Origin: an uncultured Clostridia bacterium
Lineage (GTDB): Bacteria > Bacillota > Clostridia > RUG12999
DNA: 64,000 nt
NCBI GenBank assembly: GCA_934792465.1
Contig: CAKVOK010000001.1
Location: 37,144 to 101,143 of the forward strand
Direction of reading: 5' to 3'
Both the position numbers and the translations under genes were made by a program. Numbering within the stretch: the stretch's first letter is position 1; every line of letters starts with the position of its first letter. The notes beneath the pieces were generated by a model. That model did no database searches. It was not told the origin of the DNA and saw only the letters and a program-made list of their open reading frames with translations. Below are positions 1 through 64,000 of the stretch, piece by piece.

Positions 1-261
1 GATAATCTGCATGGATGTCAGCGGATGTTCGTCAAGTTCTTTTGCCTTAATCTGCGATACCGTTTCGAGAATCATCTCTCTTGCATTCCCGATATAATAT
101 ACTAAAATACCGCCGTTTATCGCCGACACCTCGGCCGAACAAACTCCGCTTACGCTCGTAAACAATGCCGTAAGGCTGCTTTGTTGATGCTTTTGTAATA
201 CGCCGCCGCCGCAGCGCAAACGCAGTCTACCCGGAGAATCGTAAATAATTTTATATTTCAT
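1..261 (-). CDS. Partial CDS (N-terminus only, runs off the window). It begins MKYKIIYDSPGRLRLRCGGG..., which resembles the HMA-like N-terminal region of clostridial heavy-metal P-type ATPases.
   Basis: Reverse-strand ORF starting at the ATG at 261 with GGAG upstream. The N-terminal 'SPGRLRLR' pattern is typical of P-type ATPase N-termini in Clostridia. It is truncated by the window edge and is absent from the ORF track because it is open-ended. Confidence 0.35.
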   Translation of the reverse strand, partial: MKYKIIYDSPGRLRLRCGGGVLQKHQQSSLTALFTSVSGVCSAEVSAINGGILVYYIGNAREMILETVSQIKAKELDEHPLTSMQII

Positions 262-277
262 TATCTCCGCCTTCTCT

Positions 278-511
278 TTAGTTGTTTTCTGCTTTCTGCT
301 TTGCGTCGCAGCAAATATCTTCGGCTTCTTCTTTCATATTTTTAAAGGTTTCCTGTGCGTCGTTTCCGAGTTTAATGCACTTCGCAAGTCCCGATACGCA
401 CACTTTTCTCGTTTTCTCGCTCTTAACGGCTTTAACACCGTATGTAGCGGCAAGAACTCCGCCTACAAAACATAAAAACTTTTCATTTTTTAAGCAATCT
501 GAAATTTTCAT
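278..511 (-). CDS. Small hypothetical protein (about 77 aa, Cys-containing) upstream of the putative P-type ATPase.
   Basis: ORF 278..520 in the track. The second ATG (MKISDCLK...) has an AAGGAGAA RBS at reasonable spacing. No recognisable family. Confidence 0.3.
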   Translation of the reverse strand: MKISDCLKNEKFLCFVGGVLAATYGVKAVKSEKTRKVCVSGLAKCIKLGNDAQETFKNMKEEAEDICCDAKQKAENN

Positions 512-710
512 TTGAATCATTTCTCCTTTTCATGATTTTAATTGTATTTTTAATGCAATTAAAGGGTTTGATTGCGGCTGTTTATGCAGCCTTATTTCAC
601 CTTTGTGAATAGTTTATCACAAGAGATTAATTCTGTCAAGACCAGACCGATTTTTTGTGCAATATGTCGTTTTTGAAGCGTATTTCGACATAATTTTTGT
701 ACACTTATCT

Positions 711-1325
711 TCAGTCAAACTGCGTCTGCCAGTTGTCATCGGCATACGCTTCAAAGCACATTTCAATCTGTTCTCTGCTTGTTTTTTCTTCCGCCAGATT
801 TTCCGGTAATTCATCAGCCGAAAAATATCGTATTTCCGTGGTTTCTATATTTTCCTCGAATTTGCCGCCGATAACTTCGCACAGGACGAATACCTTGCAT
901 ACACCGTAGGCATATATCGGCTTGTTGTGCTTGTTTCTGTCCTGAACGGAAATGAGCCGCACGGCCCTTGCTTCCAAGCCGGTTTCCTCCCGAACTTCTT
1001 TCAGCGTGTTCGATTCTACGGATTCAAGAACATCGCACCAGCCGCCGGGCAGCGACCATGTGCCGTTGTTTTCGTGCACAAGCAATATTTTCCCGTTCTT
1101 GAATATTGCCGCTCTCGTATCGAGCTTCGGAGTTTGATAGCCTGTTTCGCAGCAAAACAAATCTTTTACCTTGTCCAAAGGTATATCGGATTTTTCGTTT
1201 ATCATTTCTGCGGCTATTTCACGAAGCCTTTCATATCTTTCTATATCATATACGTTGTCTGTATATGCCAGCCCGGCTTGTGCAAGACTTTGTATTTCAA
1301 TCGCCCAATGAAGCCATTTTTCCAT
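711..1325 (-). CDS. NUDIX hydrolase
   Basis: Nudix box GGWCDVLESVESNTLKEVREETGL (GX5EX7REUXEEXGU) in a 204-aa ORF. Confidence 0.85.
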   Translation of the reverse strand: MEKWLHWAIEIQSLAQAGLAYTDNVYDIERYERLREIAAEMINEKSDIPLDKVKDLFCCETGYQTPKLDTRAAIFKNGKILLVHENNGTWSLPGGWCDVLESVESNTLKEVREETGLEARAVRLISVQDRNKHNKPIYAYGVCKVFVLCEVIGGKFEENIETTEIRYFSADELPENLAEEKTSREQIEMCFEAYADDNWQTQFD

Positions 1326-1338
1326 TGTTTATCCTCCG

Positions 1339-2220
1339 TTATTCCCCGTCGAGCAGCTTCGCCGCACCGTATGCTGCGGCAGCGCCGTCCGCACATGCCG
1401 TCACAATCTGCCGCAGCGCCTTTTCACGCAAATCTCCGCAGCAGAAAATGCCTTTGATTTTTGTCTGCATATTTTCGTCCGTAATGACGCAGCCGTTTTT
1501 GTTTTTTATAATATCGGAGCATATATCGCTCTGCGGTTCGTTTCCGACAGCTATGAAAACTGCATCGGTTTCTATGGTTCGGTTTTCCGTTTTAATGTAT
1601 TTCACGGAAGAATCTCCGCATATTTCCTTTATATTTGCCGAATATACGATTTCGATATTTTCGGATTGTTCCGCCTTGTCGCAAAGTGATTTTATCGCTC
1701 GGAATTTGTCACGTCTGTGGATTATATATACCTTTTTGCATATGTTTTTCAAAAACAGCGCATCCTCCAGTGCCGTATCGCCTCCGCCGGCTACAACAGC
1801 CGTTTTCCCTTTGAAAAACATACCGTCGCAGGTAGCGCAATACGAAACGCCTTTGCCCAAAAACTCAGTTTCGCCCGGCACGTTCAGCTTTCTCGGTTTT
1901 GCACCCATTGCGAGTATTACGGCTTTGAATTTCTCCGTTCCGCTTTCCGTGTATACCGTTTTATTTTCAAAATCTATTTTTTTTACGGTTTCGTTTTTAA
2001 AAACAACGCCGTTTTTTACGGCTTGTTTTTTCATCTTGTCCGCAAGCGTATATCCGTCCGTTCCGTTCTCAAATCCCGGGTAGTTTTCGATGTTTACGGT
2101 TTTCACCATCTGACCTCCGGCGAAAGCACCCTCAAATACCATGACGCTGCGGCCGTATCTTGCAGCGTATATCGCAGCCGTAAGCCCTCCCGGCCCTGCA
2201 CCTATAACAGCTATATCCAT
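1339..2220 (-). CDS. trxB: Thioredoxin-disulfide reductase
   Basis: N-terminal FAD motif VIGAGPGGLTAAIYAAR, redox-active CATCDG motif, and a second NAD(P)H GxGxxA/G motif (VVAGGGDTALE). Confidence 0.9.
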   Translation of the reverse strand: MDIAVIGAGPGGLTAAIYAARYGRSVMVFEGAFAGGQMVKTVNIENYPGFENGTDGYTLADKMKKQAVKNGVVFKNETVKKIDFENKTVYTESGTEKFKAVILAMGAKPRKLNVPGETEFLGKGVSYCATCDGMFFKGKTAVVAGGGDTALEDALFLKNICKKVYIIHRRDKFRAIKSLCDKAEQSENIEIVYSANIKEICGDSSVKYIKTENRTIETDAVFIAVGNEPQSDICSDIIKNKNGCVITDENMQTKIKGIFCCGDLREKALRQIVTACADGAAAAYGAAKLLDGE

Positions 2221-2417
2221 TTGCCAATCATCCTTTCTCTACGAATTTTTACTTTATTTTATCATAACAATAAATATTTGTCAATATGATTAAAAGAAAA
2301 AATAGGGCTCCAGTCAACTCGATTTCAAAAATCGTTTTGCTACAGCCCCTTGCTACCCGATTGCTCGGTTACGTCGAGAGGCGAAGTTTGTTCATAGAAT
2401 AAAGCAATATTTATTTT

Positions 2418-2443
2418 AGAAATTCGTTCTCGAACGAATTTCT
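2418..2443. promoter_or_regulatory. Perfect 12-2-12 inverted repeat AGAAATTCGTTC-tc-GAACGAATTTCT in the trxB/flavodoxin intergenic region. It could be an operator-like site or a stem-loop.
   Basis: Read directly from the sequence. There is no U-run on either side, so it is not a canonical intrinsic terminator. Confidence 0.3.
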
Positions 2444-2546
2444 ACATCTGTTTCGATCCATTGTGCAATCAGATGTTTCTGTTTACACCGATATATCGGC
2501 ATTTTCTTGCTTTATGCGGTCTGTACATTTTTATAAAGTCAAGGAC

Positions 2547-2978
2547 TTAAAGTGAGGATGCTTTCTTACCAAGCTCGCGGCATTCGTCGAGTCCTGCATC
2601 GTCGGGAGCGTCGTTTAATGTCAGTCCGGCATCTCCTACGAGATTTGCGCCTGCGTCTTTCACACGCTGTTCCCAGTTGCGCATCCATTCGCCGTCGCCC
2701 CAGCCGTATGAACCGAATAAAGCTACGTTTTTGCCGGAAATCTTCGATTCAAGCCCGCTGAAAAACGGCTCAAACTCTTCTTCTTCCAATACCTCCGCTC
2801 CCATAGCCGGGCAGCCGAGAATAAGTGTGTCGTATTCTGCGGCGCTTTCCGGAGAAATCTCCGAAACCGTAAAATATGCCGTGTCGGGGTTTGCGGTTTT
2901 CGCACCTTCGAGTATTGCGTCTGCCATAGCGGCTGTATTTCCCGTGCCGCTCCAATAAATAATTGCTGTTTTGCTCAT
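2547..2978 (-). CDS. Flavodoxin (short-chain)
   Basis: MSKTAIIYWSGTGNT flavodoxin signature at the N-terminus, with GGAGGT RBS 10 nt upstream of the ATG at 2978. The longer track ORF (to 3017) has no RBS. Confidence 0.85.
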   Translation of the reverse strand: MSKTAIIYWSGTGNTAAMADAILEGAKTANPDTAYFTVSEISPESAAEYDTLILGCPAMGAEVLEEEEFEPFFSGLESKISGKNVALFGSYGWGDGEWMRNWEQRVKDAGANLVGDAGLTLNDAPDDAGLDECRELGKKASSL

Positions 2979-3048
2979 TTTATAATACCTCCAAAAAAAT
3001 TTTTGTATACAAATCACGGAATATATCCGATGAAATTGTTTCTATGTA

Positions 3049-3600
3049 TCATGCCGCACAGAAAATCTGTGCCAGCGTCTTGCCGCCGGATATTTTTTTC
3101 AGTACGGAATTTCTGCATATTCTGTACCTGTGAAAAGTTTCTGCGGCTTTCTGCGGATTGTAATACACCTTCCATTCGCCGACCAGCAGACATTTCTTGT
3201 CCGGGCGGTTGATGAAGCAGTATATGTCATGCAGGGGATAACCGAGAAATACTCCTATTTCGTGCGGAAATCCCGTATTTGCGAAATGCCGTTTTAAGAC
3301 GGAAATATATTTTTCTGTTTCATCGGATTCCGCATAGCCGTATTTTGCGAGAAAACGGCGGTTTGTCGATAAATTCAGATGTTTTTCCAATACGGATTTG
3401 CGATATACCATCAGTAATGCGCATTTTTTGCAGTCGCATATGATTTCAAGATATATATCTTTTTTGTTAAAGATTTTATTAAGCCTTTCGATGTCGCCGT
3501 ATATATCCGGAAGCTTTTCCTTTGAACAGGAAACGAGATTTGCGGGCTTGATTCCGGCGAGTGCCGGCGCACAATGATATGCGATGAGTTTTTCTATCAT
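3049..3600 (-). CDS. DUF3793-family protein (hypothetical)
   Basis: About 183 aa with the 'HCAPALAGIKPANL' N-terminal pattern that I recall from DUF3793 proteins of Clostridia. Start chosen at MIEKLIAYH. Confidence 0.45.
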   Translation of the reverse strand: MIEKLIAYHCAPALAGIKPANLVSCSKEKLPDIYGDIERLNKIFNKKDIYLEIICDCKKCALLMVYRKSVLEKHLNLSTNRRFLAKYGYAESDETEKYISVLKRHFANTGFPHEIGVFLGYPLHDIYCFINRPDKKCLLVGEWKVYYNPQKAAETFHRYRICRNSVLKKISGGKTLAQIFCAA

Positions 3601-3767
3601 AAATATTACCGTCCTATACACAGTTAGCAAAAACTAACCCACAGCCAAAATAATAATGCAAGGTTAGTTTGCACTAACTATATAATAACATACTTTTCTC
3701 CGTTTGTCAATACCTTTTTGAAATAAATTTAATTGCAGTGCTCGGGAAGATATACAGACTGCGGAAT

Positions 3768-3774
3768 TTGTCGA
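3768..3774 (+). promoter_or_regulatory. Putative Spo0A box (TGTCGAA) about 70 nt upstream of the spoIIA operon.
   Basis: Exact match to the 0A-box core TGNCGAA in the spoIIAA leader. In Bacillus, spoIIA is a Spo0A/sigma-H dependent operon. Confidence 0.3.
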
Positions 3775-3840
3775 ACGAAAAATAAAGGGTTTTTACTTAT
3801 TTTTACAGAAATTAATTAATATAGGAAAAATGAGAGGAGC

Positions 3841-4161
3841 ATGAAAATGGAGTTCAGTATTTCACGAAGGAACAACAAATTGTATGTAAAGGTAAACGGG
3901 GAAATCGACCATCACAGCTGCGCTCCGCTGCGCGACTGTGTCGATCTTGAAATAAAAAGCGGCGGAGTGAGAGAGCTTATATTCGATTTTTCAAAGCTTA
4001 CGCTTATGGACAGTTCCGGGATAGGTATTTTAATGGGGAGATACAAGCTTATGAAGCTTTGCGGCGGCAGCGTTACCGTCGTCGGAGCGGAAAGCTGTAT
4101 CGAAAAAATAATGACACTTTCCGGAATAAGCGATATTATAAAGATTAAAAAAGCCGGATAA
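3841..4161 (+). CDS. spoIIAA: Anti-sigma F factor antagonist SpoIIAA (STAS domain)
   Basis: STAS-domain sequence (…DSSGIGILMGRYKLMK…) and position as first gene of a spoIIAA-spoIIAB-sigF operon. The alternative start ATG at 3847 has better RBS spacing. Confidence 0.9.
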   Translation: MKMEFSISRRNNKLYVKVNGEIDHHSCAPLRDCVDLEIKSGGVRELIFDFSKLTLMDSSGIGILMGRYKLMKLCGGSVTVVGAESCIEKIMTLSGISDIIKIKKAG

Positions 4162-4256
4162 AAACAAAAAACAGCCTTTCCCGTTAAGAAATTGCTCTGC
4201 GGACGGGAAAACGAAATAATATTATGCCGTGCAGGGCGGCGGATTGGAGATTAACA

Positions 4257-4700
4257 ATGAAAGATATTATGAAACTTGAATTTCCGGCACTGTCGGAATA
4301 CGAATCCTTTGCGAGGGTAGCGGTTGCGGCATTTATTGCAAGGCTTGACCCGACGATAGTTGAAATAAACGAAATAAAGACTGCAATATCGGAATGTGTG
4401 ACGAACAGCGTTATACACGGATATAAGGAAAAAGGCGGAACGGTGTACATAGAATGTGAAATAGACGATGCGAATATCAGACTTTCAGTAAGCGACAAGG
4501 GCTGCGGAATTGAAGATGTGAAAAAGGCGAGGACACCTATGTTTACAACGAATCCGGACGGCGAACGCAGCGGTATGGGATTTACCGTCATGGAAACATT
4601 TATGGACAAGGTAGACGTCATATCCGAGCCCGGCAAGGGTACTACGGTTATATTGTATAAAAACGTTGCGGCAGGCGAGGAGGGCGTAAGGTGTGGATAA
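4257..4700 (+). CDS. spoIIAB: Anti-sigma F factor SpoIIAB (serine-protein kinase, HATPase_c)
   Basis: MKDIMKLEFPALSEYESFARVAVAAFIARL… is typical of SpoIIAB, and the GHKL ATPase motifs are present. GGAG RBS 8 nt upstream of the ATG at 4257. Confidence 0.9.
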   Translation: MKDIMKLEFPALSEYESFARVAVAAFIARLDPTIVEINEIKTAISECVTNSVIHGYKEKGGTVYIECEIDDANIRLSVSDKGCGIEDVKKARTPMFTTNPDGERSGMGFTVMETFMDKVDVISEPGKGTTVILYKNVAAGEEGVRCG

Positions 4701-5400
4701 GGATTTAATCCGCCTTATCCTGAAAGCGCAGTCCGGCGATAAAAATGCAATGTCGGTTCTGACGGAAAGTAACGAGCGGCTTGTGTGGAGTATTGTAAAG
4801 CGGTTTTCGGGCAGGGGAGAGGAAACTGCCGATTTGTTTCAGACCGGCTGTATCGGACTTATTAAAGCGATTAAAAATTTCGATACATCAAAGGAAGTAT
4901 GCTTTTCCACATATGCCGTACCTATGATAATGGGAGAAATCCGCCGGTATATACGCGACAACGGTGCGGTTAAGGTGAGCCGAAGCATAAAGGAGCTTGG
5001 CGTAAAGGTGCGCTATGCTTCGGACGCCGTTTCGAAGGAAACGGGAGAAACCGCAAGTATTTCGCAGGTTGCCGAAAGGCTCGGAATAAGCGTTGAAGAA
5101 GCGGCGAGCGCATATGCGGCGAGTGAGCCGCCGGTGTCGATATATCAGCAGATAGGCGAAAATATGAGTATAATGGATACGCTTTGCGATAAAGCGGATT
5201 TTGAAGAAAAGGTAGTTGACGGTATGTTTATAAAATCAGCTGCCGAAAAGCTTGACGAGCGGGAAAAAACAATAGTCATAATGAGATATTACCACAACAA
5301 AACACAGACACAGATTGCCGAGATGCTCGGAATATCTCAGGTTCAGGTTTCGAGAATAGAAAAGAAGGTTCTTGAAAAAATGCGCCGTGAAGCGGGATAA
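4693..5400 (+). CDS. sigF: RNA polymerase sporulation sigma factor SigF
   Basis: Sigma-70 regions 2 and 4 (…LVWSIVKRF…, C-terminal HTH …QIAEMLGISQVQVSRIEKK…). GTG start overlapping the spoIIAB stop, with AGGAGGG RBS. Confidence 0.9.
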   Translation: MDKDLIRLILKAQSGDKNAMSVLTESNERLVWSIVKRFSGRGEETADLFQTGCIGLIKAIKNFDTSKEVCFSTYAVPMIMGEIRRYIRDNGAVKVSRSIKELGVKVRYASDAVSKETGETASISQVAERLGISVEEAASAYAASEPPVSIYQQIGENMSIMDTLCDKADFEEKVVDGMFIKSAAEKLDEREKTIVIMRYYHNKTQTQIAEMLGISQVQVSRIEKKVLEKMRREAG

Positions 5401-5449
5401 AATATTCGGGAGCTGTTTTGAGATATTACGAAACAGCTCCCGATAATAT

Positions 5450-6571
5450 TCAGGTATTCTGAATACGGTTTACGGCATACAGGAATTTGTCAATATCCGA
5501 GGTTTTGTTGAAAAATCCGGCGCTGACGCGAACAGTGCCGCTTTCAAAGGTGCCATATGCCTTGTGGGCGGCAGGGGCGCAGTGCAGACCGCAGCGGACG
5601 GCTATGTTGAAATTGCCGTCGAGCATACTGCCGAATTCGTTGGTATCGGTATTTTCGCTGTAAAAGCTTACGGCGGAGGTCCTGAGTATATCCTGCGGAC
5701 AAAGCACATTTATACCTTTTATATTTAAAAGACCGCCGATAAGCCTTGAACAGAGAAAATGCTCATAAGTATAAATTTCGTCAAAATGCTTTTCAACAAA
5801 TTCACAGGCTGCCAGCAGACCGCACAGTGCCGGCATATTGAGTGTTCCGCTTTCGTATTTGTCGGGCATTATTTCGGGTTGTGTCAGCATATGCGAATTG
5901 CTGCCCGTGCCGCCCGTGATAAGAGGGCGGACCGAATAATCCTTCGGGATATAAAGACAGCCTGTGCCCTGAGGACCCAAAAGACCTTTATGCCCGGCGA
6001 AAGCAATCATACACGAAAGCTTTGCAGCGTCAATCGGCAGAATACCTGCACTTTGAGAAGCGTCCGCAAGCATCGGGGTGCCGGATTCTCTGCAAACCTT
6101 TGCCGCATATTCAATATCGCTCACAGCACCGCTGACGTTGGAACTGTGGTTTATAACTACGAGTGAAGCCCGTTTTAAAAGCTCCGGAGTCAGCTTCGTA
6201 ACATCGCAGCTTCCGGAACTGTTAAGCGGCAGTTCGTGTATTACGCATTTTCTGTGCATGAGCGGACGAACCACAGAGTTGTGTTCATACGGTGAGGTTA
6301 TAACGAAGCTTCCGGGCTGTACGCTGCCGATTATGGCAATGTTCAAGGCTTCGGTTGCGTTTTTTGTGAAAACAATCTGTTCGGGATATGGGCAGTTTAT
6401 CAGTTCGGCTATTTTTTCGCGCACGGAAAAGAGCATATCTATGCTGTCGGTTGCCGCTTTGTATCCGCCCCGTCCGTAGTTTGCGCCGACGTGAAGCATA
6501 TAGTCCTGCATGGCTTTTATCACGGTTTTCGGTTTGGGGTATGAGGTTGCGGCATTGTCTAAATATATCAT
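5450..6571 (-). CDS. Aminotransferase class V / cysteine desulfurase-family protein
   Basis: YLDNAATSYPKP N-terminus, 373 aa, fold-type I PLP enzyme pattern. Confidence 0.8.
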   Translation of the reverse strand: MIYLDNAATSYPKPKTVIKAMQDYMLHVGANYGRGGYKAATDSIDMLFSVREKIAELINCPYPEQIVFTKNATEALNIAIIGSVQPGSFVITSPYEHNSVVRPLMHRKCVIHELPLNSSGSCDVTKLTPELLKRASLVVINHSSNVSGAVSDIEYAAKVCRESGTPMLADASQSAGILPIDAAKLSCMIAFAGHKGLLGPQGTGCLYIPKDYSVRPLITGGTGSNSHMLTQPEIMPDKYESGTLNMPALCGLLAACEFVEKHFDEIYTYEHFLCSRLIGGLLNIKGINVLCPQDILRTSAVSFYSENTDTNEFGSMLDGNFNIAVRCGLHCAPAAHKAYGTFESGTVRVSAGFFNKTSDIDKFLYAVNRIQNT

Positions 6572-6574
6572 GGC

Positions 6575-6826
6575 TTACCTCTGAAGCTTTACAAATCCGG
6601 ATTCGGACATTTTGTAAACCGCTTTGATTTTCACATCAAGCTGCTTGGCATACGCTTTTGATTCGTCAAGCGCATCAATCGTCGTATGCACGCAATAGCT
6701 GCAGCCGCCGTCGGAGAGATTTTTGGGAGTTTGTATCACTTTTGCATAGTATTTTTGTTTTGTAAGGTGTTTTTTCACTCTGGAAGCGGTTGTTGCCGAT
6801 GCGAAAATGATTATTATTTCATTCAT
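6575..6826 (-). CDS. DUF3343-domain small protein
   Basis: 83 aa, ends 3 nt upstream of the class-V aminotransferase start. This pairing is common for DUF3343. Confidence 0.45.
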   Translation of the reverse strand: MNEIIIIFASATTASRVKKHLTKQKYYAKVIQTPKNLSDGGCSYCVHTTIDALDESKAYAKQLDVKIKAVYKMSESGFVKLQR

Positions 6827-6969
6827 TTATATCATTCCTTTATATATGCTTACCGCAGGAAATAAAATATACAGGTCAATATCAGTATATGCAGCCTCTT
6901 CGTGAATTGACACTTAACACACAAAAATCAGTCTTGTGAAAATATATAAGAATAAATTTGCTTATACAC

Positions 6970-6999
6970 TTGACGAAACGGTTGAATTTATGGTATACT
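6970..6999 (+). promoter_or_regulatory. Putative sigma-A promoter for brnQ (TTGACG-18-TATACT)
   Basis: Hexamers read from the sequence about 70 nt upstream of the brnQ start. Confidence 0.4.
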
Positions 7000-7068
7000 A
7001 ATATAGACGGTATAAATTTTTCATGTATTGTAAAAATTTATCTGTATATTATGTTGGGGGAGATTACT

Positions 7069-8418
7069 ATGAAAGAAAAATTGAGCAAACGGGAACTAAT
7101 ATACATTGCAAGTATGTTGTTCGGTCTGTTCTTCGGTGCGGGAAACCTGATATTTCCGATATATATGGGTCAGCTTGCCGGAGAAAATATGTGGAGGGCT
7201 GTAATAGGCTTCCTTATTACGGGAGTGGGATTACCGCTTTTGGGTGTAACAGCTATAGGTATAAGCCGCAGCGACGGACTTATCGAGCTTTCGGGGAAAG
7301 TAAGCAAAGGCTACAGCGTATTCTTTACGTGCGCATTGTATCTTACGATAGGGCCTTTCTTTGCCATTCCCAGGTGTGCGACAGTTCCTTTTACGGTAGG
7401 CGTTGAACCTATGCTCGGTTCGGCTGCAAATATGCCTTTTATGCTTACGCTGTTTTCGGCAATATTTTTCGTTGCCGTACTCGGCTTTTCGTTATATCCG
7501 GGAAAAATCCTTACTTGGGTCGGAAAAATACTCAATCCGCTGTTTTTGATATTCCTAGGCACTCTTGTTGTTGCCGCACTTATAAATCCTATGGGAGGAA
7601 TTTCAAATCTTGAACCTATGAAAGGCTATACTTCGAGAGCCTTTATGACGGGATTCCTTGAAGGTTACAACACTATGGACGCACTTGCAAGCCTGGCGTT
7701 CGGAATAATAGTTATCGACGTTATAAGAGGACTTGGAATAAAAGAACCCGGTGCAGTTGCGAAAAATACCGTTCATGCGGGAATTTTCAGCTGTATTATC
7801 ATGGCCGTGATATATATTGCGGTAACTGTTGTGGGCGCACAGAGCAGAAACGCTTATGAAGTGTGCCAAAACGGCGGAGAGGTTTTCGCAATTGTCGCAA
7901 AGCATTATTTCGGCAATGCCGGCGCACTTATTCTGGCAATAACCGTTACTTTTGCCTGCCTGAAAACTGCCGTGGGACTTGTTACAAGCTGTTCGGAAAC
8001 ATTCTGCAAGCTTTTCCCTAAAGCATTTTCATACAGAACATGGGCTGTAATTTTCAGCATAGTATCGTTCCTTGTGGCAAATATAGGTCTTAATTCCATA
8101 ATAGCGTATGCGATACCTGTACTTATGTTTCTGTACCCGCTTGCGATAACGCTGATACTGCTCGGAATATTCGGAAATATGTTCGGACACAGCAAATATG
8201 TTTACGGATTTGTGACCGGATTTACACTTTTTGCGGCAATATTCGATTTCTTCGGCGCATTGCCGGAATATGCCGTAAAGGCACTGCATATCGATGGTGT
8301 ACTTAATTTTGTGAATAAATGGCTGCCGCTTTCGGGATATGGTCTTGGCTGGATTGTACCGGCGATTATAGGCTTGATTATAGGGCTTACGGTAATGAAA
8401 ACCAGAAAAACGGCGTAA
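7069..8418 (+). CDS. brnQ: Branched-chain amino acid transport system II carrier protein
   Basis: LFGLFFGAGNLIFP signature and a 12-TM profile. GGGGGAG RBS before the ATG at 7069. The upstream extension in the track lacks an RBS. Confidence 0.85.
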   Translation: MKEKLSKRELIYIASMLFGLFFGAGNLIFPIYMGQLAGENMWRAVIGFLITGVGLPLLGVTAIGISRSDGLIELSGKVSKGYSVFFTCALYLTIGPFFAIPRCATVPFTVGVEPMLGSAANMPFMLTLFSAIFFVAVLGFSLYPGKILTWVGKILNPLFLIFLGTLVVAALINPMGGISNLEPMKGYTSRAFMTGFLEGYNTMDALASLAFGIIVIDVIRGLGIKEPGAVAKNTVHAGIFSCIIMAVIYIAVTVVGAQSRNAYEVCQNGGEVFAIVAKHYFGNAGALILAITVTFACLKTAVGLVTSCSETFCKLFPKAFSYRTWAVIFSIVSFLVANIGLNSIIAYAIPVLMFLYPLAITLILLGIFGNMFGHSKYVYGFVTGFTLFAAIFDFFGALPEYAVKALHIDGVLNFVNKWLPLSGYGLGWIVPAIIGLIIGLTVMKTRKTA

Positions 8419-8476
8419 ATGCTAAAGGGTTCGTGGATTGTCACGATGAACATAAATTCGGAAAAAAGGGGAGCGT

Positions 8477-10189
8477 ATGATGAAAAAATTATTATTGAAT
8501 ATCTTAACAATTGCAATACTTTGTTCTTCGGCTACTTTTGCACTTGCCGCAGAAACGGAGAACATAATAACGGTGGGTATAAATGCGGAGTATATGCCGT
8601 TTGAATACTATGAAAACGGCGAATTGAAAGGCTTTGACATCGAACTGATGAACCTAATCGGCAAAAAAATCGGCAAAAAAATTGAATTTGAGGATATGGC
8701 GTTTGATGCGCTCTTTCATGCTGTTTTAAGCGGAAAAGTTGACTGCGCAATTTCTGCAATTACAGTTACGGAAGAAAGAGATAGCATGATTGATTATTCG
8801 AGAGAATATTTAAAAACCAATTCCGTAACATTTGAAAACGGTCAAATAAACCGCAAATCCGGCGAAGATTATGCGATAATCTTTCGTAGCGGAGTTTCAC
8901 AAGCAAAAGATAAGTCAAGTGAATTGACGGACTATGAAACGCTTTATATAAGTATTGATAATGCATTAAAAGAGTTATCGCAAGACGGAACGGTCGGAAA
9001 GCTTATAGAAAAGTATGAACTGAACAAACCTTTGGACGAAACAAAAGAAAATATCGAATACGAGGCTGTGTGCGGGTGTGCCGCTCCTGCCGCAGAAACA
9101 TCGGCAACATCTGTTCCGTCAAGCAGATGGGCGGCAGACAGCATAGAAATCGCAAAAGAAATAAATGTAATTAAAAGCGGGGGAAATTATAATTTCCCAG
9201 GAGCAATCACCCGTGAGGAATTTTGTGAGTTCATATTTAATTATATTGAAAATATTGCCGAAATATCTGTGGAGGAAAATAATAAAATGCCTTTTGAAGA
9301 TACGACAAATTCGCATATAAGCGTCTTAAATTCAATGGGCATTATCAACGGAAAATCCGAAACGGAGTTTGCACCGAATGACTTTTTGACCCGTGAGGAA
9401 GCGGCAACAATCCTTTGTCGGTTAATACAAAAAATATATCCGGATTCAGCCGCAACAGAACGCTACTTTGCATTTGATGACAGCGAACAAATTTCCGATT
9501 GGGCGATGAGCGGTATTCAAACAATCTGTAATATGGGAATTATGGAAGGCACGGACGACAACAATTTTGCACCGCAGGATTTATATACCACGGAACAGGC
9601 TGTCGCAACACTGGTGAGAGTATATAAAAATGCAGGAAATATCGTTGGTAAACAATTTATGATTGATTCACTGACGTGGGGCGAAAAGTGGGAAAATATG
9701 AAGGAAAGAGAAATTTTTTCACAGGCAAGCGTTGCTGCGGACGACGAAAACAGATTTGCCGTTAAATTGGCAAATGCCGAGTTTTTGGGAGTTAAAGGAG
9801 ATATGGTTTTGCAGTTTTCCGTGTCCGAAAACTCGTTTCCGTTCAGCGGATTTGTAACGGCTTATTTTACGTATAATGAAGAGGACGAGAAAGAGTTGCT
9901 GTCTAACGGAGAAAAAATATACGGCGAAAGAAAAAATTATTTTCTTGATAAAAACGGGTTGGAAAATCCCTTGAATCCTGCTGCTTGGTACAGTGCGGAA
10001 AATATGGATAACAGCCTGTCCGCAGGTGAGAGAGAACGTTTTGCGACAATATTAAAGGATGTTGAAGCAACACGAGCCGATGCGATAATGCGGGGACCGC
10101 TTGTTGTTATATCGGTAAGCGAAACTGACAATGTTGTTACTATAGACGGAGATAATGCAGCAAGCATCTTCAACCTAAGGTATAATTGA
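8477..10189 (+). CDS. Secreted fusion protein: family-3 solute-binding (polar amino acid SBP) domain, then three SLH cell-wall-binding repeats, then an uncharacterised C-terminal domain.
   Basis: Signal peptide MMKKLLLNILTIAILCSSATFALAAE. SBP_bac_3-like region (…GFDIELMNLIGKKIGKKIEFEDMAFDALF…). Three SLH-like repeats (…GIINGKSETEFAPNDFLTREEAATIL…, …MGIMEGTDDNNFAPQDLYTTEQAVATLV…). Confidence 0.7.
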   Translation: MMKKLLLNILTIAILCSSATFALAAETENIITVGINAEYMPFEYYENGELKGFDIELMNLIGKKIGKKIEFEDMAFDALFHAVLSGKVDCAISAITVTEERDSMIDYSREYLKTNSVTFENGQINRKSGEDYAIIFRSGVSQAKDKSSELTDYETLYISIDNALKELSQDGTVGKLIEKYELNKPLDETKENIEYEAVCGCAAPAAETSATSVPSSRWAADSIEIAKEINVIKSGGNYNFPGAITREEFCEFIFNYIENIAEISVEENNKMPFEDTTNSHISVLNSMGIINGKSETEFAPNDFLTREEAATILCRLIQKIYPDSAATERYFAFDDSEQISDWAMSGIQTICNMGIMEGTDDNNFAPQDLYTTEQAVATLVRVYKNAGNIVGKQFMIDSLTWGEKWENMKEREIFSQASVAADDENRFAVKLANAEFLGVKGDMVLQFSVSENSFPFSGFVTAYFTYNEEDEKELLSNGEKIYGERKNYFLDKNGLENPLNPAAWYSAENMDNSLSAGERERFATILKDVEATRADAIMRGPLVVISVSETDNVVTIDGDNAASIFNLRYN

Positions 10190-10246
10190 TATGATGGGCT
10201 TTATAAAAATGTACAGGCCGCATAAAGCACTATTTTTCTAAAGCCC

Positions 10247-10296
10247 CAAAAGAGGGTGTTGAAAAACAATTTCGTTTTGCAACACCCTCTTTTTAT
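10247..10296. terminator. Bidirectional rho-independent terminator between the convergent SBP-SLH gene and metY.
   Basis: AGAGGGTGTTG…CAACACCCTCT stem flanked by an A-run and a T-run. Confidence 0.6.
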
Positions 10297-10309
10297 GAAT
10301 AATTATTAT

Positions 10310-11602
10310 TTATTTTACCGCTGCAAAAGCATCGTCGAGTGCTTCGATAAGGTCGTCGATATTTTCGATACCTATCGAAAGTCTTATCGTGTTCGGCTTA
10401 ATATCCTGTTCAAGCAGCTCTGCTTCCGTCAGCTGCGAATGAGTTGTCGAAGCCGGGTGTATTACGAGAGATTTTACGTCAGCAACATTTGCCAGCAGCG
10501 AGAAAATTCTCAGATTATCAATGAATTTCTGCGCTGTCTTGTCGTCACCCTTGATTTCAAACGTGAAAATCGAACCTCCGCCGTTCGGGAAATACTTCTT
10601 ATAGAGATTGTGACTCGGCTCGGTTTCGAGCGACGGGTGATGAACAGCTTCAACCTGCGGATGATTATTTAAATAATCAACGATTTTCAGTGCGTTTGAT
10701 ACGTGTCTTTCAACTCTTAAAGAGAGCGTTTCAAGACCCTGCAGGAACATAAAAGCATGGAACGGCGAAAGTGTCGAACCGGTATCTCTCAAGAGTATTG
10801 CTCTTATATATGTCGCAAATGCTGCCGGGCCTGCCGCATCGGCAAAGCTTATGCCGTGATATGACGGATTTGGTTCGGAAATCCAAGGATATTTTCCCGA
10901 AGCTTTCCAGTCGAATGTGCCTCCGTCTACTATAACACCGCCTATTGCCGCTCCGTGACCGCCTATGAATTTCGTTGCGCTGTGAACCACAATATCCGCA
11001 CCGTATTCAATAGGTCTTACGAGATACGGAGTTGCAAATGTAGAGTCAACAACAAGCGGTATGCCGTGTTTGTGAGCGATTTTCGCAAGTTCTTCAATGT
11101 CTATGATGTTTGAATTGGGGTTTCCGAGCGTTTCTATGTAAAGTGCTTTTGTTTCAGGTTTTATCGCTTTTTCGAATGCTCCCTCTTCTTCGGGGTCTAC
11201 AAATGTTGCCGTAACTCCCGATGTGAGCGGAAGTGTGTGCGCAAGCAGATTGTATGTGCCGCCGTATATGGTTTTTGAAGCTACGATATGCTCGCCGGAT
11301 TTTGCAAGTGCGCTTATAACATAGTTTATTGCCGCCGCACCCGATGAGGTTGCGAGTGCTGCCGCACCGCCTTCAAGTGCGTTGATTCTTTCTTCAAATA
11401 CACCCTGCGTAGGGTTCGTCAATCTGCCGTATATATTACCGGCGTCGCGAAGTCCGAAACGGTCGGCTGCATGCTGCGAGTTGTGGAACACAAAAGAGGT
11501 CGATGCATATATCGGAACTGCTCTTGCGTCTGTTGCCGGGTCGGGATTTTCCTGACCTGCCTGTACCTGTAAAGTTTCAAATCTGTATTTTTTGTCTGCC
11601 AT
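10310..11602 (-). CDS. metY: O-acetylhomoserine aminocarboxypropyltransferase / sulfhydrylase
   Basis: 430 aa with a Cys/Met-metabolism PLP enzyme N-terminus (…RFETLQVQAGQ…AVPIYASTSFVF…). Confidence 0.9.
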   Translation of the reverse strand: MADKKYRFETLQVQAGQENPDPATDARAVPIYASTSFVFHNSQHAADRFGLRDAGNIYGRLTNPTQGVFEERINALEGGAAALATSSGAAAINYVISALAKSGEHIVASKTIYGGTYNLLAHTLPLTSGVTATFVDPEEEGAFEKAIKPETKALYIETLGNPNSNIIDIEELAKIAHKHGIPLVVDSTFATPYLVRPIEYGADIVVHSATKFIGGHGAAIGGVIVDGGTFDWKASGKYPWISEPNPSYHGISFADAAGPAAFATYIRAILLRDTGSTLSPFHAFMFLQGLETLSLRVERHVSNALKIVDYLNNHPQVEAVHHPSLETEPSHNLYKKYFPNGGGSIFTFEIKGDDKTAQKFIDNLRIFSLLANVADVKSLVIHPASTTHSQLTEAELLEQDIKPNTIRLSIGIENIDDLIEALDDAFAAVK

Positions 11603-11721
11603 TTTAATTATCTCCTATCTTTATTTATTTTTTCAACCTACCTGTTTTGTATGTTAATATTGTACCACAAAAATTCGGTTTTGTCCAATACATATTTATT
11701 ATGAAAAGTTATAAATTTTTT

Positions 11722-12642
11722 CTATAACTTTTCGAGGTACTTCGTTACCTCGTTAATATATACTTTGCCTATCGGACTGATAGGAATACGTTTTTTCAAT
11801 ATATATCCGATTTGCATTGCCGAATTGGGATTGTTTTCGTCCGATTCAAACGGCACTGCGATATAATCGCTGCCGTTTAATTCTTCACATATAATGCCGG
11901 AACAAAGCGTATATCCGTTAAGACCCACCATGAGGTTGAGCATTGTGGAGCGGTCTGTTGCCTTTATCATCTGCGGATATTCGTTTGTACTCAGTATTTC
12001 CTCGGCAAAGTAAAACGAACCTTTTTCGCCTTGTTCAAACGAAAGACAGGGATACTTTTCAAGCTCGGAAAAGCTTATGGATTTATTTTTTGCAAGCGGA
12101 TGATTTTTCCATATATATACATAAGCACGGCAATCTATGAGCCTGTGAAATTCAAGCTCGTTGTCACGCAGATATTTGTTTATGACTTTTCTGTTAAAAT
12201 CGTTCATGTATAATATGCCGATTTCACTTTTGAAAGAGCCGACATCGTTTATTACATCGATTGTTTTTCCCTCACGCATTGCAAATTCATATTTTTGAAT
12301 GTCGAATTGTTTGACGGTTTCGACAAACGCTTTGACAGCAAAGGAATAATGCTGGGAGGATACTCCGAATTTGCGCTTTATATTTGCGGGGTCGCTGTAT
12401 TTTTTGTTCAGAAGCTCATATTGTTGGTAAAGCTGACGTGCGTATATCAGAAATTCCTCGCCCTCCGCCGTGGGAACTGCGCCCTTTCCGGTTCTGCGGA
12501 ATATGTTTATGCCCGTCTGCGCTTCAAGCTCTTTTATGGCACTTGTGAGCGTCGGCTGAGATATATACAGTGCTTCCGCAGCTTTGTTCATCGAACCCAA
12601 ATCGGATATTGTAATTGCATATAATATCTGCTGTAATGTCAT
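11722..12642 (-). CDS. LysR-family transcriptional regulator
   Basis: N-terminal LysR HTH (LQQILYAITISDLGSMNKAAEALYISQPTLTSAIKELE) and a substrate-binding domain. It lies directly upstream of metY on the same strand. Confidence 0.85.
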   Translation of the reverse strand: MTLQQILYAITISDLGSMNKAAEALYISQPTLTSAIKELEAQTGINIFRRTGKGAVPTAEGEEFLIYARQLYQQYELLNKKYSDPANIKRKFGVSSQHYSFAVKAFVETVKQFDIQKYEFAMREGKTIDVINDVGSFKSEIGILYMNDFNRKVINKYLRDNELEFHRLIDCRAYVYIWKNHPLAKNKSISFSELEKYPCLSFEQGEKGSFYFAEEILSTNEYPQMIKATDRSTMLNLMVGLNGYTLCSGIICEELNGSDYIAVPFESDENNPNSAMQIGYILKKRIPISPIGKVYINEVTKYLEKL

Positions 12643-12690
12643 AAGGAGCTCCGTTCCGCCGATTATGCACCGGCAAATTTTAATGTTTTT

Positions 12691-13581
12691 TTAAGCGCCC
12701 TCGGATATTCCGAGCATTACGATACCGACTACCGTTACGGCGATTGCTATGTAATGCTTAAACGAAAGCTTTTCTTTGAGGAATATTCTGCTCCAGAGTA
12801 CCGAAGCGGCGCAGTATGCGCTGATAACCGGTGCGGCGCTGACTGCGTTTGCAGATATTGCATAAACATATGCGAACTGACCGGCAGTTTCGCAAACAGC
12901 ACCTACAAGCTTAGGAGTTTCACGCTTGAAAGTAAGCTTTTCTTTCTTTATTACGAGTACATATATTGCCGAAATTATTCCGGAAAGCAGGAATGTAAGC
13001 TCGTATGCGACGTTTGCTGTGTCCTCATTGAGGGTTTCGAGTATAACGGCGTCGGCAAATGTGCCGAATGCGTCCAATATACAATAGAGTACAGGCAACA
13101 TTATCGCAAGAATGCTTTTGGTATATTTAATGTTCGTGCTGCGCATAAGGCGTGCTTCGTCGCTTTCTGTGTATTCCGTAATTCCGAGTGCAACAACGCC
13201 GATGCATATTACGGCGATTGCAACAGCAGACAGTTTTTCAACACGCTGGTTGAGAAAGAAGAAACACAGCAGCGACGCTATCGCTCCGGAAGAATTGCAT
13301 ATCGGAGAAGATACCGAAAGCTCTATGTATCTCAATCCTACATAACCGAGTATCATTGAAGATATGTACAAAAGCGACGCCGGCAAATATGTTATAATAT
13401 CATTCAAAGTAACCTTTGTGCCTGTGGATATCTCGATGATAGCATGAATACCCATTACAAGACCTACAGCCATAACCATTTTGTGATGGCTGTATTTGTC
13501 GTCGGGTTTTGACCCTATTTTGCTGAATAAGTCCGAACCGCTCCAAAAAAGCAGTGCTGTGAGTGCAAGTATAAACCACAT
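12691..13581 (-). CDS. DMT-superfamily (EamA-like) membrane transporter
   Basis: About 10 TM segments, two-repeat EamA-like organisation. Confidence 0.55.
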   Translation of the reverse strand: MWFILALTALLFWSGSDLFSKIGSKPDDKYSHHKMVMAVGLVMGIHAIIEISTGTKVTLNDIITYLPASLLYISSMILGYVGLRYIELSVSSPICNSSGAIASLLCFFFLNQRVEKLSAVAIAVICIGVVALGITEYTESDEARLMRSTNIKYTKSILAIMLPVLYCILDAFGTFADAVILETLNEDTANVAYELTFLLSGIISAIYVLVIKKEKLTFKRETPKLVGAVCETAGQFAYVYAISANAVSAAPVISAYCAASVLWSRIFLKEKLSFKHYIAIAVTVVGIVMLGISEGA

Positions 13582-13602
13582 AATTTTCTCTCCTTGTTGT
13601 TT

Positions 13603-14886
13603 TTAATCTAATTTTGCCAGTCCGGCATCATACAGCTTTTGCAACGATGACAGTATGCCGAGCTTTGCATGATACCATGTAAGACCACCCTGAAAATACA
13701 CCGCATACGGCGGACGTATCGGACCATCGGCACTGAGTTCTATGGACGAACCCTGCACAAATGCTCCTGCCGCCATTATGACGTCGCTGTCATATCCCGG
13801 CATGGGCCACGGTTCGGGTGTAACGTAGCTGTCCACCGGTGCTGCTGCCTGGATTCCCTTGCAGAATTCTATGACGCATTCCGGCTTGCCGAATTCAATA
13901 GCTTGTATAATATCGTGCCGTGATTCCGTTGAGTTCGGAACTACCTTAAATCCCAGTCTTTCGTATATATTGGCAGCGAAAATTGCTCCCTTGAGAGCGG
14001 AAGCCACTACCGTGGGCGACATGAAAAAGCCCTGATACAGCGACTGCATAAGACCGAGATTTGCACCGACTTCTCTGCCCAGACCGGGGGCGGAAAGCCG
14101 GTATGCGCAGCGTTCAATGTATTCTTCTTTTCCGCATATATATCCGCCTATGGGCGCAAGTCCTCCGCCGGGATTTTTTATAAGGGAACCCACTACCATA
14201 TCAGCACCGACGTCGGACGGCTCTATGGTTTCCGTAAATTCGCCGTAGCAATTGTCAACCATGCATATAACATCCGGTTTTATGCCTTTGACGAATTTAA
14301 TAAGTTCGCCTATTTTTTGCACGGAAAATGTTTCTCTTGTCTGATACCCCTTGGAACGCTGTATCGCAACAAGCTTTGTTTTTTCGTTTATCGCTTTTTT
14401 TATATTGCCATAGTCGAATTTATCTCCGGGCAGCAAATCCACTTGGCGGTACGAAACGCCGTATTCCTTTAAAGAACCTGCGGAATTGCGTATGCCGATT
14501 ACTTCTTCGAGAGTATCGTAAGGGCCGCCGGCAGGGGAGAGCATCTCATCTCCCGGAAGCAGATTCGCCCCGAGTGCCAGCGCCAATGCATGAGTTCCGC
14601 ACGTTATCTGCGGACGTACAAGCGCAGCTTCTGTATGGAACGTATCGGCATATACACATTCGAGAGTATCACGGCCTATGTCGTTGTAGCCGTATCCGGT
14701 TGTCATTGCGAAGTGGGCCGGATTTACTCTGTTTTTGTGCATTGCGTGTATTACTTTCATCTGGTTAAAATCTGCGGTTTCGTCAATTTTTTCGAAACGC
14801 AGCTTTAGTTCTTCTATGATTTTTGCTCCGAAATCGTATACTTTTTCGCAGATTCCGAGCTGTTTATATATATCTTTTGTGTTCAT
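13603..14886 (-). CDS. Methionine gamma-lyase family / 'aluminium resistance' PLP-dependent protein (YnbB-like)
   Basis: 427 aa, characteristic length and motifs of the Met_gamma_lyase (PF06838) family. Confidence 0.75.
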   Translation of the reverse strand: MNTKDIYKQLGICEKVYDFGAKIIEELKLRFEKIDETADFNQMKVIHAMHKNRVNPAHFAMTTGYGYNDIGRDTLECVYADTFHTEAALVRPQITCGTHALALALGANLLPGDEMLSPAGGPYDTLEEVIGIRNSAGSLKEYGVSYRQVDLLPGDKFDYGNIKKAINEKTKLVAIQRSKGYQTRETFSVQKIGELIKFVKGIKPDVICMVDNCYGEFTETIEPSDVGADMVVGSLIKNPGGGLAPIGGYICGKEEYIERCAYRLSAPGLGREVGANLGLMQSLYQGFFMSPTVVASALKGAIFAANIYERLGFKVVPNSTESRHDIIQAIEFGKPECVIEFCKGIQAAAPVDSYVTPEPWPMPGYDSDVIMAAGAFVQGSSIELSADGPIRPPYAVYFQGGLTWYHAKLGILSSLQKLYDAGLAKLD

Positions 14887-14982
14887 GTTTTTCCTCCGAG
14901 GATTTTACTTGAGGTGTTAATGCCTAAAAAACACCGAAAGGACGGCAATCATGAAATATAATTACCGACCTTTTCAATAAAA

Positions 14983-17595
14983 TCAGTTAAATTTTATTAA
15001 GTTTTCTTCAACCTTAGCAAGCATGGATTTGTAGTTTTCAAGCTTTGCTTTTTCCTGCTCAACAACGTTGGCGGGAGCTTTGCTTACAAAACCGGCATTG
15101 TTAAGCTTGCCTTCGCCTCTTTTTATCTCCGAAAGAAGTCTGGTTTTTTCTTTTTCAAGTCTTTCTTTTTCCTCTTTCATATCAACAAGCTCGTCCATAG
15201 GTATCGCAATCTCCGCACCGTCGCTTATAACGGTAAGCGCTCCGTTTTCCGGCAAAGTATCGGTTATTATAACTTCCGAAGCGGAAGCCAGCTTTTCAAA
15301 GAATATTTTTCCGTTTTCAAATACGTCCGCCTGCTCTGCCTTGATGTAGAGTTTCGCTTTCTTGGACGGCGGTACGTTCTTTTCCGCACGTGCGTTTCGT
15401 ATTGCCTTTATTGCGCTCATTATGATTTCTGTTTCTGCGGCTTCTTTCGCATAGTTGAACTTGCCGCCCTCGGGGTATTTCGCAAGCATTATCGTTTCGC
15501 CGTCATGCGGCAGGCTCTGCCAGATTTCTTCCGTGATGAAAGGCATAAACGGATGAAGCAGTTCAAGCACTCTCGAAAGCACGTATGCAAGAACTCTGCC
15601 CGCAGTTTCCTTTTCATCGCCGAAAAGACGGGGCTTGCATAATTCGATGTACCAGTCGCAGTATTTGTCCCAAATAAAATCATATAATTTTGATACGGCT
15701 ATTCCGAGTTCGAATTTATCAAGGTTTTCACGAACTTCTTTTGCCAACTCGCTCAAATTGGTGAGAATCCACTTGTCGGCAGCGGAAAGTTTGCTTTCTT
15801 CCGGCAGAGCCGTGTCCTCGCGTTCTATGTTCATGAGTACGAATCTTGCGGCATTCCAGAGTTTGTTTGCGAAGTTTCGGCTTGCCTTTACACGTTCGTC
15901 GTAATAACGCATATCGTTGCCGGGTGAGTTCCCGGTTGCGAGAGTGAATCTCAATGCGTCCGCACCGTATTCTTTTACGACTTCGAGAGGGTCTATTCCG
16001 TTGCCGAGAGATTTAGACATTTTTCTGCCCTGCGAATCTCTGACAAGACCGTGTATGAATACGTATTTGAAAGGCTCTTTGCACATATGCTCCATACCGG
16101 AGAATATCATACGTGCAACCCAGAAGAATATTATATCATATCCCGTAACAAGAACGCTTGTCGGATAGAAATATTCGAGGTCACGAGTTTTTTCGGGCCA
16201 GCCGAGCGTTGAGAACGGCCAAAGAGCACTGCTGAACCACGTATCGAGAACGTCTTCTTCCTGATGAACCTTGCCGCCGCATTTCGGGCATTTCGTTATA
16301 TCTTCTTTGGAAACCGTCATTTCGCCGCATTCATCGCAGTAGAACGCCGGTATTCTGTGACCCCACCAAAGCTGACGTGAAATACACCAGTCGAGAACGT
16401 TTTCCATCCAGTTGAGATAAGTTTTTGAAAATCTGTCCGGAATAAATTTGACGTCGCCGTCTTTTACAACACGTATAGCTTCTTTTGCTAGAGGTTTCAT
16501 CTTAACAAACCACTGGTCGGATGTCATAGGCTCAACGGTTGTGCCGCATCTGTAGCACGTGCCCACGTTGTGCTTGTAATCTTCAACTTTGAGCAGATAA
16601 CCCTGTTCTTTTAAATCATCAACAACGGCTTTTCTTGCTTCGTATCTGTCCATTCCGCAGTATTTGCCGCCGTTTTTATTGATTGTTGCGTCGTCGTTCA
16701 TAATCTTAATCTGTTCGAGATTGTGACGCATGCCGACTTCAAAGTCGTTCGGGTCATGCGCCGGAGTTATTTTAACAACGCCCGTTCCGAATTCCGGCTC
16801 AACGTATTCGTCGGCGATAACAGGGATTTTTCTGTTCATCAGCGGAAGAATTACGTTTTTGCCTACGAGATTTTTGTATCGCTCATCATCTGGGTGAACG
16901 GCAAGCGCAGTATCGCCCATGAGAGTTTCCGGACGTGTTGTCGCAATCACAACATAATCGTCGCTGTTTTCAATCGGGTATTTGATGTGCCAGAAAGCAC
17001 CGTCCTGTTCTTTGTATTCAACCTCGGCATCGGAAAGTGCCGTAGTACATTTCGGACACCAGTTTATGATTCTGTGACCTTTGTATATAAGTCCCTTGTT
17101 GTAGAGATTTACGAACACTTCTCGAACAGCCTTTGAGCAGCCTTCGTCCATTGTGAAACGCTGACGTGACCAGTCGCAGCTGCATCCGAGTTTTTTAATC
17201 TGAGTGATGATTCTGTTTCCGTAAGTGTTTTTCCAGTCCCATACACGTTCGAGAAATTTATCTCTGCCCAAATCGTAACGTGTGAGACCCTCGTTCACTC
17301 TCAGGCTTTCTTCAACCTTAATCTGTGTTGCAATTCCGGCATGATCTGTTCCCGGAATCCAGAGTGCGGCATATCCGCACATTCTCTTGTAACGTATTAA
17401 AATATCCTGGAGAGTTTCGTCGAGTGCATGCCCCATATGCAGCTGACCCGTAACGTTCGGAGGAGGAATTACTATAGTAAACGGTTCTTTGTTTTCGTCG
17501 GGTTCGCATTTGAAATATCCGTTTTCCTCCCACTGCTTGTAGAGCTTTTCTTCAAAATCCCCCGGATTGTATACCTTGTTCAGTTCCTTTTTCAT
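14983..17595 (-). CDS. valS: Valine--tRNA ligase
   Basis: 870 aa with HMGH (…[12 protein letters not shown]…) and KMSKS (…[13 protein letters not shown]…) class-I motifs and a C-terminal coiled-coil. Confidence 0.95.
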
Positions 17596-17614
17596 CTGTT
17601 TCTGTCCTTTCAGT

Positions 17615-17800
17615 CTATATCAATCTGCCTGTTTTATATAAAATGACCATAGCCGCAGCGGCTAATATAACGCCGATACCGCGTATAAGCATAGATTGGT
17701 TCGGAGTAATATCGGTTTTGCCTATAAGCTTTGCGACTCGTTCTCCGAAGTATATGACAGCAACTCCCATAAAAGCGGCAATCCATAACACATATGTCAT
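17615..17800 (-). CDS. Small (61-aa) two-TM membrane protein, hypothetical
   Basis: ATG at 17800 ([10 protein letters not shown]…) with AAGAGGTG RBS. It ends 19 bp before valS. Confidence 0.35.
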
Positions 17801-17957
17801 TCTAAGCACCTCTTTTCAGCATATAAATATTCATTATATATATTATACTATAAATAAGCGGCGTTGTCAATACAAAAAGAAAATACTTCCTGTGTATCGG
17901 GAATTTATTAGGTGTTTTTTCGCAATAAACCGAGAATTTTTTTGTGTAAAATTACAC

Positions 17958-17986
17958 TTGACATATCTGTGCGGCAGTGATATACT
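17958..17986 (+). promoter_or_regulatory. Sigma-A type promoter (TTGACA-17-TATACT) for the EamA transporter gene.
   Basis: Consensus -35 and -10 hexamers with 17-nt spacing, read directly from the sequence. Confidence 0.5.
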
Positions 17987-18026
17987 AAAGATAAGCTTAT
18001 TAATCGGGAAAAATCAAGGTGGAATT

Positions 18027-18920
18027 ATGGCAAATACTAAACTCAAGGGAAACTTAATATTGCTTATTACGGCGGTGGTCTGGGGCATATCGTTTGTGTC
18101 GCAGCGTTCGGGAATGTCTTACATAAAGCCGTTTACATTCAACGGGATAAGAACTATGCTCGGTGCATTGGTGCTTATTCCGGTGCTTATTATTACGGAT
18201 AGGAAAAAGCCTCTCGGCGAGCCTAAAACAAGGAATAAGAAAACGCTTTTAAAAGCAGGCGTTTTGTGCGGAGTGCTTCTCGGAGCGGCGGGCACGGTTC
18301 AGACATGCGGAATGGTCTATACAAGTGCCGGCAAGGCAGGGTTTATAACAGCACTTTATCTTATTATAGTGCCGATTTTCGGTATATTTTTGAAGAAGAA
18401 AATACGTCCGCTTGTATGGGGCTGCGTAACACTTGCAACAGTGGGAATGTATTTCCTGTGCGTGAACGGCACGCTGAATATAAATAAAGGTGATTTGATA
18501 GTTTTGTGCTGCTCATTCATATTCGCACTGCATATCCTTACGGTAGATAAATATGCCGGTGAGGTTGAGGGCGTAAAGCTTGCATTTTTGCAGTTTTTCG
18601 TTGCGGGACTTTTGAATATTATACTTATGTTTATATTTGACAATCCGGATTTCGGCGCTGTTTGGCAGTGCCGTACAGAAATTTTGTATTCCGGTATAAT
18701 GTCGTGCGGTGTCGCATATACATTACAGATTATAGGGCAGAAATATACAGACCCGACGTCTGCATCGCTTATTATGAGTATGGAATCGGTGTTTTCCGTC
18801 CTCGCAGGTTGGGCGCTGCTGCATGAAAATCTGAAACCGAACGAGATTTTCGGCTGCATTCTTGTATTTGCGGCGATTATGCTTGTTCAGTTGCCGGAAA
18901 AGACAGTAAAGGTTAAGTAA
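18027..18920 (+). CDS. DMT family transporter (EamA)
   Basis: MANTKLKGNLILLITAVVWGISFV… with two EamA repeats, 298 aa. AAGGTGG RBS. The longer track ORF from 17643 is an unlikely upstream extension through the promoter. Confidence 0.8.
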   Translation: MANTKLKGNLILLITAVVWGISFVSQRSGMSYIKPFTFNGIRTMLGALVLIPVLIITDRKKPLGEPKTRNKKTLLKAGVLCGVLLGAAGTVQTCGMVYTSAGKAGFITALYLIIVPIFGIFLKKKIRPLVWGCVTLATVGMYFLCVNGTLNINKGDLIVLCCSFIFALHILTVDKYAGEVEGVKLAFLQFFVAGLLNIILMFIFDNPDFGAVWQCRTEILYSGIMSCGVAYTLQIIGQKYTDPTSASLIMSMESVFSVLAGWALLHENLKPNEIFGCILVFAAIMLVQLPEKTVKVK

Positions 18921-18934
18921 AAGGGGAAATATAT

Positions 18935-19993
18935 ATGGATATTACGAAAATAGACCCGAATTTCAGTATAAAAAGAGTATCTGAAGGACTTGATATAGAT
19001 TATTACGACGTAAAAGAAACCCCGATTAAGCTTTTCGGAGTGTTCTGTGAAAACAATAAATTTGTAAGGATGCCGGAAAGAGTGGCAAAAACGGTTTCCG
19101 AGGGCGTTCATTCGCTTTATGATAACACGGCAGGCGGAAGAGTCTGTTTTAAAACGGATTCCAGGTATATTGTACTTGCAGCCAAGATTGTATCGGCAGG
19201 CAAAATGCCGCATTTTACAACGCTCGGAAGCGCAGGTTTTGATTTGTACATAAAAGACGATTATTTCGGAGCATTTATGCCGGATTACAATGTTGACGGA
19301 GCGTATAACTGCGTGCTGGATTTCGGATTTGAAGGAATGAGAGAAATAACGATTAATTTTCCTCTGTACAGCAGCGTGTCGGATGTATATGTAGGCGTAA
19401 CCGCAGGGGCAAGAGTAGAAGAATATTACCCGTATAAAAAAATTCTGCCGATAGTGTATTACGGCTCGTCGATTACTCAAGGCGGATGTGCTTCAAGGCC
19501 GGGAAACAGCTATCAGGCGGAGATATGCAGAAGAACAGGTGTTGATTATATAAATCTGGGATTTTCGGGGAACGCAAAAGGCGAACAGGAGATGGCGGAT
19601 TATATAGCCGACCTCAATATGAGCATATTTGTTATGGATTACGACCATAATACACCGAATGTGGAACATCTTAAAAATACGCATGAGAAATTCTTTAAGA
19701 CAATACGTAAAAAGAATAAGGATTTGCCTGTGATATTCGTTACAAAACCGGATTTCAAAGGCGTCGGCGACAGCTTGCGCCGTGACGTCATTTATACAAC
19801 GTACAGAAACGCATTGCTCACAGGAGATGAAAATGTGGCATTCATTGACGGAAGCACATTTTTCAGCGGTGACAAAAGAAGCTTTTGTACCGTGGATAAT
19901 TGCCACCCGAACGATATGGGATTTTATCAAATGGCATGTTCGATAGGCGAGGTTGTGGAAAAATTGCTGAAATACGGCAATTACGTTAAATAA
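18935..19993 (+). CDS. SGNH/GDSL-type hydrolase with an N-terminal accessory domain
   Basis: GSSITQG (block I) and a C-terminal DNCHPND (DxxH) block. Confidence 0.65.
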   Translation: MDITKIDPNFSIKRVSEGLDIDYYDVKETPIKLFGVFCENNKFVRMPERVAKTVSEGVHSLYDNTAGGRVCFKTDSRYIVLAAKIVSAGKMPHFTTLGSAGFDLYIKDDYFGAFMPDYNVDGAYNCVLDFGFEGMREITINFPLYSSVSDVYVGVTAGARVEEYYPYKKILPIVYYGSSITQGGCASRPGNSYQAEICRRTGVDYINLGFSGNAKGEQEMADYIADLNMSIFVMDYDHNTPNVEHLKNTHEKFFKTIRKKNKDLPVIFVTKPDFKGVGDSLRRDVIYTTYRNALLTGDENVAFIDGSTFFSGDKRSFCTVDNCHPNDMGFYQMACSIGEVVEKLLKYGNYVK

Positions 19994-20032
19994 TATTTGT
20001 GCCGCATATACGGCGGCGGAATGGAGTGAAAT

Positions 20033-20644
20033 ATGAGTAAAATAATAACAATAAGCAGACAGTTCGGAAGCGGCGGCGGTGAAATAGGCAAAAAACTTGC
20101 CACAGACCTTAATATTCCGTTTTATGATAAAAGTATAATAAATATTGCAGCAAAGGACAGCGGATTCAGCGAGGATATTTTGGAATATTCCGAGGAAATG
20201 CCTATAAACAGCCTGCTGTATTCGATTGCTACGGGAAACGGAATCGGCGGAATCGGTTTGACGGGTCTGCCTCTCGGTGACAAACTGTTTCTTGCGCAGT
20301 TTGACGCAATAAAAAAAATTGCGGCGGAAGGACCGTGCGTACTTATAGGAAGATGTGCGGACTATGTTTTGAATGATATGGATAATGTTATAAATATATT
20401 TATTCATGCAGATATAGATAAGCGAATTGAGCGTATTTCAAAAACACACTCGCTTAGTGCAGAGGAGGCAAAAAAGAAAATTGATAAGGTAGATAAGCGC
20501 AGAGCCGCTTATTACTATCATTATACGCTCGAAAAGTGGGGAACCGTGACAAGATACGACTTGTGTATAAACAGTTCAACGCTTGGTGTGGAAAAGACAG
20601 CGGCGGCAATAAAGCATTTTATTGACGCTTGCGAAAAAAATTAA
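20033..20644 (+). CDS. Cytidylate kinase-like family protein (P-loop NTPase)
   Basis: ITISRQFGSGGGEIGKKLA P-loop N-terminus, typical of the 'cytidylate kinase-like' family of Clostridia. Confidence 0.7.
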   Translation: MSKIITISRQFGSGGGEIGKKLATDLNIPFYDKSIINIAAKDSGFSEDILEYSEEMPINSLLYSIATGNGIGGIGLTGLPLGDKLFLAQFDAIKKIAAEGPCVLIGRCADYVLNDMDNVINIFIHADIDKRIERISKTHSLSAEEAKKKIDKVDKRRAAYYYHYTLEKWGTVTRYDLCINSSTLGVEKTAAAIKHFIDACEKN

Positions 20645-20792
20645 ATATGTGAAATTGCATTTTTTCAATGTAACACTAAAAACTTGTAATTTATTATGAA
20701 GAAAATATACGCTATACATTATTAATTTATTTGGTTTAATTTAGTTTGGCAAAACAGCATTCAATAGTGCATAATTACTATGATTGCGTGAC

Positions 20793-20846
20793 AAAAAAAG
20801 GCGGTGGCGGCAAATTTATTTCAGTTTGCCGTCACCGCTTTTTTTG
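20793..20846. terminator. Bidirectional rho-independent terminator. It ends the minus-strand S24/HprK-like operon and the upstream plus-strand gene.
   Basis: GCGGTGGCGGCAAA…TTTGCCGTCACCGC 14-bp stem with an A7 run 5' and a T7 run 3'. The stem overlaps the stop codon of the S24 peptidase gene. Confidence 0.65.
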
Positions 20847-21269
20847 CTTTGGAAAAATAATGCCGCTTTTCAACCCTTTTATTATATGAATAAATCTTCG
20901 CCGGATATAATCCCGACATATTTTTTTGCTGTATTTTATATATGCTTCGTCGGTACAGCTTATGAGCTTTCCGTTGCGGTAAAAGCCGGCAAGAACACCT
21001 ATAATATCACTGTCTTTTATGTCACATTCAAGGTGTACTCTGTTGTCACCGCATATAACGTACCCGTTTTTGGCAATCCTTATGATTCTGTGCATTGTAT
21101 AATGTCCGTTGCGCTTGTATACGGGTATGTCATATTTTTTTAGCGGAAATTTCGGCGGTACTATTATAACGCTGTCACGTCCTTCAATCAGCATGGGGTT
21201 CATGCTGTCGCCCTGCGTTTTCGTTATGTATATTCCGTTTTCCTTTAATGCCTGTTCGATTCCTTTCAT
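20832..21269 (-). CDS. S24/S26-family peptidase (LexA/signal-peptidase-like catalytic domain, no HTH, no obvious TM anchor)
   Basis: …TQGDSMNPML… serine-nucleophile motif. About 145 aa from MKGIEQALK, with its start overlapping the stop of the upstream gene. Confidence 0.65.
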   Translation of the reverse strand: MKGIEQALKENGIYITKTQGDSMNPMLIEGRDSVIIVPPKFPLKKYDIPVYKRNGHYTMHRIIRIAKNGYVICGDNRVHLECDIKDSDIIGVLAGFYRNGKLISCTDEAYIKYSKKICRDYIRRRFIHIIKGLKSGIIFPKQKKR

Positions 21270-21955
21270 ATTCCGATTACCTCGTATGCGGTTTTTGCCG
21301 CCGATATATCTGTATTGCATTTTATCAGATAAAATTCGGATTGCTCCGCTAAAATATTGATAAGGTCAAAAAGCTTCTGGATGCTTTTGTTTTTCGGAAT
21401 GTAAATCTGATTAATCAAACGCTTGAATATATGTGCCTTTTCAAGAGGAATACACTCGTTTTCCGTGCTGCGCTCGATAAAGCATATTTTCCGAAGCTTC
21501 GTTTTTGCGTTAACCTGTAGGCCCTCTTTTCCTGCCCAGGGCGTGCCGAACGCATATGCACAGCCGCCGATTATCCGTATCAAAGGTTTGTCGCCGTTGA
21601 TTACTCTTATTTCGCTGCCCAAAAGCTGCTGCCATAATCGCACATGTGTGCTTTTGCCGACGCCGCTTTTTGCGAGAAATGCCGTTCCGCAGCCGTGTAC
21701 GTCTATTACTGCGCCGTGCATCAGAAATCCGTCGAAATCCAAAATGCTTTCGGCAATTTTTCTGTATACGGCAAGGCTTTCGAGATACGCTGCCGAATAT
21801 TTGTTTTCCGTATCTTCGGCATATATTTCTTGCTCGGAAACAGTGGCATCGATTGAAAAATTCGGCTCGGCAGCCGTATATTCTCTGCACAATTCGGCGA
21901 GATAAGCATATTTGTTCTCGATTTTTATATTAATATCGGCAAGTCGAATAATCAT
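21266..21955 (-). CDS. HPr kinase/phosphorylase C-terminal-domain-like P-loop protein (stand-alone, 229 aa)
   Basis: HGAVIDVHGCGTAFLAKSGVGKSTHVRLWQQLLGSEIRVINGDKPLIRI parallels the HprK C-domain (HGvLvdv.G.GvLitG.SGiGKSe…adD). It overlaps both neighbours by 4 nt. Confidence 0.55.
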   Translation of the reverse strand: MIIRLADINIKIENKYAYLAELCREYTAAEPNFSIDATVSEQEIYAEDTENKYSAAYLESLAVYRKIAESILDFDGFLMHGAVIDVHGCGTAFLAKSGVGKSTHVRLWQQLLGSEIRVINGDKPLIRIIGGCAYAFGTPWAGKEGLQVNAKTKLRKICFIERSTENECIPLEKAHIFKRLINQIYIPKNKSIQKLFDLINILAEQSEFYLIKCNTDISAAKTAYEVIGI

Positions 21956-22416
21956 TCATCTTCAAGCTCCTCTGTTTTAGGGCGCAGCAGATATACCGCA
22001 AGCATGGGAAATGACAGCAGTACACCGCTCAAAAGCGCAGCAAGGGGCTTGTATACACCGCATATGGCGAAAAGCTTAAAAGGCAGAAACATATATGTAT
22101 ATACAGGTTCTGTTTTGAAAAAAGCAAGTATAAACGCCGTAATTGTCATAAATGCAAGCGGAAAACCGGCATGCATAAAATATTTTTTTGCCGACAATTC
22201 CCCGGAACGGATAAATTCTTCAAAGAGTGTTTTGCGACAGTGAAGAAAATAAAATATGCATATCAAAACCGTAAATATAAGAGCGGCTGCAAACCCCCAT
22301 AGCTTTTCACTGAAAATTTCTATGCTTTGTATTATCATTGCGGCAGCAAGCGAAAGAATCATTTCGCCTGCGAAAAGCTCGGCGAATTTGTTTAATAAAA
22401 ACCTCAAAAAAATCAA
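21952..22416 (-). CDS. Small polytopic membrane protein (about 4 TM, 154 aa), hypothetical
   Basis: Hydrophobic segments with an acidic C-terminal tail (…KTEELEDE). Translationally coupled on both sides. Confidence 0.45.
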   Translation of the reverse strand: MIFLRFLLNKFAELFAGEMILSLAAAMIIQSIEIFSEKLWGFAAALIFTVLICIFYFLHCRKTLFEEFIRSGELSAKKYFMHAGFPLAFMTITAFILAFFKTEPVYTYMFLPFKLFAICGVYKPLAALLSGVLLSFPMLAVYLLRPKTEELEDE

Positions 22417-22853
22417 CCTCCGTTATTTATCAAAACCGCTTTTGCCGTATCGTCCCAGTCTACCTGCATATTAAATGCCTCGGAAACCGCACGGACAGGA
22501 ACGAGAGTTCTGCCGTCTGTCACGAAAGGCTCGCTGTCGAGAGGGACTTTTGTTTCGCTTCCGGCTTTGAAATCCTTTATGATTATTGCAGGCTTGCCTA
22601 TTTGCATTAATATGAATTTTGAATCTTTGGAAGCAAGAATCATTTGTGTGTCCTCTATCCATTCGACTTTTGCACCGAGTTCTTCAAATATTTTGCGCAT
22701 GGGAACCATGGTTCTGTCGTTTACTGTCTGCGGCGGCACATCAAACTCGATTTGCTTTCCGTTTATAAGCACGGATATGTTTTCTTCTGCCGCAGCATTA
22801 TGGGGAAATATGAGCATAGTTGCACAAAGTGTTATATATATTAATTTTTTCAT
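22413..22853 (-). CDS. Secreted copper-amine-oxidase N-terminal-domain-like ('stalk' domain) protein
   Basis: Signal peptide MKKLIYITLCATMLIFPHNAAA. Two halves with …DRTMVPMRKIFEELGAKVEW… / …GRTLVPVRAVSEAFNMQVDWD… repeat motifs typical of Cu_amine_oxidN1 domains. GGAG RBS. Confidence 0.6.
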   Translation of the reverse strand: MKKLIYITLCATMLIFPHNAAAEENISVLINGKQIEFDVPPQTVNDRTMVPMRKIFEELGAKVEWIEDTQMILASKDSKFILMQIGKPAIIIKDFKAGSETKVPLDSEPFVTDGRTLVPVRAVSEAFNMQVDWDDTAKAVLINNGG

Positions 22854-22874
22854 AGTTTTCTCCGTTATAAGGGT

Positions 22875-22893
22875 GGGGCGGAAAATCCGCCCC
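22875..22893 (-). other. GC-rich hairpin (GGGGCGG-aaaat-CCGCCCC) immediately after the small peptide ORF and before the next gene. Possibly an attenuator or processing/stability element.
   Basis: 7-bp G/C stem. No U-run follows on the minus strand, so it is not a classical full terminator. Confidence 0.3.
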
Positions 22894-22903
22894 ATAAAGT
22901 AGT

Positions 22904-23071
22904 TTATTGTGTGATGTCCCAGTCTGAATTCCAGTTTGCCGTTCCTGCGGAAACAGCCTTTATGCCTGCCGGTTTTGTGAAACCGGAAGTCGGTGTTTCA
23001 CCGCTTGTTTGGATAATATCTTCAAAATCGAGCGTTATAAATTCAGCTGAGGGTTTTGTATAGCTTTTCAT
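22904..23071 (-). CDS. Unannotated 55-aa small ORF: MKSYTKPSAEFITLDFEDIIQTSGETPTSGFTKPAGIKAVSAGTANWNSDWDITQ (no Cys, no signal peptide; S/T/G-rich with two Trp near the C-terminus)
   Basis: Absent from the ORF track (below its length cut-off). GGAGGT RBS 8 nt upstream of the ATG at 23071. Translated by hand from the reverse strand. Confidence 0.45.
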   Translation of the reverse strand: MKSYTKPSAEFITLDFEDIIQTSGETPTSGFTKPAGIKAVSAGTANWNSDWDITQ

Positions 23072-23091
23072 GTTTTATTACCTCCGATTTA

Positions 23092-25278
23092 TTATTCGGC
23101 AATATAGCCGTTTACCGTAGCTGTTTTGGATACTGATACAGCCGAACCGTATTCTGTGTCTATATAAGATACGCCGAGGATTGTTCTGTCAAGCTCGGTT
23201 GACGGAATTTCCATAAGGTCTGCGGCAAATGTATCTCCGCTGAGATTGCTGTTTTCGATTATCAGCTTTTTATCCGGTGCTGTATCGAAAATATCAGCCG
23301 GAATAAGCCATGTTCCGAATGTTGTAACGGCTGTGTCTGCGGGAACGGAAACTTTTGTTATGAAACGCAGGTTTCCTTTTCCGCTCTCGCCGATGTATGC
23401 GTCTGCGTCCGAGATTTCAACGGACGGAAGATTGTTTACGATTTCGCTGTTTGCAAGTAATATTGTTGATGTTCCCTGAAGTGAGCAGTCATGCTTGCTG
23501 TCGCCGTACTTAATGTACAAATCGGCATATGCTGCGTATGCGTAAAAAATGTTGCCGGCTTTATTTGCAAAATACAGACCTTTAACCTTTGTGCCGTTCT
23601 TAGCGCATGTAGCTGCGCTTTCGTCACAGCCGGAAACAACCGTGTCAAGCTCTATGTAATTGCTGTCGGGCTTTGTTTTCTCAAATGTTATACCGGAAAC
23701 CTTGCAGCTGCTTAAGTTTATGTTACCCTGCATATTTGCAACAAGACCGGCAACATTATACATACCTTTTAATGTTACATTATTCACCGTACAATCTCTC
23801 AATGTGATGTTTGAGTCCTTTCCGACCGACATTCCGACGATAGCGCTGACTTTGCCGCTGCCGGATATTGTACAGTTTGTTACGTTGATCTTTTCGAATG
23901 TTGAACTTCCGAGGCTGTAGCCGCATACGGCAGCAGTTATATTAGCTGTTGTGTTTTCTCCGTTTACATAGTTGGAAGCACCCGTAACGTTAAGGTTTTT
24001 AATTGTAGCCGAATTAATACGTCCGAACAATGCGCTGCCGAAATATGTATATATTTTTTCATAGTTTGTGTTGTTGCTTGCCGATATAAGCGTATATGTT
24101 GAACGGTAATTTAAAATTGTTTTGTCGTTTCCGTCAAACGTCCCTTTAAATGCAATTGCACCGTTGTCGCCCTTGCCTATAGGATCCCAAATTTCGTTTC
24201 CTAAGTCGATGTCGGCAGCAAGCCGAACGAATTTGCCTGCATAGTTATTTCCGAAATTTACACTGTCACGGAATGTTCTTAAATCTTCTGCATTGTTAAT
24301 GATATACGGGTCTGTTTCAGTACCGCTGCCGTTTTCCAAAACAGGAATGTTATATGAACGTTCAGCATTGGCAAGTAAATATTCTCCGTCTTTTAATTTA
24401 CAATCGTGTGAGGAATGACCGTATTTATCATATAATTCAGAATATGTAACGCAGTAATAATATGTACCGATAGGGACAATTCCCAATGTACCCTTAATTT
24501 TTGTTCCGTTGCCGAGACAATATTGATTATTATCTGTACATGCGATTTCTGTATCAACATCTACATATCCTTTTATAGTTTTATATGTGGAGGGAATCCA
24601 GATATTTCCGAATACATAGCTGTCTGTGAGTTCAATTTCATTTTGGAGAAGCCCGACCAAACCGGACACGGCATTAACACCGTATAATTTGCTGTTTTCC
24701 GTGCTGCAATTAATCAGTTTTGTTGTTCCGCTTGGATCGGCTGCCATTCCGACAATACCGCCGATTTTGCTATATCCGCCAATATAAGAATTTCTTACAT
24801 GAACATTTTCAAATGTATAGGTGCCGTATACATATCCGGTTACTGCACCTACAACATTAGAATCACCTGATATGTTAGCATTGCTCATAATAAGGTTTTT
24901 TATACTTCCGCTCATAACGTTTCCGAATAATCCGTACCCGTAGCCCTCCGGGCAACTGATTTTCAAATTTGAAATTGTTTTGTTATTACCGTCAAATGTA
25001 CCTTTAAAAGCACTTGTACCTGTTCCTATCGGGGTCCAAGTAACACCGTTCAAATTAATATCGGCAGTAAGCTTAACGTATTTACCGCTGTAGTTATTAC
25101 CGCTGTTGACATCATCTCCGAAGAAAGTGAGATCGTCAACGGATGAAATAAGATACGGGTCGCTTGCCGTGCCGCTGCCCGCTAAGGCTGTTGTTTCAGC
25201 ATTTACCGTCATTGCAAGCATTGAAAAAATCATTGTGATTGCAGCGAAAATGCTAATGAGTTTTTTGTTTTTTTGCAT
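23092..25278 (-). CDS. Large secreted protein with two tandem copies of an about 300-aa GLUG-motif / beta-helix-like module, each followed by a Cys-containing linker.
   Basis: Signal peptide MQKNKKLISIFAAITMIFSMLAMTVNA. Internal repeat GSGTASDPYLISSVDDLTFFGDDVNSGNNYSGKYVKLTADINL… // GSGTETDPYIINNAEDLRTFRDSVNFGNNYAGKFVRLAADIDL…. Multiple GG[LI]VG-type motifs. Start at 25278 with an AGGAAGGAAG RBS. Confidence 0.6.
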   Translation of the reverse strand: MQKNKKLISIFAAITMIFSMLAMTVNAETTALAGSGTASDPYLISSVDDLTFFGDDVNSGNNYSGKYVKLTADINLNGVTWTPIGTGTSAFKGTFDGNNKTISNLKISCPEGYGYGLFGNVMSGSIKNLIMSNANISGDSNVVGAVTGYVYGTYTFENVHVRNSYIGGYSKIGGIVGMAADPSGTTKLINCSTENSKLYGVNAVSGLVGLLQNEIELTDSYVFGNIWIPSTYKTIKGYVDVDTEIACTDNNQYCLGNGTKIKGTLGIVPIGTYYYCVTYSELYDKYGHSSHDCKLKDGEYLLANAERSYNIPVLENGSGTETDPYIINNAEDLRTFRDSVNFGNNYAGKFVRLAADIDLGNEIWDPIGKGDNGAIAFKGTFDGNDKTILNYRSTYTLISASNNTNYEKIYTYFGSALFGRINSATIKNLNVTGASNYVNGENTTANITAAVCGYSLGSSTFEKINVTNCTISGSGKVSAIVGMSVGKDSNITLRDCTVNNVTLKGMYNVAGLVANMQGNINLSSCKVSGITFEKTKPDSNYIELDTVVSGCDESAATCAKNGTKVKGLYFANKAGNIFYAYAAYADLYIKYGDSKHDCSLQGTSTILLANSEIVNNLPSVEISDADAYIGESGKGNLRFITKVSVPADTAVTTFGTWLIPADIFDTAPDKKLIIENSNLSGDTFAADLMEIPSTELDRTILGVSYIDTEYGSAVSVSKTATVNGYIAE

Positions 25279-25676
25279 AAGTTTCTTCCTTCCTTTTTTG
25301 TATTCTCCGGAATATAGGTGCACCGTATGTCCGGATTTTTTTCTGCGAAACATCGCAAATCTACATATACAATTTTATCATACAGCACATTATTTGTCAA
25401 CACTTTTTTGAATTTTATGTATTTTTTTGACATAATGCAAACGTTTGTATAATTATAAACACTCATATTAATTAAATTTGACGAAAAAATATATAACTTA
25501 ATTTGTATATTTAAAAAAATAATATCCAAACGATTGATAGTGTGGCCGGAGATTGTTTTTTATATATTTATGAAAATTTTGCGAATTCGGAGGTTAAAAA
25601 TGTATTGCAAAGTTCAGGGGAAAGTGATATAATTATAGTATAAACAGCGTGAAAAAATTGAAAAGGGGGTATCTTG

Positions 25677-25847
25677 ATGAATGAATTCAGAACGGTGGTA
25701 TCGGTCATTCTTATGGTAATTACGGGAATTGTCGGCTTTTTCGTGGGAGGAGCAGCGTTTGATGAAGCATTAAACGGGGCGATTTTGTTTTCAATGATAA
25801 CCGGAATTGCTTGTATAATTTATACAATAGACAACAGGGAAGAGTAG
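25677..25847 (+). CDS. Small 56-aa two-TM membrane protein, hypothetical
   Basis: Absent from the track. AAGGGGG RBS. MNEFRTVVSVILMVITGIVGFFVGGAAFDEALNGAILFSMITGIACIIYTIDNREE. Confidence 0.3.
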   Translation: MNEFRTVVSVILMVITGIVGFFVGGAAFDEALNGAILFSMITGIACIIYTIDNREE

Positions 25848-25945
25848 AAGAAAATTTGAAAATATTTCAAATATGTATTGATTTTTGCATTAATTAGTGG
25901 TATACTATAAAATGTGGTTATTTTATTTTTTAAGGAGAGATAAAA

Positions 25946-26593
25946 ATGGATAAAGAGCAGATTTTAACAAAAATCACGGATGTCGGCGTTGTTGCCGTTG
26001 TACGTGCAAACAGCAGCGAACAGGCAATGAAAATCGCAGACGCTTGCATTGAGGGCGGGATCCCGGCTATAGAGCTTACTTTTACAGTACCTCATGCGGA
26101 TAAAGTTATAGCAGACCTTGCGGCAAAATATACTCACGGTGAAATAATTCTCGGCGCAGGTACGGTTATGGACCCGGAAACGGCAAGAATAGCAATACTT
26201 GCAGGTGCGCAGTTTGTAGTAAGCCCGTACTTCAATCCGGAAACCGTAAAGCTTTGCAACAGATACAGAGTTGCCTGCATGCCGGGTGCAATGACAATCA
26301 AAGAAATTGTTTCGGCAATGGAATCGGGTGCGGATATTGTTAAGGTATTCCCCGGAGATTTGTTCGGACCTAAGATAATAAAAGACGTAAGAGGACCTAT
26401 TCCTTATGCGAAACTTATGCCTACGGGCGGCGTCGACGTGTCGAACGTTGCGGATTGGGTGAAAGCCGGTGCGGTTGCCGTGGGAACAGGCTCAAGTCTT
26501 ACGAAAGGCGCTGCAACGGGAGATTACAAGGCTGTTGCGGAAAAAGCAAAAGAATTTGTTGCTGCTGTTAAAGCTGCAAGAGAAAATATATAA
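25946..26593 (+). CDS. eda: Bifunctional 2-keto-3-deoxy-6-phosphogluconate / 4-hydroxy-2-oxoglutarate aldolase
   Basis: 215 aa, KDPG aldolase family pattern (…GIPAIELTFTVP…GAGTVMD…). Confidence 0.85.
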   Translation: MDKEQILTKITDVGVVAVVRANSSEQAMKIADACIEGGIPAIELTFTVPHADKVIADLAAKYTHGEIILGAGTVMDPETARIAILAGAQFVVSPYFNPETVKLCNRYRVACMPGAMTIKEIVSAMESGADIVKVFPGDLFGPKIIKDVRGPIPYAKLMPTGGVDVSNVADWVKAGAVAVGTGSSLTKGAATGDYKAVAEKAKEFVAAVKAARENI

Positions 26594-26618
26594 TTCAACG
26601 GGAAAGAGGTAGAATCAA

Positions 26619-27644
26619 ATGGCAAAAAAAGCAGTTACATTCGGAGAAATCATGATGCGGCTTCAGACTCCGGGTTATCAGAGATACATACAGGCACAGG
26701 GTTTTGAACTCGTATACGGCGGCGGTGAAGCAAACGTTGCGGTTTCGCTCGCAAATTTCGGCATTGACGCAAGTTTTGTTACGAAGCTTCCCGAAAATCC
26801 GCTCGGCGACGCTTGCCTTGCAACGCTCCGCAAGCATGGTGTAGATACTTCAAAAATAGCAAGAGGCGGAGAAAGACTCGGAATTTATTTCTGCGAAAAG
26901 GGCGCATCGCAAAGACCGTCAAATGTTGTATACGACAGGGCACATTCTTCGATAGCAACGGCAGAACCGGCAGATTTTAACTGGGCTGAGATTTTCGGCG
27001 GTGCGGAGTGGTTTCATTTCACGGGCATAACCCCGGCAATATCGGATTCGGCTGCGGCTATTACGCTCGAAGCGTGCAAAAAAGCGAAGGAACTCGGAAT
27101 TAAAATCAGCTGTGATTTGAATTTCAGAAAGAAACTCTGGACAAGCGAAAAAGCCGGCAGAGTTATGGGCGAGCTTATGCAGTATGTTGACGTATGCATA
27201 GCTAACGAAGAAGATGCAGAAAAGGTATTCGGCATAAAAGCAAGCGAAACGGACGTAACAAGCGGAGAAATCAACCGTGACGGATATAAAGAGGTTGCGC
27301 ACAAGCTTGCAGAGCGTTTCGGATTTGAAAAAGTAGCCATTACGCTCAGAGAAAGCATATCGGCATCCGTAAACGGCTGGTCTGCAATGCTTTATGACGG
27401 TAAAGACTGTGTATTTTCGAAAAAATATACAATGAATGTAATCGACCGTGTAGGCGGCGGAGATTCGTTCGGCGGCGGACTTATATATGCGCTTATGAAC
27501 GACTACGGAACAGAGGATGCCATAAACTTTGCGGTTGCGGCGTCTTGTTTGAAGCATACGATTGAGGGCGATTTCAATCTCGTAAGTGTTGCGGAAGTAA
27601 AAAATCTTGCCGGCGGCGACGGAAGCGGAAGAGTACAGAGATAA
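26619..27644 (+). CDS. kdgK: 2-dehydro-3-deoxygluconokinase (PfkB family sugar kinase)
   Basis: PfkB N-terminal GG motif (…VYGGGEANVAVSLANFG…) and a C-terminal GGGDSF-type anion hole. Adjacent to eda. Confidence 0.8.
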   Translation: MAKKAVTFGEIMMRLQTPGYQRYIQAQGFELVYGGGEANVAVSLANFGIDASFVTKLPENPLGDACLATLRKHGVDTSKIARGGERLGIYFCEKGASQRPSNVVYDRAHSSIATAEPADFNWAEIFGGAEWFHFTGITPAISDSAAAITLEACKKAKELGIKISCDLNFRKKLWTSEKAGRVMGELMQYVDVCIANEEDAEKVFGIKASETDVTSGEINRDGYKEVAHKLAERFGFEKVAITLRESISASVNGWSAMLYDGKDCVFSKKYTMNVIDRVGGGDSFGGGLIYALMNDYGTEDAINFAVAASCLKHTIEGDFNLVSVAEVKNLAGGDGSGRVQR

Positions 27645-27793
27645 AAAAATCTGAACAGTATAAAAAGTCGGAAACTTGAGAAAGCAGGTTTTCGGCTTTT
27701 TTGTGCAATAAAACGAAAAAACAGGAAACTACTTGAATTTATGATGATTTTGTGATATACTTTCCAATATATTGATTAGAGGGATATGTGGGT

Positions 27794-28648
27794 ATGAATA
27801 CAAAAACAAAAGGTATATTGTATGTAATAACGGCAGCATTCGGATTTTCGATGATGAGTGTTTTCGTACATCTTTCGGGTGATTTACCGCCGTTTCAAAA
27901 GGCGTTTTTCCGTAATTTGGCGGCATTTATCGTCGTGACGGTAATAATGGTAAAAAATAAGATAAGCCCGATGCCGAAAAAGGGGAGTATACCGTCGCTT
28001 TTTTGCCGTTCGTTATTCGGAACGATAGGGCTTGTCTGCAATTTTTATGCAATAGACCGTTTGGTGCTTGCGGACGCCAATATGTTAAATAAGCTGTCTC
28101 CGTTTTTTGCAATTATATTTTCTGTGTTTTTGCTGAATGAGAAACCTACGATTGTGCAGATTGTCGGAGTTCTTACGGCATTTGTCGGCAGTATGTTTAT
28201 AATCAAGCCGTCGGCAAGCGGATATGCCTCGTTTCCCGCACTTATAGGAGCGATAGGCGGACTCGGTGCCGGTGCGGCATATACATTTGTGCGCCGGCTT
28301 GGCAAAAACGGAGAAAACAGCTTTTTGATAATATTTTATTTTTCGGCATTTTCGTGCTTGGTGTGTCTGCCTTTTATGATACTGAATCCGGCGGCGATGA
28401 GCATGAAAAGCTTTGTATGCCTTGTATGTGCCGGAATAAGTGCGTGCATCGGGCAGTTCGGCATAACGAAAGCGTATATATGCGCACCGGCGAGAGAAAT
28501 ATCCGTGTACGATTATACGCAGGTGATTTTTGCCGCAATATTCGGGTATTTCATATTCAAGCAGATTCCGGACACATTGAGCGTATTGGGATATGTCCTG
28601 ATATGCGGAGCGGGAATTGCAATGTTTTTCTACAATAAAAAGAGATGA
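27794..28648 (+). CDS. DMT family transporter (EamA)
   Basis: Two EamA repeats, 10 TM. GAGGGA RBS. TTGAAT-17-TGTGATATACT promoter upstream. Confidence 0.75.
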   Translation: MNTKTKGILYVITAAFGFSMMSVFVHLSGDLPPFQKAFFRNLAAFIVVTVIMVKNKISPMPKKGSIPSLFCRSLFGTIGLVCNFYAIDRLVLADANMLNKLSPFFAIIFSVFLLNEKPTIVQIVGVLTAFVGSMFIIKPSASGYASFPALIGAIGGLGAGAAYTFVRRLGKNGENSFLIIFYFSAFSCLVCLPFMILNPAAMSMKSFVCLVCAGISACIGQFGITKAYICAPAREISVYDYTQVIFAAIFGYFIFKQIPDTLSVLGYVLICGAGIAMFFYNKKR

Positions 28649-28666
28649 AATTAAGGAGGAATATGT

Positions 28667-29350
28667 ATGATAAAATACAGTGATTATCAGATTAAGGACG
28701 GAGTTTTGGAAACTGACGAGGACATAATGTGGAGCATAACCTATAAATTCAATGCGGAAGACCGTGAATCGCCGAGAGTATTGCTGATAGGCGATTCGAT
28801 ATGCAATGCGTATCATGCGGCGGTGCGTGAACGGACGGGCACAAGGGTAAATATATCGTTTTGGGCAGGCTCCAAATGCATAACTCACAGAGATTATTTA
28901 AGGGAACTTGATTATATTCTCGACACGAATCCGTGCGAACTTATTCTCTTTAACAACGGATTGCACAGTCTTGGTACGGATACAAAAAACTGGGAAAAAG
29001 CATATAGGGCGGTTATGAAATATCTTGCAGATAAAATGCCCGACACAAAGCTTGCGGCAGTGTTGAGTACACCGCTTAAGGATGCGGAGCTTACGGAACG
29101 TTCAAAACGGCTTAATGAGATAGTAAAGAGAGTGTCTGCTGAAAATAATACACCGGTTTTGGATTTATTTACTCCGATGGATAAGCTTGACAGGAATACA
29201 TATTGGTCGGATTGTTATCATTTTAAAGCAGATGCAATAAATATGCAGGCAGATTTGATTTCGGAATATATTTTCGGTATGCTGCCGGACTGCAAAAAAG
29301 AAGTTGTGCAGAAATCAACGCTGACGGGACCGGACGGTTCGTTGAAATAA
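28667..29350 (+). CDS. SGNH/GDSL hydrolase family protein
   Basis: LLIGDSICNAYH block I and …DCYHF… C-terminal block. Confidence 0.7.
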   Translation: MIKYSDYQIKDGVLETDEDIMWSITYKFNAEDRESPRVLLIGDSICNAYHAAVRERTGTRVNISFWAGSKCITHRDYLRELDYILDTNPCELILFNNGLHSLGTDTKNWEKAYRAVMKYLADKMPDTKLAAVLSTPLKDAELTERSKRLNEIVKRVSAENNTPVLDLFTPMDKLDRNTYWSDCYHFKADAINMQADLISEYIFGMLPDCKKEVVQKSTLTGPDGSLK

Positions 29351-29384
29351 TACCGTAATTGTTTGACAGATATTACAAACGGGG

Positions 29385-29424
29385 CTGCTTAAAATGAAGA
29401 GCCCCGTTTATATTAAATGATATT
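29385..29424. terminator. Bidirectional terminator between convergent SGNH genes.
   Basis: AAACGGGGCT…AGCCCCGTTT stem with flanking A and T runs. Confidence 0.55.
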
Positions 29425-30020
29425 CAGTTCTTTTAATGCATTTTTAATGTATGCAGCCATTATTCCGTAGCCGACCTCGGAATAGTGCAATCCGTCGTTC
29501 GGCTGCATTACGGGTTCGTTTTCGTCTGTAAAGGCTTCGCAGCGGGCGAGGTCGATACACTTGAAACTGTTTTCTTCTGCGTAGCGGCGCACAAATTTCA
29601 CGGCTTTTTCGACCCGGTTTGCATATCCGCAGTTTGACATTTGCGGATTTACAGTGGCGTGCGGCGGTGTGCATAAGACTATAACGGCTTCCGGTGCATC
29701 GGATTTTATAAGCTGAATAAGGACGTCATAATCATCATTTCCGGCTACATGAACTTGGTCGTCGAGTCCGCCGTTTGTACCGAGCATAACTATTACCAAG
29801 TCGGCACCGTCAGTGCAAACATTGCCGCCCTTGTAATATTCAAGATATGATGTAGCCGTGAAACCGCATTTTCCGCAGTTTATAACTTCCGTATTAAGCA
29901 GCTTTTTCAAGTAGTACGGATAGCTTTTTTCCTGTACGTTTGCGATGCCGCTTTTGCCGAATACGCCGTAATCGCCCTCGGTCAGGCTGTCGCCTATACA
30001 TATGATTTTCTTTATCAAGG
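29413..30020 (-). CDS. GDSL-type esterase/lipase (SGNH hydrolase)
   Basis: IICIGDSLTEGD block I. TTG start at 30020 with GGGAGG RBS. Confidence 0.7.
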
Positions 30021-30046
30021 TAATACCTCCCAAATGTTTTTAATGT

Positions 30047-30232
30047 CTAATTTTGTTTGCGGACTATTGTATATTCGTCGCCGAATCTGAAGAACGGGCA
30101 TGAGGAATAATGCAGAAAGCGTTCCGCATCGTCTTGGTCAATGCACATGATACAGCTGTAGCAGTCGTATTCCTCGTCATATTCATAATACATACATTCG
30201 TTGCAGTCGGTCTGCATTCTTTTCTTTTTCAT
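30047..30232 (-). CDS. Cysteine-rich acidic mini-protein (61 aa, 8 Cys), hypothetical
   Basis: MKKKRMQTDCNECMYYEYDEEYDCYSCIMCIDQDDAERFLHYSSCPFF… with CxxC-like pairs suggesting a zinc-ribbon-type fold. Confidence 0.3.
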   Translation of the reverse strand: MKKKRMQTDCNECMYYEYDEEYDCYSCIMCIDQDDAERFLHYSSCPFFRFGDEYTIVRKQN

Positions 30233-30380
30233 GATAATCTCCGTAAAATGTAATAAATTTCTGCATATATTATACTACATAAACATGATAATGTCAAGTG
30301 AGAGCCTGGAATTATCAAAATACAGAAACACCTCCGGCTATTAATAAAACCGAGGTGCTTAGAATAAATATAAATTATTT

Positions 30381-31217
30381 CTATCTGTAAATATAAAATC
30401 CGTTTCCGACTATCTGCTGAGATTCGGAAAAAATTATAAATGCGTGTTCATCGATTTCAAGCACGCTTTTTTGAAAAGCGGTGATTTCTTTTGTCTTTAT
30501 CGCGCATACGAGCATATATTGCTTGGTTTTGGTGTATGCGCCTGTTCCCTCAAGTATAGTAACGCCTCTCGGAGAAGTATTTATCAGCATTTCGGCAATG
30601 TGCGCTCCCTCCGGAGATATTACAAAAGCTATTTTCGAAAGATTCATTTTCCGCATCAGAAAATCTACGGAATATGTAGATATGGCGAGTGCCATTATAC
30701 CGTACATGGCAAGCTCGGCATTTTTGAATATCAGAAACGACACAAGTATTATGCAGCCGTCAATGATAAGCAGTAAATTTCCTATAGACATATGCGGGAA
30801 TTTATATTGTACAATTCTTCCGAGAATATCCGTGCCTCCCGTGCTTGCACCGGACATAAATGCAAGTGCCAGACCCGTACCGTACAAGAGTCCGCCGAAA
30901 ATCACGGCGAGAAGCTCATTGTGCGTTACTGCACCGAAATGTGAGAAAATCTCAACAAATATACTCAGCATTGCTGCACCGAACAACGAGTTTATTACAA
31001 GCTCTTTTCCCATAATTACAAGGCATAGGGCAAACAGAAGCAGGTTCAATGCGGCATAGCTTATTCCGACGGGAATATGCATGGTATGATAAAGAATGGT
31101 TGATATACCGGAAACGCCGCCGTTTACAATCTTGTTCGGAAGATAAAAAAGCGACAATCCAATGGCGGTAAGCATATTGCCGAATGCTATCACAGAATAT
31201 TTTTTCAAGTTATGCAC
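30381..31217 (-). CDS. YitT-family membrane protein (DUF161/DUF2179)
   Basis: N-terminal …NMLTAIGLSLFYLPNKIVNGGVSGISTIL… signature of YitT proteins. Confidence 0.8.
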   Translation of the reverse strand: MHNLKKYSVIAFGNMLTAIGLSLFYLPNKIVNGGVSGISTILYHTMHIPVGISYAALNLLLFALCLVIMGKELVINSLFGAAMLSIFVEIFSHFGAVTHNELLAVIFGGLLYGTGLALAFMSGASTGGTDILGRIVQYKFPHMSIGNLLLIIDGCIILVSFLIFKNAELAMYGIMALAISTYSVDFLMRKMNLSKIAFVISPEGAHIAEMLINTSPRGVTILEGTGAYTKTKQYMLVCAIKTKEITAFQKSVLEIDEHAFIIFSESQQIVGNGFYIYR

Positions 31218-32049
31218 GGCAATCTCCGCCTTTCTTCAATCTGTTTTTTACAAAAGCGGAAAGCGCAGGCACGAGAAAGGTTATTGTAAAGCCGACAAAT
31301 ACATAGGAAATGCGTTTTCCGAGAAAGCCGGAGATATATTTCACGGCAAACAGAGCAATCATTCCCATAATATAGCGCCCGATTTTTGCCTTGCAGCTGC
31401 CGGACACATCGAATCGGATAAAGCGTTCTTCAAGCAGCAGACCTGTTATGCAGCCGGCAAATAAAAAAGTTATGCTTGTCAAATCCTTATCTTTTATAAA
31501 AATAAGAATAATTGTATTAATTATAAAAAGAATAATCGCAGCCGCAGTCTTATGCTCTTCGTGGTTGAAAAGAATATTGCTTATAAATATAACCGCCGTG
31601 CCGAGAATATATCCCACAGCAATATCAAGCGGAGTATGTACCCCGAGATACATTCTCGAAATGCCGGTTAATATTATAAGAAGTATTCCGATAATGTAGA
31701 TAGCTTTTTTGCGTATATTTATCATACCGAGTCCGGCAAAGGTAGTCGAAAGCTGTGCGTGTCCGCTCGGAAACGAATATCCGTAGCCGGTGGAGGTGTC
31801 TATTTGCCGTACCGCCGAATATGTATACGGACGGGGTACGGCAAAAATATTTTTAAGGACGGTATTCAGTGAAAAACTGAATACAAGTGTTATCGCAGCG
31901 ATGATTCCTTTGTTTTTATTCACACACCAGTATATTGCGCAAACAACGGCGATATATACGATTTCGCCCGTCAGCGAAGATATGAACAAAAATATATTGT
32001 CAAGGAGCGGTGTGGAAAAACTCTGTAAAAATAATAAGAAATCAGTCAT
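31210..32049 (-). CDS. PAP2-superfamily phosphatase (membrane)
   Basis: PAP2 motifs KNIFAVPRP / SFPSGH / SRMYLGVHTPLD. Confidence 0.75.
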   Translation of the reverse strand: MTDFLLFLQSFSTPLLDNIFLFISSLTGEIVYIAVVCAIYWCVNKNKGIIAAITLVFSFSLNTVLKNIFAVPRPYTYSAVRQIDTSTGYGYSFPSGHAQLSTTFAGLGMINIRKKAIYIIGILLIILTGISRMYLGVHTPLDIAVGYILGTAVIFISNILFNHEEHKTAAAIILFIINTIILIFIKDKDLTSITFLFAGCITGLLLEERFIRFDVSGSCKAKIGRYIMGMIALFAVKYISGFLGKRISYVFVGFTITFLVPALSAFVKNRLKKGGDCRA

Positions 32050-32051
32050 TT

Positions 32052-32996
32052 TTATTTTCTTTTCAATACGTCATGCGCTTTTTTTGCAATGTTTTCGGCT
32101 GTAAGACCGTATTCTTCGAGAAGCTTTGCGGGAACACCCGATTTTCCGAATTTATCTTCAATACCCACCATTTCGATAGGCGCAGGCGCGTTTTTGCAAA
32201 CAACCTCCGCAACGGCACTTCCGAGACCGCCGATGATGTTATGTTCTTCCGCCGTAACTATAGCACCGGTTTTCTTAATGCTGTCTATTATCAGTTCTTT
32301 GTCGATAGGCTTGATTGTATGCATATTTACAATCCTTGCGGAAATTCCCTCGGACTGCAAAATTTCATGAGCCTTTAAAGCTTCGGGAACCATAAGACCG
32401 TTAGCTATTATTGTAACGTCCGTACCGTCTTTTAATACAACGCCTTTTCCCCATTCGAATTTGTATGTTGTTTCATCATTGATTACAGGCACAGCAAGAC
32501 GTCCGAATCTCAGATATACCGGACCGTTGTGCAGGATAGCCGCTTCGACAGCCGCTTCAGCTTCAACGGCATCTGCAGGGCTTATAACCGACATGCCGGG
32601 AATAGCACGCATTATAGCAATATCTTCGACTGCCTGGTGAGTAGCACCGTCCTCGCCAACGGAAATGCCGGCATGAGTAGCACCTATTTTTACATTTAAG
32701 TTTGGATAGCAGATTGAGTTTCTGACCTGTTCAAAAGCTCGTCCTGCCGCAAACATTGCAAAAGAGCTTGCAAATACGGTCTTTCCGCACGCTGCAAGAC
32801 CTGCCGCCGTGGACATCATGCTCGCCTCCGCAATACCGCAGTTGATAAATCTTTCCGGAAATGTTTTTTTGAATGTATCTGTCTTTGTTGATTTTGAAAG
32901 GTCGGCGTCAAGAACAACTATATCGTATTTTGCGCCGAATTTTGCGAGAGCTTTTCCGTATGCCTCTCGTGTAGCGATTTTTTTTATTTCAGCCAT
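32052..32996 (-). CDS. Transketolase, C-terminal (pyrimidine-binding) subunit
   Basis: Split-transketolase C-subunit pattern. GGAGA RBS before the ATG at 32996 (MAEIKKIA…). Confidence 0.9.
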   Translation of the reverse strand: MAEIKKIATREAYGKALAKFGAKYDIVVLDADLSKSTKTDTFKKTFPERFINCGIAEASMMSTAAGLAACGKTVFASSFAMFAAGRAFEQVRNSICYPNLNVKIGATHAGISVGEDGATHQAVEDIAIMRAIPGMSVISPADAVEAEAAVEAAILHNGPVYLRFGRLAVPVINDETTYKFEWGKGVVLKDGTDVTIIANGLMVPEALKAHEILQSEGISARIVNMHTIKPIDKELIIDSIKKTGAIVTAEEHNIIGGLGSAVAEVVCKNAPAPIEMVGIEDKFGKSGVPAKLLEEYGLTAENIAKKAHDVLKRK

Positions 32997-33087
32997 ATGA
33001 ATAATCTCCGTTCCGCCGCTCTGCACGGCAAATTTTGTATTCGGTTATACTTATCCGCAGAGTGAAAAGGATAAGTATATGTTTGTA

Positions 33088-33921
33088 TTATTTAAAGCTT
33101 GCAATTTTTTCGTCAATCTCGTGTATCGCAGCTTCGTATTGTTCCGTGTTCGGAGCGGAACCGTGCCATGCGGCGTTGTTTTCCATGAAAGATACGCCTT
33201 TTCCCTTTGTGCTTTGAGCGATGATAACAGTAGGCTTGCCTTTGACGGTTTTTGCGGTGTCAACGGCTTCAATGAGCTTTTTAACGTCATGAGCGTCCGT
33301 CACTATAACGTTCCAGCCGAAAGCGGCAAATTTTGCGTCTACCGGAGTGGGGTTCATGACCTTGCGTACATCGCCGTCAATCTGCAAAAGGTTGAGGTCG
33401 ACGAATGCAGTCAGATTGTCAAGCTTGTAATGAGCGGCAAACATGGCAGCCTCCCAAACCTGACCCTCTTCGAGTTCGCCGTCGCCGAGAACGGTATATA
33501 CTCTGTAGTCTTTATTATCCAGCTTTGCGGCGAGCGCCATTCCGTTTGCCGCACATATTCCCTGACCGAGTGAGCCTGTTGACATATCAACGCCGGGAAT
33601 ATGCTTCATATCGGGGTGACCCTGCAAATAGCTGTCTATTTTTCTGAAAGTTTTTATATCTTCAACCGGGAAATATCCTCTCTCGGCAAGCGCACCGTAG
33701 AGAGCGGGCGCACAATGACCTTTTGAAAGCACGAATCTGTCACGATTCGGGTCTTTCGGATTTTTTGGGTCGATATTCATTTCGTGAAAGTATAAAACAG
33801 AAAGAATTTCTGCTATTGAAAGTGAGCCGCCGGGGTGACCTGATTGCGCACTGTACACGGCTTCAAGCACGTGGCGGCGGATTTTGTAAGCGGTAAGCTC
33901 TAAAGCTGTTTCTTTGTCCAT
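33088..33921 (-). CDS. Transketolase, N-terminal (TPP-binding) subunit
   Basis: …SGHPGGSLSIAEIL… TPP-binding signature, 277 aa. Confidence 0.9.
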   Translation of the reverse strand: MDKETALELTAYKIRRHVLEAVYSAQSGHPGGSLSIAEILSVLYFHEMNIDPKNPKDPNRDRFVLSKGHCAPALYGALAERGYFPVEDIKTFRKIDSYLQGHPDMKHIPGVDMSTGSLGQGICAANGMALAAKLDNKDYRVYTVLGDGELEEGQVWEAAMFAAHYKLDNLTAFVDLNLLQIDGDVRKVMNPTPVDAKFAAFGWNVIVTDAHDVKKLIEAVDTAKTVKGKPTVIIAQSTKGKGVSFMENNAAWHGSAPNTEQYEAAIHEIDEKIASFK

Positions 33922-34071
33922 ATTTCTTATCCCTCTTCATGTTTTATTATATTTTTATGCATTATTCAAAATGACGCATTTCAATACCCTTATATTATAC
34001 CATAAATATATTAACATTTCAAGCATTTTTTTCTGCACTATTCCAATATTTCGGTAAGAAAATACAATGTT

Positions 34072-34617
34072 TCAGATGACGTCTTTTTCGGATATAATGT
34101 TTCCGTCCAAATCTTTAAGATACAATTCCCCGTTTTCATAAATTCCGTAGCTTGCTTTTCCGTCTTTCGGAATGGAAACGCTGCCGGGATTCATTATATA
34201 AATATTATTCGATTTATCAAGTACCTTTACATGAGTATGTCCGTATAGGAATATGCTCCCGTCCGCAAGCGGCGGCAGGTTTTCGGGATTGAAGATATGT
34301 CCGTGAGTCATATAGATACATCTGCCGGTTTCGGTCATGACAACGGCATAGTCGGACATACAAGGGAAGTCAAGCACCATGCTGTCGACCTCCGCTTCAC
34401 AGTTTCCTCTGACCGCAATTATATCGTTTTTTATCGAATTAAGCAGTTCGATAACCTTTTTCGGTGCATATCCGTCCGGCAAATCATTTCTCGGTCCGTG
34501 ATACAGAATATCGCCGAGAATCAAGAGTTTATCAGCCTTTTCCGCCTTGAATCTTTCGCAAATTACCGAGGCGTATTTGTAGCTGCCATGGATATCCGAA
34601 GCTATAAAGTATTTCAT
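34072..34617 (-). CDS. YfcE/MJ0936-family metallophosphoesterase (phosphodiesterase)
   Basis: MKYFIASDIHGS…LGDILYHGPRN…GNCE metallophosphatase motifs. Confidence 0.85.
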   Translation of the reverse strand: MKYFIASDIHGSYKYASVICERFKAEKADKLLILGDILYHGPRNDLPDGYAPKKVIELLNSIKNDIIAVRGNCEAEVDSMVLDFPCMSDYAVVMTETGRCIYMTHGHIFNPENLPPLADGSIFLYGHTHVKVLDKSNNIYIMNPGSVSIPKDGKASYGIYENGELYLKDLDGNIISEKDVI

Positions 34618-34646
34618 AATTTGAACTCCTTTTTTATAAGCAATAT

Positions 34647-34688
34647 TAAAAAATCTCTTATCATATTATAAGGATAAGAGATTTTTTG
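34647..34688. terminator. Bidirectional intrinsic terminator
   Basis: AATCTCTTATC…GATAAGAGATT perfect stem flanked by A5 and T6 runs. Confidence 0.6.
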
Positions 34689-34704
34689 TGTTATATAATT
34701 AAAT

Positions 34705-35109
34705 TTATTTAAGCTTAGCTATTTCCTCAATGCAGCTCATGCAGATGTTCTTTCCTTTGAAACTTCTGACATCTTTGAAATTTCCGCAAAAAGTACACGC
34801 CGGCTCATATTTTTTCAATAAAATAGCACCGTCATCGATGAAAATTTCGAGTGCATCTCTTTCTTCAACAATATTGAGCATTCTGCGAAGCTCAATCGGA
34901 AGCACGACTCTGCCAAGCTGGTCTACACGCCTTACAATGCCTGCGGCGGCAACGTTACCGTCAAATTTCTTGAAAACAATCATTCCGTCCTCAAGATAAA
35001 TCTCCATTGAATCGACAACTTCAACTATGTTTAAATTTTTACGTATCTCTTTAGGTACTACGATTCTGCCTAATTGATCAACTCTTCTTACTATTCCTGT
35101 GGATTTCAT
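34705..35109 (-). CDS. AbrB/MazE/SpoVT-type regulator with two tandem swapped-hairpin domains and a C-terminal CxxC…CxxC zinc-ribbon
   Basis: GIVRRVDQLGRIVVPKEIRKNLNI and GIVRRVDQLGRVVLPIELRRMLNI repeats, then …CTFCGNFKDVRSFKGKNICMSC…. GGGAGGT RBS before the ATG at 35109. Confidence 0.6.
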   Translation of the reverse strand: MKSTGIVRRVDQLGRIVVPKEIRKNLNIVEVVDSMEIYLEDGMIVFKKFDGNVAAAGIVRRVDQLGRVVLPIELRRMLNIVEERDALEIFIDDGAILLKKYEPACTFCGNFKDVRSFKGKNICMSCIEEIAKLK

Positions 35110-35254
35110 TAAATTACCTCCCAAGTTAAAATAGCAGCAAACTATTACATTATTATTATAACATAATTTTCAAATAACGTCAATAGTTTTATTTGAAACT
35201 TTTAACAAAATTTTAGCGAAAATTTTAAAAAAATTAAGGCACATATTCCAAAAA

Positions 35255-36001
35255 TTACATTTTAAAGAGAAAATCTAACATTTTCGGGATATATTTGTCC
35301 CAGAAATCCCATGTATGCGCACCGTGACTCTCTTCATATTTGTAGCAATCCCAAATCGGTTCGACCGAATTCTTGAAAGCGAGATTATTTTGGTATAAGA
35401 AATCTTCGCAGCCGACAACCTGATATATTGCCGGTTTGCTTTTCCCTGAAGCCGCAAGCTTCTTTGCAAGGTAAATTACATTTTCTTCGCTTTCCGACAA
35501 ATCCTTTACATTACCCATTATAAGATAAAGTAAAGCCTTGTTCATAGGAGCGTCGGATTGCGCTATGCTTTCTATATCCAGGCAGCCCGAAAGCGAAGTT
35601 GCCGCACAGAATATATCGGGATTTTTCAATGCGATTTTAACGGCACCGTATCCGCCCATGGAAGCGCCGGCGATGAATGTATCGCTGCGATTCGTGCTGA
35701 GCGGAAATATTTTTCTTGTGTATTCAATGATTTCGTGAGATATATGTGTGTAATACCGTCCGCCGAATTTCATATCGGTATAAAAGCTGTTGTCTGCGCT
35801 CGGCATAACCACAGCAAGATTATAGTTTTTTACGTATTGCTCTATACAGGTGTTGCGAATCCATGCGCTGTAATCTCCGTACAATCCGTGCAGGAGATAA
35901 AGCGTTTTGAAAGGAGGTTCGCTGTTATCCGGCAGAATAACGTTTACATTAGTATTCTGCATTAAAACCTTTGACCTGAAATTAATCTGTATAAATGCCA
36001 T
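35255..36001 (-). CDS. Alpha/beta-hydrolase esterase (putative esterase family)
   Basis: GASMGGYGAVK nucleophile-elbow region, 248 aa. Confidence 0.7.
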   Translation of the reverse strand: MAFIQINFRSKVLMQNTNVNVILPDNSEPPFKTLYLLHGLYGDYSAWIRNTCIEQYVKNYNLAVVMPSADNSFYTDMKFGGRYYTHISHEIIEYTRKIFPLSTNRSDTFIAGASMGGYGAVKIALKNPDIFCAATSLSGCLDIESIAQSDAPMNKALLYLIMGNVKDLSESEENVIYLAKKLAASGKSKPAIYQVVGCEDFLYQNNLAFKNSVEPIWDCYKYEESHGAHTWDFWDKYIPKMLDFLFKM

Positions 36002-36033
36002 ATGCCATGTCCTTTCCTGTTATTTTACGTAAA

Positions 36034-37173
36034 TTATTTTTCGGTTGTCTTGTCGTAATGCTTGTTAAAAAATGCTTTGAGTATCGCAAATATCAGAGCA
36101 AATGCGGGAACCCCCACAATCATACCCGCAACGCCGAACAGACCGCCGCCGAGTACAATTGAGAAGATAACCCAGAATGCGGATATTCCCGTGGAGTTGC
36201 TTAATATTTTCGGGTTGATGAAGTTTCCGTCAATCTGCTGCAGCACAATCGCCAGTATCAAAAACCAAAGCGATGTAATCGGGGCGGCAATGAAAATAAA
36301 TACGGTGCCTATCACAGAACCCAGGATTGCGCCGAAATACGGTATAATGTTCGTAACACCGAAAACGAAGCTTACAAGTGCTACATAAGGCATTTTGAAT
36401 ATCTTCATGCATATCGCACACAAGATACCCATTATGAGGGAATCAAGCAGTTTACCCATGAAAAAGCCCTTAAAAATACCGTTCGCAACAGTGAAAGTAT
36501 TTATTATTTTGGTTGCTGTTTTGCGTTTAAAGCATACATAAAGAAGTTTTTTTATCTGCCGCAGAAAAACTTCTTTGTCGCCGAGCATATATATTGATAT
36601 TATAAACCCGAACAAGATGTTGTACAAAAACATGGTAACGTTTTTGACACCGCCCCATATCCCGACTATAGAATCCTTGGAATATGACAAAATCTTGTTG
36701 CCCATGTTGGCGGCAAAATTCTCAAATTTCATGAACCATTCGTCGGATATGGAAATATTTTTAGCATACTCTTCGAGTTTGGACAGTGCCGCAGGCGTCC
36801 AGACGGTCAGTTTATATGCTATTGAAATAATACTGTCTTTTATCTGCGGAGAAATTACCCATATAAACAGCGCAAGAAATGCAAATGTCATCAGATATGT
36901 AACCGTAAGTGCCGTTACTCGCCGTATGTGCAGATTTGTTCGCTTTTTAAACAGTTTATCATAAAGCTTTTCACAAAGATTGAGCAGAGGGTTAAGTATA
37001 TAGGCAATGCAAAAGGCATATACAAACGGCATAAGAAGCCCGAAAATCTTGCCGACCCAACCCAATATCGATGAAAAGTTTTCTGTAATAAAATAGAACA
37101 GTATACCGGCGGCAACCACAAGAAATGCGTATACCGCTTTGGTAGTATCGTCCTTATTAAAATTGAGTTTCAA
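36034..37173 (-). CDS. AI-2E family transporter (PerM-like permease)
   Basis: 379 aa, 8 TM, AI-2E family pattern. Confidence 0.75.
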   Translation of the reverse strand: MKLNFNKDDTTKAVYAFLVVAAGILFYFITENFSSILGWVGKIFGLLMPFVYAFCIAYILNPLLNLCEKLYDKLFKKRTNLHIRRVTALTVTYLMTFAFLALFIWVISPQIKDSIISIAYKLTVWTPAALSKLEEYAKNISISDEWFMKFENFAANMGNKILSYSKDSIVGIWGGVKNVTMFLYNILFGFIISIYMLGDKEVFLRQIKKLLYVCFKRKTATKIINTFTVANGIFKGFFMGKLLDSLIMGILCAICMKIFKMPYVALVSFVFGVTNIIPYFGAILGSVIGTVFIFIAAPITSLWFLILAIVLQQIDGNFINPKILSNSTGISAFWVIFSIVLGGGLFGVAGMIVGVPAFALIFAILKAFFNKHYDKTTEK

Positions 37174-37194
37174 TATTCGTCACTCCTTGTCATA

Positions 37195-37803
37195 TCAGCA
37201 GCACGGAATCAAATCTCCGCCCATGCATTCGCAGCAGCAATCCGCACAAATAAGCGAATTGCAGCAGTTGCAGCATTGCGCCGCATCTGCCGAAGGGTTT
37301 CCTGCACCTCGGTATCCGGAAGCTTGCTGCTGCATACGCATATATGCAGCTTTGTATTCTTCGTTTGTCGGTTCTTTGTTTACGGCTGTTTTGAAGCTGT
37401 AAAAAGCTTCGTTGTACATTCCTTTTCGAAGCGAAACCAGACCGTTCAGATAAAACCATTCGGAGTCTTTCGTCTTATATGACTGCAAACGCTGAGCTGC
37501 GGAATTTATATCTCCGTTGTTTATCAATTCTCTTATTTCTCTGTATTCCGGATTTGTATTTACATATGAATATGTTCCTGCCGAACCCGTATTTGCCTGA
37601 GAATTGTTTTTTGCCGCCGCACGGCTTTTTATAATCTCGTCATAAGCGTTTTCGATTTCTTTTCTCTTTTTTGCGGCAAGTTCGCTCAAGGGGCCGTCGG
37701 CATATTTATCCTCGCTGTATTTTTCGGCAAGTGCTTTAAATGCGGCATTTATTTCCTCCATTGATGCGTCATGCTTAACTCCTAAAATATTATATGCGTC
37801 CAT
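37195..37803 (-). CDS. J-domain-like protein lacking the HPD motif, with a TPR-like middle region and an extremely Cys-rich C-terminal tail
   Basis: MDAYNILGVKHDASMEEINAAFKALAEKYSEDKY (SED where HPD would be). C-terminus CCNCCNSLICADCCCECMGGDLIPCC. GGAGA RBS before the ATG at 37803. Confidence 0.5.
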   Translation of the reverse strand: MDAYNILGVKHDASMEEINAAFKALAEKYSEDKYADGPLSELAAKKRKEIENAYDEIIKSRAAAKNNSQANTGSAGTYSYVNTNPEYREIRELINNGDINSAAQRLQSYKTKDSEWFYLNGLVSLRKGMYNEAFYSFKTAVNKEPTNEEYKAAYMRMQQQASGYRGAGNPSADAAQCCNCCNSLICADCCCECMGGDLIPCC

Positions 37804-37844
37804 AGCAAAAATCTCCATTCCGTCTGCCCGTAAAGGCAAGACTT

Positions 37845-38660
37845 TTATTTTTCTTCGTATTTATTCAATATTCGTTCTGTTGTTGCGTTCAAATTTAAAT
37901 ATACGACATTGTCGAGCAAATCCTTGTTTCGTGCAAGGTTCAAAAGCTCGTATGCCTTTGCCGCTTCCGAAAGATTGTACCATACCGCCGGTGCGGCAGC
38001 CGCAATATCCTGTTTGGACGCAAAAGGATTAAATGCTCCTCTTTTTATGTCATCGTCGAAATCGTCGATTGCGTCTACGGTGTACAGCCATTTGCCTATA
38101 TTATACCCGAAAATTCTTAACACCTCGGAATTTTCTTTGTTAAAATCGAAAATTTCCTCCATGATTTTTCCGAAAGTATCGGAGGTAAGGTCGAAATTTT
38201 GTACATTGGCTTTTTCGTATTCCGAGAGTCTGTCAAGATTATCTTTTATGACTTTCATCTTGTCGCCGTATTTTTCGGTTATCCTTTTCATGTGAGGTGC
38301 AAATAAGGGATATGCGGCGATCTTTTTTGAAAATGTTCGGTCGTTAATGTCGTCTTTTATTTTATAATATGATAAAGCCATGCTCATATAGCTGCAATAC
38401 TCCAAATCTTTCTGGCGCTTTGCAAAGCTTCTTTTGTGAAGCGGGTGCAGCATACATTTTCCTGTGAAATACTCGCAGCTTTCGCCATTTAGGGAAGAAA
38501 GGAGTATCGCAAGAAATGTAAAATCGTAGCTTAGCGATATTCGGGAAAGATTTCCGAATATTTCTCCCTGTGTTTTGCACAAACCGCAGTAGAATGCCCG
38601 AAATACATTGTAATCTTTAATTTTCAGCTCGTCTTTTAAGACATTAATATATCCGAACAT
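37845..38660 (-). CDS. DUF5685-family protein
   Basis: MFGYINVLKDELKIKDYNVFRAFYCGLCK N-terminus, as I recall for DUF5685. Immediately upstream of the J-like gene. Confidence 0.45.
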   Translation of the reverse strand: MFGYINVLKDELKIKDYNVFRAFYCGLCKTQGEIFGNLSRISLSYDFTFLAILLSSLNGESCEYFTGKCMLHPLHKRSFAKRQKDLEYCSYMSMALSYYKIKDDINDRTFSKKIAAYPLFAPHMKRITEKYGDKMKVIKDNLDRLSEYEKANVQNFDLTSDTFGKIMEEIFDFNKENSEVLRIFGYNIGKWLYTVDAIDDFDDDIKRGAFNPFASKQDIAAAAPAVWYNLSEAAKAYELLNLARNKDLLDNVVYLNLNATTERILNKYEEK

Positions 38661-38740
38661 TGTTATCTCCCAAATATCTGAAATCATGCACCGTATGTGT
38701 GTTTATTCTTGTTCCCGGAACCTTGGTGCTTCGCACAAAA

Positions 38741-38972
38741 ATAACCTTATAAGAAAGGCAAAGTCTTTCGTTATTTAATTGTACATTTTATTCTTTCAAG
38801 ACCGCAAGCGGTCGCAGAAAGCAATGAAAACAACCTATAAAGGAAAGCGTTAGCTTTCCGCTATTTATTTGTATGTTTTATTCTTTCAAGACCGCAAGCG
38901 GTCGCGGAAAGCAATAAAAATAACCTTATAAGAAAGGCAAAGCCTTTCGTTATTTAATTGTACATTTTTATT
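38741..38972. repeat. Intergenic tandem repeat with a period of about 89-90 bp and about 2.6 copies. Each unit carries two hairpins: GAAAGGC-AAA-G(C/T)CTTTC or GGAAAGC-GTTA-GCTTTCC, and GACCGCAAGCGGTC.
   Basis: Direct sequence comparison. Unit starts are at about 38743, 38832 and 38922. Confidence 0.7.
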
Positions 38973-39156
38973 ATACCATAAAGAGTTTTAAATTGCAAGA
39001 TATTTTTAAAAATACTACGATTATACTAAGTATTAAAAAGAATATTCAAACTCCTATCGGCAGATTAAACAAAAAAATCATCATGGTCATATTGCATAGT
39101 TTTTGATGCGATATTTTGTGAAATTTATAAATATATACAAAAATACAAAAAAAGCA

Positions 39157-39185
39157 TTGACTTTAGCACGATAAAGTGATAAACT
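39157..39185 (+). promoter_or_regulatory. Putative sigma-A promoter (TTGACT-17-TAAACT) for the ABC transporter operon.
   Basis: Hexamers read from the sequence about 35 nt upstream of the SBP gene. Confidence 0.4.
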
Positions 39186-39218
39186 GATAAAGTAATAAAC
39201 AACAAAGGGGTTTTAAAA

Positions 39219-40049
39219 ATGAAAAAAATCATAGCACTTATTCTTGCTCTCAGCACAATGGCATTTGCGGGCTGCGGCAGCAAAACAAATGGAAATGCAA
39301 ATTCGGAAGCTACTCCGAAAACAAAAACGGAATCGGATTATGACTACATAAAAAGCAAAGGTACCATGAAAATCGGTATGACGCTTTTCAGTCCGATGGA
39401 TTATTACGATGATAACAATGAACTTACGGGTTTTGAAGTCGATTTCGGTAAAGCAGTATGCGAAAAACTCGGTGTTAAACCGGAATTTGTTGAAATCAAA
39501 TGGGATTCAAAGGAAATGGAGCTTGGATCAAAATCGGTTGACTGCCTCTGGAACGGTCTTACAATCACAGACGACAGAAAAGCCAATATGTCAATTTCAA
39601 ATCCTTACATGAAAAATGAACAGGTACTTATAGTTAAAAAGGATAATGCGGATAAGTTCAAAGAATCCATTAAAGACGCAAAGGTTGTTGCGGAACAGGG
39701 TTCGGCAGGCGAAGAGCTTGCAACAGGTGAGGAAGAATTTTTCGCAGGAGTAAACTTCACACCGGTTGATTCTCAGGCAAAAGCTTTGATGGAAGTAGAA
39801 TCGGGCATATCGGACGTTGCCGTTGTTGACTATGTAATGTCAATCGGTTCGATAGGCGAGGGTACGGATTTCAGCGACCTCGTTGTTGTGGACGGTAAGC
39901 AGTTCTCGCCTGAGGAATACGGAATTGCATTCAGAAAAGGCAGCGACGTTACGGCGAAAGTAAACGATGTGATAAAAGAACTTGCGGCAGACGGTACGCT
40001 TGATGAAATAGCTGCGAAATATAAGCTTGAAGAATCGCTTATAAAATAA
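39219..40049 (+). CDS. Amino acid ABC transporter substrate-binding lipoprotein (family 3 SBP)
   Basis: Lipobox MKKIIALILALSTMAFAGCGS. SBP_bac_3 pattern. Confidence 0.85.
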   Translation: MKKIIALILALSTMAFAGCGSKTNGNANSEATPKTKTESDYDYIKSKGTMKIGMTLFSPMDYYDDNNELTGFEVDFGKAVCEKLGVKPEFVEIKWDSKEMELGSKSVDCLWNGLTITDDRKANMSISNPYMKNEQVLIVKKDNADKFKESIKDAKVVAEQGSAGEELATGEEEFFAGVNFTPVDSQAKALMEVESGISDVAVVDYVMSIGSIGEGTDFSDLVVVDGKQFSPEEYGIAFRKGSDVTAKVNDVIKELAADGTLDEIAAKYKLEESLIK

Positions 40050-40176
40050 TTGATACAAGTAAGGGAGTTGCGGCAAAATGCTTTCATTTTACCGCAGCTC
40101 CTTGCGGAGTTTTTGAAAAACAGTGCAGAACTTATAAAAATAATTTTGCCGTATATACGGCGGAACGGAGAAATTT

Positions 40177-40824
40177 ATGTCAAAGGCAGAGGCAGTAATT
40201 CAAAGCCTTTTTAAGGGGTTTCATTTAAATTTAACAATATTTTTTGTAACACTTCTTGCGGCGATTCCGCTCGGACTCATCATATCTCTCGGGTCCATGT
40301 CGAAATTCAAACCGCTTAAATGGTTTACAAAATGCTTTGTATGGGTAATTCGCGGTACGCCGCTTATGCTCCAGATTTATATAATATTTTTCGGACCCGG
40401 GCTTCTGTTTGATATGCCGATGCGTTCGAGAATTACAGCGGTGTTTGTTGCATTTATAATAAACTATGCGGCATATTTTTCGGAAATATACCGCGGCGGA
40501 ATCGAGAGTATTCCGAAAGGACAGTACGAAGCCGGACAGGTGCTTGGAATGACGAAAGTTCAGGTGTTTTTCAAGGTTGTGCTGTTCCAGGTTATAAAGC
40601 GTATTGTTCCGCCGATGAGCAACGAAATAATAACTCTTGTAAAAGATACGTCGCTTGCCAACGTTGTCGGCGTTATGGAAATAATAATGAGTGCCGAAAG
40701 ATTTACGAAACAAGGACTTATATGGCCGCTGTTTTCCACAGGTCTTTATTTCCTGATTTTCAGCGGTGCATTAACACTTTTGTTCGGCTTTATCGAGAAA
40801 AAGCTGGATTATTACAGGGGGTAA
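40177..40824 (+). CDS. Amino acid ABC transporter permease
   Basis: HisM/GlnP-type permease with EAA-like loop, 215 aa. Confidence 0.85.
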   Translation: MSKAEAVIQSLFKGFHLNLTIFFVTLLAAIPLGLIISLGSMSKFKPLKWFTKCFVWVIRGTPLMLQIYIIFFGPGLLFDMPMRSRITAVFVAFIINYAAYFSEIYRGGIESIPKGQYEAGQVLGMTKVQVFFKVVLFQVIKRIVPPMSNEIITLVKDTSLANVVGVMEIIMSAERFTKQGLIWPLFSTGLYFLIFSGALTLLFGFIEKKLDYYRG

Positions 40825-40828
40825 GCTT

Positions 40829-41578
40829 ATGTCTGTTATAAAAGCCGAAAATATAATAAAAAGCTTCGGAAAGCTGGAGGTTTTAAAAGGAATTGATTTT
40901 GAAATAAACTCCGGAGAGGTTGTTTCCGTGATAGGACCGTCCGGTTCAGGGAAGAGCACATTTTTAAGATGTCTGAACCGCCTTGAAACAATAGACGGCG
41001 GCAGCATAGACATAGACGGCGTAAACGTTGTCAAAGAAGGTGTGTATGCAAAATCAAAAGAGGCTTCGGATTCATATAAGAAGCTCGGAATGGTGTTTCA
41101 GAATTTCAATTTGTTTCCGCACAAATCGGTTATTGAAAATGTAATGCTTTCACCGGTGCTTGTGAACAAGGAAACCAAAAGTGCCGCCGAAAAAAATGCC
41201 ATAGAGCTTTTGCGGAGCGTGGGTCTTGAAGAAAAGAAGGATTATTATCCGTATCAGCTGTCGGGCGGACAGCAGCAGAGAGTAGCTATCGCCAGAGCTT
41301 TGGCGATGAAACCTATGATGATGCTGTTTGATGAGCCGACGAGTGCTCTCGACCCCGAACTTACAGGAGAAATATTGAAAGTAATTCGTGAGCTTGCGGA
41401 AAAACGTATGACAATGCTCATTGTAACACATGAAATAGAATTTGCAAAGCACGTTTCCGACCGTATAATATTCATGGCAGACGGCGTCATAGTAGAACAA
41501 GGTCCTGCCGAAGAACTGATAGATAATCCGAAGACGGAACGTATGCAAGCATTTTTGTGCGGATTTAAAAAAGGGTGA
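40829..41578 (+). CDS. Amino acid ABC transporter ATP-binding protein
   Basis: Walker A GPSGSGKST, signature LSGGQQQRVAIARAL, Walker B MLFDEPTSALD. Confidence 0.9.
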   Translation: MSVIKAENIIKSFGKLEVLKGIDFEINSGEVVSVIGPSGSGKSTFLRCLNRLETIDGGSIDIDGVNVVKEGVYAKSKEASDSYKKLGMVFQNFNLFPHKSVIENVMLSPVLVNKETKSAAEKNAIELLRSVGLEEKKDYYPYQLSGGQQQRVAIARALAMKPMMMLFDEPTSALDPELTGEILKVIRELAEKRMTMLIVTHEIEFAKHVSDRIIFMADGVIVEQGPAEELIDNPKTERMQAFLCGFKKG

Positions 41579-41584
41579 TGTACA

Positions 41585-41851
41585 ATGCCGAATACAGCAG
41601 AAAGAAATGATTTTTACAAAACGGTTCTCTCGCTTGAGAGCTTTGATGAATGCAGAGATTTTTTTGAGGATATATGCACAATAAAGGAGCTGGACGCAAT
41701 ATCGCAGCGCCTTATGGTGGCAAAGCTTCTGAAAGAGGGAAAAACTTTTAATGAAATTGCGGAAATTTCGGGAGCTTCCTCCGCAACAATATCAAGGGTA
41801 AACAAATGCCTTATGTACGGCAAGGGATATAAAAGCGTTTTAAAGGACTGA
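41585..41851 (+). CDS. YerC/YecD-family TrpR-like protein
   Basis: 88 aa with a Trp-repressor-like HTH (…TFNEIAEISGASSATISRVNKCL…). Confidence 0.65.
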   Translation: MPNTAERNDFYKTVLSLESFDECRDFFEDICTIKELDAISQRLMVAKLLKEGKTFNEIAEISGASSATISRVNKCLMYGKGYKSVLKD

Positions 41852-42067
41852 AAATTTTGCTTTCGTAAATATAATGAACCTTTTCGGGACTTTGGAAAGA
41901 CAGTCAAAAATAAGCTGTTTTTCCGAAGCCCCTTTGCTTTTTGCAAATCCCTGAAAAATAAGGAACTCTGCAAAATAATTTATATACAAAAATGAAACAA
42001 TTTTCATTTTTTATTTTCCTGTTCTCCGTCTTTCAAGTCTTGCTTAATTGTAGAGCATATTCGAATC

Positions 42068-42106
42068 CAAAAAACTGCCCGAAATTTTTTTGAGCAGTTT
42101 TTTGGT
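42068..42106 (+). terminator. Probable intrinsic terminator after yerC
   Basis: AAAAACTGC…GCAGTTTTTT stem-loop with a T-run. Confidence 0.4.
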
Positions 42107-42236
42107 CATTTTATTTTACAACTTTCTAAAAAAATTTAAAAATTTGAAGTTGTCCTTAAATTATAAAAACAGTAAACAAAACGGCGGCGGTACATATAAT
42201 GTAATATAGAAAATCATAATTCATGGTGGTGATAGT

Positions 42237-42485
42237 ATGAAAAATATCGAAAATATTACAAACGATGATATAAAGCGTGTACTGAATATGTCGGAACAGG
42301 AAATCGAAAAACGTCTTTCGGCAATGGATTCAAAGGCCATAAAGAATATTGCCGGAAATTTGAGCGGCGCAGATATAAAGAAACAGCTTTCGTCAAAAAG
42401 TCCGGACGATATTTCAAGACTCATAAACGGTTTGGGCAAACTTAATCCGTCGCTGCTTAAAAAAATCAAAGAAGCTATTAAATGA
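42237..42485 (+). CDS. Hypothetical small protein (82 aa)
   Basis: ORF whose ATGA stop/start overlaps the next gene. No family recognised. Confidence 0.35.
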   Translation: MKNIENITNDDIKRVLNMSEQEIEKRLSAMDSKAIKNIAGNLSGADIKKQLSSKSPDDISRLINGLGKLNPSLLKKIKEAIK

Positions 42486-42868
42486 TTGGAGTTGAAACTG
42501 TGAGTGATTTTGAAGATATCGGCAAAATGCTTGAAAAGGTTTTGTCCGATGAAAATTCCAAAAAGAAACTTATGCAGCTTGCCGAGGGTATTGCCGGAGA
42601 TTTGGGCGAAACCGTGCCCGTGCCGTCCGAGCCTATAGATGTGACGCCTGCCGAAACGGAAAATTCCGAGGAAAGCTCAATGGCAAATATTCAGAATATA
42701 TATAAAACGCTTACCGGCGGAAACGATAAAAGGGTGCGGCTGCTAAATGCATTAAAACCGTATATCAGCAACCGACATTCGCTCGGCATCGACAATGCGA
42801 TTACAATTGTCCAGCTTGCGACTATTTCGTCGAACCTCGGTATAAACAAGATTTTTGAAAAACACTGA
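42482..42868 (+). CDS. Hypothetical protein (128 aa), translationally coupled to the preceding ORF
   Basis: ATGA overlap with the upstream ORF. No family recognised. Confidence 0.35.
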   Translation: MIGVETVSDFEDIGKMLEKVLSDENSKKKLMQLAEGIAGDLGETVPVPSEPIDVTPAETENSEESSMANIQNIYKTLTGGNDKRVRLLNALKPYISNRHSLGIDNAITIVQLATISSNLGINKIFEKH

Positions 42869-42964
42869 GGCTGAATCTTCCTCATACGCTGTATCTGCCC
42901 ACGATAATAAGCGTATTAATGATTTTAATACAATTTGTGGGCAGAAAGGCTGCGGAGAATCGTT

Positions 42965-43195
42965 ATGGATAAAGAATATTTCAAAAAATATGAACCTGTC
43001 TATACGCCGATTGCAAAGGTGGAAAAAAGCAAAGCGCCGGCGGCGGACGGCGCAGTTAATGTCGCTGTGAGCAAATTCATGAACGCATTTGACGACGGCG
43101 ATTTGCTGATTGCTGCAATTATACTTATCCTTTTTATGGAAGAAGATAAGGATTACATAACAATAATTGCACTGGCACTCTTGCTTTTGTCATAA
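42965..43195 (+). CDS. Hypothetical small protein with a C-terminal TM helix (76 aa)
   Basis: GGAG RBS before MDKEYFKKYEP…. C-terminal LLIAAIILILF… hydrophobic segment. Confidence 0.3.
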   Translation: MDKEYFKKYEPVYTPIAKVEKSKAPAADGAVNVAVSKFMNAFDDGDLLIAAIILILFMEEDKDYITIIALALLLLS

Positions 43196-43221
43196 AAAAC
43201 AACATAATTTCGTGGTTTTTT

Positions 43222-43262
43222 CTCGTTTCGGGACATATTTGATTCCGAAACGAGTTTTTTTA
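43222..43262 (+). terminator. Rho-independent terminator
   Basis: CTCGTTTCGG…CCGAAACGAG stem followed by T8. Confidence 0.65.
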
Positions 43263-43344
43263 TAAAAAAAGTCAAAAAACTATTGTTTATATGAAAAAAA
43301 TATGATATAATATAATTATATTATTGAATGGGAGTAGTGATTTT

Positions 43345-43854
43345 ATGCTTGATTACTTTACAGAGAACATTGTAAAAAGGAAAAAGAGCGGTAAGGATAT
43401 TGCCCTTTCGGCGCTTATTGTCATAGGAGCGATAATCGTATTTCTTGCTTTGTGTTATATAGGACTTATAACGGGACTTATGCAGATACTCTTTCTGCTT
43501 GCCGCAGGCGCACTTTGGGGAGCGTATATTTTAATCGGCAGATTCAGCATTGAATACGAATATATCGTAACGAACGGCGAAATGGATATTGATAAAATAA
43601 TGCAGCGCCGCAAAAGAAAAAGAATCATAACCGTTCCGGCGAAAAATATCAGAAGCATCGAACCGCTTCGTGTTGACAACACAACGTATAAGGAAGTTAT
43701 AGACGCATCCAAAAACGATAAAAACGCAGCGGATACATATATGCTTATAACCGAGGATAATGTGAAAATAATATTCAATCCGTCGGAAAAAATGCTTAAA
43801 ATATTTGCAAAATTCCGTCCGCAGAGCGTGAAAGTGAGCGGTATAAATGAATAA
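43345..43854 (+). CDS. Hypothetical membrane protein (two N-terminal TM helices plus a soluble domain)
   Basis: GGGAG RBS before MLDYFTENIV…. Ends in a 4-nt overlap with the nnr start. Confidence 0.4.
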   Translation: MLDYFTENIVKRKKSGKDIALSALIVIGAIIVFLALCYIGLITGLMQILFLLAAGALWGAYILIGRFSIEYEYIVTNGEMDIDKIMQRRKRKRIITVPAKNIRSIEPLRVDNTTYKEVIDASKNDKNAADTYMLITEDNVKIIFNPSEKMLKIFAKFRPQSVKVSGINE

Positions 43855-45307
43855 GCTTGTTTCGGCTGCGCAAATGCGTGCGCTCGAAAATGACGCTTTC
43901 GACCGAGGTATTTCGGGAGAAATTCTCATGGAGGAAGCGGCATATGCCGCCGCAGCGGAAATAAACAGAGATTTCCCGAAAACAAAAACGATAACCGCAG
44001 TATGCGGAAAGGGGAATAACGGCGGCGACGGACTTGCACTCGCACGTATTTTGCATTGCATGGGTTTCAAAGTGAAGATATGCCTTGTTGCGGATACGGT
44101 AAAAACGGATTCCGCACGGATGAATCTCGAACTTGCAAAAAATTACGGAATTGAATTTACAAACGAAATCAACTCCGATATTGTTATAGACGCTGTTTTC
44201 GGAATAGGCATAAAGGGCGGGGCGAGCGAGCCGTATATCGATAAAATAAACGAGAGCGGCGCATTCGTCATATCGCTTGATATTCCTTCGGGAGTATGTG
44301 CCGACACAGGCTCGGTTTCGGGCAAAGCCGTAAAAGCAAATCTTACGCTTACTTTCGGATATAAAAAAGCAGGACTTACACAATATCCGGGCAAGGGACT
44401 TGCCGGAGAAATAAGAGTTTTGCCGATTTCCGTTTCAAGCGGAGCATTTGATACATTTGAAATTGATGAAATAAACGGTATGCTTCCCGAATCTGCGCCG
44501 GACGACAACAAGGGGTCAAGAGGGAAAGTGCTTATAATCGCAGGCTGCGCCAAATATCTCGGTGCGGCGAAAATGTGTACTCTTGCGGCACTAAGAAGCG
44601 GCTGCGGTCTTGTATCGCTTATGCTGCCGAAAAATTTATGCGGTGCTGTCTATTCGTGCATTAACGAGGCTGTTGTGCTTCCTTTGGAATGTGTCGATTA
44701 TATTACTTTTGACGCATTTATTCAATATGAAAAGGAAATTACGGCTGCGGACAGCATAGTAATAGGTCCGGGGCTTTCCGTTTCGGAAGAGGTCGAAAAA
44801 ATACTTGATTATCTTTCCGATAAAAATAAACCTGTAATAATTGACGCAGATGGCATAAATTCCGTTTGCCGGAATATAGATATATTAAAAAAGTATAAAA
44901 ATGCCGCAATAACACCGCATCCCGGCGAATTTTCAAGATTGTTCGATATGCCGATACCGTCCGTACAAAGCGACCGTATCGAAGCAGCAAGAAAAGCGGC
45001 GGTTCGGACCGGTGCGACGGTTGTGCTGAAAGGTGCTTCGACGGTAGTCGCTTCGCCCGACGGAATGTGCTATGTAAACACAACGGGAAATCCGGGCATG
45101 GCAACCGGCGGCAGCGGTGATGTTCTCGCAGGAATTGCGGGAGCTGTTGCGGCACGCAAAAAAAATCTTACGGAGGCTATGTATCTGAGCGTATACCTCC
45201 ACGGTCTTGCCGGGGATATTGTATGCGAAGAAAAAGGCACTGAAGGAATGCTGCCTACGGATATAATAAATGCAATTCCTTATGCTATTCAAAAGACAAA
45301 AATTTAA
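43847..45307 (+). CDS. nnr: Bifunctional NAD(P)H-hydrate repair enzyme (epimerase/dehydratase)
   Basis: YjeF-N domain (…AVCGKGNNGGDGLALAR…) plus a C-terminal carbohydrate-kinase domain (…GGSGDVLAG…). Confidence 0.9.
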   Translation: MNKLVSAAQMRALENDAFDRGISGEILMEEAAYAAAAEINRDFPKTKTITAVCGKGNNGGDGLALARILHCMGFKVKICLVADTVKTDSARMNLELAKNYGIEFTNEINSDIVIDAVFGIGIKGGASEPYIDKINESGAFVISLDIPSGVCADTGSVSGKAVKANLTLTFGYKKAGLTQYPGKGLAGEIRVLPISVSSGAFDTFEIDEINGMLPESAPDDNKGSRGKVLIIAGCAKYLGAAKMCTLAALRSGCGLVSLMLPKNLCGAVYSCINEAVVLPLECVDYITFDAFIQYEKEITAADSIVIGPGLSVSEEVEKILDYLSDKNKPVIIDADGINSVCRNIDILKKYKNAAITPHPGEFSRLFDMPIPSVQSDRIEAARKAAVRTGATVVLKGASTVVASPDGMCYVNTTGNPGMATGGSGDVLAGIAGAVAARKKNLTEAMYLSVYLHGLAGDIVCEEKGTEGMLPTDIINAIPYAIQKTKI

Positions 45308-45333
45308 AATTTTTATTTTTTGGAGGCATCGGC

Positions 45334-45927
45334 ATGAAAAAATTTGTATGTATAGTTTTAATTCTTCTGCTTGCAGGCTGCGAAAAAATTTCTCTGCCCC
45401 GTGCGGATACGACGAAGAGTGTTTATGAAACATTTTCCGAGATGCAGAGCTATTCTGCAAGGATAAAAGTGTTTACATATTCAAATACAAATGAAAATGC
45501 CTATGAAGTAACGCAGTATTACGCATATCCGGAAAAGTACCGAAGCGAATGCGGCGGCAGCGTTACCGTGATAAACAAGGATAAGGCATCCGTGCAGTAT
45601 GATGCCAAATCCGACAAAGAAATTTTTGATAAAATAAGCGATGAAAGCAATTTTATGTATTTAAACAGCTTTTTTGACAAATATTACAGAGATGAAAAGG
45701 CGAATGTAAAGTCCTCGTCAAAAAATGATAAGCTTATAACGTTGAGTGTGGACACGGGACTTGAAAACAAATACAAGAGTCGTGCGGAGCTTATTTTAAA
45801 TACGCAGGATATGAAACCCATATCCCTGAAAATAACCGACGGCAAAGGCAAAACATATATGAAAATCGAATATATATCTTTTAAAATAAATCCGGAGCTT
45901 GATTCAAAGCTGTTTGCGGTAAACTAA
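45334..45927 (+). CDS. Lipoprotein, YdcC-like (LolA-fold, DUF4367-like) located upstream of alr
   Basis: Lipobox MKKFVCIVLILLLAGCEK. Position immediately 5' of alr-mazE-mazF mirrors B. subtilis ydcC-alr-ndoAI-ndoA. Confidence 0.45.
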   Translation: MKKFVCIVLILLLAGCEKISLPRADTTKSVYETFSEMQSYSARIKVFTYSNTNENAYEVTQYYAYPEKYRSECGGSVTVINKDKASVQYDAKSDKEIFDKISDESNFMYLNSFFDKYYRDEKANVKSSSKNDKLITLSVDTGLENKYKSRAELILNTQDMKPISLKITDGKGKTYMKIEYISFKINPELDSKLFAVN

Positions 45928-45946
45928 ACGAAAGGATGAACCGGAT

Positions 45947-47116
45947 ATGAACAACGCTTCAAAGAGAACATGGGCTGAAATCGACCTTGAAGCACTGAAA
46001 AACAATATAAGAAACATCAAAGATTATGTGGGTGAAGATGTACAGATTCTCGCTGTTATAAAGGCTGACGCATACGGACACGGCGCCGTTAAATGTGCGG
46101 AGGTTATGCTGGAAAACGGAGCATCGAGGCTTGCCGCAGCGTTTGCGGACGAAGCCGTGCAGCTGCGTGAACACGGCATTTTTGCACCGATACAGCTTTT
46201 GGGATATACCTCACGTGCGGATTATCATACGCTTGTGGAATATAATATAATTCCATCAATCTTTTCTTATGACGATGCGGCGGCTCTGTCGGAAATTGCG
46301 TTGAGCTGCGGCAAAAAACAAAAAATTCATATTAAACTCGATACGGGTATGCACCGCATAGGATTTGATGCGTCCGCTCCCGAAACGGTATCGGAAATTT
46401 TAAAAATTTCAAAGCTTGGCGGAGTGAAAATTGAAGGAATTTTTACTCATTTTTCCTGTGCCGACATGACGAGCGACGATTATACGTATATGCAGTTTGA
46501 TAAGTTTATGAATGTCGCGAACAAGCTTGAAAACGCAGGATTGCATATACCGTTTAAGCACGTGTGCAACAGTGCGGCAATAATCAAACACAAAGATATG
46601 CACCTTAATATGGTGCGACCGGGAATTATAAATTACGGGCTTATGCCGTCCGAATGTGTGGATATAAGCGTTTTAAAATTAAAACCGGTTATGAGCATAA
46701 AAACAACGGTATCGCGCATACAATATATTGATAAAGGTGATAAAATAAGCTACGGCGCAACTTTTGAAGCAGACAAAAAAATGAAAATCGCCACAATCCC
46801 GATAGGCTATGCGGACGGCTTCATTCGTGCATTTTCAGGGAAAATCCCGGTAATTGCCGGCGGAAAATACGCTGATATTGTCGGAAGAATTTGTATGGAC
46901 CAATGTATGATTGACGTAACTGCGGTCAATAATATAAATGTCGGAGATGAAGTAATAATCATCGGCGAAAGCGAAGGAAAACGCATAACCGCCGATGATG
47001 CTGCGAGCGCAATAGGTACTATAGGTTACGAATTGGTATGTCTTGTGGGGAAAAGAGTGCCGAGGATTTATCTGCGCAGCGGCAGCGTTATTGATGTAAC
47101 AAGCGGATTGGTTTAA
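45947..47116 (+). CDS. alr: Alanine racemase
   Basis: PLP-lysine motif AVIKADAYGHG, 389 aa. Confidence 0.9.
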   Translation: MNNASKRTWAEIDLEALKNNIRNIKDYVGEDVQILAVIKADAYGHGAVKCAEVMLENGASRLAAAFADEAVQLREHGIFAPIQLLGYTSRADYHTLVEYNIIPSIFSYDDAAALSEIALSCGKKQKIHIKLDTGMHRIGFDASAPETVSEILKISKLGGVKIEGIFTHFSCADMTSDDYTYMQFDKFMNVANKLENAGLHIPFKHVCNSAAIIKHKDMHLNMVRPGIINYGLMPSECVDISVLKLKPVMSIKTTVSRIQYIDKGDKISYGATFEADKKMKIATIPIGYADGFIRAFSGKIPVIAGGKYADIVGRICMDQCMIDVTAVNNINVGDEVIIIGESEGKRITADDAASAIGTIGYELVCLVGKRVPRIYLRSGSVIDVTSGLV

Positions 47117-47260
47117 ATTGCATTTGATTTTTACATAGAAATGTTGTATAATGGTATATTATAAGTACCATATCGGGTTTCAGAAAATCGGATGTGCGTA
47201 TAATAACAAAATTCCATGGATTTTGTTTCCAAACGGTAAAGGTTAAAGGGGGCGTGACGC

Positions 47261-47539
47261 TTGCCACAGCAAAAAAAGATATTGCTTACTCTTCCCGATA
47301 CCCTTTTAAAGGATCTTGATAATCTTGCGAAAGAGGAAAACATTACAAGGAGCAAGCTGATACGTGATGCCATGATGGCTTACGTGTCCGGCAGAGAAAG
47401 AGCTTTTATGCTCGAGAGGCTTAAACGGGGATATATGGAAATGTCGGAAATTAATTCCGATATAGCCGAGTTATGTTTTGATGCCGACAGCGAGGTGCTG
47501 TATCGGTATGAGGAAAAACTTGCGGAGTGTGAGCATTAG
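47261..47539 (+). CDS. CopG/ribbon-helix-helix antitoxin (MazE/EndoAI-like)
   Basis: RHH N-terminus ([34 protein letters not shown]). Stop overlaps the mazF GTG start. TTG start with GGGGG RBS. Confidence 0.7.
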
Positions 47540-47889
47540 TGATTGTTAAAAGAGGCGATATTTATTATGCGGATTTAAGTCCCGTTATCGGGTCTGAACA
47601 AGGAGGTGTACGGCCCGTTCTTATAGTGCAGAACGACGTGGGAAACAAATACAGTCCTACGATAATAGCTGCGGCTATTACGTCGAGGATTAACAAGGCA
47701 AAGCTTCCCACGCACATCGAAATCAGCGCAGAAGACTACGGTCTGAATAAGGACAGCGTTATTCTTCTTGAACAAATCCGCACAATAGATAAAAGACGGC
47801 TTAGGGAAAGAATCGGCAAGCTTGACGACGAGCTTATGGGCATGGTGGACGGAGCTATTGAAGTGAGCTTTGGGTTGAGCGATTATTGA
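47539..47889 (+). CDS. mazF: Type II toxin MazF/PemK-family endoribonuclease (EndoA)
   Basis: [31 protein letters not shown]… is nearly diagnostic for EndoA/MazF. Confidence 0.9.
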
Positions 47890-47905
47890 TGCGGAGGAAT
47901 GACAT

Positions 47906-48334
47906 ATGAAAAAACAGTTTTTGGCAGGACTTGCAGCGGGTCTGGCGATTATAGCAGTGTGCGCCATTGTGGTTCTTGCCACACCGGGTGATGAGGATAA
48001 CCCGTTGATTTCAAAGGCATATCTTGAAAATAATTTCTTTACAACGGTTAAGGAATATGTTTCTTCAAAAACAGAATTTCAGGTTGTTTCCGTTGAAAAG
48101 GGAAAATCTCTTATCGGCAGTGCCGGCTGCGAGCTGATACTGCGACAGGGAAGCGGAAAAATTATAGCCACGGAAAAAGGCGGACTTGCAGATACGACGG
48201 CGGGCGGCGACTTGGCAAACGGCACGAAAATGCCGTCGAACCATTTGCTTATTGTTCCGGTCGGTGACGGCAGAGGGTTTACGGCTTCGGAAAACGTGCT
48301 TGTAATGGTTAAAGGCGGATATGAAATAAAATAA
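47906..48334 (+). CDS. Hypothetical membrane-anchored protein (N-terminal TM, 142 aa)
   Basis: ORF with GGAGG RBS. No family recognised. Confidence 0.4.
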   Translation: MKKQFLAGLAAGLAIIAVCAIVVLATPGDEDNPLISKAYLENNFFTTVKEYVSSKTEFQVVSVEKGKSLIGSAGCELILRQGSGKIIATEKGGLADTTAGGDLANGTKMPSNHLLIVPVGDGRGFTASENVLVMVKGGYEIK

Positions 48335-48346
48335 CTTAATAAGGCG

Positions 48347-49585
48347 GTGAATGAGGGGCAAACCTTGCGGTCTGCTCCCGTTTGCATGGACAGAATTATT
48401 CTTCACTGTGATTGCAACGGATTCTATGCGTCCGTTGAATGTGTGCTTAATCCCGAACTTAAAAATATACCTATGGCGGTCGGAGGAAACGAGAAAGACC
48501 GACACGGCATTATTCTCGCGAAAAACGAGCTTGCGAAAGCATATAATATAAAAACGGCGGAAACGATATGGCAGGCAAAGAAAAAATGTCCGAATCTTAC
48601 GGTAGTTCCTCCGCATCACGATATATACAGCGATTTTTCAAAACGCATAAACGCAATATACGCAAGGTTTACCGACCTTGTGGAACCGTTCAGCATAGAT
48701 GAATCGTGGCTTGATGTGACGGAAAGCGTGAACTTGTTCGGCGGCGGAAAAGAAATTGCGGACAAGCTGCGAAAACTTGTATATGATGAAACGGGCGTTA
48801 CGATTTCCGTTGGGGTGTCGTTCAATAAGATTTTCGCCAAAATGGGCAGCGATTATAAAAAACCGAACGCCACAACCGTCATAAGCCGTGAAAATTATAT
48901 GGATATTTTGTATCCGCTGCCGGCGGACAATATGATATATGTAGGGAAATCGACGCTTGCGAAGCTGCACAGTATCGGAGTTAATACAATCGGAGATATT
49001 GTAAACCTCGGAAAAGACAATCTGACAAATATGTTCGGCAAGGCGGGAACGGAGCTTTATATGAACGCTGCCGGGCTCGGAGATACCGAAGTTAAAAATA
49101 TCGATACGCACAGGGAAATCAAGTCAATCGGCAACAGTACGACTTTCAGATATGATTTAACAACGTTTGAAAGTGCCGTTCCCGAAATACAGGCATTAAG
49201 CGACAGCATTGCCTCACGAATGAGAAAATCAAAGGTAAAATGCAGGGGAGTGCAGGTTACCGTAAAGGATAACGAATTTAAGGTTATAACACGCCAGAGG
49301 ATGCTCGATTCGCCTACAAATTTGGCACGAATCATATCCAAAACGGCACTTGATATATTAAAACAGTCCCGAAGCTTCAAAAAGCCCGTGAGAATGCTTG
49401 CGGTCACCGGGATAAACATTATAAATGAAGAGGAGGCGCATGAACAAATTTCGTTTTTTGAAAATATATCGGACGAAAAATATGAAAATATCGAGAAATC
49501 CATCGATGTTATAAGACAAAAATACGGTAAAGACATTATAAAGCTCGGCGGAGCCAAGACGCTCGCCGAAAAAGACAACGAATAA
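48347..49585 (+). CDS. dinB: DNA polymerase IV (Y-family)
   Basis: ILHCDCNGFYASVE…SIDESWLDVT Y-family motifs. The true start may be the internal ATG at 48386 (MDRIILHCD…). Confidence 0.85.
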   Translation: MNEGQTLRSAPVCMDRIILHCDCNGFYASVECVLNPELKNIPMAVGGNEKDRHGIILAKNELAKAYNIKTAETIWQAKKKCPNLTVVPPHHDIYSDFSKRINAIYARFTDLVEPFSIDESWLDVTESVNLFGGGKEIADKLRKLVYDETGVTISVGVSFNKIFAKMGSDYKKPNATTVISRENYMDILYPLPADNMIYVGKSTLAKLHSIGVNTIGDIVNLGKDNLTNMFGKAGTELYMNAAGLGDTEVKNIDTHREIKSIGNSTTFRYDLTTFESAVPEIQALSDSIASRMRKSKVKCRGVQVTVKDNEFKVITRQRMLDSPTNLARIISKTALDILKQSRSFKKPVRMLAVTGINIINEEEAHEQISFFENISDEKYENIEKSIDVIRQKYGKDIIKLGGAKTLAEKDNE

Positions 49586-49650
49586 AGTTTGAATAAAATT
49601 ATCGTTTTTTCAGACTTTGTGCTTTGCGAAAGGAGAATGTGGTCATAATT

Positions 49651-50493
49651 ATGATTACGGAAATTATTAAATCTATTATATTCGGAATCGTTCAGGGTAT
49701 TACCGAATGGCTTCCGATTTCGAGTACGGGACATTTGCTGTTGATTAATCAGTTTTTAAACCTTAAGTGTTCCAAAGACTTTTTGGATATGTTTAAAGTC
49801 GTTATACAGTTCGGCTCTATTATAGCTGTAATCGTATTGTATTGGAACAAGCTTTTCCCATATACGGTAAAAAAGAAAAAAGGAAAAACAGTGCTTGCAA
49901 AATCAAAGCAGGAACGAATAGATACGTACATATTATGGGCAAAGGTTATTGTAGCTTCAATACCTGCGGCAGTATTCGGATTTTTATTTGAAAATGTTAT
50001 TGACGATGTGCTTTCGACGCCGGTTGTAATAGCGCTTGCGCTTATTATCTACGGTGTACTGTTTATCGTTATAGAAAGCACATCGAAAAAACCTAAGGTT
50101 ACGGATTTGAAACAGCTTTCATTCGGACGTGCGTTTGTGATAGGCTGCTTCCAGTCGCTGGCGCTTATTCCGGGAACATCTCGTTCCGGCTCTACGATAC
50201 TCGGTGCGATAACCATAGGAACGGCACGCCCGGTAGCTTCGGAATTTTCGTTTTTCCTTGCGATTCCGGTTATGTTCGGTGCAAGTCTTTTGAAAATACT
50301 TGGCTTCGGTTTTGATTTTACGCCGCTCGAATGGTGGGTTCTGATTACGGGAACGGTAGTATCTTTCCTTGTTTCCGTTGTCGCAATCAGATTTTTGATG
50401 AACTACATAAGAAAACATGATTTTAAGGCTTTCGGATATTACAGAATCATTCTCGGTATACTTGTATTGATATATTTTTTCTGCATTGCCTGA
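49651..50493 (+). CDS. uppP: Undecaprenyl-diphosphate phosphatase
   Basis: …GIVQGITEWLPISSTGHLLL… BacA/UppP signature. Confidence 0.85.
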   Translation: MITEIIKSIIFGIVQGITEWLPISSTGHLLLINQFLNLKCSKDFLDMFKVVIQFGSIIAVIVLYWNKLFPYTVKKKKGKTVLAKSKQERIDTYILWAKVIVASIPAAVFGFLFENVIDDVLSTPVVIALALIIYGVLFIVIESTSKKPKVTDLKQLSFGRAFVIGCFQSLALIPGTSRSGSTILGAITIGTARPVASEFSFFLAIPVMFGASLLKILGFGFDFTPLEWWVLITGTVVSFLVSVVAIRFLMNYIRKHDFKAFGYYRIILGILVLIYFFCIA

Positions 50494-50506
50494 GGGGTAA
50501 AGCTAT

Positions 50507-52864
50507 ATGAACGAAAAATCACTAAAGACACTTGAATATGATAAAATTTTGAATCAAATTGCGGATTTTGCCGTGACGAAATCCGCAAAAGAAAAAATAA
50601 AAGGATTGAAACCGTCTAAGAAAGTGCAGGTCGTTGAGCATATGCAGGAGGCGACCGAACAGGCATCAAGCATGGCAGTTATGTTTTCTTCACCGCCGAT
50701 ATCGGCGATAAGCGATGTCACGCTTGCGCTGAAACGTGCAAAAATGGGCGGTATGCTCACTCTTGCCGAAATATTGGCGGTCGGCAGCGTTTTAAGATGC
50801 GCAAGAATGCTCGAAGCATATATGGCGAAAACGGATAAGTTTGAGATTTTGAGCAATATGGCGAAAGGTCTTACACCTGTAAAAAGCCTTGAAACGGATA
50901 TAAGCGAAAGTATTTTGAGCGAAGACAGCGTTGCGGACGATGCAAGCAGCGAGCTTGCCGCAATAAGGCGAAAAAAAGCTTCTTTGAACAATAAAATAAA
51001 AGATATATTGGATGATATGGTGCGTTCCGCAGCATATTCAAAATATTTGCAGGAAGCCATTGTCACAATGCGCGACAACAGATATGTGCTGCCGGTCAAA
51101 AACGAATACCGTTCAAATATTCCGGGTATTCTGCATGATTCGTCCGCTACGGGGGCTACGGTCTTTATCGAGCCTATGGCGGTTGTGCAGACGAATAACC
51201 AAATCCGTGATTTATCCATTGCGGAAGAACGTGAGATAGAGAAAATTATTCTTGATTTTTCGGCACGGATTGCCGAAAATGCAGACGTGATTTCGGCAGA
51301 TATGCAGACTGTTACGGACATTGATGTACTTTTTGCGAAAGCAATATACGGCAATGCGAACAAATGCATCCGCCCGACTTTAAGCACAGAGGGACATCTG
51401 GAACTGCGCAAAGCCAGACATCCGCTGATAGATAAAAAAACGGTTGTGCCGATAACGGTGTATCTCGGCAAGGATTTTGATACGCTTGTCGTAACGGGTC
51501 CGAATACGGGCGGTAAAACCGTAACGCTGAAAACCGTCGGACTTTTTGCGCTCATGTTCCAAACAGGGCTTGCTCTGCCATGTGAGCTTGGCAGCACAAT
51601 GCCTGTGTATACCGATGTATTTGCGGATATAGGCGATGAACAGAGCATTGAGCAAAGCTTAAGCACATTCTCGTCACATATGGTTAATATTGTTAATATA
51701 TTAAACGAACTTGAAAAAAATTCGCTTGTTTTGTTCGATGAACTCGGAGCGGGAACAGACCCGGAGGAAGGAGCGGCTCTTGCGATAGAAATACTTGAGT
51801 TTGCACATTCTCTCGGTGCTTCCGCACTTGCCACGACGCATTACAGCGAACTTAAGCTGTACGCACTTTCTACGGAACGTGTCGAAAACGCTTCGTGCGA
51901 GTTTGACGTGGAATCACTTCGTCCGACATATAAACTGCTGATAGGCGTGCCCGGAAAGAGTAATGCGTTTGCAATTTCAAAGAAAATCGGACTTTACGAC
52001 GTTATAATCGAAAATGCAAAAAAACGTATGACGAGCGAAAGCGTCCGGTTTGAGGACGTTATTTCGCAGCTGCACAAAGACCGTGAACAGGCACGTGAGG
52101 AATACGCTTATGCCGCAAAGGCTTCCGCAGAAGTGAAAGCGCTTAAAGAGGAATTGAAGAAAACGCAAAACGAAATCAAACTGAAAAAGGAAAATATAAT
52201 AAATTCGGCAAAGCGTGAGGCACGTGAGATAATAGACAAGGCGAATGACGAAACTTCGGAACTTCTGCGTGAGGTAAGGAAGCTTTCGGCGCAAGCCGTT
52301 ACGAAAGATAACCTGCGCAAAATGGAAGAACTTAAGCTTTCAATCAACAAAAAAGCTGGCAATTCGGAATTAAAAGAAAAACGTGTGAAAACAGGTACGC
52401 GCTCAAAGGATATTAAGCTCGGAATGACTGTGAACATAGTTTCAATGGATAATACCGGTACGGTATTGACTCTGCCGGCGGAAAACGGCGATTTCTTTGT
52501 ACAGGCCGGAATTATGAAAATCAAAACCAATGTCAGTGACGTTAAAGTGATAAAAGACAAACCGGAAAAAGCCGGCGAAAAACTGATTTCGAAAAGAAGT
52601 GTCGGCAGTAAATCAATGACCGTAAATACCGAACTGGATTTGAGGGGATATATGACGTACGACGGCATTATGGAACTCGATAAATTCATTGACGACGCAG
52701 TTTTGGCGTCGCTGCCGAGAGTGAGCGTTATACACGGCAAGGGAACGGGTGCAATGCGTGCCGCCGTGCATGACGCATTGAGGAAAAACAAGGCCGTAAA
52801 ATCTTTCAGACTCGGCGGCTTCGGCGAGGGTGACACAGGCGTGACCATTATAGATTTAAAGTGA
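50507..52864 (+). CDS. mutS2: Endonuclease MutS2 (MutS domain plus C-terminal Smr)
   Basis: Walker A GPNTGGKT, 785 aa, C-terminal Smr domain (…LDLRGYMTYDGIMELDKFIDDAVL…). Confidence 0.9.
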   Translation: MNEKSLKTLEYDKILNQIADFAVTKSAKEKIKGLKPSKKVQVVEHMQEATEQASSMAVMFSSPPISAISDVTLALKRAKMGGMLTLAEILAVGSVLRCARMLEAYMAKTDKFEILSNMAKGLTPVKSLETDISESILSEDSVADDASSELAAIRRKKASLNNKIKDILDDMVRSAAYSKYLQEAIVTMRDNRYVLPVKNEYRSNIPGILHDSSATGATVFIEPMAVVQTNNQIRDLSIAEEREIEKIILDFSARIAENADVISADMQTVTDIDVLFAKAIYGNANKCIRPTLSTEGHLELRKARHPLIDKKTVVPITVYLGKDFDTLVVTGPNTGGKTVTLKTVGLFALMFQTGLALPCELGSTMPVYTDVFADIGDEQSIEQSLSTFSSHMVNIVNILNELEKNSLVLFDELGAGTDPEEGAALAIEILEFAHSLGASALATTHYSELKLYALSTERVENASCEFDVESLRPTYKLLIGVPGKSNAFAISKKIGLYDVIIENAKKRMTSESVRFEDVISQLHKDREQAREEYAYAAKASAEVKALKEELKKTQNEIKLKKENIINSAKREAREIIDKANDETSELLREVRKLSAQAVTKDNLRKMEELKLSINKKAGNSELKEKRVKTGTRSKDIKLGMTVNIVSMDNTGTVLTLPAENGDFFVQAGIMKIKTNVSDVKVIKDKPEKAGEKLISKRSVGSKSMTVNTELDLRGYMTYDGIMELDKFIDDAVLASLPRVSVIHGKGTGAMRAAVHDALRKNKAVKSFRLGGFGEGDTGVTIIDLK

Positions 52865-52880
52865 TTTGCGGGGTTTTTAT

Positions 52881-53681
52881 ATGGCATTTATAAAACATAC
52901 AAAAGGCAGTCTTTCGTATTATACGGATGAACTTATCGATTCGCTCGGCGGTCTTGATTATATTTTTACAACAAGGCTCGGCGGCGTAAGCTCCGGAGAT
53001 TTGGCATCGCTTAATCTCGGTACGGGCAGGGACGATAAGAGAGAAAACATTCTCGAAAATTATAAGCGTGCCTGTGCCGCCGTCAATCTCGACTATACGA
53101 AATGCGTTTTGGCAAAACAGACTCATACAACAAATATACGCATAGTTGTGAAAAACGATTGCGGAAAAGGACTTACCGCCGAAAGCGATATAAGAGATAC
53201 GGACGGACTTATAACGGCTGAACCGGGTATTCCGCTTGTTATATTTTATGCCGACTGCGTTCCGATACTTCTGTTCGACCCGAAAAAGAAAGTCTTGGCT
53301 TGCCTGCACGGCGGCTGGAGAGGAACTGTGAACGGCATTGCCGAAAAGGGCGTAAATATTATGAAAGATACGTTCGGCTGCGGGGATATTTATGCCGCAA
53401 TAGGTCCGTCGATAGGTTCGTGCTGCTTTGAAACAGGACTTGAAACGGCTGAAATCTTTAATCAAAACGGATTCGGCGAATTTGTTGAATACAAAAAAGA
53501 CAAAGCTTTTATAGATTTGTGGGCGGTAAACGAATCGATTTTGAAAAACTGCGGTGTTAAAAACATAAGTATTGCAAGGCTTTGCACGGTATGCCATTGT
53601 GATGAATTTTTTTCGCACAGAGGCTGCGGTGCGGCTACGGGACGCATGGCACTGATTGCCGCAATGCGTTCGGACTTGTAG
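52881..53681 (+). CDS. pgeF: Peptidoglycan editing factor PgeF (YfiH/laccase-domain protein)
   Basis: …CLHGGWRGTVNGI… and …CTVCHCDEFFSHR… motifs. The TTG at 52866 is an alternative start. Confidence 0.8.
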   Translation: MAFIKHTKGSLSYYTDELIDSLGGLDYIFTTRLGGVSSGDLASLNLGTGRDDKRENILENYKRACAAVNLDYTKCVLAKQTHTTNIRIVVKNDCGKGLTAESDIRDTDGLITAEPGIPLVIFYADCVPILLFDPKKKVLACLHGGWRGTVNGIAEKGVNIMKDTFGCGDIYAAIGPSIGSCCFETGLETAEIFNQNGFGEFVEYKKDKAFIDLWAVNESILKNCGVKNISIARLCTVCHCDEFFSHRGCGAATGRMALIAAMRSDL

Positions 53682-53850
53682 AAGATGATGAAGCTTTGTG
53701 CTGTTCCGCTCGTATTATGGGAAAATATGCATAAAATTTTAATTTTAATATTGTAAAATAAAAAAATTTATGCTATACTATAATTGTGTGGTAATGAAAA
53801 GAATTAAAATGATAAATTTAGCCGCAGAGGCGGCGGAACGGAGAATAATT

Positions 53851-54630
53851 ATGGATTTAACGGAATTGAAAAACAAAAGAGGATTTATATGCGATATGGA
53901 CGGTGTCATATACCACGGAAACAGATTGCTTGACGGCGTTCAGGAATTTGTGCAGTGGCTGAGAGATAACGGAAAGGAATTTATATTTCTTACGAACAGC
54001 CCGGAAAGAACCCAGGTTGAACTCAGTCAGAAGCTTAAGAGAATGGGACTTAACGTATCGCCCAGACACTTTTATACAAGTGCGCTTGCAACAGCGGAAT
54101 TTCTTGCAAACCAAAATCCGGGCTGTACGGCATATGTAATAGGCGAACCGGGTATCGTAAATGCACTTTACAACGAGGGAATCGTTATGAATGATGTTAA
54201 TCCGGATTATGTTGTTGTCAGCGAAACGAGAACATATAATTTTGAAAAAATAGAAAAAGCTATAGCGCTTGTTAACAAAGGCGCAAGACTTATAGGAACA
54301 AATCCCGATATAACAGGACCTACGGAAACCGGTGTAATGCCGGCGACGGGAGCGCTTATTTCTCCTATAGAGATAGCAACGGGCAAAAAAGCGTATTTTG
54401 TGGGCAAGCCGAATCCTCTCATGGTTCGCCATGCGAAAAATGTTCTGTCCTGCCACAGTGACGAAACTGCATTTATAGGCGACAGAATGGATACAGATAT
54501 AGTTTCCGGTGTGGAATCGCTTATAGATACGGTATTGGTGCTTAGCGGAGTGACGGATCGCAGCATGGTAGAGTCTTTCCCGTACAGACCGAAATATATT
54601 CTTGACGGCGTAGGCGATATTGCAAAGTGA
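53851..54630 (+). CDS. HAD-IIA family hydrolase (NagD-like)
   Basis: GFICDMDGVIYHG motif I. GGAG RBS before MDLTELK at 53851. Confidence 0.8.
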   Translation: MDLTELKNKRGFICDMDGVIYHGNRLLDGVQEFVQWLRDNGKEFIFLTNSPERTQVELSQKLKRMGLNVSPRHFYTSALATAEFLANQNPGCTAYVIGEPGIVNALYNEGIVMNDVNPDYVVVSETRTYNFEKIEKAIALVNKGARLIGTNPDITGPTETGVMPATGALISPIEIATGKKAYFVGKPNPLMVRHAKNVLSCHSDETAFIGDRMDTDIVSGVESLIDTVLVLSGVTDRSMVESFPYRPKYILDGVGDIAK

Positions 54631-55574
54631 AGAGCTATATAATAGATAAAAATAACAACGGTGTTCGCCTGGATAAGTTTGTGCTCGGTGTCTGCAAGAG
54701 TTTGCCGGGATCTATGGTGTATAAATACATACGCAAAAAGAGGATTAAGGTAAACGGCAAAAAGCAGGAAGCTTCATATAGGCTTATTTCCGGAGATAAA
54801 GTCGAGCTGTATATTAATGATGAATTTTTTGAAAAACAGAATGAGGACACGGCATTTTTAAGTGTGCGTGCCACACCGGATATTATTTATGAAGATTCGA
54901 ATATTATAATTGTAAATAAGCCTGCCGGGCTTGTTGTTCATACGGACGACGGCGGAGAAATTGTAAACACGCTGATTTCTTATATAAAAAAATATCTTTA
55001 CGATAAGGGTGAATATAAGCTTTCGGACAATTTTGTGCCGTCACTCTGCAATCGTATAGACAGAAATACGTGCGGACTTGTCATTGCGGCAAAAAACGCT
55101 GCGGCTTTAAGAGTGATGAACCAAAAGATTAAAGACAGGGAAATAAAAAAATTTTATTACTGCGTGGTAAAAGGCATTCCCGAACCGGAGGAAGCCGTGA
55201 AAAAAGCATACATCGTGAAAGATGAAGAGAAAAAAGAAGTCAAGGTATACGGCACGCCGAGAGACGGGGCGAAAACTGCGCTCACGAAATATAAAGTGCT
55301 GAAAAAAGGCAGTGTTTCAAGCCTCGTAGAGGTGGAACTGCTTACGGGAAGAACGCATCAGATACGTGCGCATTTCGCCTATATGGGTCATCCGCTTGCC
55401 GGTGACGGCAAATACGGCGAACGTGAGTTCAACCGTATAATGGGCAGAAAATATCAGGCACTTTGCGCATACAAGCTGAAATTCGATTTTACAACGGACG
55501 GCGGTGTTCTCGAATATCTTAACGGAAAAACAGTTGCAATTCCGGAGGAAGAAGCGGAACGGCTGATAACTTAG
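54627..55574 (+). CDS. RluA-family pseudouridine synthase
   Basis: N-terminal S4-like region plus catalytic …NRIDRNTCGLVIAAKN… and …GRTHQIRAH… motifs. Confidence 0.85.
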   Translation: MKSYIIDKNNNGVRLDKFVLGVCKSLPGSMVYKYIRKKRIKVNGKKQEASYRLISGDKVELYINDEFFEKQNEDTAFLSVRATPDIIYEDSNIIIVNKPAGLVVHTDDGGEIVNTLISYIKKYLYDKGEYKLSDNFVPSLCNRIDRNTCGLVIAAKNAAALRVMNQKIKDREIKKFYYCVVKGIPEPEEAVKKAYIVKDEEKKEVKVYGTPRDGAKTALTKYKVLKKGSVSSLVEVELLTGRTHQIRAHFAYMGHPLAGDGKYGEREFNRIMGRKYQALCAYKLKFDFTTDGGVLEYLNGKTVAIPEEEAERLIT

Positions 55575-55719
55575 GATTTGTGATTGTGGCATTTGCACTC
55601 TTTTTTGATATATGACAACAGCTTATTTGTGAAAATATCTGATTGACAAATAAAATTTAATATGATACAATATACAGTGTAAGAAATACCGCAGAAAATT
55701 GCGGTAAAAACAGAAAAAA

Positions 55720-55840
55720 CATTTTTGTGACTGACGGATAAGCGGAGTACCGCAGAGGAGCAAAAATGAATATTTTAAATGTCGACCGTCTGGGCAGTTC
55801 TGCTTTTTATGAGGGCAGGGCTGCCCTTATATTTTGCAGT
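55720..55840 (+). ncRNA. Candidate ZTP (pfl-motif) riboswitch with a terminator-like expression platform, leading the pur operon.
   Basis: 5' sub-domain …UGACUGACGG-AUAA-GCGGAGUACCGC-AGAGGAGC… and 3' sub-domain …CGACCGUCUGGGCA… match the pfl consensus I recall (…GACUGGCG…P2…GGGAGC… / …CCGCCUGGGCA…). The pseudoknot pair GGCG/CGCC is replaced by GACG/CGUC, a compensatory change. It is followed by a GAGGGCAG-gg-CTGCCCTT hairpin and then UAUAUUUU. Confidence 0.55.
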
Positions 55841-55905
55841 ATTCTTATCATTAATTACCCTGCGGATAAGAAGTATTTATATTTATGCCGTGCAGGGAGG
55901 CGGAA

Positions 55906-56403
55906 ATGGAGTTCATTATGAAAAAAGTTGCGGTTATAATGGGCAGCGACAGCGACTTGCCCGTAGTTGAAAAAGCGATTGACGTTTTAAAGGAGTTTGA
56001 GATTCCTTTTGAAGTGCATATTTATTCGGCACACAGAACGCCGGTTCAGGCAAGAGATTTTGCACTTAATGCAAGAAAAAACGGATTCGGTGTGATTATT
56101 GCGGCAGCGGGCATGGCGGCACACCTTGCCGGAGCATTTGCCGCAAACACAACGCTTCCGGTAATCGGAATACCTGTGAAATCAAGCTTTGACGGAATGG
56201 ACGCACTGCTTTCCACGGTGCAGATGCCGAGCGGCATACCGGTTGCTTCCGTAGCTGTGAACGGAGCAAAAAATGCGGCATATCTTGCCGCCGAAATACT
56301 TGCGGTGCAGGATTCGGTGCTTGCGGAAAAGCTTGAAAACACAAGAAAACAGGCAGAAGAAAGCGTACTTAAAAAAGATAAAGAAATTTCCGAAAAATTC
56401 TGA
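55906..56403 (+). CDS. purE: 5-(carboxyamino)imidazole ribonucleotide mutase
   Basis: …[16 protein letters not shown]… and …[10 protein letters not shown]… PurE motifs. GGGAGG RBS 5 nt before the ATG at 55906. Confidence 0.9.
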
Positions 56404-56451
56404 TGTTTGAATATAAATTACCATGCCGTTTCGGCAGAAAGGATGTTAATT

Positions 56452-57162
56452 ATGGAAAAGACAACGCAAATGTATGAGGGCAAGGCAAAAAAAGTTTTTG
56501 CAACAACAGACCCGGAGTGCTGCATAGTATCGTACAAAGATGATGCTACGGCGCTTAATGGGAAGAAAAAAGGTACGATACTGGGAAAAGGCGCAATCAA
56601 CAACCGTGTTACGAATTTTCTTATGCAGCTGCTGGAAAAAAACGGAATACCTACGCATTTTGTAAAAGAGCTTAACGACAGAGAAACTGTTGTAAAAAAA
56701 GTGGAAATAGTACCTCTCGAAGTTATTGTGAGAAATATTGCGGCGGGCTCCCTCGCAAAACGTCTGGGACTTGAAGAGGGCGTTAAAATGAAATCCACAG
56801 TTCTTGAATTTTGCTATAAAAACGATGAACTGGACGATCCTATGGTAAATGAATACCATATATTAGCTATGGGCTTCTGCACAAAAGAAGACCTCGACCT
56901 TATATCCGAGTATTCTCTTAAAATAAATAAAATATTGTCCGAATATTTGAAAGAAGCAAATATAGAGCTTATAGATTTCAAATTGGAATTCGGAAAGACG
57001 TCGGACGGAAAGCTTGTTCTTGCGGATGAAATTTCTCCGGATACGTGCCGTTTCTGGGATATGACAACGCATGAAAAACTTGATAAAGACCGTTTCAGAA
57101 GAGATATGGGCGGAGTGGAAGATGCATATCAGGAGATTTTAAAGCGTTTATTGGGTGAATAA
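56452..57162 (+). CDS. purC: Phosphoribosylaminoimidazole-succinocarboxamide synthase
   Basis: [16 protein letters not shown]… SAICAR synthetase N-terminus, 236 aa. Confidence 0.9.
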
Positions 57163-57255
57163 AAAATGTGGCTCGGAGCTGCGGCGATTTGCTGCGGCTT
57201 CGGGTAGGATTCACTTATAATAAACGCTGTTTTTCGCTAAAAAGGAGTTTGAATA

Positions 57256-58689
57256 ATGAGAAAAATAAATGAAGAATGCGGAGTATTCGGAATATATGCA
57301 AATGAAAAAACAGATGTTGCATCACCGGTGTATTACGGACTTTTCGCATTGCAGCACAGAGGGCAGGAAAGCTGCGGAATCGTAGTGAATGATGACGGTT
57401 TGTTCCATCCGTACAAAGATACCGGACTTGTCAACGATGTTTTTACACCGGCAGTAATGGAAAGTCTCGGCGAGGGGAATATCGCAGTAGGTCATGTGAG
57501 ATACGGTACAACGGGTACGGACGGCAGACTTAACGCACAGCCGATAGTTGTAAATCATATAAAAGGAAGAATGGCGCTTGCACATAACGGAAATCTGGTT
57601 AATTCATACGAACTCAGACGTGAACTTGAAATGGAAGGTTCTATTTTCCACACGACAAGCGACACGGAGGTTATCTCATATTTCGTAACGAAAGAAAGAA
57701 TTAATGCACCGTCCATAGAAGAGGCCGTAAATCGTGCAATGAACAAAATCAAAGGTGCATACTCGCTTGTTATAATGTCGCCGTCGAAGCTCATTGCGGT
57801 GAGAGATGAAAACGGTTTCAGACCTCTTTGCTACGGGAAACGCAAGGACGGCAGCTATGTTGTGGCTTCCGAAACCTGCGCACTCGATGCCGTTGGTGCG
57901 GAATATATACGCGACGTTGAGCCGGGTGAAATCGTTATTTTCGATAAAGACGGAGTAAGATTTATAAAAGACCATTGCGGAAAGGCAAAATACGCAAGAT
58001 GTATATTTGAATATATTTATTTTGCACGCCCGGATTCGTGCATAGACGGAGTAAGCGTTCATGACGCAAGGCTTAAAGCGGGTGCCTGTCTGGCTATGGA
58101 ACACCCGGTTCATGCGGACGTTGTTGTGGGAGTTCCGGATTCGGGAATAGACGCAGCAATAGGATATTCCCGACAGTCCGGCATACCTTACGGTGTTGGA
58201 TTTATAAAAAATAAGTATATAGGAAGAACGTTTATTTCTCCGGGACAGAAATCACGTGAGGATAAAGTTAAAATCAAGCTTAATACAATATCTGAAACGA
58301 TTAAGGGGAAACGTGTCGTGCTGGTTGACGACTCCATAGTAAGGGGAACAACCTGTGCGAGAATAGTTAAGCTTCTGCGTGAAGCAGGGGCAACAGAAGT
58401 GCATATGAGAGTTTCGGCACCGCCGTTTTTGAATCCGTGTTACTACGGAACGGATATAGATTCGAGAGATTCTCTTATTGCCTGCAATCATACGATTGAT
58501 GAAATACGTGATATAATAGGTGTTGATACATTGGGATACCTTAATGTCGAACATCTTTCGATGCTTATCGGGACGGAAAAAGGCTGCGGATATTGCGATG
58601 CTTGTTTCAGCAACGATTATCCGACACAGATCCCCGAAGATAGAGGAAAGAGCAGATTTGAACATAAAATAAGCCAAAGAGGAGAATGA
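57256..58689 (+). CDS. purF: Amidophosphoribosyltransferase
   Basis: N-terminal CGVFGI (Ntn Cys), PRT-type motif, and a C-terminal Cys cluster (…CGYCDAC…). Confidence 0.9.
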
Positions 58690-58691
58690 AT

Positions 58692-59729
58692 ATGAAAAGC
58701 TTCAGCGAAAGTTATAAAGATGCAGGTGTGGATATTACGGCAGGATACAAAGCAGTTGAACTGATGAAGCAGCACATTGCGAAAACGGTAACAAAAGGTG
58801 TTCTCTCGGGGATAGGGAATTTCGGCGGACTTTTTGAACTTGACATGACAGGCATAACGAAACCTGTACTTGTAAGCGGCACGGACGGTGTGGGAACAAA
58901 GCTGAAAATGGCATTTTTGATGGACAAACATGACACGGTAGGCATAGACTGCGTTGCAATGTGTGTGAACGACATCATCTGCTGCGGAGCAAAGCCGCTC
59001 TTGTTCCTGGATTATATAGCAACGGGAAAAAACTATCCCGAAAAGATTGCCGAAATAGTGAAAGGAGTTTCGGAGGGCTGCGTGCAGTCCGGAAGTGCTC
59101 TCATAGGCGGTGAAACAGCCGAAATGCCGGGATTTTATCCGGAGGACGAATACGACCTTGCCGGCTTCTCTGTCGGTATAGTGGATAAAGATAAGATACT
59201 CGATAATTCAACGGTGAAAGCCGGCGACGTTATAATCGCCCTGCCGTCAAGCGGTGTTCATTCAAACGGATTTTCTCTTGTAAGAAAAGTATTTGATGTT
59301 GAAAACAGTGACATAAAATCGCCTGTTGCAGAGCTTGGCGGAAAGTCAATCGGCGAAACGCTTTTAACTCCTACGAAGATATATGTAAAGCCGATGCTTG
59401 CGTTGTTTGATGAAATTACGGTAAAAGCCGTATCTCATATAACGGGCGGCGGTTTTTACGAGAATATGCCGAGAAGTATTCCGAACGGCTTCGGTGCAAA
59501 GATAGAAAAATCGGCAGTTAAAGTTCTTCCGATATTCGACCTTATCGCAAAATGCGGCGGGATTCCGGAAAGAGATATGTTCAATACGTTTAATATGGGC
59601 GTGGGAATGAGCATTATTGCAGATAAAAACGATGCCGACCGTGCACTTGAAATCTTAAAAGCAAACGGAGAGAATGCATATATAATCGGTGAAATTGTAA
59701 AGTCGGACGAGGGTGTTGAGATATGCTGA
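58692..59729 (+). CDS. purM: Phosphoribosylformylglycinamidine cyclo-ligase (AIR synthetase)
   Basis: …SYKDAGVDI… and …[11 protein letters not shown]… PurM motifs. Confidence 0.9.
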
Positions 59730-60337
59730 GGGCGAAAATAGCGGTTTTTGTATCGGGCGGCGGCACAAACCTGCAGGCACTTATAGATGCGGAGAAAAGC
59801 GGCATAATAAAAAGCGGAGAAATCACGCTTGTTATATCGAACAAAGACGGTGTTTATGCGCTTGAAAGAGCCGAAACGGCAGGGATAAAAAATGTAAGCG
59901 TAAATAAGAAATCATGCACTTCGCAGCAAGAATTTGAAGAAAAAATTATTGCGATTCTCGAAGAAAACAAAATTGACGTAATCGTCCTTGCCGGATTTTT
60001 AAGTATCTTAAGCAGCGATTTTACAAAGAAATATAGAAACCGTATAATAAACGTTCACCCGTCGCTGATACCGTCTTTCTGCGGAAAAGGCTACTACGGA
60101 TTGAAGGTTCATGAAGCAGCACTGAATTACGGTGTAAAGGTTACGGGAGCAACGGTGCATTTTGTGAACGAAATTCCGGACGGCGGAAAGATAATAAAGC
60201 AAAAAGCGGTTTATATAAAGGAAAACGATACGCCCGAAATACTTCAAAAGCGTGTTATGGAGGAAGCGGAATGGAAAATTTTGCCCGAAGCAACAGAAGA
60301 AGTATGTGCGGATATAATTAAGGAGTTATGGTCATGA
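59723..60337 (+). CDS. purN: Phosphoribosylglycinamide formyltransferase
   Basis: [15 protein letters not shown] and …NVHPSLIP… formyl-transferase motifs. Confidence 0.85.
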
Positions 60338-61047
60338 ATGTATATAAGACAGAAAAAATAGAGAACATCTTAAAACCGAATCCGTATGCCGGCAGAGGCA
60401 TAATAATAGGCAAATCGGAAAATTCGGCAGTTGTTGCATATTTCATAATGGGAAGAAGCGAGAACAGCAGAAACCGTATATTTGAGGAAAAAGGCAGCGA
60501 AGTTATAATATATCCGTATGATGCTTCGAAGGTGGAGGATCCGTCGCTTATAATTTATTCTCCGATTAGGGAATATGAAAATAATCTCATTGTTACAAAC
60601 GGCGACCAGACAGATACAATTTATGATTTTTTAAGCAGCGGAAAGACGTTTGAAGACGCACTGAATACACGTGAGTTTGAACCCGATATACCGAATTTTA
60701 CACCGAGAATAAGCGGTATCCTTACCTTTGCGGACGGAGATTTCACGTACAAAATGAGTATCTTAAAGAGTGCGGATTCTGTAGGCAGTGCTTGCAGCAG
60801 ATATACTTTCGCTTATCCGGCACTGTGCGGAGTGGGGCATTTTATACATACGTATATAACGGACGGAAATCCGATACCGACTTTTTGCGGAGAACCGGAA
60901 AGAGTGGAAATACAGAATGATATAGATGTGTTTACTTCAAATATATGGGAAAGTCTGGATGTCAACAATAAAATTTCGTTGTATGTCAGATATATTGATT
61001 TAAAAACAGGCAAAACGGAAAACAGAATGATAAATAAAAATAAATAA
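60334..61047 (+). CDS. IMP cyclohydrolase (PurO-like, stand-alone)
   Basis: About 237 aa. Pattern …NPYAGRGIIIG… resembles the archaeal-type IMP cyclohydrolase family found in Clostridia. It lies inside the pur operon next to an AICARFT-only purH. Confidence 0.6.
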   Translation: MNVYKTEKIENILKPNPYAGRGIIIGKSENSAVVAYFIMGRSENSRNRIFEEKGSEVIIYPYDASKVEDPSLIIYSPIREYENNLIVTNGDQTDTIYDFLSSGKTFEDALNTREFEPDIPNFTPRISGILTFADGDFTYKMSILKSADSVGSACSRYTFAYPALCGVGHFIHTYITDGNPIPTFCGEPERVEIQNDIDVFTSNIWESLDVNNKISLYVRYIDLKTGKTENRMINKNK

Positions 61048-61059
61048 CGGAGGAGCAGA

Positions 61060-62496
61060 ATGGACACGTCAAAAAGAAAATATATATCACCGTTTTCGAC
61101 AAGATATGCAAGCGATGAAATGCAGTATATTTTTTCGGAAGAATATAAATTCAAAACATGGAGAAAACTCTGGATTGCTCTTGCAAAGGCGGAAAAAGAA
61201 CTCGGACTCGATATAACGGACGAGCAGATTGCGGAGCTTGAAAAGTATAAAGACGATATTAATTTTGAGGTTGCGCAGGAAAGAGAAAAACAGGTTCGTC
61301 ACGATGTTATGAGTCATGTTTACGCATACGGTCGGCAATGCCCGAAAGCGGAGCCAATCATACACCTCGGAGCAACAAGCTGCTATGTCGGCGACAACAC
61401 GGACGTAATTATTATGAGAGAAGCTTCGGAGCTTGTAATAAAAAAAGCGGTACAGGTGCTTAAAAACTTGTCCGAATTTGCAATGAAATATAAAGGTATG
61501 CCATGTCTTGCATATACGCATCTTCAGCCGGCGCAACTGACTACCGTCGGGAAAAGAGCAACTCTTTGGATGTATGAACTGGAGCAGGATATAAAGGAAA
61601 TGCAGCATAGACTTGATGAACTTTTGCTCCTCGGTTCAAAGGGAACAACCGGAACTCAGGCAAGCTTTATAGAGCTTTTTGAGGGTGATGAAGAAAAGGT
61701 TAAGGCTTTGGAAGAAAAAATTGCAAAAAGCATGAACTTCAAAGGCAGCGTTGCCGTTTCGGGTCAGACGTATTCAAGAAAAACAGACGCATATTTCCTT
61801 GCGGTGCTTTCGGGATTTGCACAGAGCGCATATAAATTCTCGAACGATTTAAGATTATTGCAATCGTTTGAAGAAATGGAAGAACCGTTTGAAAAAAATC
61901 AGATCGGTTCGTCTGCAATGCCGTATAAGCGCAATCCTATGAGAAGCGAAAGAATATCTTCACTTGCAAGATATGTTATAATAGATTCGGTAAACCCGGC
62001 AATGACAGCCGGAACGCAGTGGTTTGAAAGAACGCTCGACGACAGCGCAAACAAGAGAATTTCCGTTGCGGAAGCGTTTCTTGCGGTGGACGCAATACTT
62101 AATATTTATATAAATATAAGTGCCGGACTCGTTGTATACGATAAGGTAATACGCCGTCGTGTCATGGAAAAACTGCCGTTTATGGCTACGGAAAATATAA
62201 TGATGGAATCCGTGAAAAAAGGCGGCAATCGCCAGGAACTTCACGAAAGACTTCGTGTACATTCTCATGCGGCTGCGGCAAAGGTAAAGCTGGAGGGCGG
62301 CGCAAACGACCTTATAGAGAGAATAGCGGCGGACGATGCATTTCCGCTTGATGCAGACGAAATAAAAGAGCATCTCAAACCTGAAAAGTATATCGGAAGA
62401 AGCGTTTCGCAGGTGGAAGAATTTCTTGAAAACGAAATCAAACCGATGCTTAATTCTTTGTATAAAGAAGAAGTTGTTTCAAAGCTTAATGTTTAA
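61060..62496 (+). CDS. purB: Adenylosuccinate lyase
   Basis: 478 aa. Fumarate-lyase signature …SSAMPYKRNP…. Confidence 0.9.
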   Translation: MDTSKRKYISPFSTRYASDEMQYIFSEEYKFKTWRKLWIALAKAEKELGLDITDEQIAELEKYKDDINFEVAQEREKQVRHDVMSHVYAYGRQCPKAEPIIHLGATSCYVGDNTDVIIMREASELVIKKAVQVLKNLSEFAMKYKGMPCLAYTHLQPAQLTTVGKRATLWMYELEQDIKEMQHRLDELLLLGSKGTTGTQASFIELFEGDEEKVKALEEKIAKSMNFKGSVAVSGQTYSRKTDAYFLAVLSGFAQSAYKFSNDLRLLQSFEEMEEPFEKNQIGSSAMPYKRNPMRSERISSLARYVIIDSVNPAMTAGTQWFERTLDDSANKRISVAEAFLAVDAILNIYINISAGLVVYDKVIRRRVMEKLPFMATENIMMESVKKGGNRQELHERLRVHSHAAAAKVKLEGGANDLIERIAADDAFPLDADEIKEHLKPEKYIGRSVSQVEEFLENEIKPMLNSLYKEEVVSKLNV

Positions 62497-62507
62497 GGAG
62501 AATGATT

Positions 62508-63692
62508 ATGAAAGAATTTGAACTTAAATACGGATGTAACCCGAATCAGAAACCGGCAAAAATTTATATGGCGGACGGCAGCGACCTTCCGATTGAAATA
62601 TTAAACGGAAAACCGGGGTATATAAATTTTCTTGATGCGTTCAACAGCTGGCAGCTTGTAAAAGAAATAAAAGCCGCTGTCGGAATGGTGTGCGCAGCGT
62701 CTTTTAAGCACGTAAGCCCCACATCGGCGGCAGTTGCCGTGAAAATGGACGACAAGCTGAAAAAAGCCTGCTTTGTTGACGATATTGAAGGACTGGACGA
62801 ATCTCCGCTCGCAACGGCATATGCAAGAGCCAGGGGAACGGACAGAATGTCATCGTTCGGCGATTTTATAGCACTTTCCGATGTGTGCGACGTAACAACG
62901 GCGAATATTATCGCAAGAGAGGTTTCTGACGGCGTTATCGCACCGGGATATGAACCCGAAGCATTGGAAATCCTAAAAGGCAAGAGAAAGGGCACATATA
63001 ATATAATAAAAATAGACGAAAATTATGTTCCTGCCGAAATAGAAGAAAAACAGGTTTACGGCGTAACTTTCAGACAGGGAAGAAATAATTTTGAAATAAA
63101 CGAATCGTTGTTAAACGAAATCGTTACGGAAAATAAAGAGCTTCCCGATACGGCGAAAAGAGATTTGATAATTGCGCTTATTACATTAAAATATACGCAG
63201 TCGAACTCGGTATGCTACGTCCGTGACGGACAGGCGATAGGCGTGGGAGCCGGTCAGCAGTCGAGAATACATTGCACACGTCTTGCCGGAAATAAGGCGG
63301 ATATATGGCATTTAAGACAGCACGACAAGGTTTTGAATCTGCCGTTTAAGGAAGAAATAAAACGTGCCGAACGCGATAACGCTATAGACGTCTATATATC
63401 GGAGGATTGCGAAGATGTACTTGCAGACGGAATATGGCAGACATTGTTTACGAGAAAGCCGGAACCGTTTACGAAAGAAGAACAAAAAGCATATCTTAAA
63501 ACAATATCCGGTGTTGCAATAGGCTCGGACGCATTTTTCCCTTTTGGCGACAATATAGACAGAGCGGCGAAAAGCGGCGTCACATATGTTGCGCAGCCGG
63601 GCGGTTCGATACGTGACGAAAACGTAATTGAAGCCTGCAATAAATACGGTATGGTAATGGCATTTACTCACATGAGATTATTCCATCATTAA
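62508..63692 (+). CDS. purH: Phosphoribosylaminoimidazolecarboxamide formyltransferase (AICARFT domain only)
   Basis: About 394 aa AICARFT-like domain without the MGS/IMPCH N-domain. AAGGAGA RBS 7 nt before the ATG at 62508. Confidence 0.7.
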   Translation: MKEFELKYGCNPNQKPAKIYMADGSDLPIEILNGKPGYINFLDAFNSWQLVKEIKAAVGMVCAASFKHVSPTSAAVAVKMDDKLKKACFVDDIEGLDESPLATAYARARGTDRMSSFGDFIALSDVCDVTTANIIAREVSDGVIAPGYEPEALEILKGKRKGTYNIIKIDENYVPAEIEEKQVYGVTFRQGRNNFEINESLLNEIVTENKELPDTAKRDLIIALITLKYTQSNSVCYVRDGQAIGVGAGQQSRIHCTRLAGNKADIWHLRQHDKVLNLPFKEEIKRAERDNAIDVYISEDCEDVLADGIWQTLFTRKPEPFTKEEQKAYLKTISGVAIGSDAFFPFGDNIDRAAKSGVTYVAQPGGSIRDENVIEACNKYGMVMAFTHMRLFHH

Positions 63693-63711
63693 TATTCGGG
63701 AGGATTTCACT

Positions 63712-64000
63712 ATGAAAATAATGGTAGTAGGCGGAGGCGGACGTGAACACGCCATAATAAAGAAGCTTAAAGAAAATAAAAATGTTGAAAAAATATATGT
63801 GCTGCCGGGAAACGGCGGTATTGCCAACGATGCGGAATGTGTCGATATAGGCGCAAAGGATATTGAGAAAATTACGGCATTTGCAAAGGATAACAACATA
63901 GATTTTGCGGTTGTTGCTCCGGACGACCCGCTTGTTTTGGGAGCGGTGGACGAGCTTAACAAAATCGGTGTGCCATGCTTCGGACCGGACAAAAAAGCGG
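63712..64000 (+). CDS. purD: Phosphoribosylamine--glycine ligase (partial, continues beyond the window)
   Basis: MKIMVVGGGGREHAI… diagnostic N-terminus. GGGAGGA RBS. Confidence 0.85.
   Translation, partial: MKIMVVGGGGREHAIIKKLKENKNVEKIYVLPGNGGIANDAECVDIGAKDIEKITAFAKDNNIDFAVVAPDDPLVLGAVDELNKIGVPCFGPDKKA

Follow-up and report, generated by a model that had tools for sequence, protein, structure and literature searches.

A hairpin-forming tandem array upstream of the DUF5685 operon in an uncultured Clostridia bacterium: a possible lineage-specific minisatellite

What kind of element is a tandem array of hairpins that lies between two divergently oriented operons, and does its structure matter as RNA, as DNA, or chiefly as a by-product of the way in which the repeat changes? 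This question is raised by an intergenic region in the genome of an uncultured Clostridia bacterium, which we analysed within a continuous stretch of 64 kb (hereafter, the window). The preliminary description of this DNA pointed to a repeat whose hairpins are preserved by compensatory substitutions, and proposed for it either a structured small RNA read on the plus strand or a protein-binding hairpin array.

Arrangement of the array and its genomic neighbourhood

TRF applied to the 64-kb window returned a single array at 38737-38968 (period 90, 2.6 copies, 77% matches, score 343), which is by a wide margin the strongest repeat of the window, and a second repeat search placed the copy starts at 38737, 38827 and 38916 with a period of 89-90 bp. 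The tandem repeat of about 90 bp in 2.6 copies reported in the preliminary description is thus confirmed. The array, delineated by TRF and by repeat family D1, varies in copy number between strains; neither it nor its modules are assigned to a strand. It is composed of two modules, A and B, of about 45 bp each, alternating in the order A1-B1-A2-B2-A3. Both are imperfect palindromes, different from one another, and each unit contains one of each, which makes the array at once a direct and an inverted repeat.

In the A1 module (38739-38776), defined by its sequence, its fold and a terminator-like match on the plus strand, the core hairpin GAAAGGC-AAA-GTCTTTC (38753-38769) includes a G·T wobble formed by G38758 and T38764 and is accompanied by an outer stem (AAATAAC/GTTATTT) that has a bulge of 7 nt. 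Fourteen contigs carry T at position 38764, and others carry C. The A2 module (38827-38879; sequence, fold and terminator-like match) carries the core hairpin GGAAAGC-GTTA-GCTTTCC at 38842-38859; it represents an older paralogue and is found in all contigs that reach the promoter-proximal part of the array. The A3 module (38916-38968), with the core hairpin GAAAGGC-AAA-GCCTTTC at 38932-38948, coincides with A1 at 52 of 53 bases in direct orientation and, like the B2 module (38876-38919), occurs only in this sample. In the B1 module (38786-38829; sequence, shuffle control and fold), the inner hairpin GACCG-CAAG-CGGTC (38800-38813) is enclosed in an outer stem made of CTTTC (38793-38797) and GAAAG (38817-38821) with an A/U-rich extension. 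B2 differs from B1 at three positions and shares an identical inner palindrome, GACCGCAAGCGGTC, located at 38800-38813 and 38890-38903 and nested in both cases within the outer CTTTC/GAAAG stem. Neither the B core (21 nt) nor the A core (47 nt) gave a match in 100 shuffles. The positions and sequences of the hairpins given previously, for the A copies as well as for the B palindrome, all agree with the sequence.

The array had also been called not CRISPR-like, and our data support this. A CRISPR array was rejected because the segments between the B units are A modules, themselves repeated, and hence unique spacers are lacking; no cas domain is present in the 10 annotated neighbouring genes, and the Rfam match to CRISPR-DR54 scored 18.8 bits against a threshold of 39. 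A small peptide encoded by the array was rejected as well, the only ORFs being 3-9 codons long and devoid of a ribosome-binding site. A replication origin was also considered and discarded: gene orientation switches at this intergenic region, yet GC skew is positive on both sides.

The array sits between divergent genes, the minus-strand DUF5685 and the plus-strand SBP_bac_3 ABC-transporter operon; this placement, noted already in the preliminary description, is borne out by annotation and gene order. The left operon consists of the genes for DUF5685, a DnaJ-domain protein, an AI-2E transporter and an esterase, and the four genes directly left of the array (35255-38687) are all on the minus strand. 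The right operon, on the plus strand, encodes the SBP_bac_3 binding protein, a permease, an ATPase and a TrpR-family protein (41585-41851). A sporulation sigma-factor operon is located nearby and, together with the names borne by distant homologues, underlies the assignment to Clostridia. DUF5685, the first gene of its operon (37845-38687, minus strand; Pfam PF18937, 2.8e-80), belongs to a widespread Clostridia gene family of no known function. It was called as a 280-aa protein starting from 38687; translation probably begins from the ATG at 38660 instead, since a well-spaced ribosome-binding site, GGGAG, precedes this codon at 38671-38667, the Pfam match begins from residue 10, and the homologues are 267-272 aa long.

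Directly right of A3 there is a promoter-like site on the minus strand, P1 (38970-38998), composed of TTGCAA, a 17-nt spacer and the extended -10 element TGgTATAAT (10 of 12 consensus matches plus TG). Its counterpart in a relative of 75% identity, L025, shows 11 of 12 matches plus TG, and the extended -10 motif TGGTATAAT is also present in an 85% relative, L024. Judging from these motifs, transcription from P1 would start at about 38962, and the array, placed between P1 and the ribosome-binding site of DUF5685, would form the 5' leader of the DUF5685 operon. The remaining, non-repeated proximal leader (38661-38736, minus strand), delimited by sequence and allele comparison, includes the 26-nt segment S, GTTCCCGGAACCTTGGTGCTTCGCAC, at 38711-38736.

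The promoter-like site of the SBP_bac_3 ABC operon (39157-39185, plus strand; TTGACT, 17 nt, TGaTAAACT) lies downstream of the array on the plus strand and is conserved in L025, where its counterpart is found at 2664-2636 on the minus strand of that locus. Ahead of the array, a promoter scan of the intergenic region detected no plus-strand promoter-like site. The closest candidate on this strand lies within the DUF5685 gene (38117-38146), and the corresponding position of L025 yielded no such site.

Alleles in the population and searches for relatives

Exact-protein look-up recovered the same locus from about 20 human-gut metagenome assemblies and from the NCBI MAG GCA_902478335.1. With the same flanking genes, it is polymorphic, carrying one, two or three A modules and from zero to two B modules, and larger mosaics occur as well. 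The commonest allele, S-A1-B-A2 (about 15 samples), is exactly 89 bp shorter than that of the window; the window allele itself, S-A1-B-A2-B-A3 (3A/2B), was recovered from one sample only, ERZ28614416, which is identical to the window across the intergenic region. Another allele (L029) has S-A2 only, and one more (L031) is the mosaic S-A1-B-X-S-A2-B-A2, in which S is duplicated and a third hairpin, X (CGCAATC-AAA-GATTGCG), is added. A sister lineage of 97% protein identity (L022/L023) possesses a mosaic A module followed by a B whose loop is different (GACCG-TGAA-CGGTC) and then by X.

The deletions comprise exactly one period (89 bp) and have their junctions in similar 3' flanks (TTGTATGTTTT / TTGTACATTTT) or in 5' flanks. 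When short and long alleles are compared, the breakpoints fall within the homologous flanks of the modules, which is what unequal recombination or slippage would produce, and neither terminal inverted repeats nor target-site duplications are found at the boundaries of the extra units. Because the third copy is seen in one sample only, the identity of the B1 and B2 palindromes and the near-identity of A3 and A1 represent a recent private duplication and not constraint. Many contigs stop at or within the array, which fits the presence of repeats or of mixed alleles within a sample. An invertible promoter was rejected, since there is no inverted allele among those found.

These features are shared with bacterial intergenic minisatellites (VNTR), which likewise occupy a single locus, have a long period (89-90 bp here) and a strain-variable copy number, and change by whole units via homologous junctions. 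Both traits that define a VNTR, namely a head-to-tail unit longer than 10 bp and a copy number differing between strains at one locus, are present. The array differs from minisatellites in that its units hold two imperfect palindromes and that a hairpin is kept across the divergence of old paralogues.

No second copy of the array was detected in the window and about 9 kb beyond it, i.e., in about 73 kb of the genome, with a full-sensitivity nhmmer profile and mismatch-tolerant patterns, and pattern searches and the nhmmer profile revealed no dispersed copy of the units in 130 fetched loci. Among 185,579 GTDB species genomes, a collection that may not include this species, the B-core 19-mer had six unrelated matches, none of them with the CTTTC/GAAAG flanks. 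A degenerate B pattern found no match in JGI metagenomes and IMG/VR, and BLAST of the array against phage and plasmid collections was empty. The check for a dispersed REP/MITE-like family suggested in the preliminary description thus yielded no other copy in the 73 kb and nothing related in the GTDB genomes.

The repeat is missing in the relatives of 85% protein identity or less, L024 (85%) and L025 (75%), both of which retain the flanking genes and the promoter. In L024, one unrelated hairpin, a plus-strand terminator (TGCGTC-CGCA-GACGCA followed by TTTTTTATTT) in the same place as the array, separates the -10 element from the ribosome-binding site. L025 has other unrelated hairpins, the terminator-like one being in the opposite (sense) orientation; a positionally conserved plus-strand terminator, which L024 would fit, was rejected on this ground. 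In 80 distant DUF5685 loci (33-51% identity), neither a homologue of the units nor a comparable tandem repeat was found. Of these, 69 were amenable to analysis: terminator-like hairpins are sense-oriented in 10 and antisense in 13, and in most the 300 nt upstream are free of hairpins. A leader motif conserved in the DUF5685 family was also rejected, no upstream hairpin being consistent in either orientation.

An Rfam scan had been proposed as a further check. With Rfam 15, no family reached the gathering score in the region 38000-39800; the best match, RF03533 (SQ1002), scored 29.4 bits against a gathering score of 128 (E = 5.9e-4, 1.8-kb search). Over the whole window, one element only passes its gathering threshold, a ZTP riboswitch (55717-55802). 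A single locus in the sequence searched, a third copy that is a private recent duplication and relatives devoid of the array correspond in large part to what the preliminary description had itself named as contrary to its reading.

Hairpin retention, strand and folding

The claim that compensatory change across the copies argues for selection on structure stands in part. The flanks of the A1 and A2 types are about 78% identical, and their hairpin cores show 9 differences in 23 aligned positions, both being perfect 7-bp stems. In a simulation, about 0.4% of sequences retained a 7-bp stem after 9 differences in 23 bases (p ~0.004); retention of the A-module hairpin across the old A1/A2 divergence is not random. 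The identity of the B modules and the similarity of A1 and A3, in contrast, reflect the recent duplication described above. The difference between A1/A3 and A2 includes two pair swaps (A-T to G-C and G-C to A-T) and a change of loop length, and the same change can be expressed as a half-base shift of the palindrome centre. The evidence for compensation comes from one old divergence, A1-type versus A2-type, with two compensated pairs.

The wobble pair in A1 had been taken to indicate a plus-strand RNA. Population variants include five stem substitutions, all of them single transitions. Four give a G·U pair on the plus strand, namely two in A1 (C to T at 38764, and A to G in L028), one in A2 (A to G in L027) and one in B (C to T in L023), and the fifth, at the outermost A pair in L022, gives a G·U pair on the minus strand. 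This 4:1 split is not significant, and polymorphism density is alike in stem and non-stem positions. The plus strand is the G-rich strand by GC skew and presumably serves as the lagging-strand template; a deamination bias (C to T and A to G) would predict the same direction of G·U formation. With a non-significant split, a counter-example in L022 and this alternative source of bias, the wobble argument is not supported.

The centre of the B palindrome changes symmetrically in L022, from GACCGC-AA-GCGGTC to GACCGT-GA-ACGGTC. As the preserved pair is not needed by an RNA tetraloop, this change hints at a palindrome-preserving process at the DNA level, for example template switching, rather than at RNA selection. 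The spacing of the GAAAG/CTTTC half-sites, which is 7 nt in A1 and 6 nt in A2 and L022, argues against an operator, since a hairpin tolerates such a change and a dimeric operator would not; the protein-binding array proposed earlier is unlikely for this reason. Nevertheless, the perfect stems on both sides of the old divergence, together with the four of five substitutions that give plus-strand G·U, leave room for a selected single-stranded function, perhaps on the strand opposite to the leader.

The folding energies of the 246-nt region are -77.6 kcal/mol for the plus strand (z = -9.3 against shuffles) and -77.0 kcal/mol for the minus strand (z = -7.6). Since all modules are self-complementary and A3 is almost a copy of A1, the array as a whole has its energy minimum in a single long hairpin with A2 at the centre; taken separately, the modules fold at -8 to -16 kcal/mol. 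Most of them are more stable as plus-strand RNA: B1 folds at -15.6 kcal/mol on the plus and -11.1 kcal/mol on the minus strand, and A2 at -14.8 and -13.8 kcal/mol, respectively. The commonest A1 allele creates an A·C mismatch in the minus-strand hairpin (-4.5 versus -10.3 kcal/mol).

Origin and possible role of the array

The reading that we prefer, our judgement being evenly poised for and against it, is that the array represents a lineage-specific, hairpin-forming minisatellite in the 5' leader of the DUF5685 operon, driven by recombination or slippage and at most modulatory in its effect. The units would be gained and lost via unequal recombination or replication slippage between the repeated flanks, a process probably aided by hairpins formed on single-stranded DNA. 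The palindromes may be kept perfect by weak selection on the stem-loops, by quasi-palindrome template switching, with one arm serving as the template for the other, or by both. The leader produced by passive transcription from P1 would measure about 300 nt in the window, against about 210 nt for the common allele and about 120 nt for the shortest one. Within it the array would fold into local stem-loops, which may alter the length and stability of the leader and would be dispensable for operon expression. The coexistence of alleles with one, two or three A modules, and the lack of modules in the relatives, lead us to suppose that any effect does not go beyond modulation. One feature, the T-rich tract that directly follows the A stems on the plus strand only, is not predicted by a passive leader element.

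Intergenic hairpin-forming tandem repeats are a known kind of feature, and this instance is without sequence relatives. The BOX elements of Streptococcus pneumoniae (boxA-boxB(n)-boxC) and the enterobacterial REP/BIME are modular hairpin-forming intergenic elements with a variable number of modules of about 45 bp, which are often co-transcribed with the neighbouring genes, forming long stem-loops. A genome harbours tens to hundreds of dispersed copies of such elements, whose sequences are conserved within the family, whereas the array is found at one locus in about 73 kb and has no sequence similarity to anything searched. That a palindromic family of the REP/BIME, BOX or MITE type is dispersed in this genome, with the array as one of its clusters, is quite improbable. 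The array's modular, alternating imperfect palindromes of variable number do resemble BIME and BOX clusters, and many assemblies break at the array; however, the contig breaks are accounted for by the duplication of S and by mixed alleles, the junctions are homologous and free of terminal inverted repeats and target-site duplications, and both the search of the 73 kb (nhmmer and patterns) and that of the GTDB genomes with the B-core 19-mer gave no related match. No RAYT-like gene was seen among the 10 annotated neighbouring genes.

In type III toxin-antitoxin systems, the RNA (ToxI, CptI) is a short tandem array located between a promoter and the downstream gene, with which it is co-transcribed. 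The array studied here is likewise placed between a promoter and a downstream gene, and its half-unit is about 45 nt. This identity was rejected, since the downstream gene is DUF5685, part of a conserved four-gene housekeeping-like operon, and not a toxin of the ToxN/CptN/TenpN type; moreover, strains with less than one full repeat keep the gene, and L024, L025 and 80 further loci lack the repeats. An integron attC site was rejected as well, as A2 does not conform to the R-box consensus.

If the leader carries a function, the array might be a cis-element of the DUF5685 leader in which the promoter-nearest hairpin (A2 in the common allele, A3 in the window) stabilises or processes the 5' end and the number of modules tunes expression. 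We consider this unlikely, although several data speak for it. A GC-rich hairpin occurs some 14-21 nt after the -10 element of P1 in the window, in the common allele and in L024, and in L025 a 17-bp inverted repeat overlaps the -10 element and the predicted start; thus, the position of a hairpin after the -10 element is kept although the sequences are unrelated. Also, the predicted transcript can have its first bases paired within the extended A2 hairpin (-13.8 kcal/mol, minus strand), and the hairpin retention is non-random. On the other hand, the transcription start is itself a prediction, a hairpin within 300 nt upstream is missing from most of the 69 distant DUF5685 loci, the commonest A1 allele weakens the minus-strand hairpin by its A·C mismatch, and strains with one, two or three A modules coexist. 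As to the possibility that the palindromes are double-stranded DNA operators, through which a dimeric regulator such as the TrpR-family protein of the ABC operon would control the divergent promoters, we see only a very slight chance. Perfect palindromes in a divergent intergenic region beside a regulator gene, and the symmetric change in the centre of the B palindrome in L022, would suit such a role. It is contradicted by the changed spacing of the half-sites in A1 as compared with A2 and L022, by a number of sites ranging from 1 to 5 among strains, by their position downstream of P1 and more than 190 bp upstream of the ABC promoter, and by their loss in relatives that keep both promoters and the TrpR-like gene.

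An action on the plus strand, either as a small or cis-antisense RNA or as tandem terminators shielding the ABC promoter from antisense transcription coming from the DUF5685 side, is in our opinion rather improbable. In a simple consensus scan, A1, A2 and A3 are terminator-like on the plus strand only, with 7-bp stems and 5 T in the next 8 bases, which is a likeness to intrinsic (Rho-independent) terminators, whose GC-containing stem precedes a T-rich tract. The greater plus-strand stability of most modules, the four of five stem polymorphisms that are G·U on this strand, and the unrelated plus-strand terminator of L024 in the same place point in the same direction. However, with 7 bp and -8 to -15 kcal/mol the A stems have little length or stability, the T tract is not continuous, and the modules lie between divergent genes. 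An intrinsic terminator at the 3' end of a same-strand transcription unit was rejected on the ground that the four left genes are on the minus strand and the intergenic region has no plus-strand promoter. For the same reading, there is no known transcript to terminate, all genes left of the array being on the minus strand, and the nearest promoter candidate (38117-38146) is inside DUF5685 and was not detected in its L025 counterpart. The terminator-like hairpin of L025 has the opposite orientation, and the bias toward plus-strand G·U is neither significant nor distinct from what deamination would predict.

The plus-strand reading also draws on the weak full-length Rfam match to SQ1002. cmscan aligns the full RF03533 model to 38742-38964 on the plus strand, and both SQ1002 and the array are AU-rich, intergenic and composed of several short hairpins, the terminal one running into a U tract. 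In Clostridioides difficile, SQ1002 is a small RNA of about 200 nt encoded beside feoA2 (PMC3649979). Few aligned positions are identical, the two have different gene neighbours, the array lacks a preceding promoter, and the score of 29 bits is far from the gathering value of 128; the array as a relative of SQ1002 was rejected, with no link found in the source paper (PMC3649979). The structured small RNA of the preliminary description thus finds neither an intergenic plus-strand promoter nor an Rfam family. There is, finally, a slim chance that the modules form an expandable structured RNA of the plus strand, cis-antisense to the DUF5685 leader, in which the number of units switches or tunes the DUF5685 / DnaJ-domain / AI-2E operon.

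As it stands, the array adds one more species-specific hairpin-forming minisatellite in a gut Clostridia-like MAG and matters little. Its copy-number and mosaic alleles could help in strain tracking of this uncultured species, and they account for the assembly breaks at the locus. In two clean natural cases, the displaced palindrome centre of A2 relative to A1 and the symmetrically altered B of L022, the sequence changes while the palindrome stays perfect; as such, they bear on template-switch mutagenesis. If the plus-strand antisense reading were true, the locus would represent a population-level expression polymorphism driven by a hairpin minisatellite. Should the number of units indeed alter the expression of the DUF5685 operon, its alleles would constitute a natural experiment on the function of the DUF5685 family.

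Sequence elements between the divergent operons

The DUF5685 operon on the minus strand and the SBP_bac_3 ABC-transporter operon on the plus strand, which lie to the left and right of the hairpin array, probably share a control region. This is the block TTTTAAATTGCAAGATATTTTTAAAAATA (window 38985-39013), which contains a palindromic -35 hexamer, TTGCAA, and is nearly identical in L025, a relative with 75% protein identity, where the surrounding intergenic sequence is unrelated. Further to the right, 3.8 copies of an 8-bp unit, GATAAAGT/GATAAACT (39170-39200, plus strand), span the -10 region of the promoter-like site of the ABC transporter; this repeat is partially conserved in L025 and may represent a binding site for a regulator.

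The same locus of L025 carries an additional GC-rich leader of ~130 nt ahead of the SBP gene, and a perfect 17-bp inverted repeat, AATTGACACATAAAGAA ... TTCTTTATGTGTCAATT (about 2840-2900, plus strand in the locus). This repeat overlaps the DUF5685 promoter at its -10 element and predicted start. In the window, the public calls of the DUF5685 gene (280 aa) are probably overlong by 9 codons (38660-38687, minus strand): the ATG at 38660 is accompanied by a GGGAG ribosome-binding site, and the N-terminus read from it agrees with the MFGY of the family.

Complex alleles of the array

A complex allele of the array, S-A1-B-X-S-A2-B-A2, occupies positions 1-406 of L031, and alleles of this complex kind also occur in L021 and in the sister lineage L022, all of them representing the same locus in other metagenome contigs. 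The L031 allele includes two copies of the 26-nt flanking segment S and an extra hairpin X (CGCAATC-AAA-GATTGCG). Since contigs end exactly 4 nt past S in several short-read assemblies, the data suggest that complex S/X-type alleles are common but poorly assembled.

Gene orientation, riboswitch and sporulation genes

Long ORFs are located mostly on the minus strand at 10310-38687 and on the plus strand at 39219-63692, with the array intergenic region between them. A replication origin in this region was ruled out because GC skew is positive on either side, without a change of sign. The sole Rfam match of gathering level in the window is a ZMP/ZTP riboswitch aptamer (RF01750; 55717-55802, plus strand), which at 62.4 bits clears its gathering score of 39.

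On the same scaffold, L131, a locus partly overlapping the window, harbours at 6822-8375 (genes overlapping about 3700-5400 of the window) a sporulation-type operon for a STAS anti-anti-sigma factor, a HATPase anti-sigma factor and a sigma-70 family factor. This operon is similar to spoIIAA-AB-sigF, which suggests that the source organism forms spores.

Follow-up and report, generated by a model that had tools for sequence, protein, structure and literature searches.

The gene purE opens a nine-gene de novo purine biosynthesis operon in the 64,000-nt stretch of DNA analysed here (hereafter the window), and the question that this locus raises is which element of the purE leader governs the operon, and by what means. 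Our analysis indicates, with a probability that we put at roughly 0.88, that a ZMP/ZTP aptamer at 55717-55802, transcribed from a promoter at 55643-55671, controls the genes from purE to purD by transcription attenuation and works as an ON switch. An uncultured bacterium of a gut-type Clostridia/Oscillospiraceae type appears in this way to switch its whole purine operon on with ZMP/ZTP. The features of the leader and of the operon described below lie on the + strand.

To define the genes downstream of the leader, the region 55906-64000 was annotated with NCBIfam, which identified purE, purC, purF, purM, purN, a purO-like gene, purB and purH, followed by the start of purD, assigned by reading. 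The operon genes score above the NCBIfam curated cut-offs, except the purO-like gene (62 bits against 150), and purD begins at 63712 with an N-terminus that reads MKIMVVGGGGREHA and runs off the window. The gaps between genes range from -10 to 12 nt, except for 93 nt between purC and purF, and this close packing is consistent with a single transcription unit. The sequence-only reading had described a purH-containing operon, which is correct, with purH present as AICAR formyltransferase only: the purH-type gene (62502-63692, 396 aa) reaches 700.9 bits with NF005492 (cut-off 415), which represents the AICAR formyltransferase part alone, and 297 bits with the bifunctional model TIGR00355, under its cut-off. 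The purO-like gene (60328-61047, 239 aa) shows a weak match to the archaeal-type IMP cyclohydrolase PurO over its N-terminal 115 residues, and the last two steps of IMP synthesis are probably split between these two genes, as judged by their matches. Translation of purE is predicted from an ATG at 55906, with the ribosome-binding site AGGGAGG ending 4 nt before it, at 55895-55901 (55895-55908 together). Its product of 165 aa is identical to the protein called on 9 public metagenome contigs, on which the exact locus recurs. The spacer between purC and purF (57163-57255) contains a strong 15-bp hairpin at 57171-57205, GCUCGGAGCUGCGGC-GAUUU-GCUGCGGCUUCGGGU; a 99-nt stretch of this region folds at -30.6 kcal/mol (z = -3.55). 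The hairpin lacks a following U tract and has no match in Rfam, and it may serve transcript processing or stability within the operon.

A scan of both strands of the window against all 4227 Rfam families (cmscan) gave a single match at or above the gathering score, to RF01750, the ZMP/ZTP riboswitch or pfl motif, at 55717-55802. The match scores 62.4 bits, well above the gathering score of 39, has an E-value of 9.9e-08 over the whole 64 kb and aligns model positions 1-86 of 86, with P1, P2 and P3 all able to form. A ZTP (pfl) riboswitch in the purE leader, as proposed from the letters of the sequence, is thereby confirmed. The accompanying statement that no purine (guanine/adenine) riboswitch signature is present also holds: RF00167 is absent from the window at the gathering score, and a permissive rescan of 55300-56100 found no match to it even at E<=10. 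The same rescan returned PhotoRC-I (12.8 bits) and SSRC8_2 (9.3 bits), sub-threshold matches that we discarded as meaningless, since they mirror only the terminator hairpin.

Several properties define this class of RNA, and 55717-55802 displays a full-length model score, two subdomains joined by a variable linker, the pseudoknot, the pocket nucleotides and a position in the leader of a purine gene. All upper-case positions of the RF01750 consensus match, except for one compensated pair (G to A with C to U) and a single C-to-U change in P3. Known pfl RNAs likewise have overlapping terminators and purine or formyl-THF genes downstream (PMC2864571). By family membership we therefore assign 55717-55802 to the ZMP/ZTP riboswitch aptamers, with ligand binding itself predicted. 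As an ordinary representative of a well-characterised riboswitch class, it would be annotated by any pipeline based on Rfam; the practical value of the assignment is correct annotation, and nothing known about the class is altered by it.

The three sequence elements of the pfl motif quoted in the sequence-only reading were all located where it had placed them, UGACUGACGG at 55728-55737, GCGGAGUACCGC (P2) at 55742-55753 and CGACCGUCUGGGCA at 55783-55796. In the RF01750 alignment, P1 is formed by 55719-55728 with 55760-55769 (9 standard pairs) and P1b by 55731-55732 with 55756-55757 (2 pairs); P2 consists of four pairs between GCGG (55742-55745) and CCGC (55750-55753), and a 9-nt linker (55770-55778) leads to the second subdomain. 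There, P3 pairs UGUC (55780-55783) with GGCA (55793-55796) through U-A, G-C, U-G and C-G, and encloses L3, GACCGUCUG, at 55784-55792. The fifth P3 pair of the model, A55779/G55797, is a mismatch in the window. P3 is thus weak, with four pairs that include one U-G, and this counts against the switch described above.

The J1/2:L3 pseudoknot joins GACGG (55733-55737) to CCGUC, the first part of 55786-55792, by five Watson-Crick pairs: G55733-C55790, A55734-U55789, C55735-G55788, G55736-C55787 and G55737-C55786. CCGUC is followed by U55791 and G55792, the nucleotides that the pocket motif CCGYCUGGGC has at these places, and the conserved positions of ACUG...GGA...GGAGC match as well. With the numbering carried over from A26:U94 and G29:C91 of the Clostridium beijerinckii pfl riboswitch, U55791 and G55792 would be the equivalents of U96, which pairs with ZMP, and of G97, which is the floor of the binding pocket (bioRxiv 10.1101/521930).

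The window has GACG/CGUC where the Rfam consensus has GGCG/CGCC, and the G-C pair is replaced by A55734-U55789, a compensatory change, just as the sequence-only reading had recognised. The covariation argument drawn from it stands in part: the double change is compensatory with respect to the Rfam consensus, but it is no private event, since the A-U pair occurs in all 28 related purE leaders, 22 of 22 distant and 6 of 6 close ones. All 22 distant relatives read CUGACGG...GACCGUCUGG, and the six close relatives are identical there. The native C. beijerinckii pfl riboswitch carries the same pair, A26:U94, and in that RNA breaking pseudoknot pairs abolishes function and restoring them rescues it (bioRxiv 10.1101/521930). 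On these comparisons the A-U pair is best regarded as a common, clade-wide variant.

As an independent sample, we also scanned metagenome contigs with a pattern degenerate at the variable pair (R in J1/2, Y in L3), which admitted all four combinations. The scan gave 123 matches, 25 of which were validated as ZTP aptamers by R1, a home-made covariance model built from 14 of the relatives. The validated aptamers comprised 20 A-U, 5 G-C and no A/C or G/U combinations; the 98 non-aptamer matches, which are chance hits in GC-rich (coding) DNA, comprised 51 G/C, 7 A/T, 26 A/C and 14 G/T, that is 40 mismatched (Fisher p = 1.9e-5). The A-U to G-C ratio of 20:5 is a biased frequency and only the lack of mismatches is informative, because the training sequences of R1 were of low GC content and A-U type; one or more plausible GC-rich aptamers (among them L110) escaped it, and L160 received only 24.6 bits.

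In a structural alignment of 54 homologous sequences, the full structure including the pseudoknot was 90.3% paired, a value reached by 0 of 500 shuffles, and 17 pairs had changes on both sides. No shuffle attained the covariation score of this alignment, and partners slid by 1-3 columns were clearly worse. By helix, pairing was 90.9% for P1, 98.6% for P2 and 100% for the three core P3 pairs, figures that are not model-independent, the alignment having been fitted to the model. The pseudoknot helix was also 100% paired, with its remaining positions fixed by the scan pattern for the 25 metagenome sequences, and its variable pair was A-U in 49 sequences and G-C in 5.

The distant relatives come from 80 purE loci of other species (L007-L086), mostly Oscillospiraceae and Clostridia MAGs, whose best PurE identity to the window is 78%; no GTDB species representative has a PurE more similar than that. 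In an Rfam scan, 22 of the 80, about a quarter of the related genomes sampled, had a ZTP aptamer before purE, all with the A-U variant. One locus (L043) has a purine riboswitch before purE, and the other 57 have no riboswitch match adjoining purE within the flanks, irrespective of the place of purE in the operon. The regulators before purE vary among related Clostridia, with 22 ZTP aptamers and 1 purine riboswitch in these 80 loci. The only other riboswitch match among them is a SAM riboswitch about 2.2 kb upstream of purE on the opposite strand (L020).

Closer to the window, six relatives with PurE 80-97% identical have aptamers that score 75-85 bits, while the flanking leader sequence diverges. 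The leader itself is invariant across six public metagenome contigs save for G55820A. These data bear on whether the RF01750 match arose by chance or marks a decayed element that has lost its function. Nothing speaks for such a reading except the weakness of P3 and the imperfect U tract; an E-value of 1e-7 over the window against all families, a leader whose single substitution improves a pair and an aptamer retained amid diverging flanks make it hardly credible.

A terminator scan and folding place an intrinsic terminator hairpin at 55792-55826, in which 55792-55807 (GGGCAGUUCUGCUUUU) pairs with 55811-55826 (GAGGGCAGGGCUGCCC) to give 16 bp, five of them G-U, around the loop UAU (-26.1 kcal/mol). 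It is followed by the interrupted U tract UUAUAUUUU at 55827-55835. The 5' arm of this hairpin opens with G55792 of L3 and the 3' strand of P3 (GGGCAG), and P3 and the base of the terminator are therefore mutually exclusive. The interruption of the U tract and the five G-U pairs count against attenuation at this site. The same arrangement was found in 22 of 22 distant relatives, where the predicted terminator runs from the G of L3, or from the 3' strand of P3, to a U tract. Since the terminator stem sequences differ widely among these relatives, the overlap geometry has been kept with covariation, as in L027, where P3 is GUC/GAC and the terminator base GGAC/GUCC. The natural variant G55820A, the only polymorphism in the six metagenome copies, turns U55798-G55820 into a U-A pair. 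When the P3 3' strand was withheld in folding, 21 of the 22 relatives formed only the upper stem, with at most 2 of the last five nucleotides of the 3' arm paired; the hairpin then no longer adjoins the U tract, which is the state expected for antitermination. The overlap of terminator and P3 in the window and in all 22 relatives supports the idea of a terminator/antiterminator switch put forward in the sequence-only reading, although its location of the terminator needs revision.

That reading had placed a terminator-like hairpin at 55811-55838. A hairpin with the core GGGCA-GGGC-UGCCC does exist at 55812-55827, followed by UUAUAUUUU, and can extend to 55808-55831, but the claimed element is just the 3' half of 55792-55826. 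Its left arm GGGCAG was said to repeat the 3' end of the aptamer; the left arm of the terminator is in fact the aptamer end itself. The terminator 3' arm does hold a second GGGCAG (55813-55818), a consequence of the many G-U pairs in the upper stem, and this copy only makes the arm self-complementary. Pairing of UAUGA with UUAUA gives the local hairpin a 10-bp form of -14.1 kcal/mol. We compared the competing hairpins by explicit structure energies (ViennaRNA). In RNA up to 55826, the upper stem of the long hairpin (55797-55821) has -11.7 kcal/mol against -9.3 for the 6-bp local core, and the minimum-energy fold of RNA ending at this position is the upper stem (-11.9 kcal/mol) with CUGCC(C) free, in the window and in every close relative. 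By these energies, the 10-bp local form would compete only after the polymerase has released the U tract. The window shares the nested design with relatives as distant as 89% PurE identity, in which the loop reads GGGC, GGAC or GUAC and the stem is kept, and no local alternative hairpin is present in the 22 distant ZTP-purE leaders. On these energies, and on the conservation of the long hairpin in 22 relatives, we rejected 55811-55838 as the functional terminator in favour of 55792-55826.

The local hairpin nevertheless underlies a rival explanation, namely that the functional terminator is this short element (core 55812-55827, up to 55808-55831), either suppressed sterically by the bound aptamer, in the manner of 'tug-of-war' (TOW) platforms, or constitutive. 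If 55808-55831 terminated efficiently, termination would be independent of ligand, which is a point against the switch that we favour. Its 10-bp form is stable and adjoins U-rich sequence, close relatives confine substitutions to its loop and keep its stem, and TOW platforms are reported for about 10% of natural ZTP riboswitches, in which the aptamer and terminator do not overlap and the single-stranded spacer is shorter than 5 nt (bioRxiv 10.64898/2026.06.17.733018). A hairpin and U tract able to coexist with P3 are just what 55808-55831 offers. However, the spacer from the end of P3 (55796/7) to this hairpin is 11-15 nt, against less than 5 nt in almost all natural TOW riboswitches, which are moreover concentrated in Bacilli (bioRxiv 10.64898/2026.06.17.733018), and the strongest terminator in the window shares 5-6 nt with L3/P3; a TOW platform was rejected on these grounds. 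The upper stem is more stable than the 6-bp local core and would be the first to form, the overlapping long hairpin is predicted in all 22 distant relatives with no local alternative in any, and G55820A strengthens the long stem. Taken together, these observations make the short hairpin an improbable terminator, and we regard it as a secondary feature.

A further, rather unlikely reading gives the same hairpin a different use. The expression platform of this lineage might be a three-state device, whose palindromic 3' arm (GGGCAG-NN-CUGCCC) refolds independently of the aptamer. Refolding would follow the decision to terminate or occur while ligand is bound, and the second hairpin would take up part of the U tract. 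If this were true, the second hairpin could tune leakiness, be a fail-safe terminator or protect the readthrough mRNA.

The attenuation switch itself would work as follows. ZMP is the substrate of PurH and ZTP its triphosphate derivative, and both accumulate when 10-formyl-THF is limiting (bioRxiv 10.1101/521930; PMC2864571; PMC7337938). In related RNAs the J1/2:L3 pseudoknot is the antiterminator (PMC7337938), and strand displacement is gated by ligand (bioRxiv 10.1101/521930). In the absence of ligand, the upper terminator stem (55797-55821) would form first; CUGCCC (55821-55826) would then displace the weak 5' strand of P3 and pair with GGGCAG (55792-55797), the 16-bp hairpin would be completed against the U tract, and RNA polymerase would terminate near 55833-55836. 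ZMP/ZTP would build up when flux through the pathway exceeds the 10-formyl-THF-dependent formylation by PurH. The ligand would stack between P3 and the J1/2:L3 pseudoknot and hold G55792-A55796 within the aptamer; the terminator could then not form its final five or six pairs next to the U tract, with readthrough into purE as the result. Such an ON switch would increase PurH and PurN along with the other enzymes of the pathway. PurF is feedback-inhibited by purine nucleotides, and the operon would be shut down when this inhibition lowers ZMP. The net effect would be a flux sensor in place of the guanine OFF switch of the Bacillus subtilis pur operon. Induction of the whole pathway, including the steps before ZMP, is less obviously homeostatic than induction of purH alone, which counts against an ON switch.

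Control by the aptamer of purE translation initiation, or of mRNA stability, in place of transcription termination was also considered. GCAGGG (55892-55897), which reaches into the ribosome-binding site, is able to pair with CCCUGC (55859-55864), and in several relatives the ribosome-binding site is just 15-30 nt past the hairpin. In the window, by contrast, about 100 nt separate the aptamer from the purE ribosome-binding site downstream, the two have no sequence in common, and 55836-55910 folds no better than shuffled sequence (z = +0.41). A terminator hairpin with its U tract overlaps the aptamer here and in all 22 relatives, and these data together render translational control very unlikely.

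Comparison with characterised systems places the window closest to known attenuating ZTP riboswitches. The C. beijerinckii pfl riboswitch, the model RNA studied by Strobel et al., belongs to the same class, with a five-pair pseudoknot that includes an A-U pair and with the conserved U and G (bioRxiv 10.1101/521930). It is a transcriptional ON switch with an intrinsic terminator that competes with P3, and the ON direction would be the same in the window. In C. beijerinckii the entire P3 hairpin and the pseudoknot strand make up the 5' arm of the terminator, and strand invasion starts at P3 before it opens the pseudoknot. The window, in contrast, shares only G55792 and the P3 3' strand (5-6 nt), which form the U-tract-proximal base of the terminator, and its 11-bp upper stem consists of non-aptamer sequence that can form whatever the ligand state. 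The regulated genes also differ, being pfl in C. beijerinckii and a complete pur operon in the window. Because the overlap restricted to the P3 3' strand is common to all 22 distant relatives, it may serve studies of the strand-displacement mechanism.

The ZMP riboswitch of Thermosinus carboxydivorans likewise has the pfl-motif fold with the J1/2:L3 pseudoknot as antiterminator, and a rho-independent terminator arises there, as predicted for the window, by pairing of P3 nucleotides with residues further downstream; unlike in the window, that terminator takes up the whole P3 hairpin and the pseudoknot strand as its 5' arm (PMC7337938). The linker and expression-platform sequences of the two RNAs differ, and crystal structures exist for the T. 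carboxydivorans riboswitch. The guanine riboswitch of B. subtilis (RF00167) resembles the window in standing in the leader of a purE-first operon and in acting by transcription attenuation. Its fold is unrelated and its logic opposite: there, guanine, an end product, turns the pur operon OFF, whereas here the intermediate ZMP is expected to turn it ON.

Transcription of the leader can be accounted for by a sigma-70-type promoter at 55643-55671, with TTGACA and TACAAT separated by a 17-nt spacer and an extended -10 TG (11 of 12 consensus matches). Both hexamers are conserved in the close relatives, and transcription probably starts near 55678. Between this predicted start and the aptamer lies a 32-nt insertion (55681-55712), which is found only in the lineage of the window and L207-L209; in L210, L212 and L213, which are without it, the aptamer begins about 14 nt past the -10 hexamer. 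The insertion contains a 7-bp leader hairpin at 55687-55706, UACCGCA-GAAAAU-UGCGGUA (-10.1 kcal/mol, z = -6.8), identical in L207 and L208, which is probably not part of the switch. The perfect palindrome ACCGCA-N6-TGCGGT in it might stabilise the 5' end as a stem-loop or function as an operator. A PurBox operator was considered and rejected, since the palindrome matches the B. subtilis PurBox consensus poorly, has the wrong spacing and lies in a lineage-specific insertion. With up to two mismatches, the palindrome occurs at 9 sites in the window, including 40091-40108, 29071-29088 and 48219-48236, against 2.2 expected, and none of 100 dinucleotide shuffles reaches 9; this excess may be a codon or composition effect.

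Two further segments flank the promoter-terminator region. Between the terminator and the purE ribosome-binding site, 55846-55876 contains the inverted repeat UUCUUAUC...GAUAAGAA, which is absent from L210-L213 and is kept in L209 with one extra compensated pair. On the other side, the upstream neighbour of the operon is a gene for an RluA-family pseudouridine synthase that ends at 55574, and about 60 nt upstream of the -35 hexamer (55585-55640) are kept in the close relatives, with the blocks ATTGTGGCATTTGCACTCTTTTTT and CTTATTTGTGAAAATAT. The blocks ATTGTGGCATTTGCACTCTTTTTT and TTGCATTTGCAC show no enrichment elsewhere in the window. The segment 55585-55640 is conserved even where the upstream gene encodes an SLH-domain protein and not an RluA-family enzyme, and it may serve as an UP element or bind a transcription factor, in which case the operon would be under control beyond the riboswitch.
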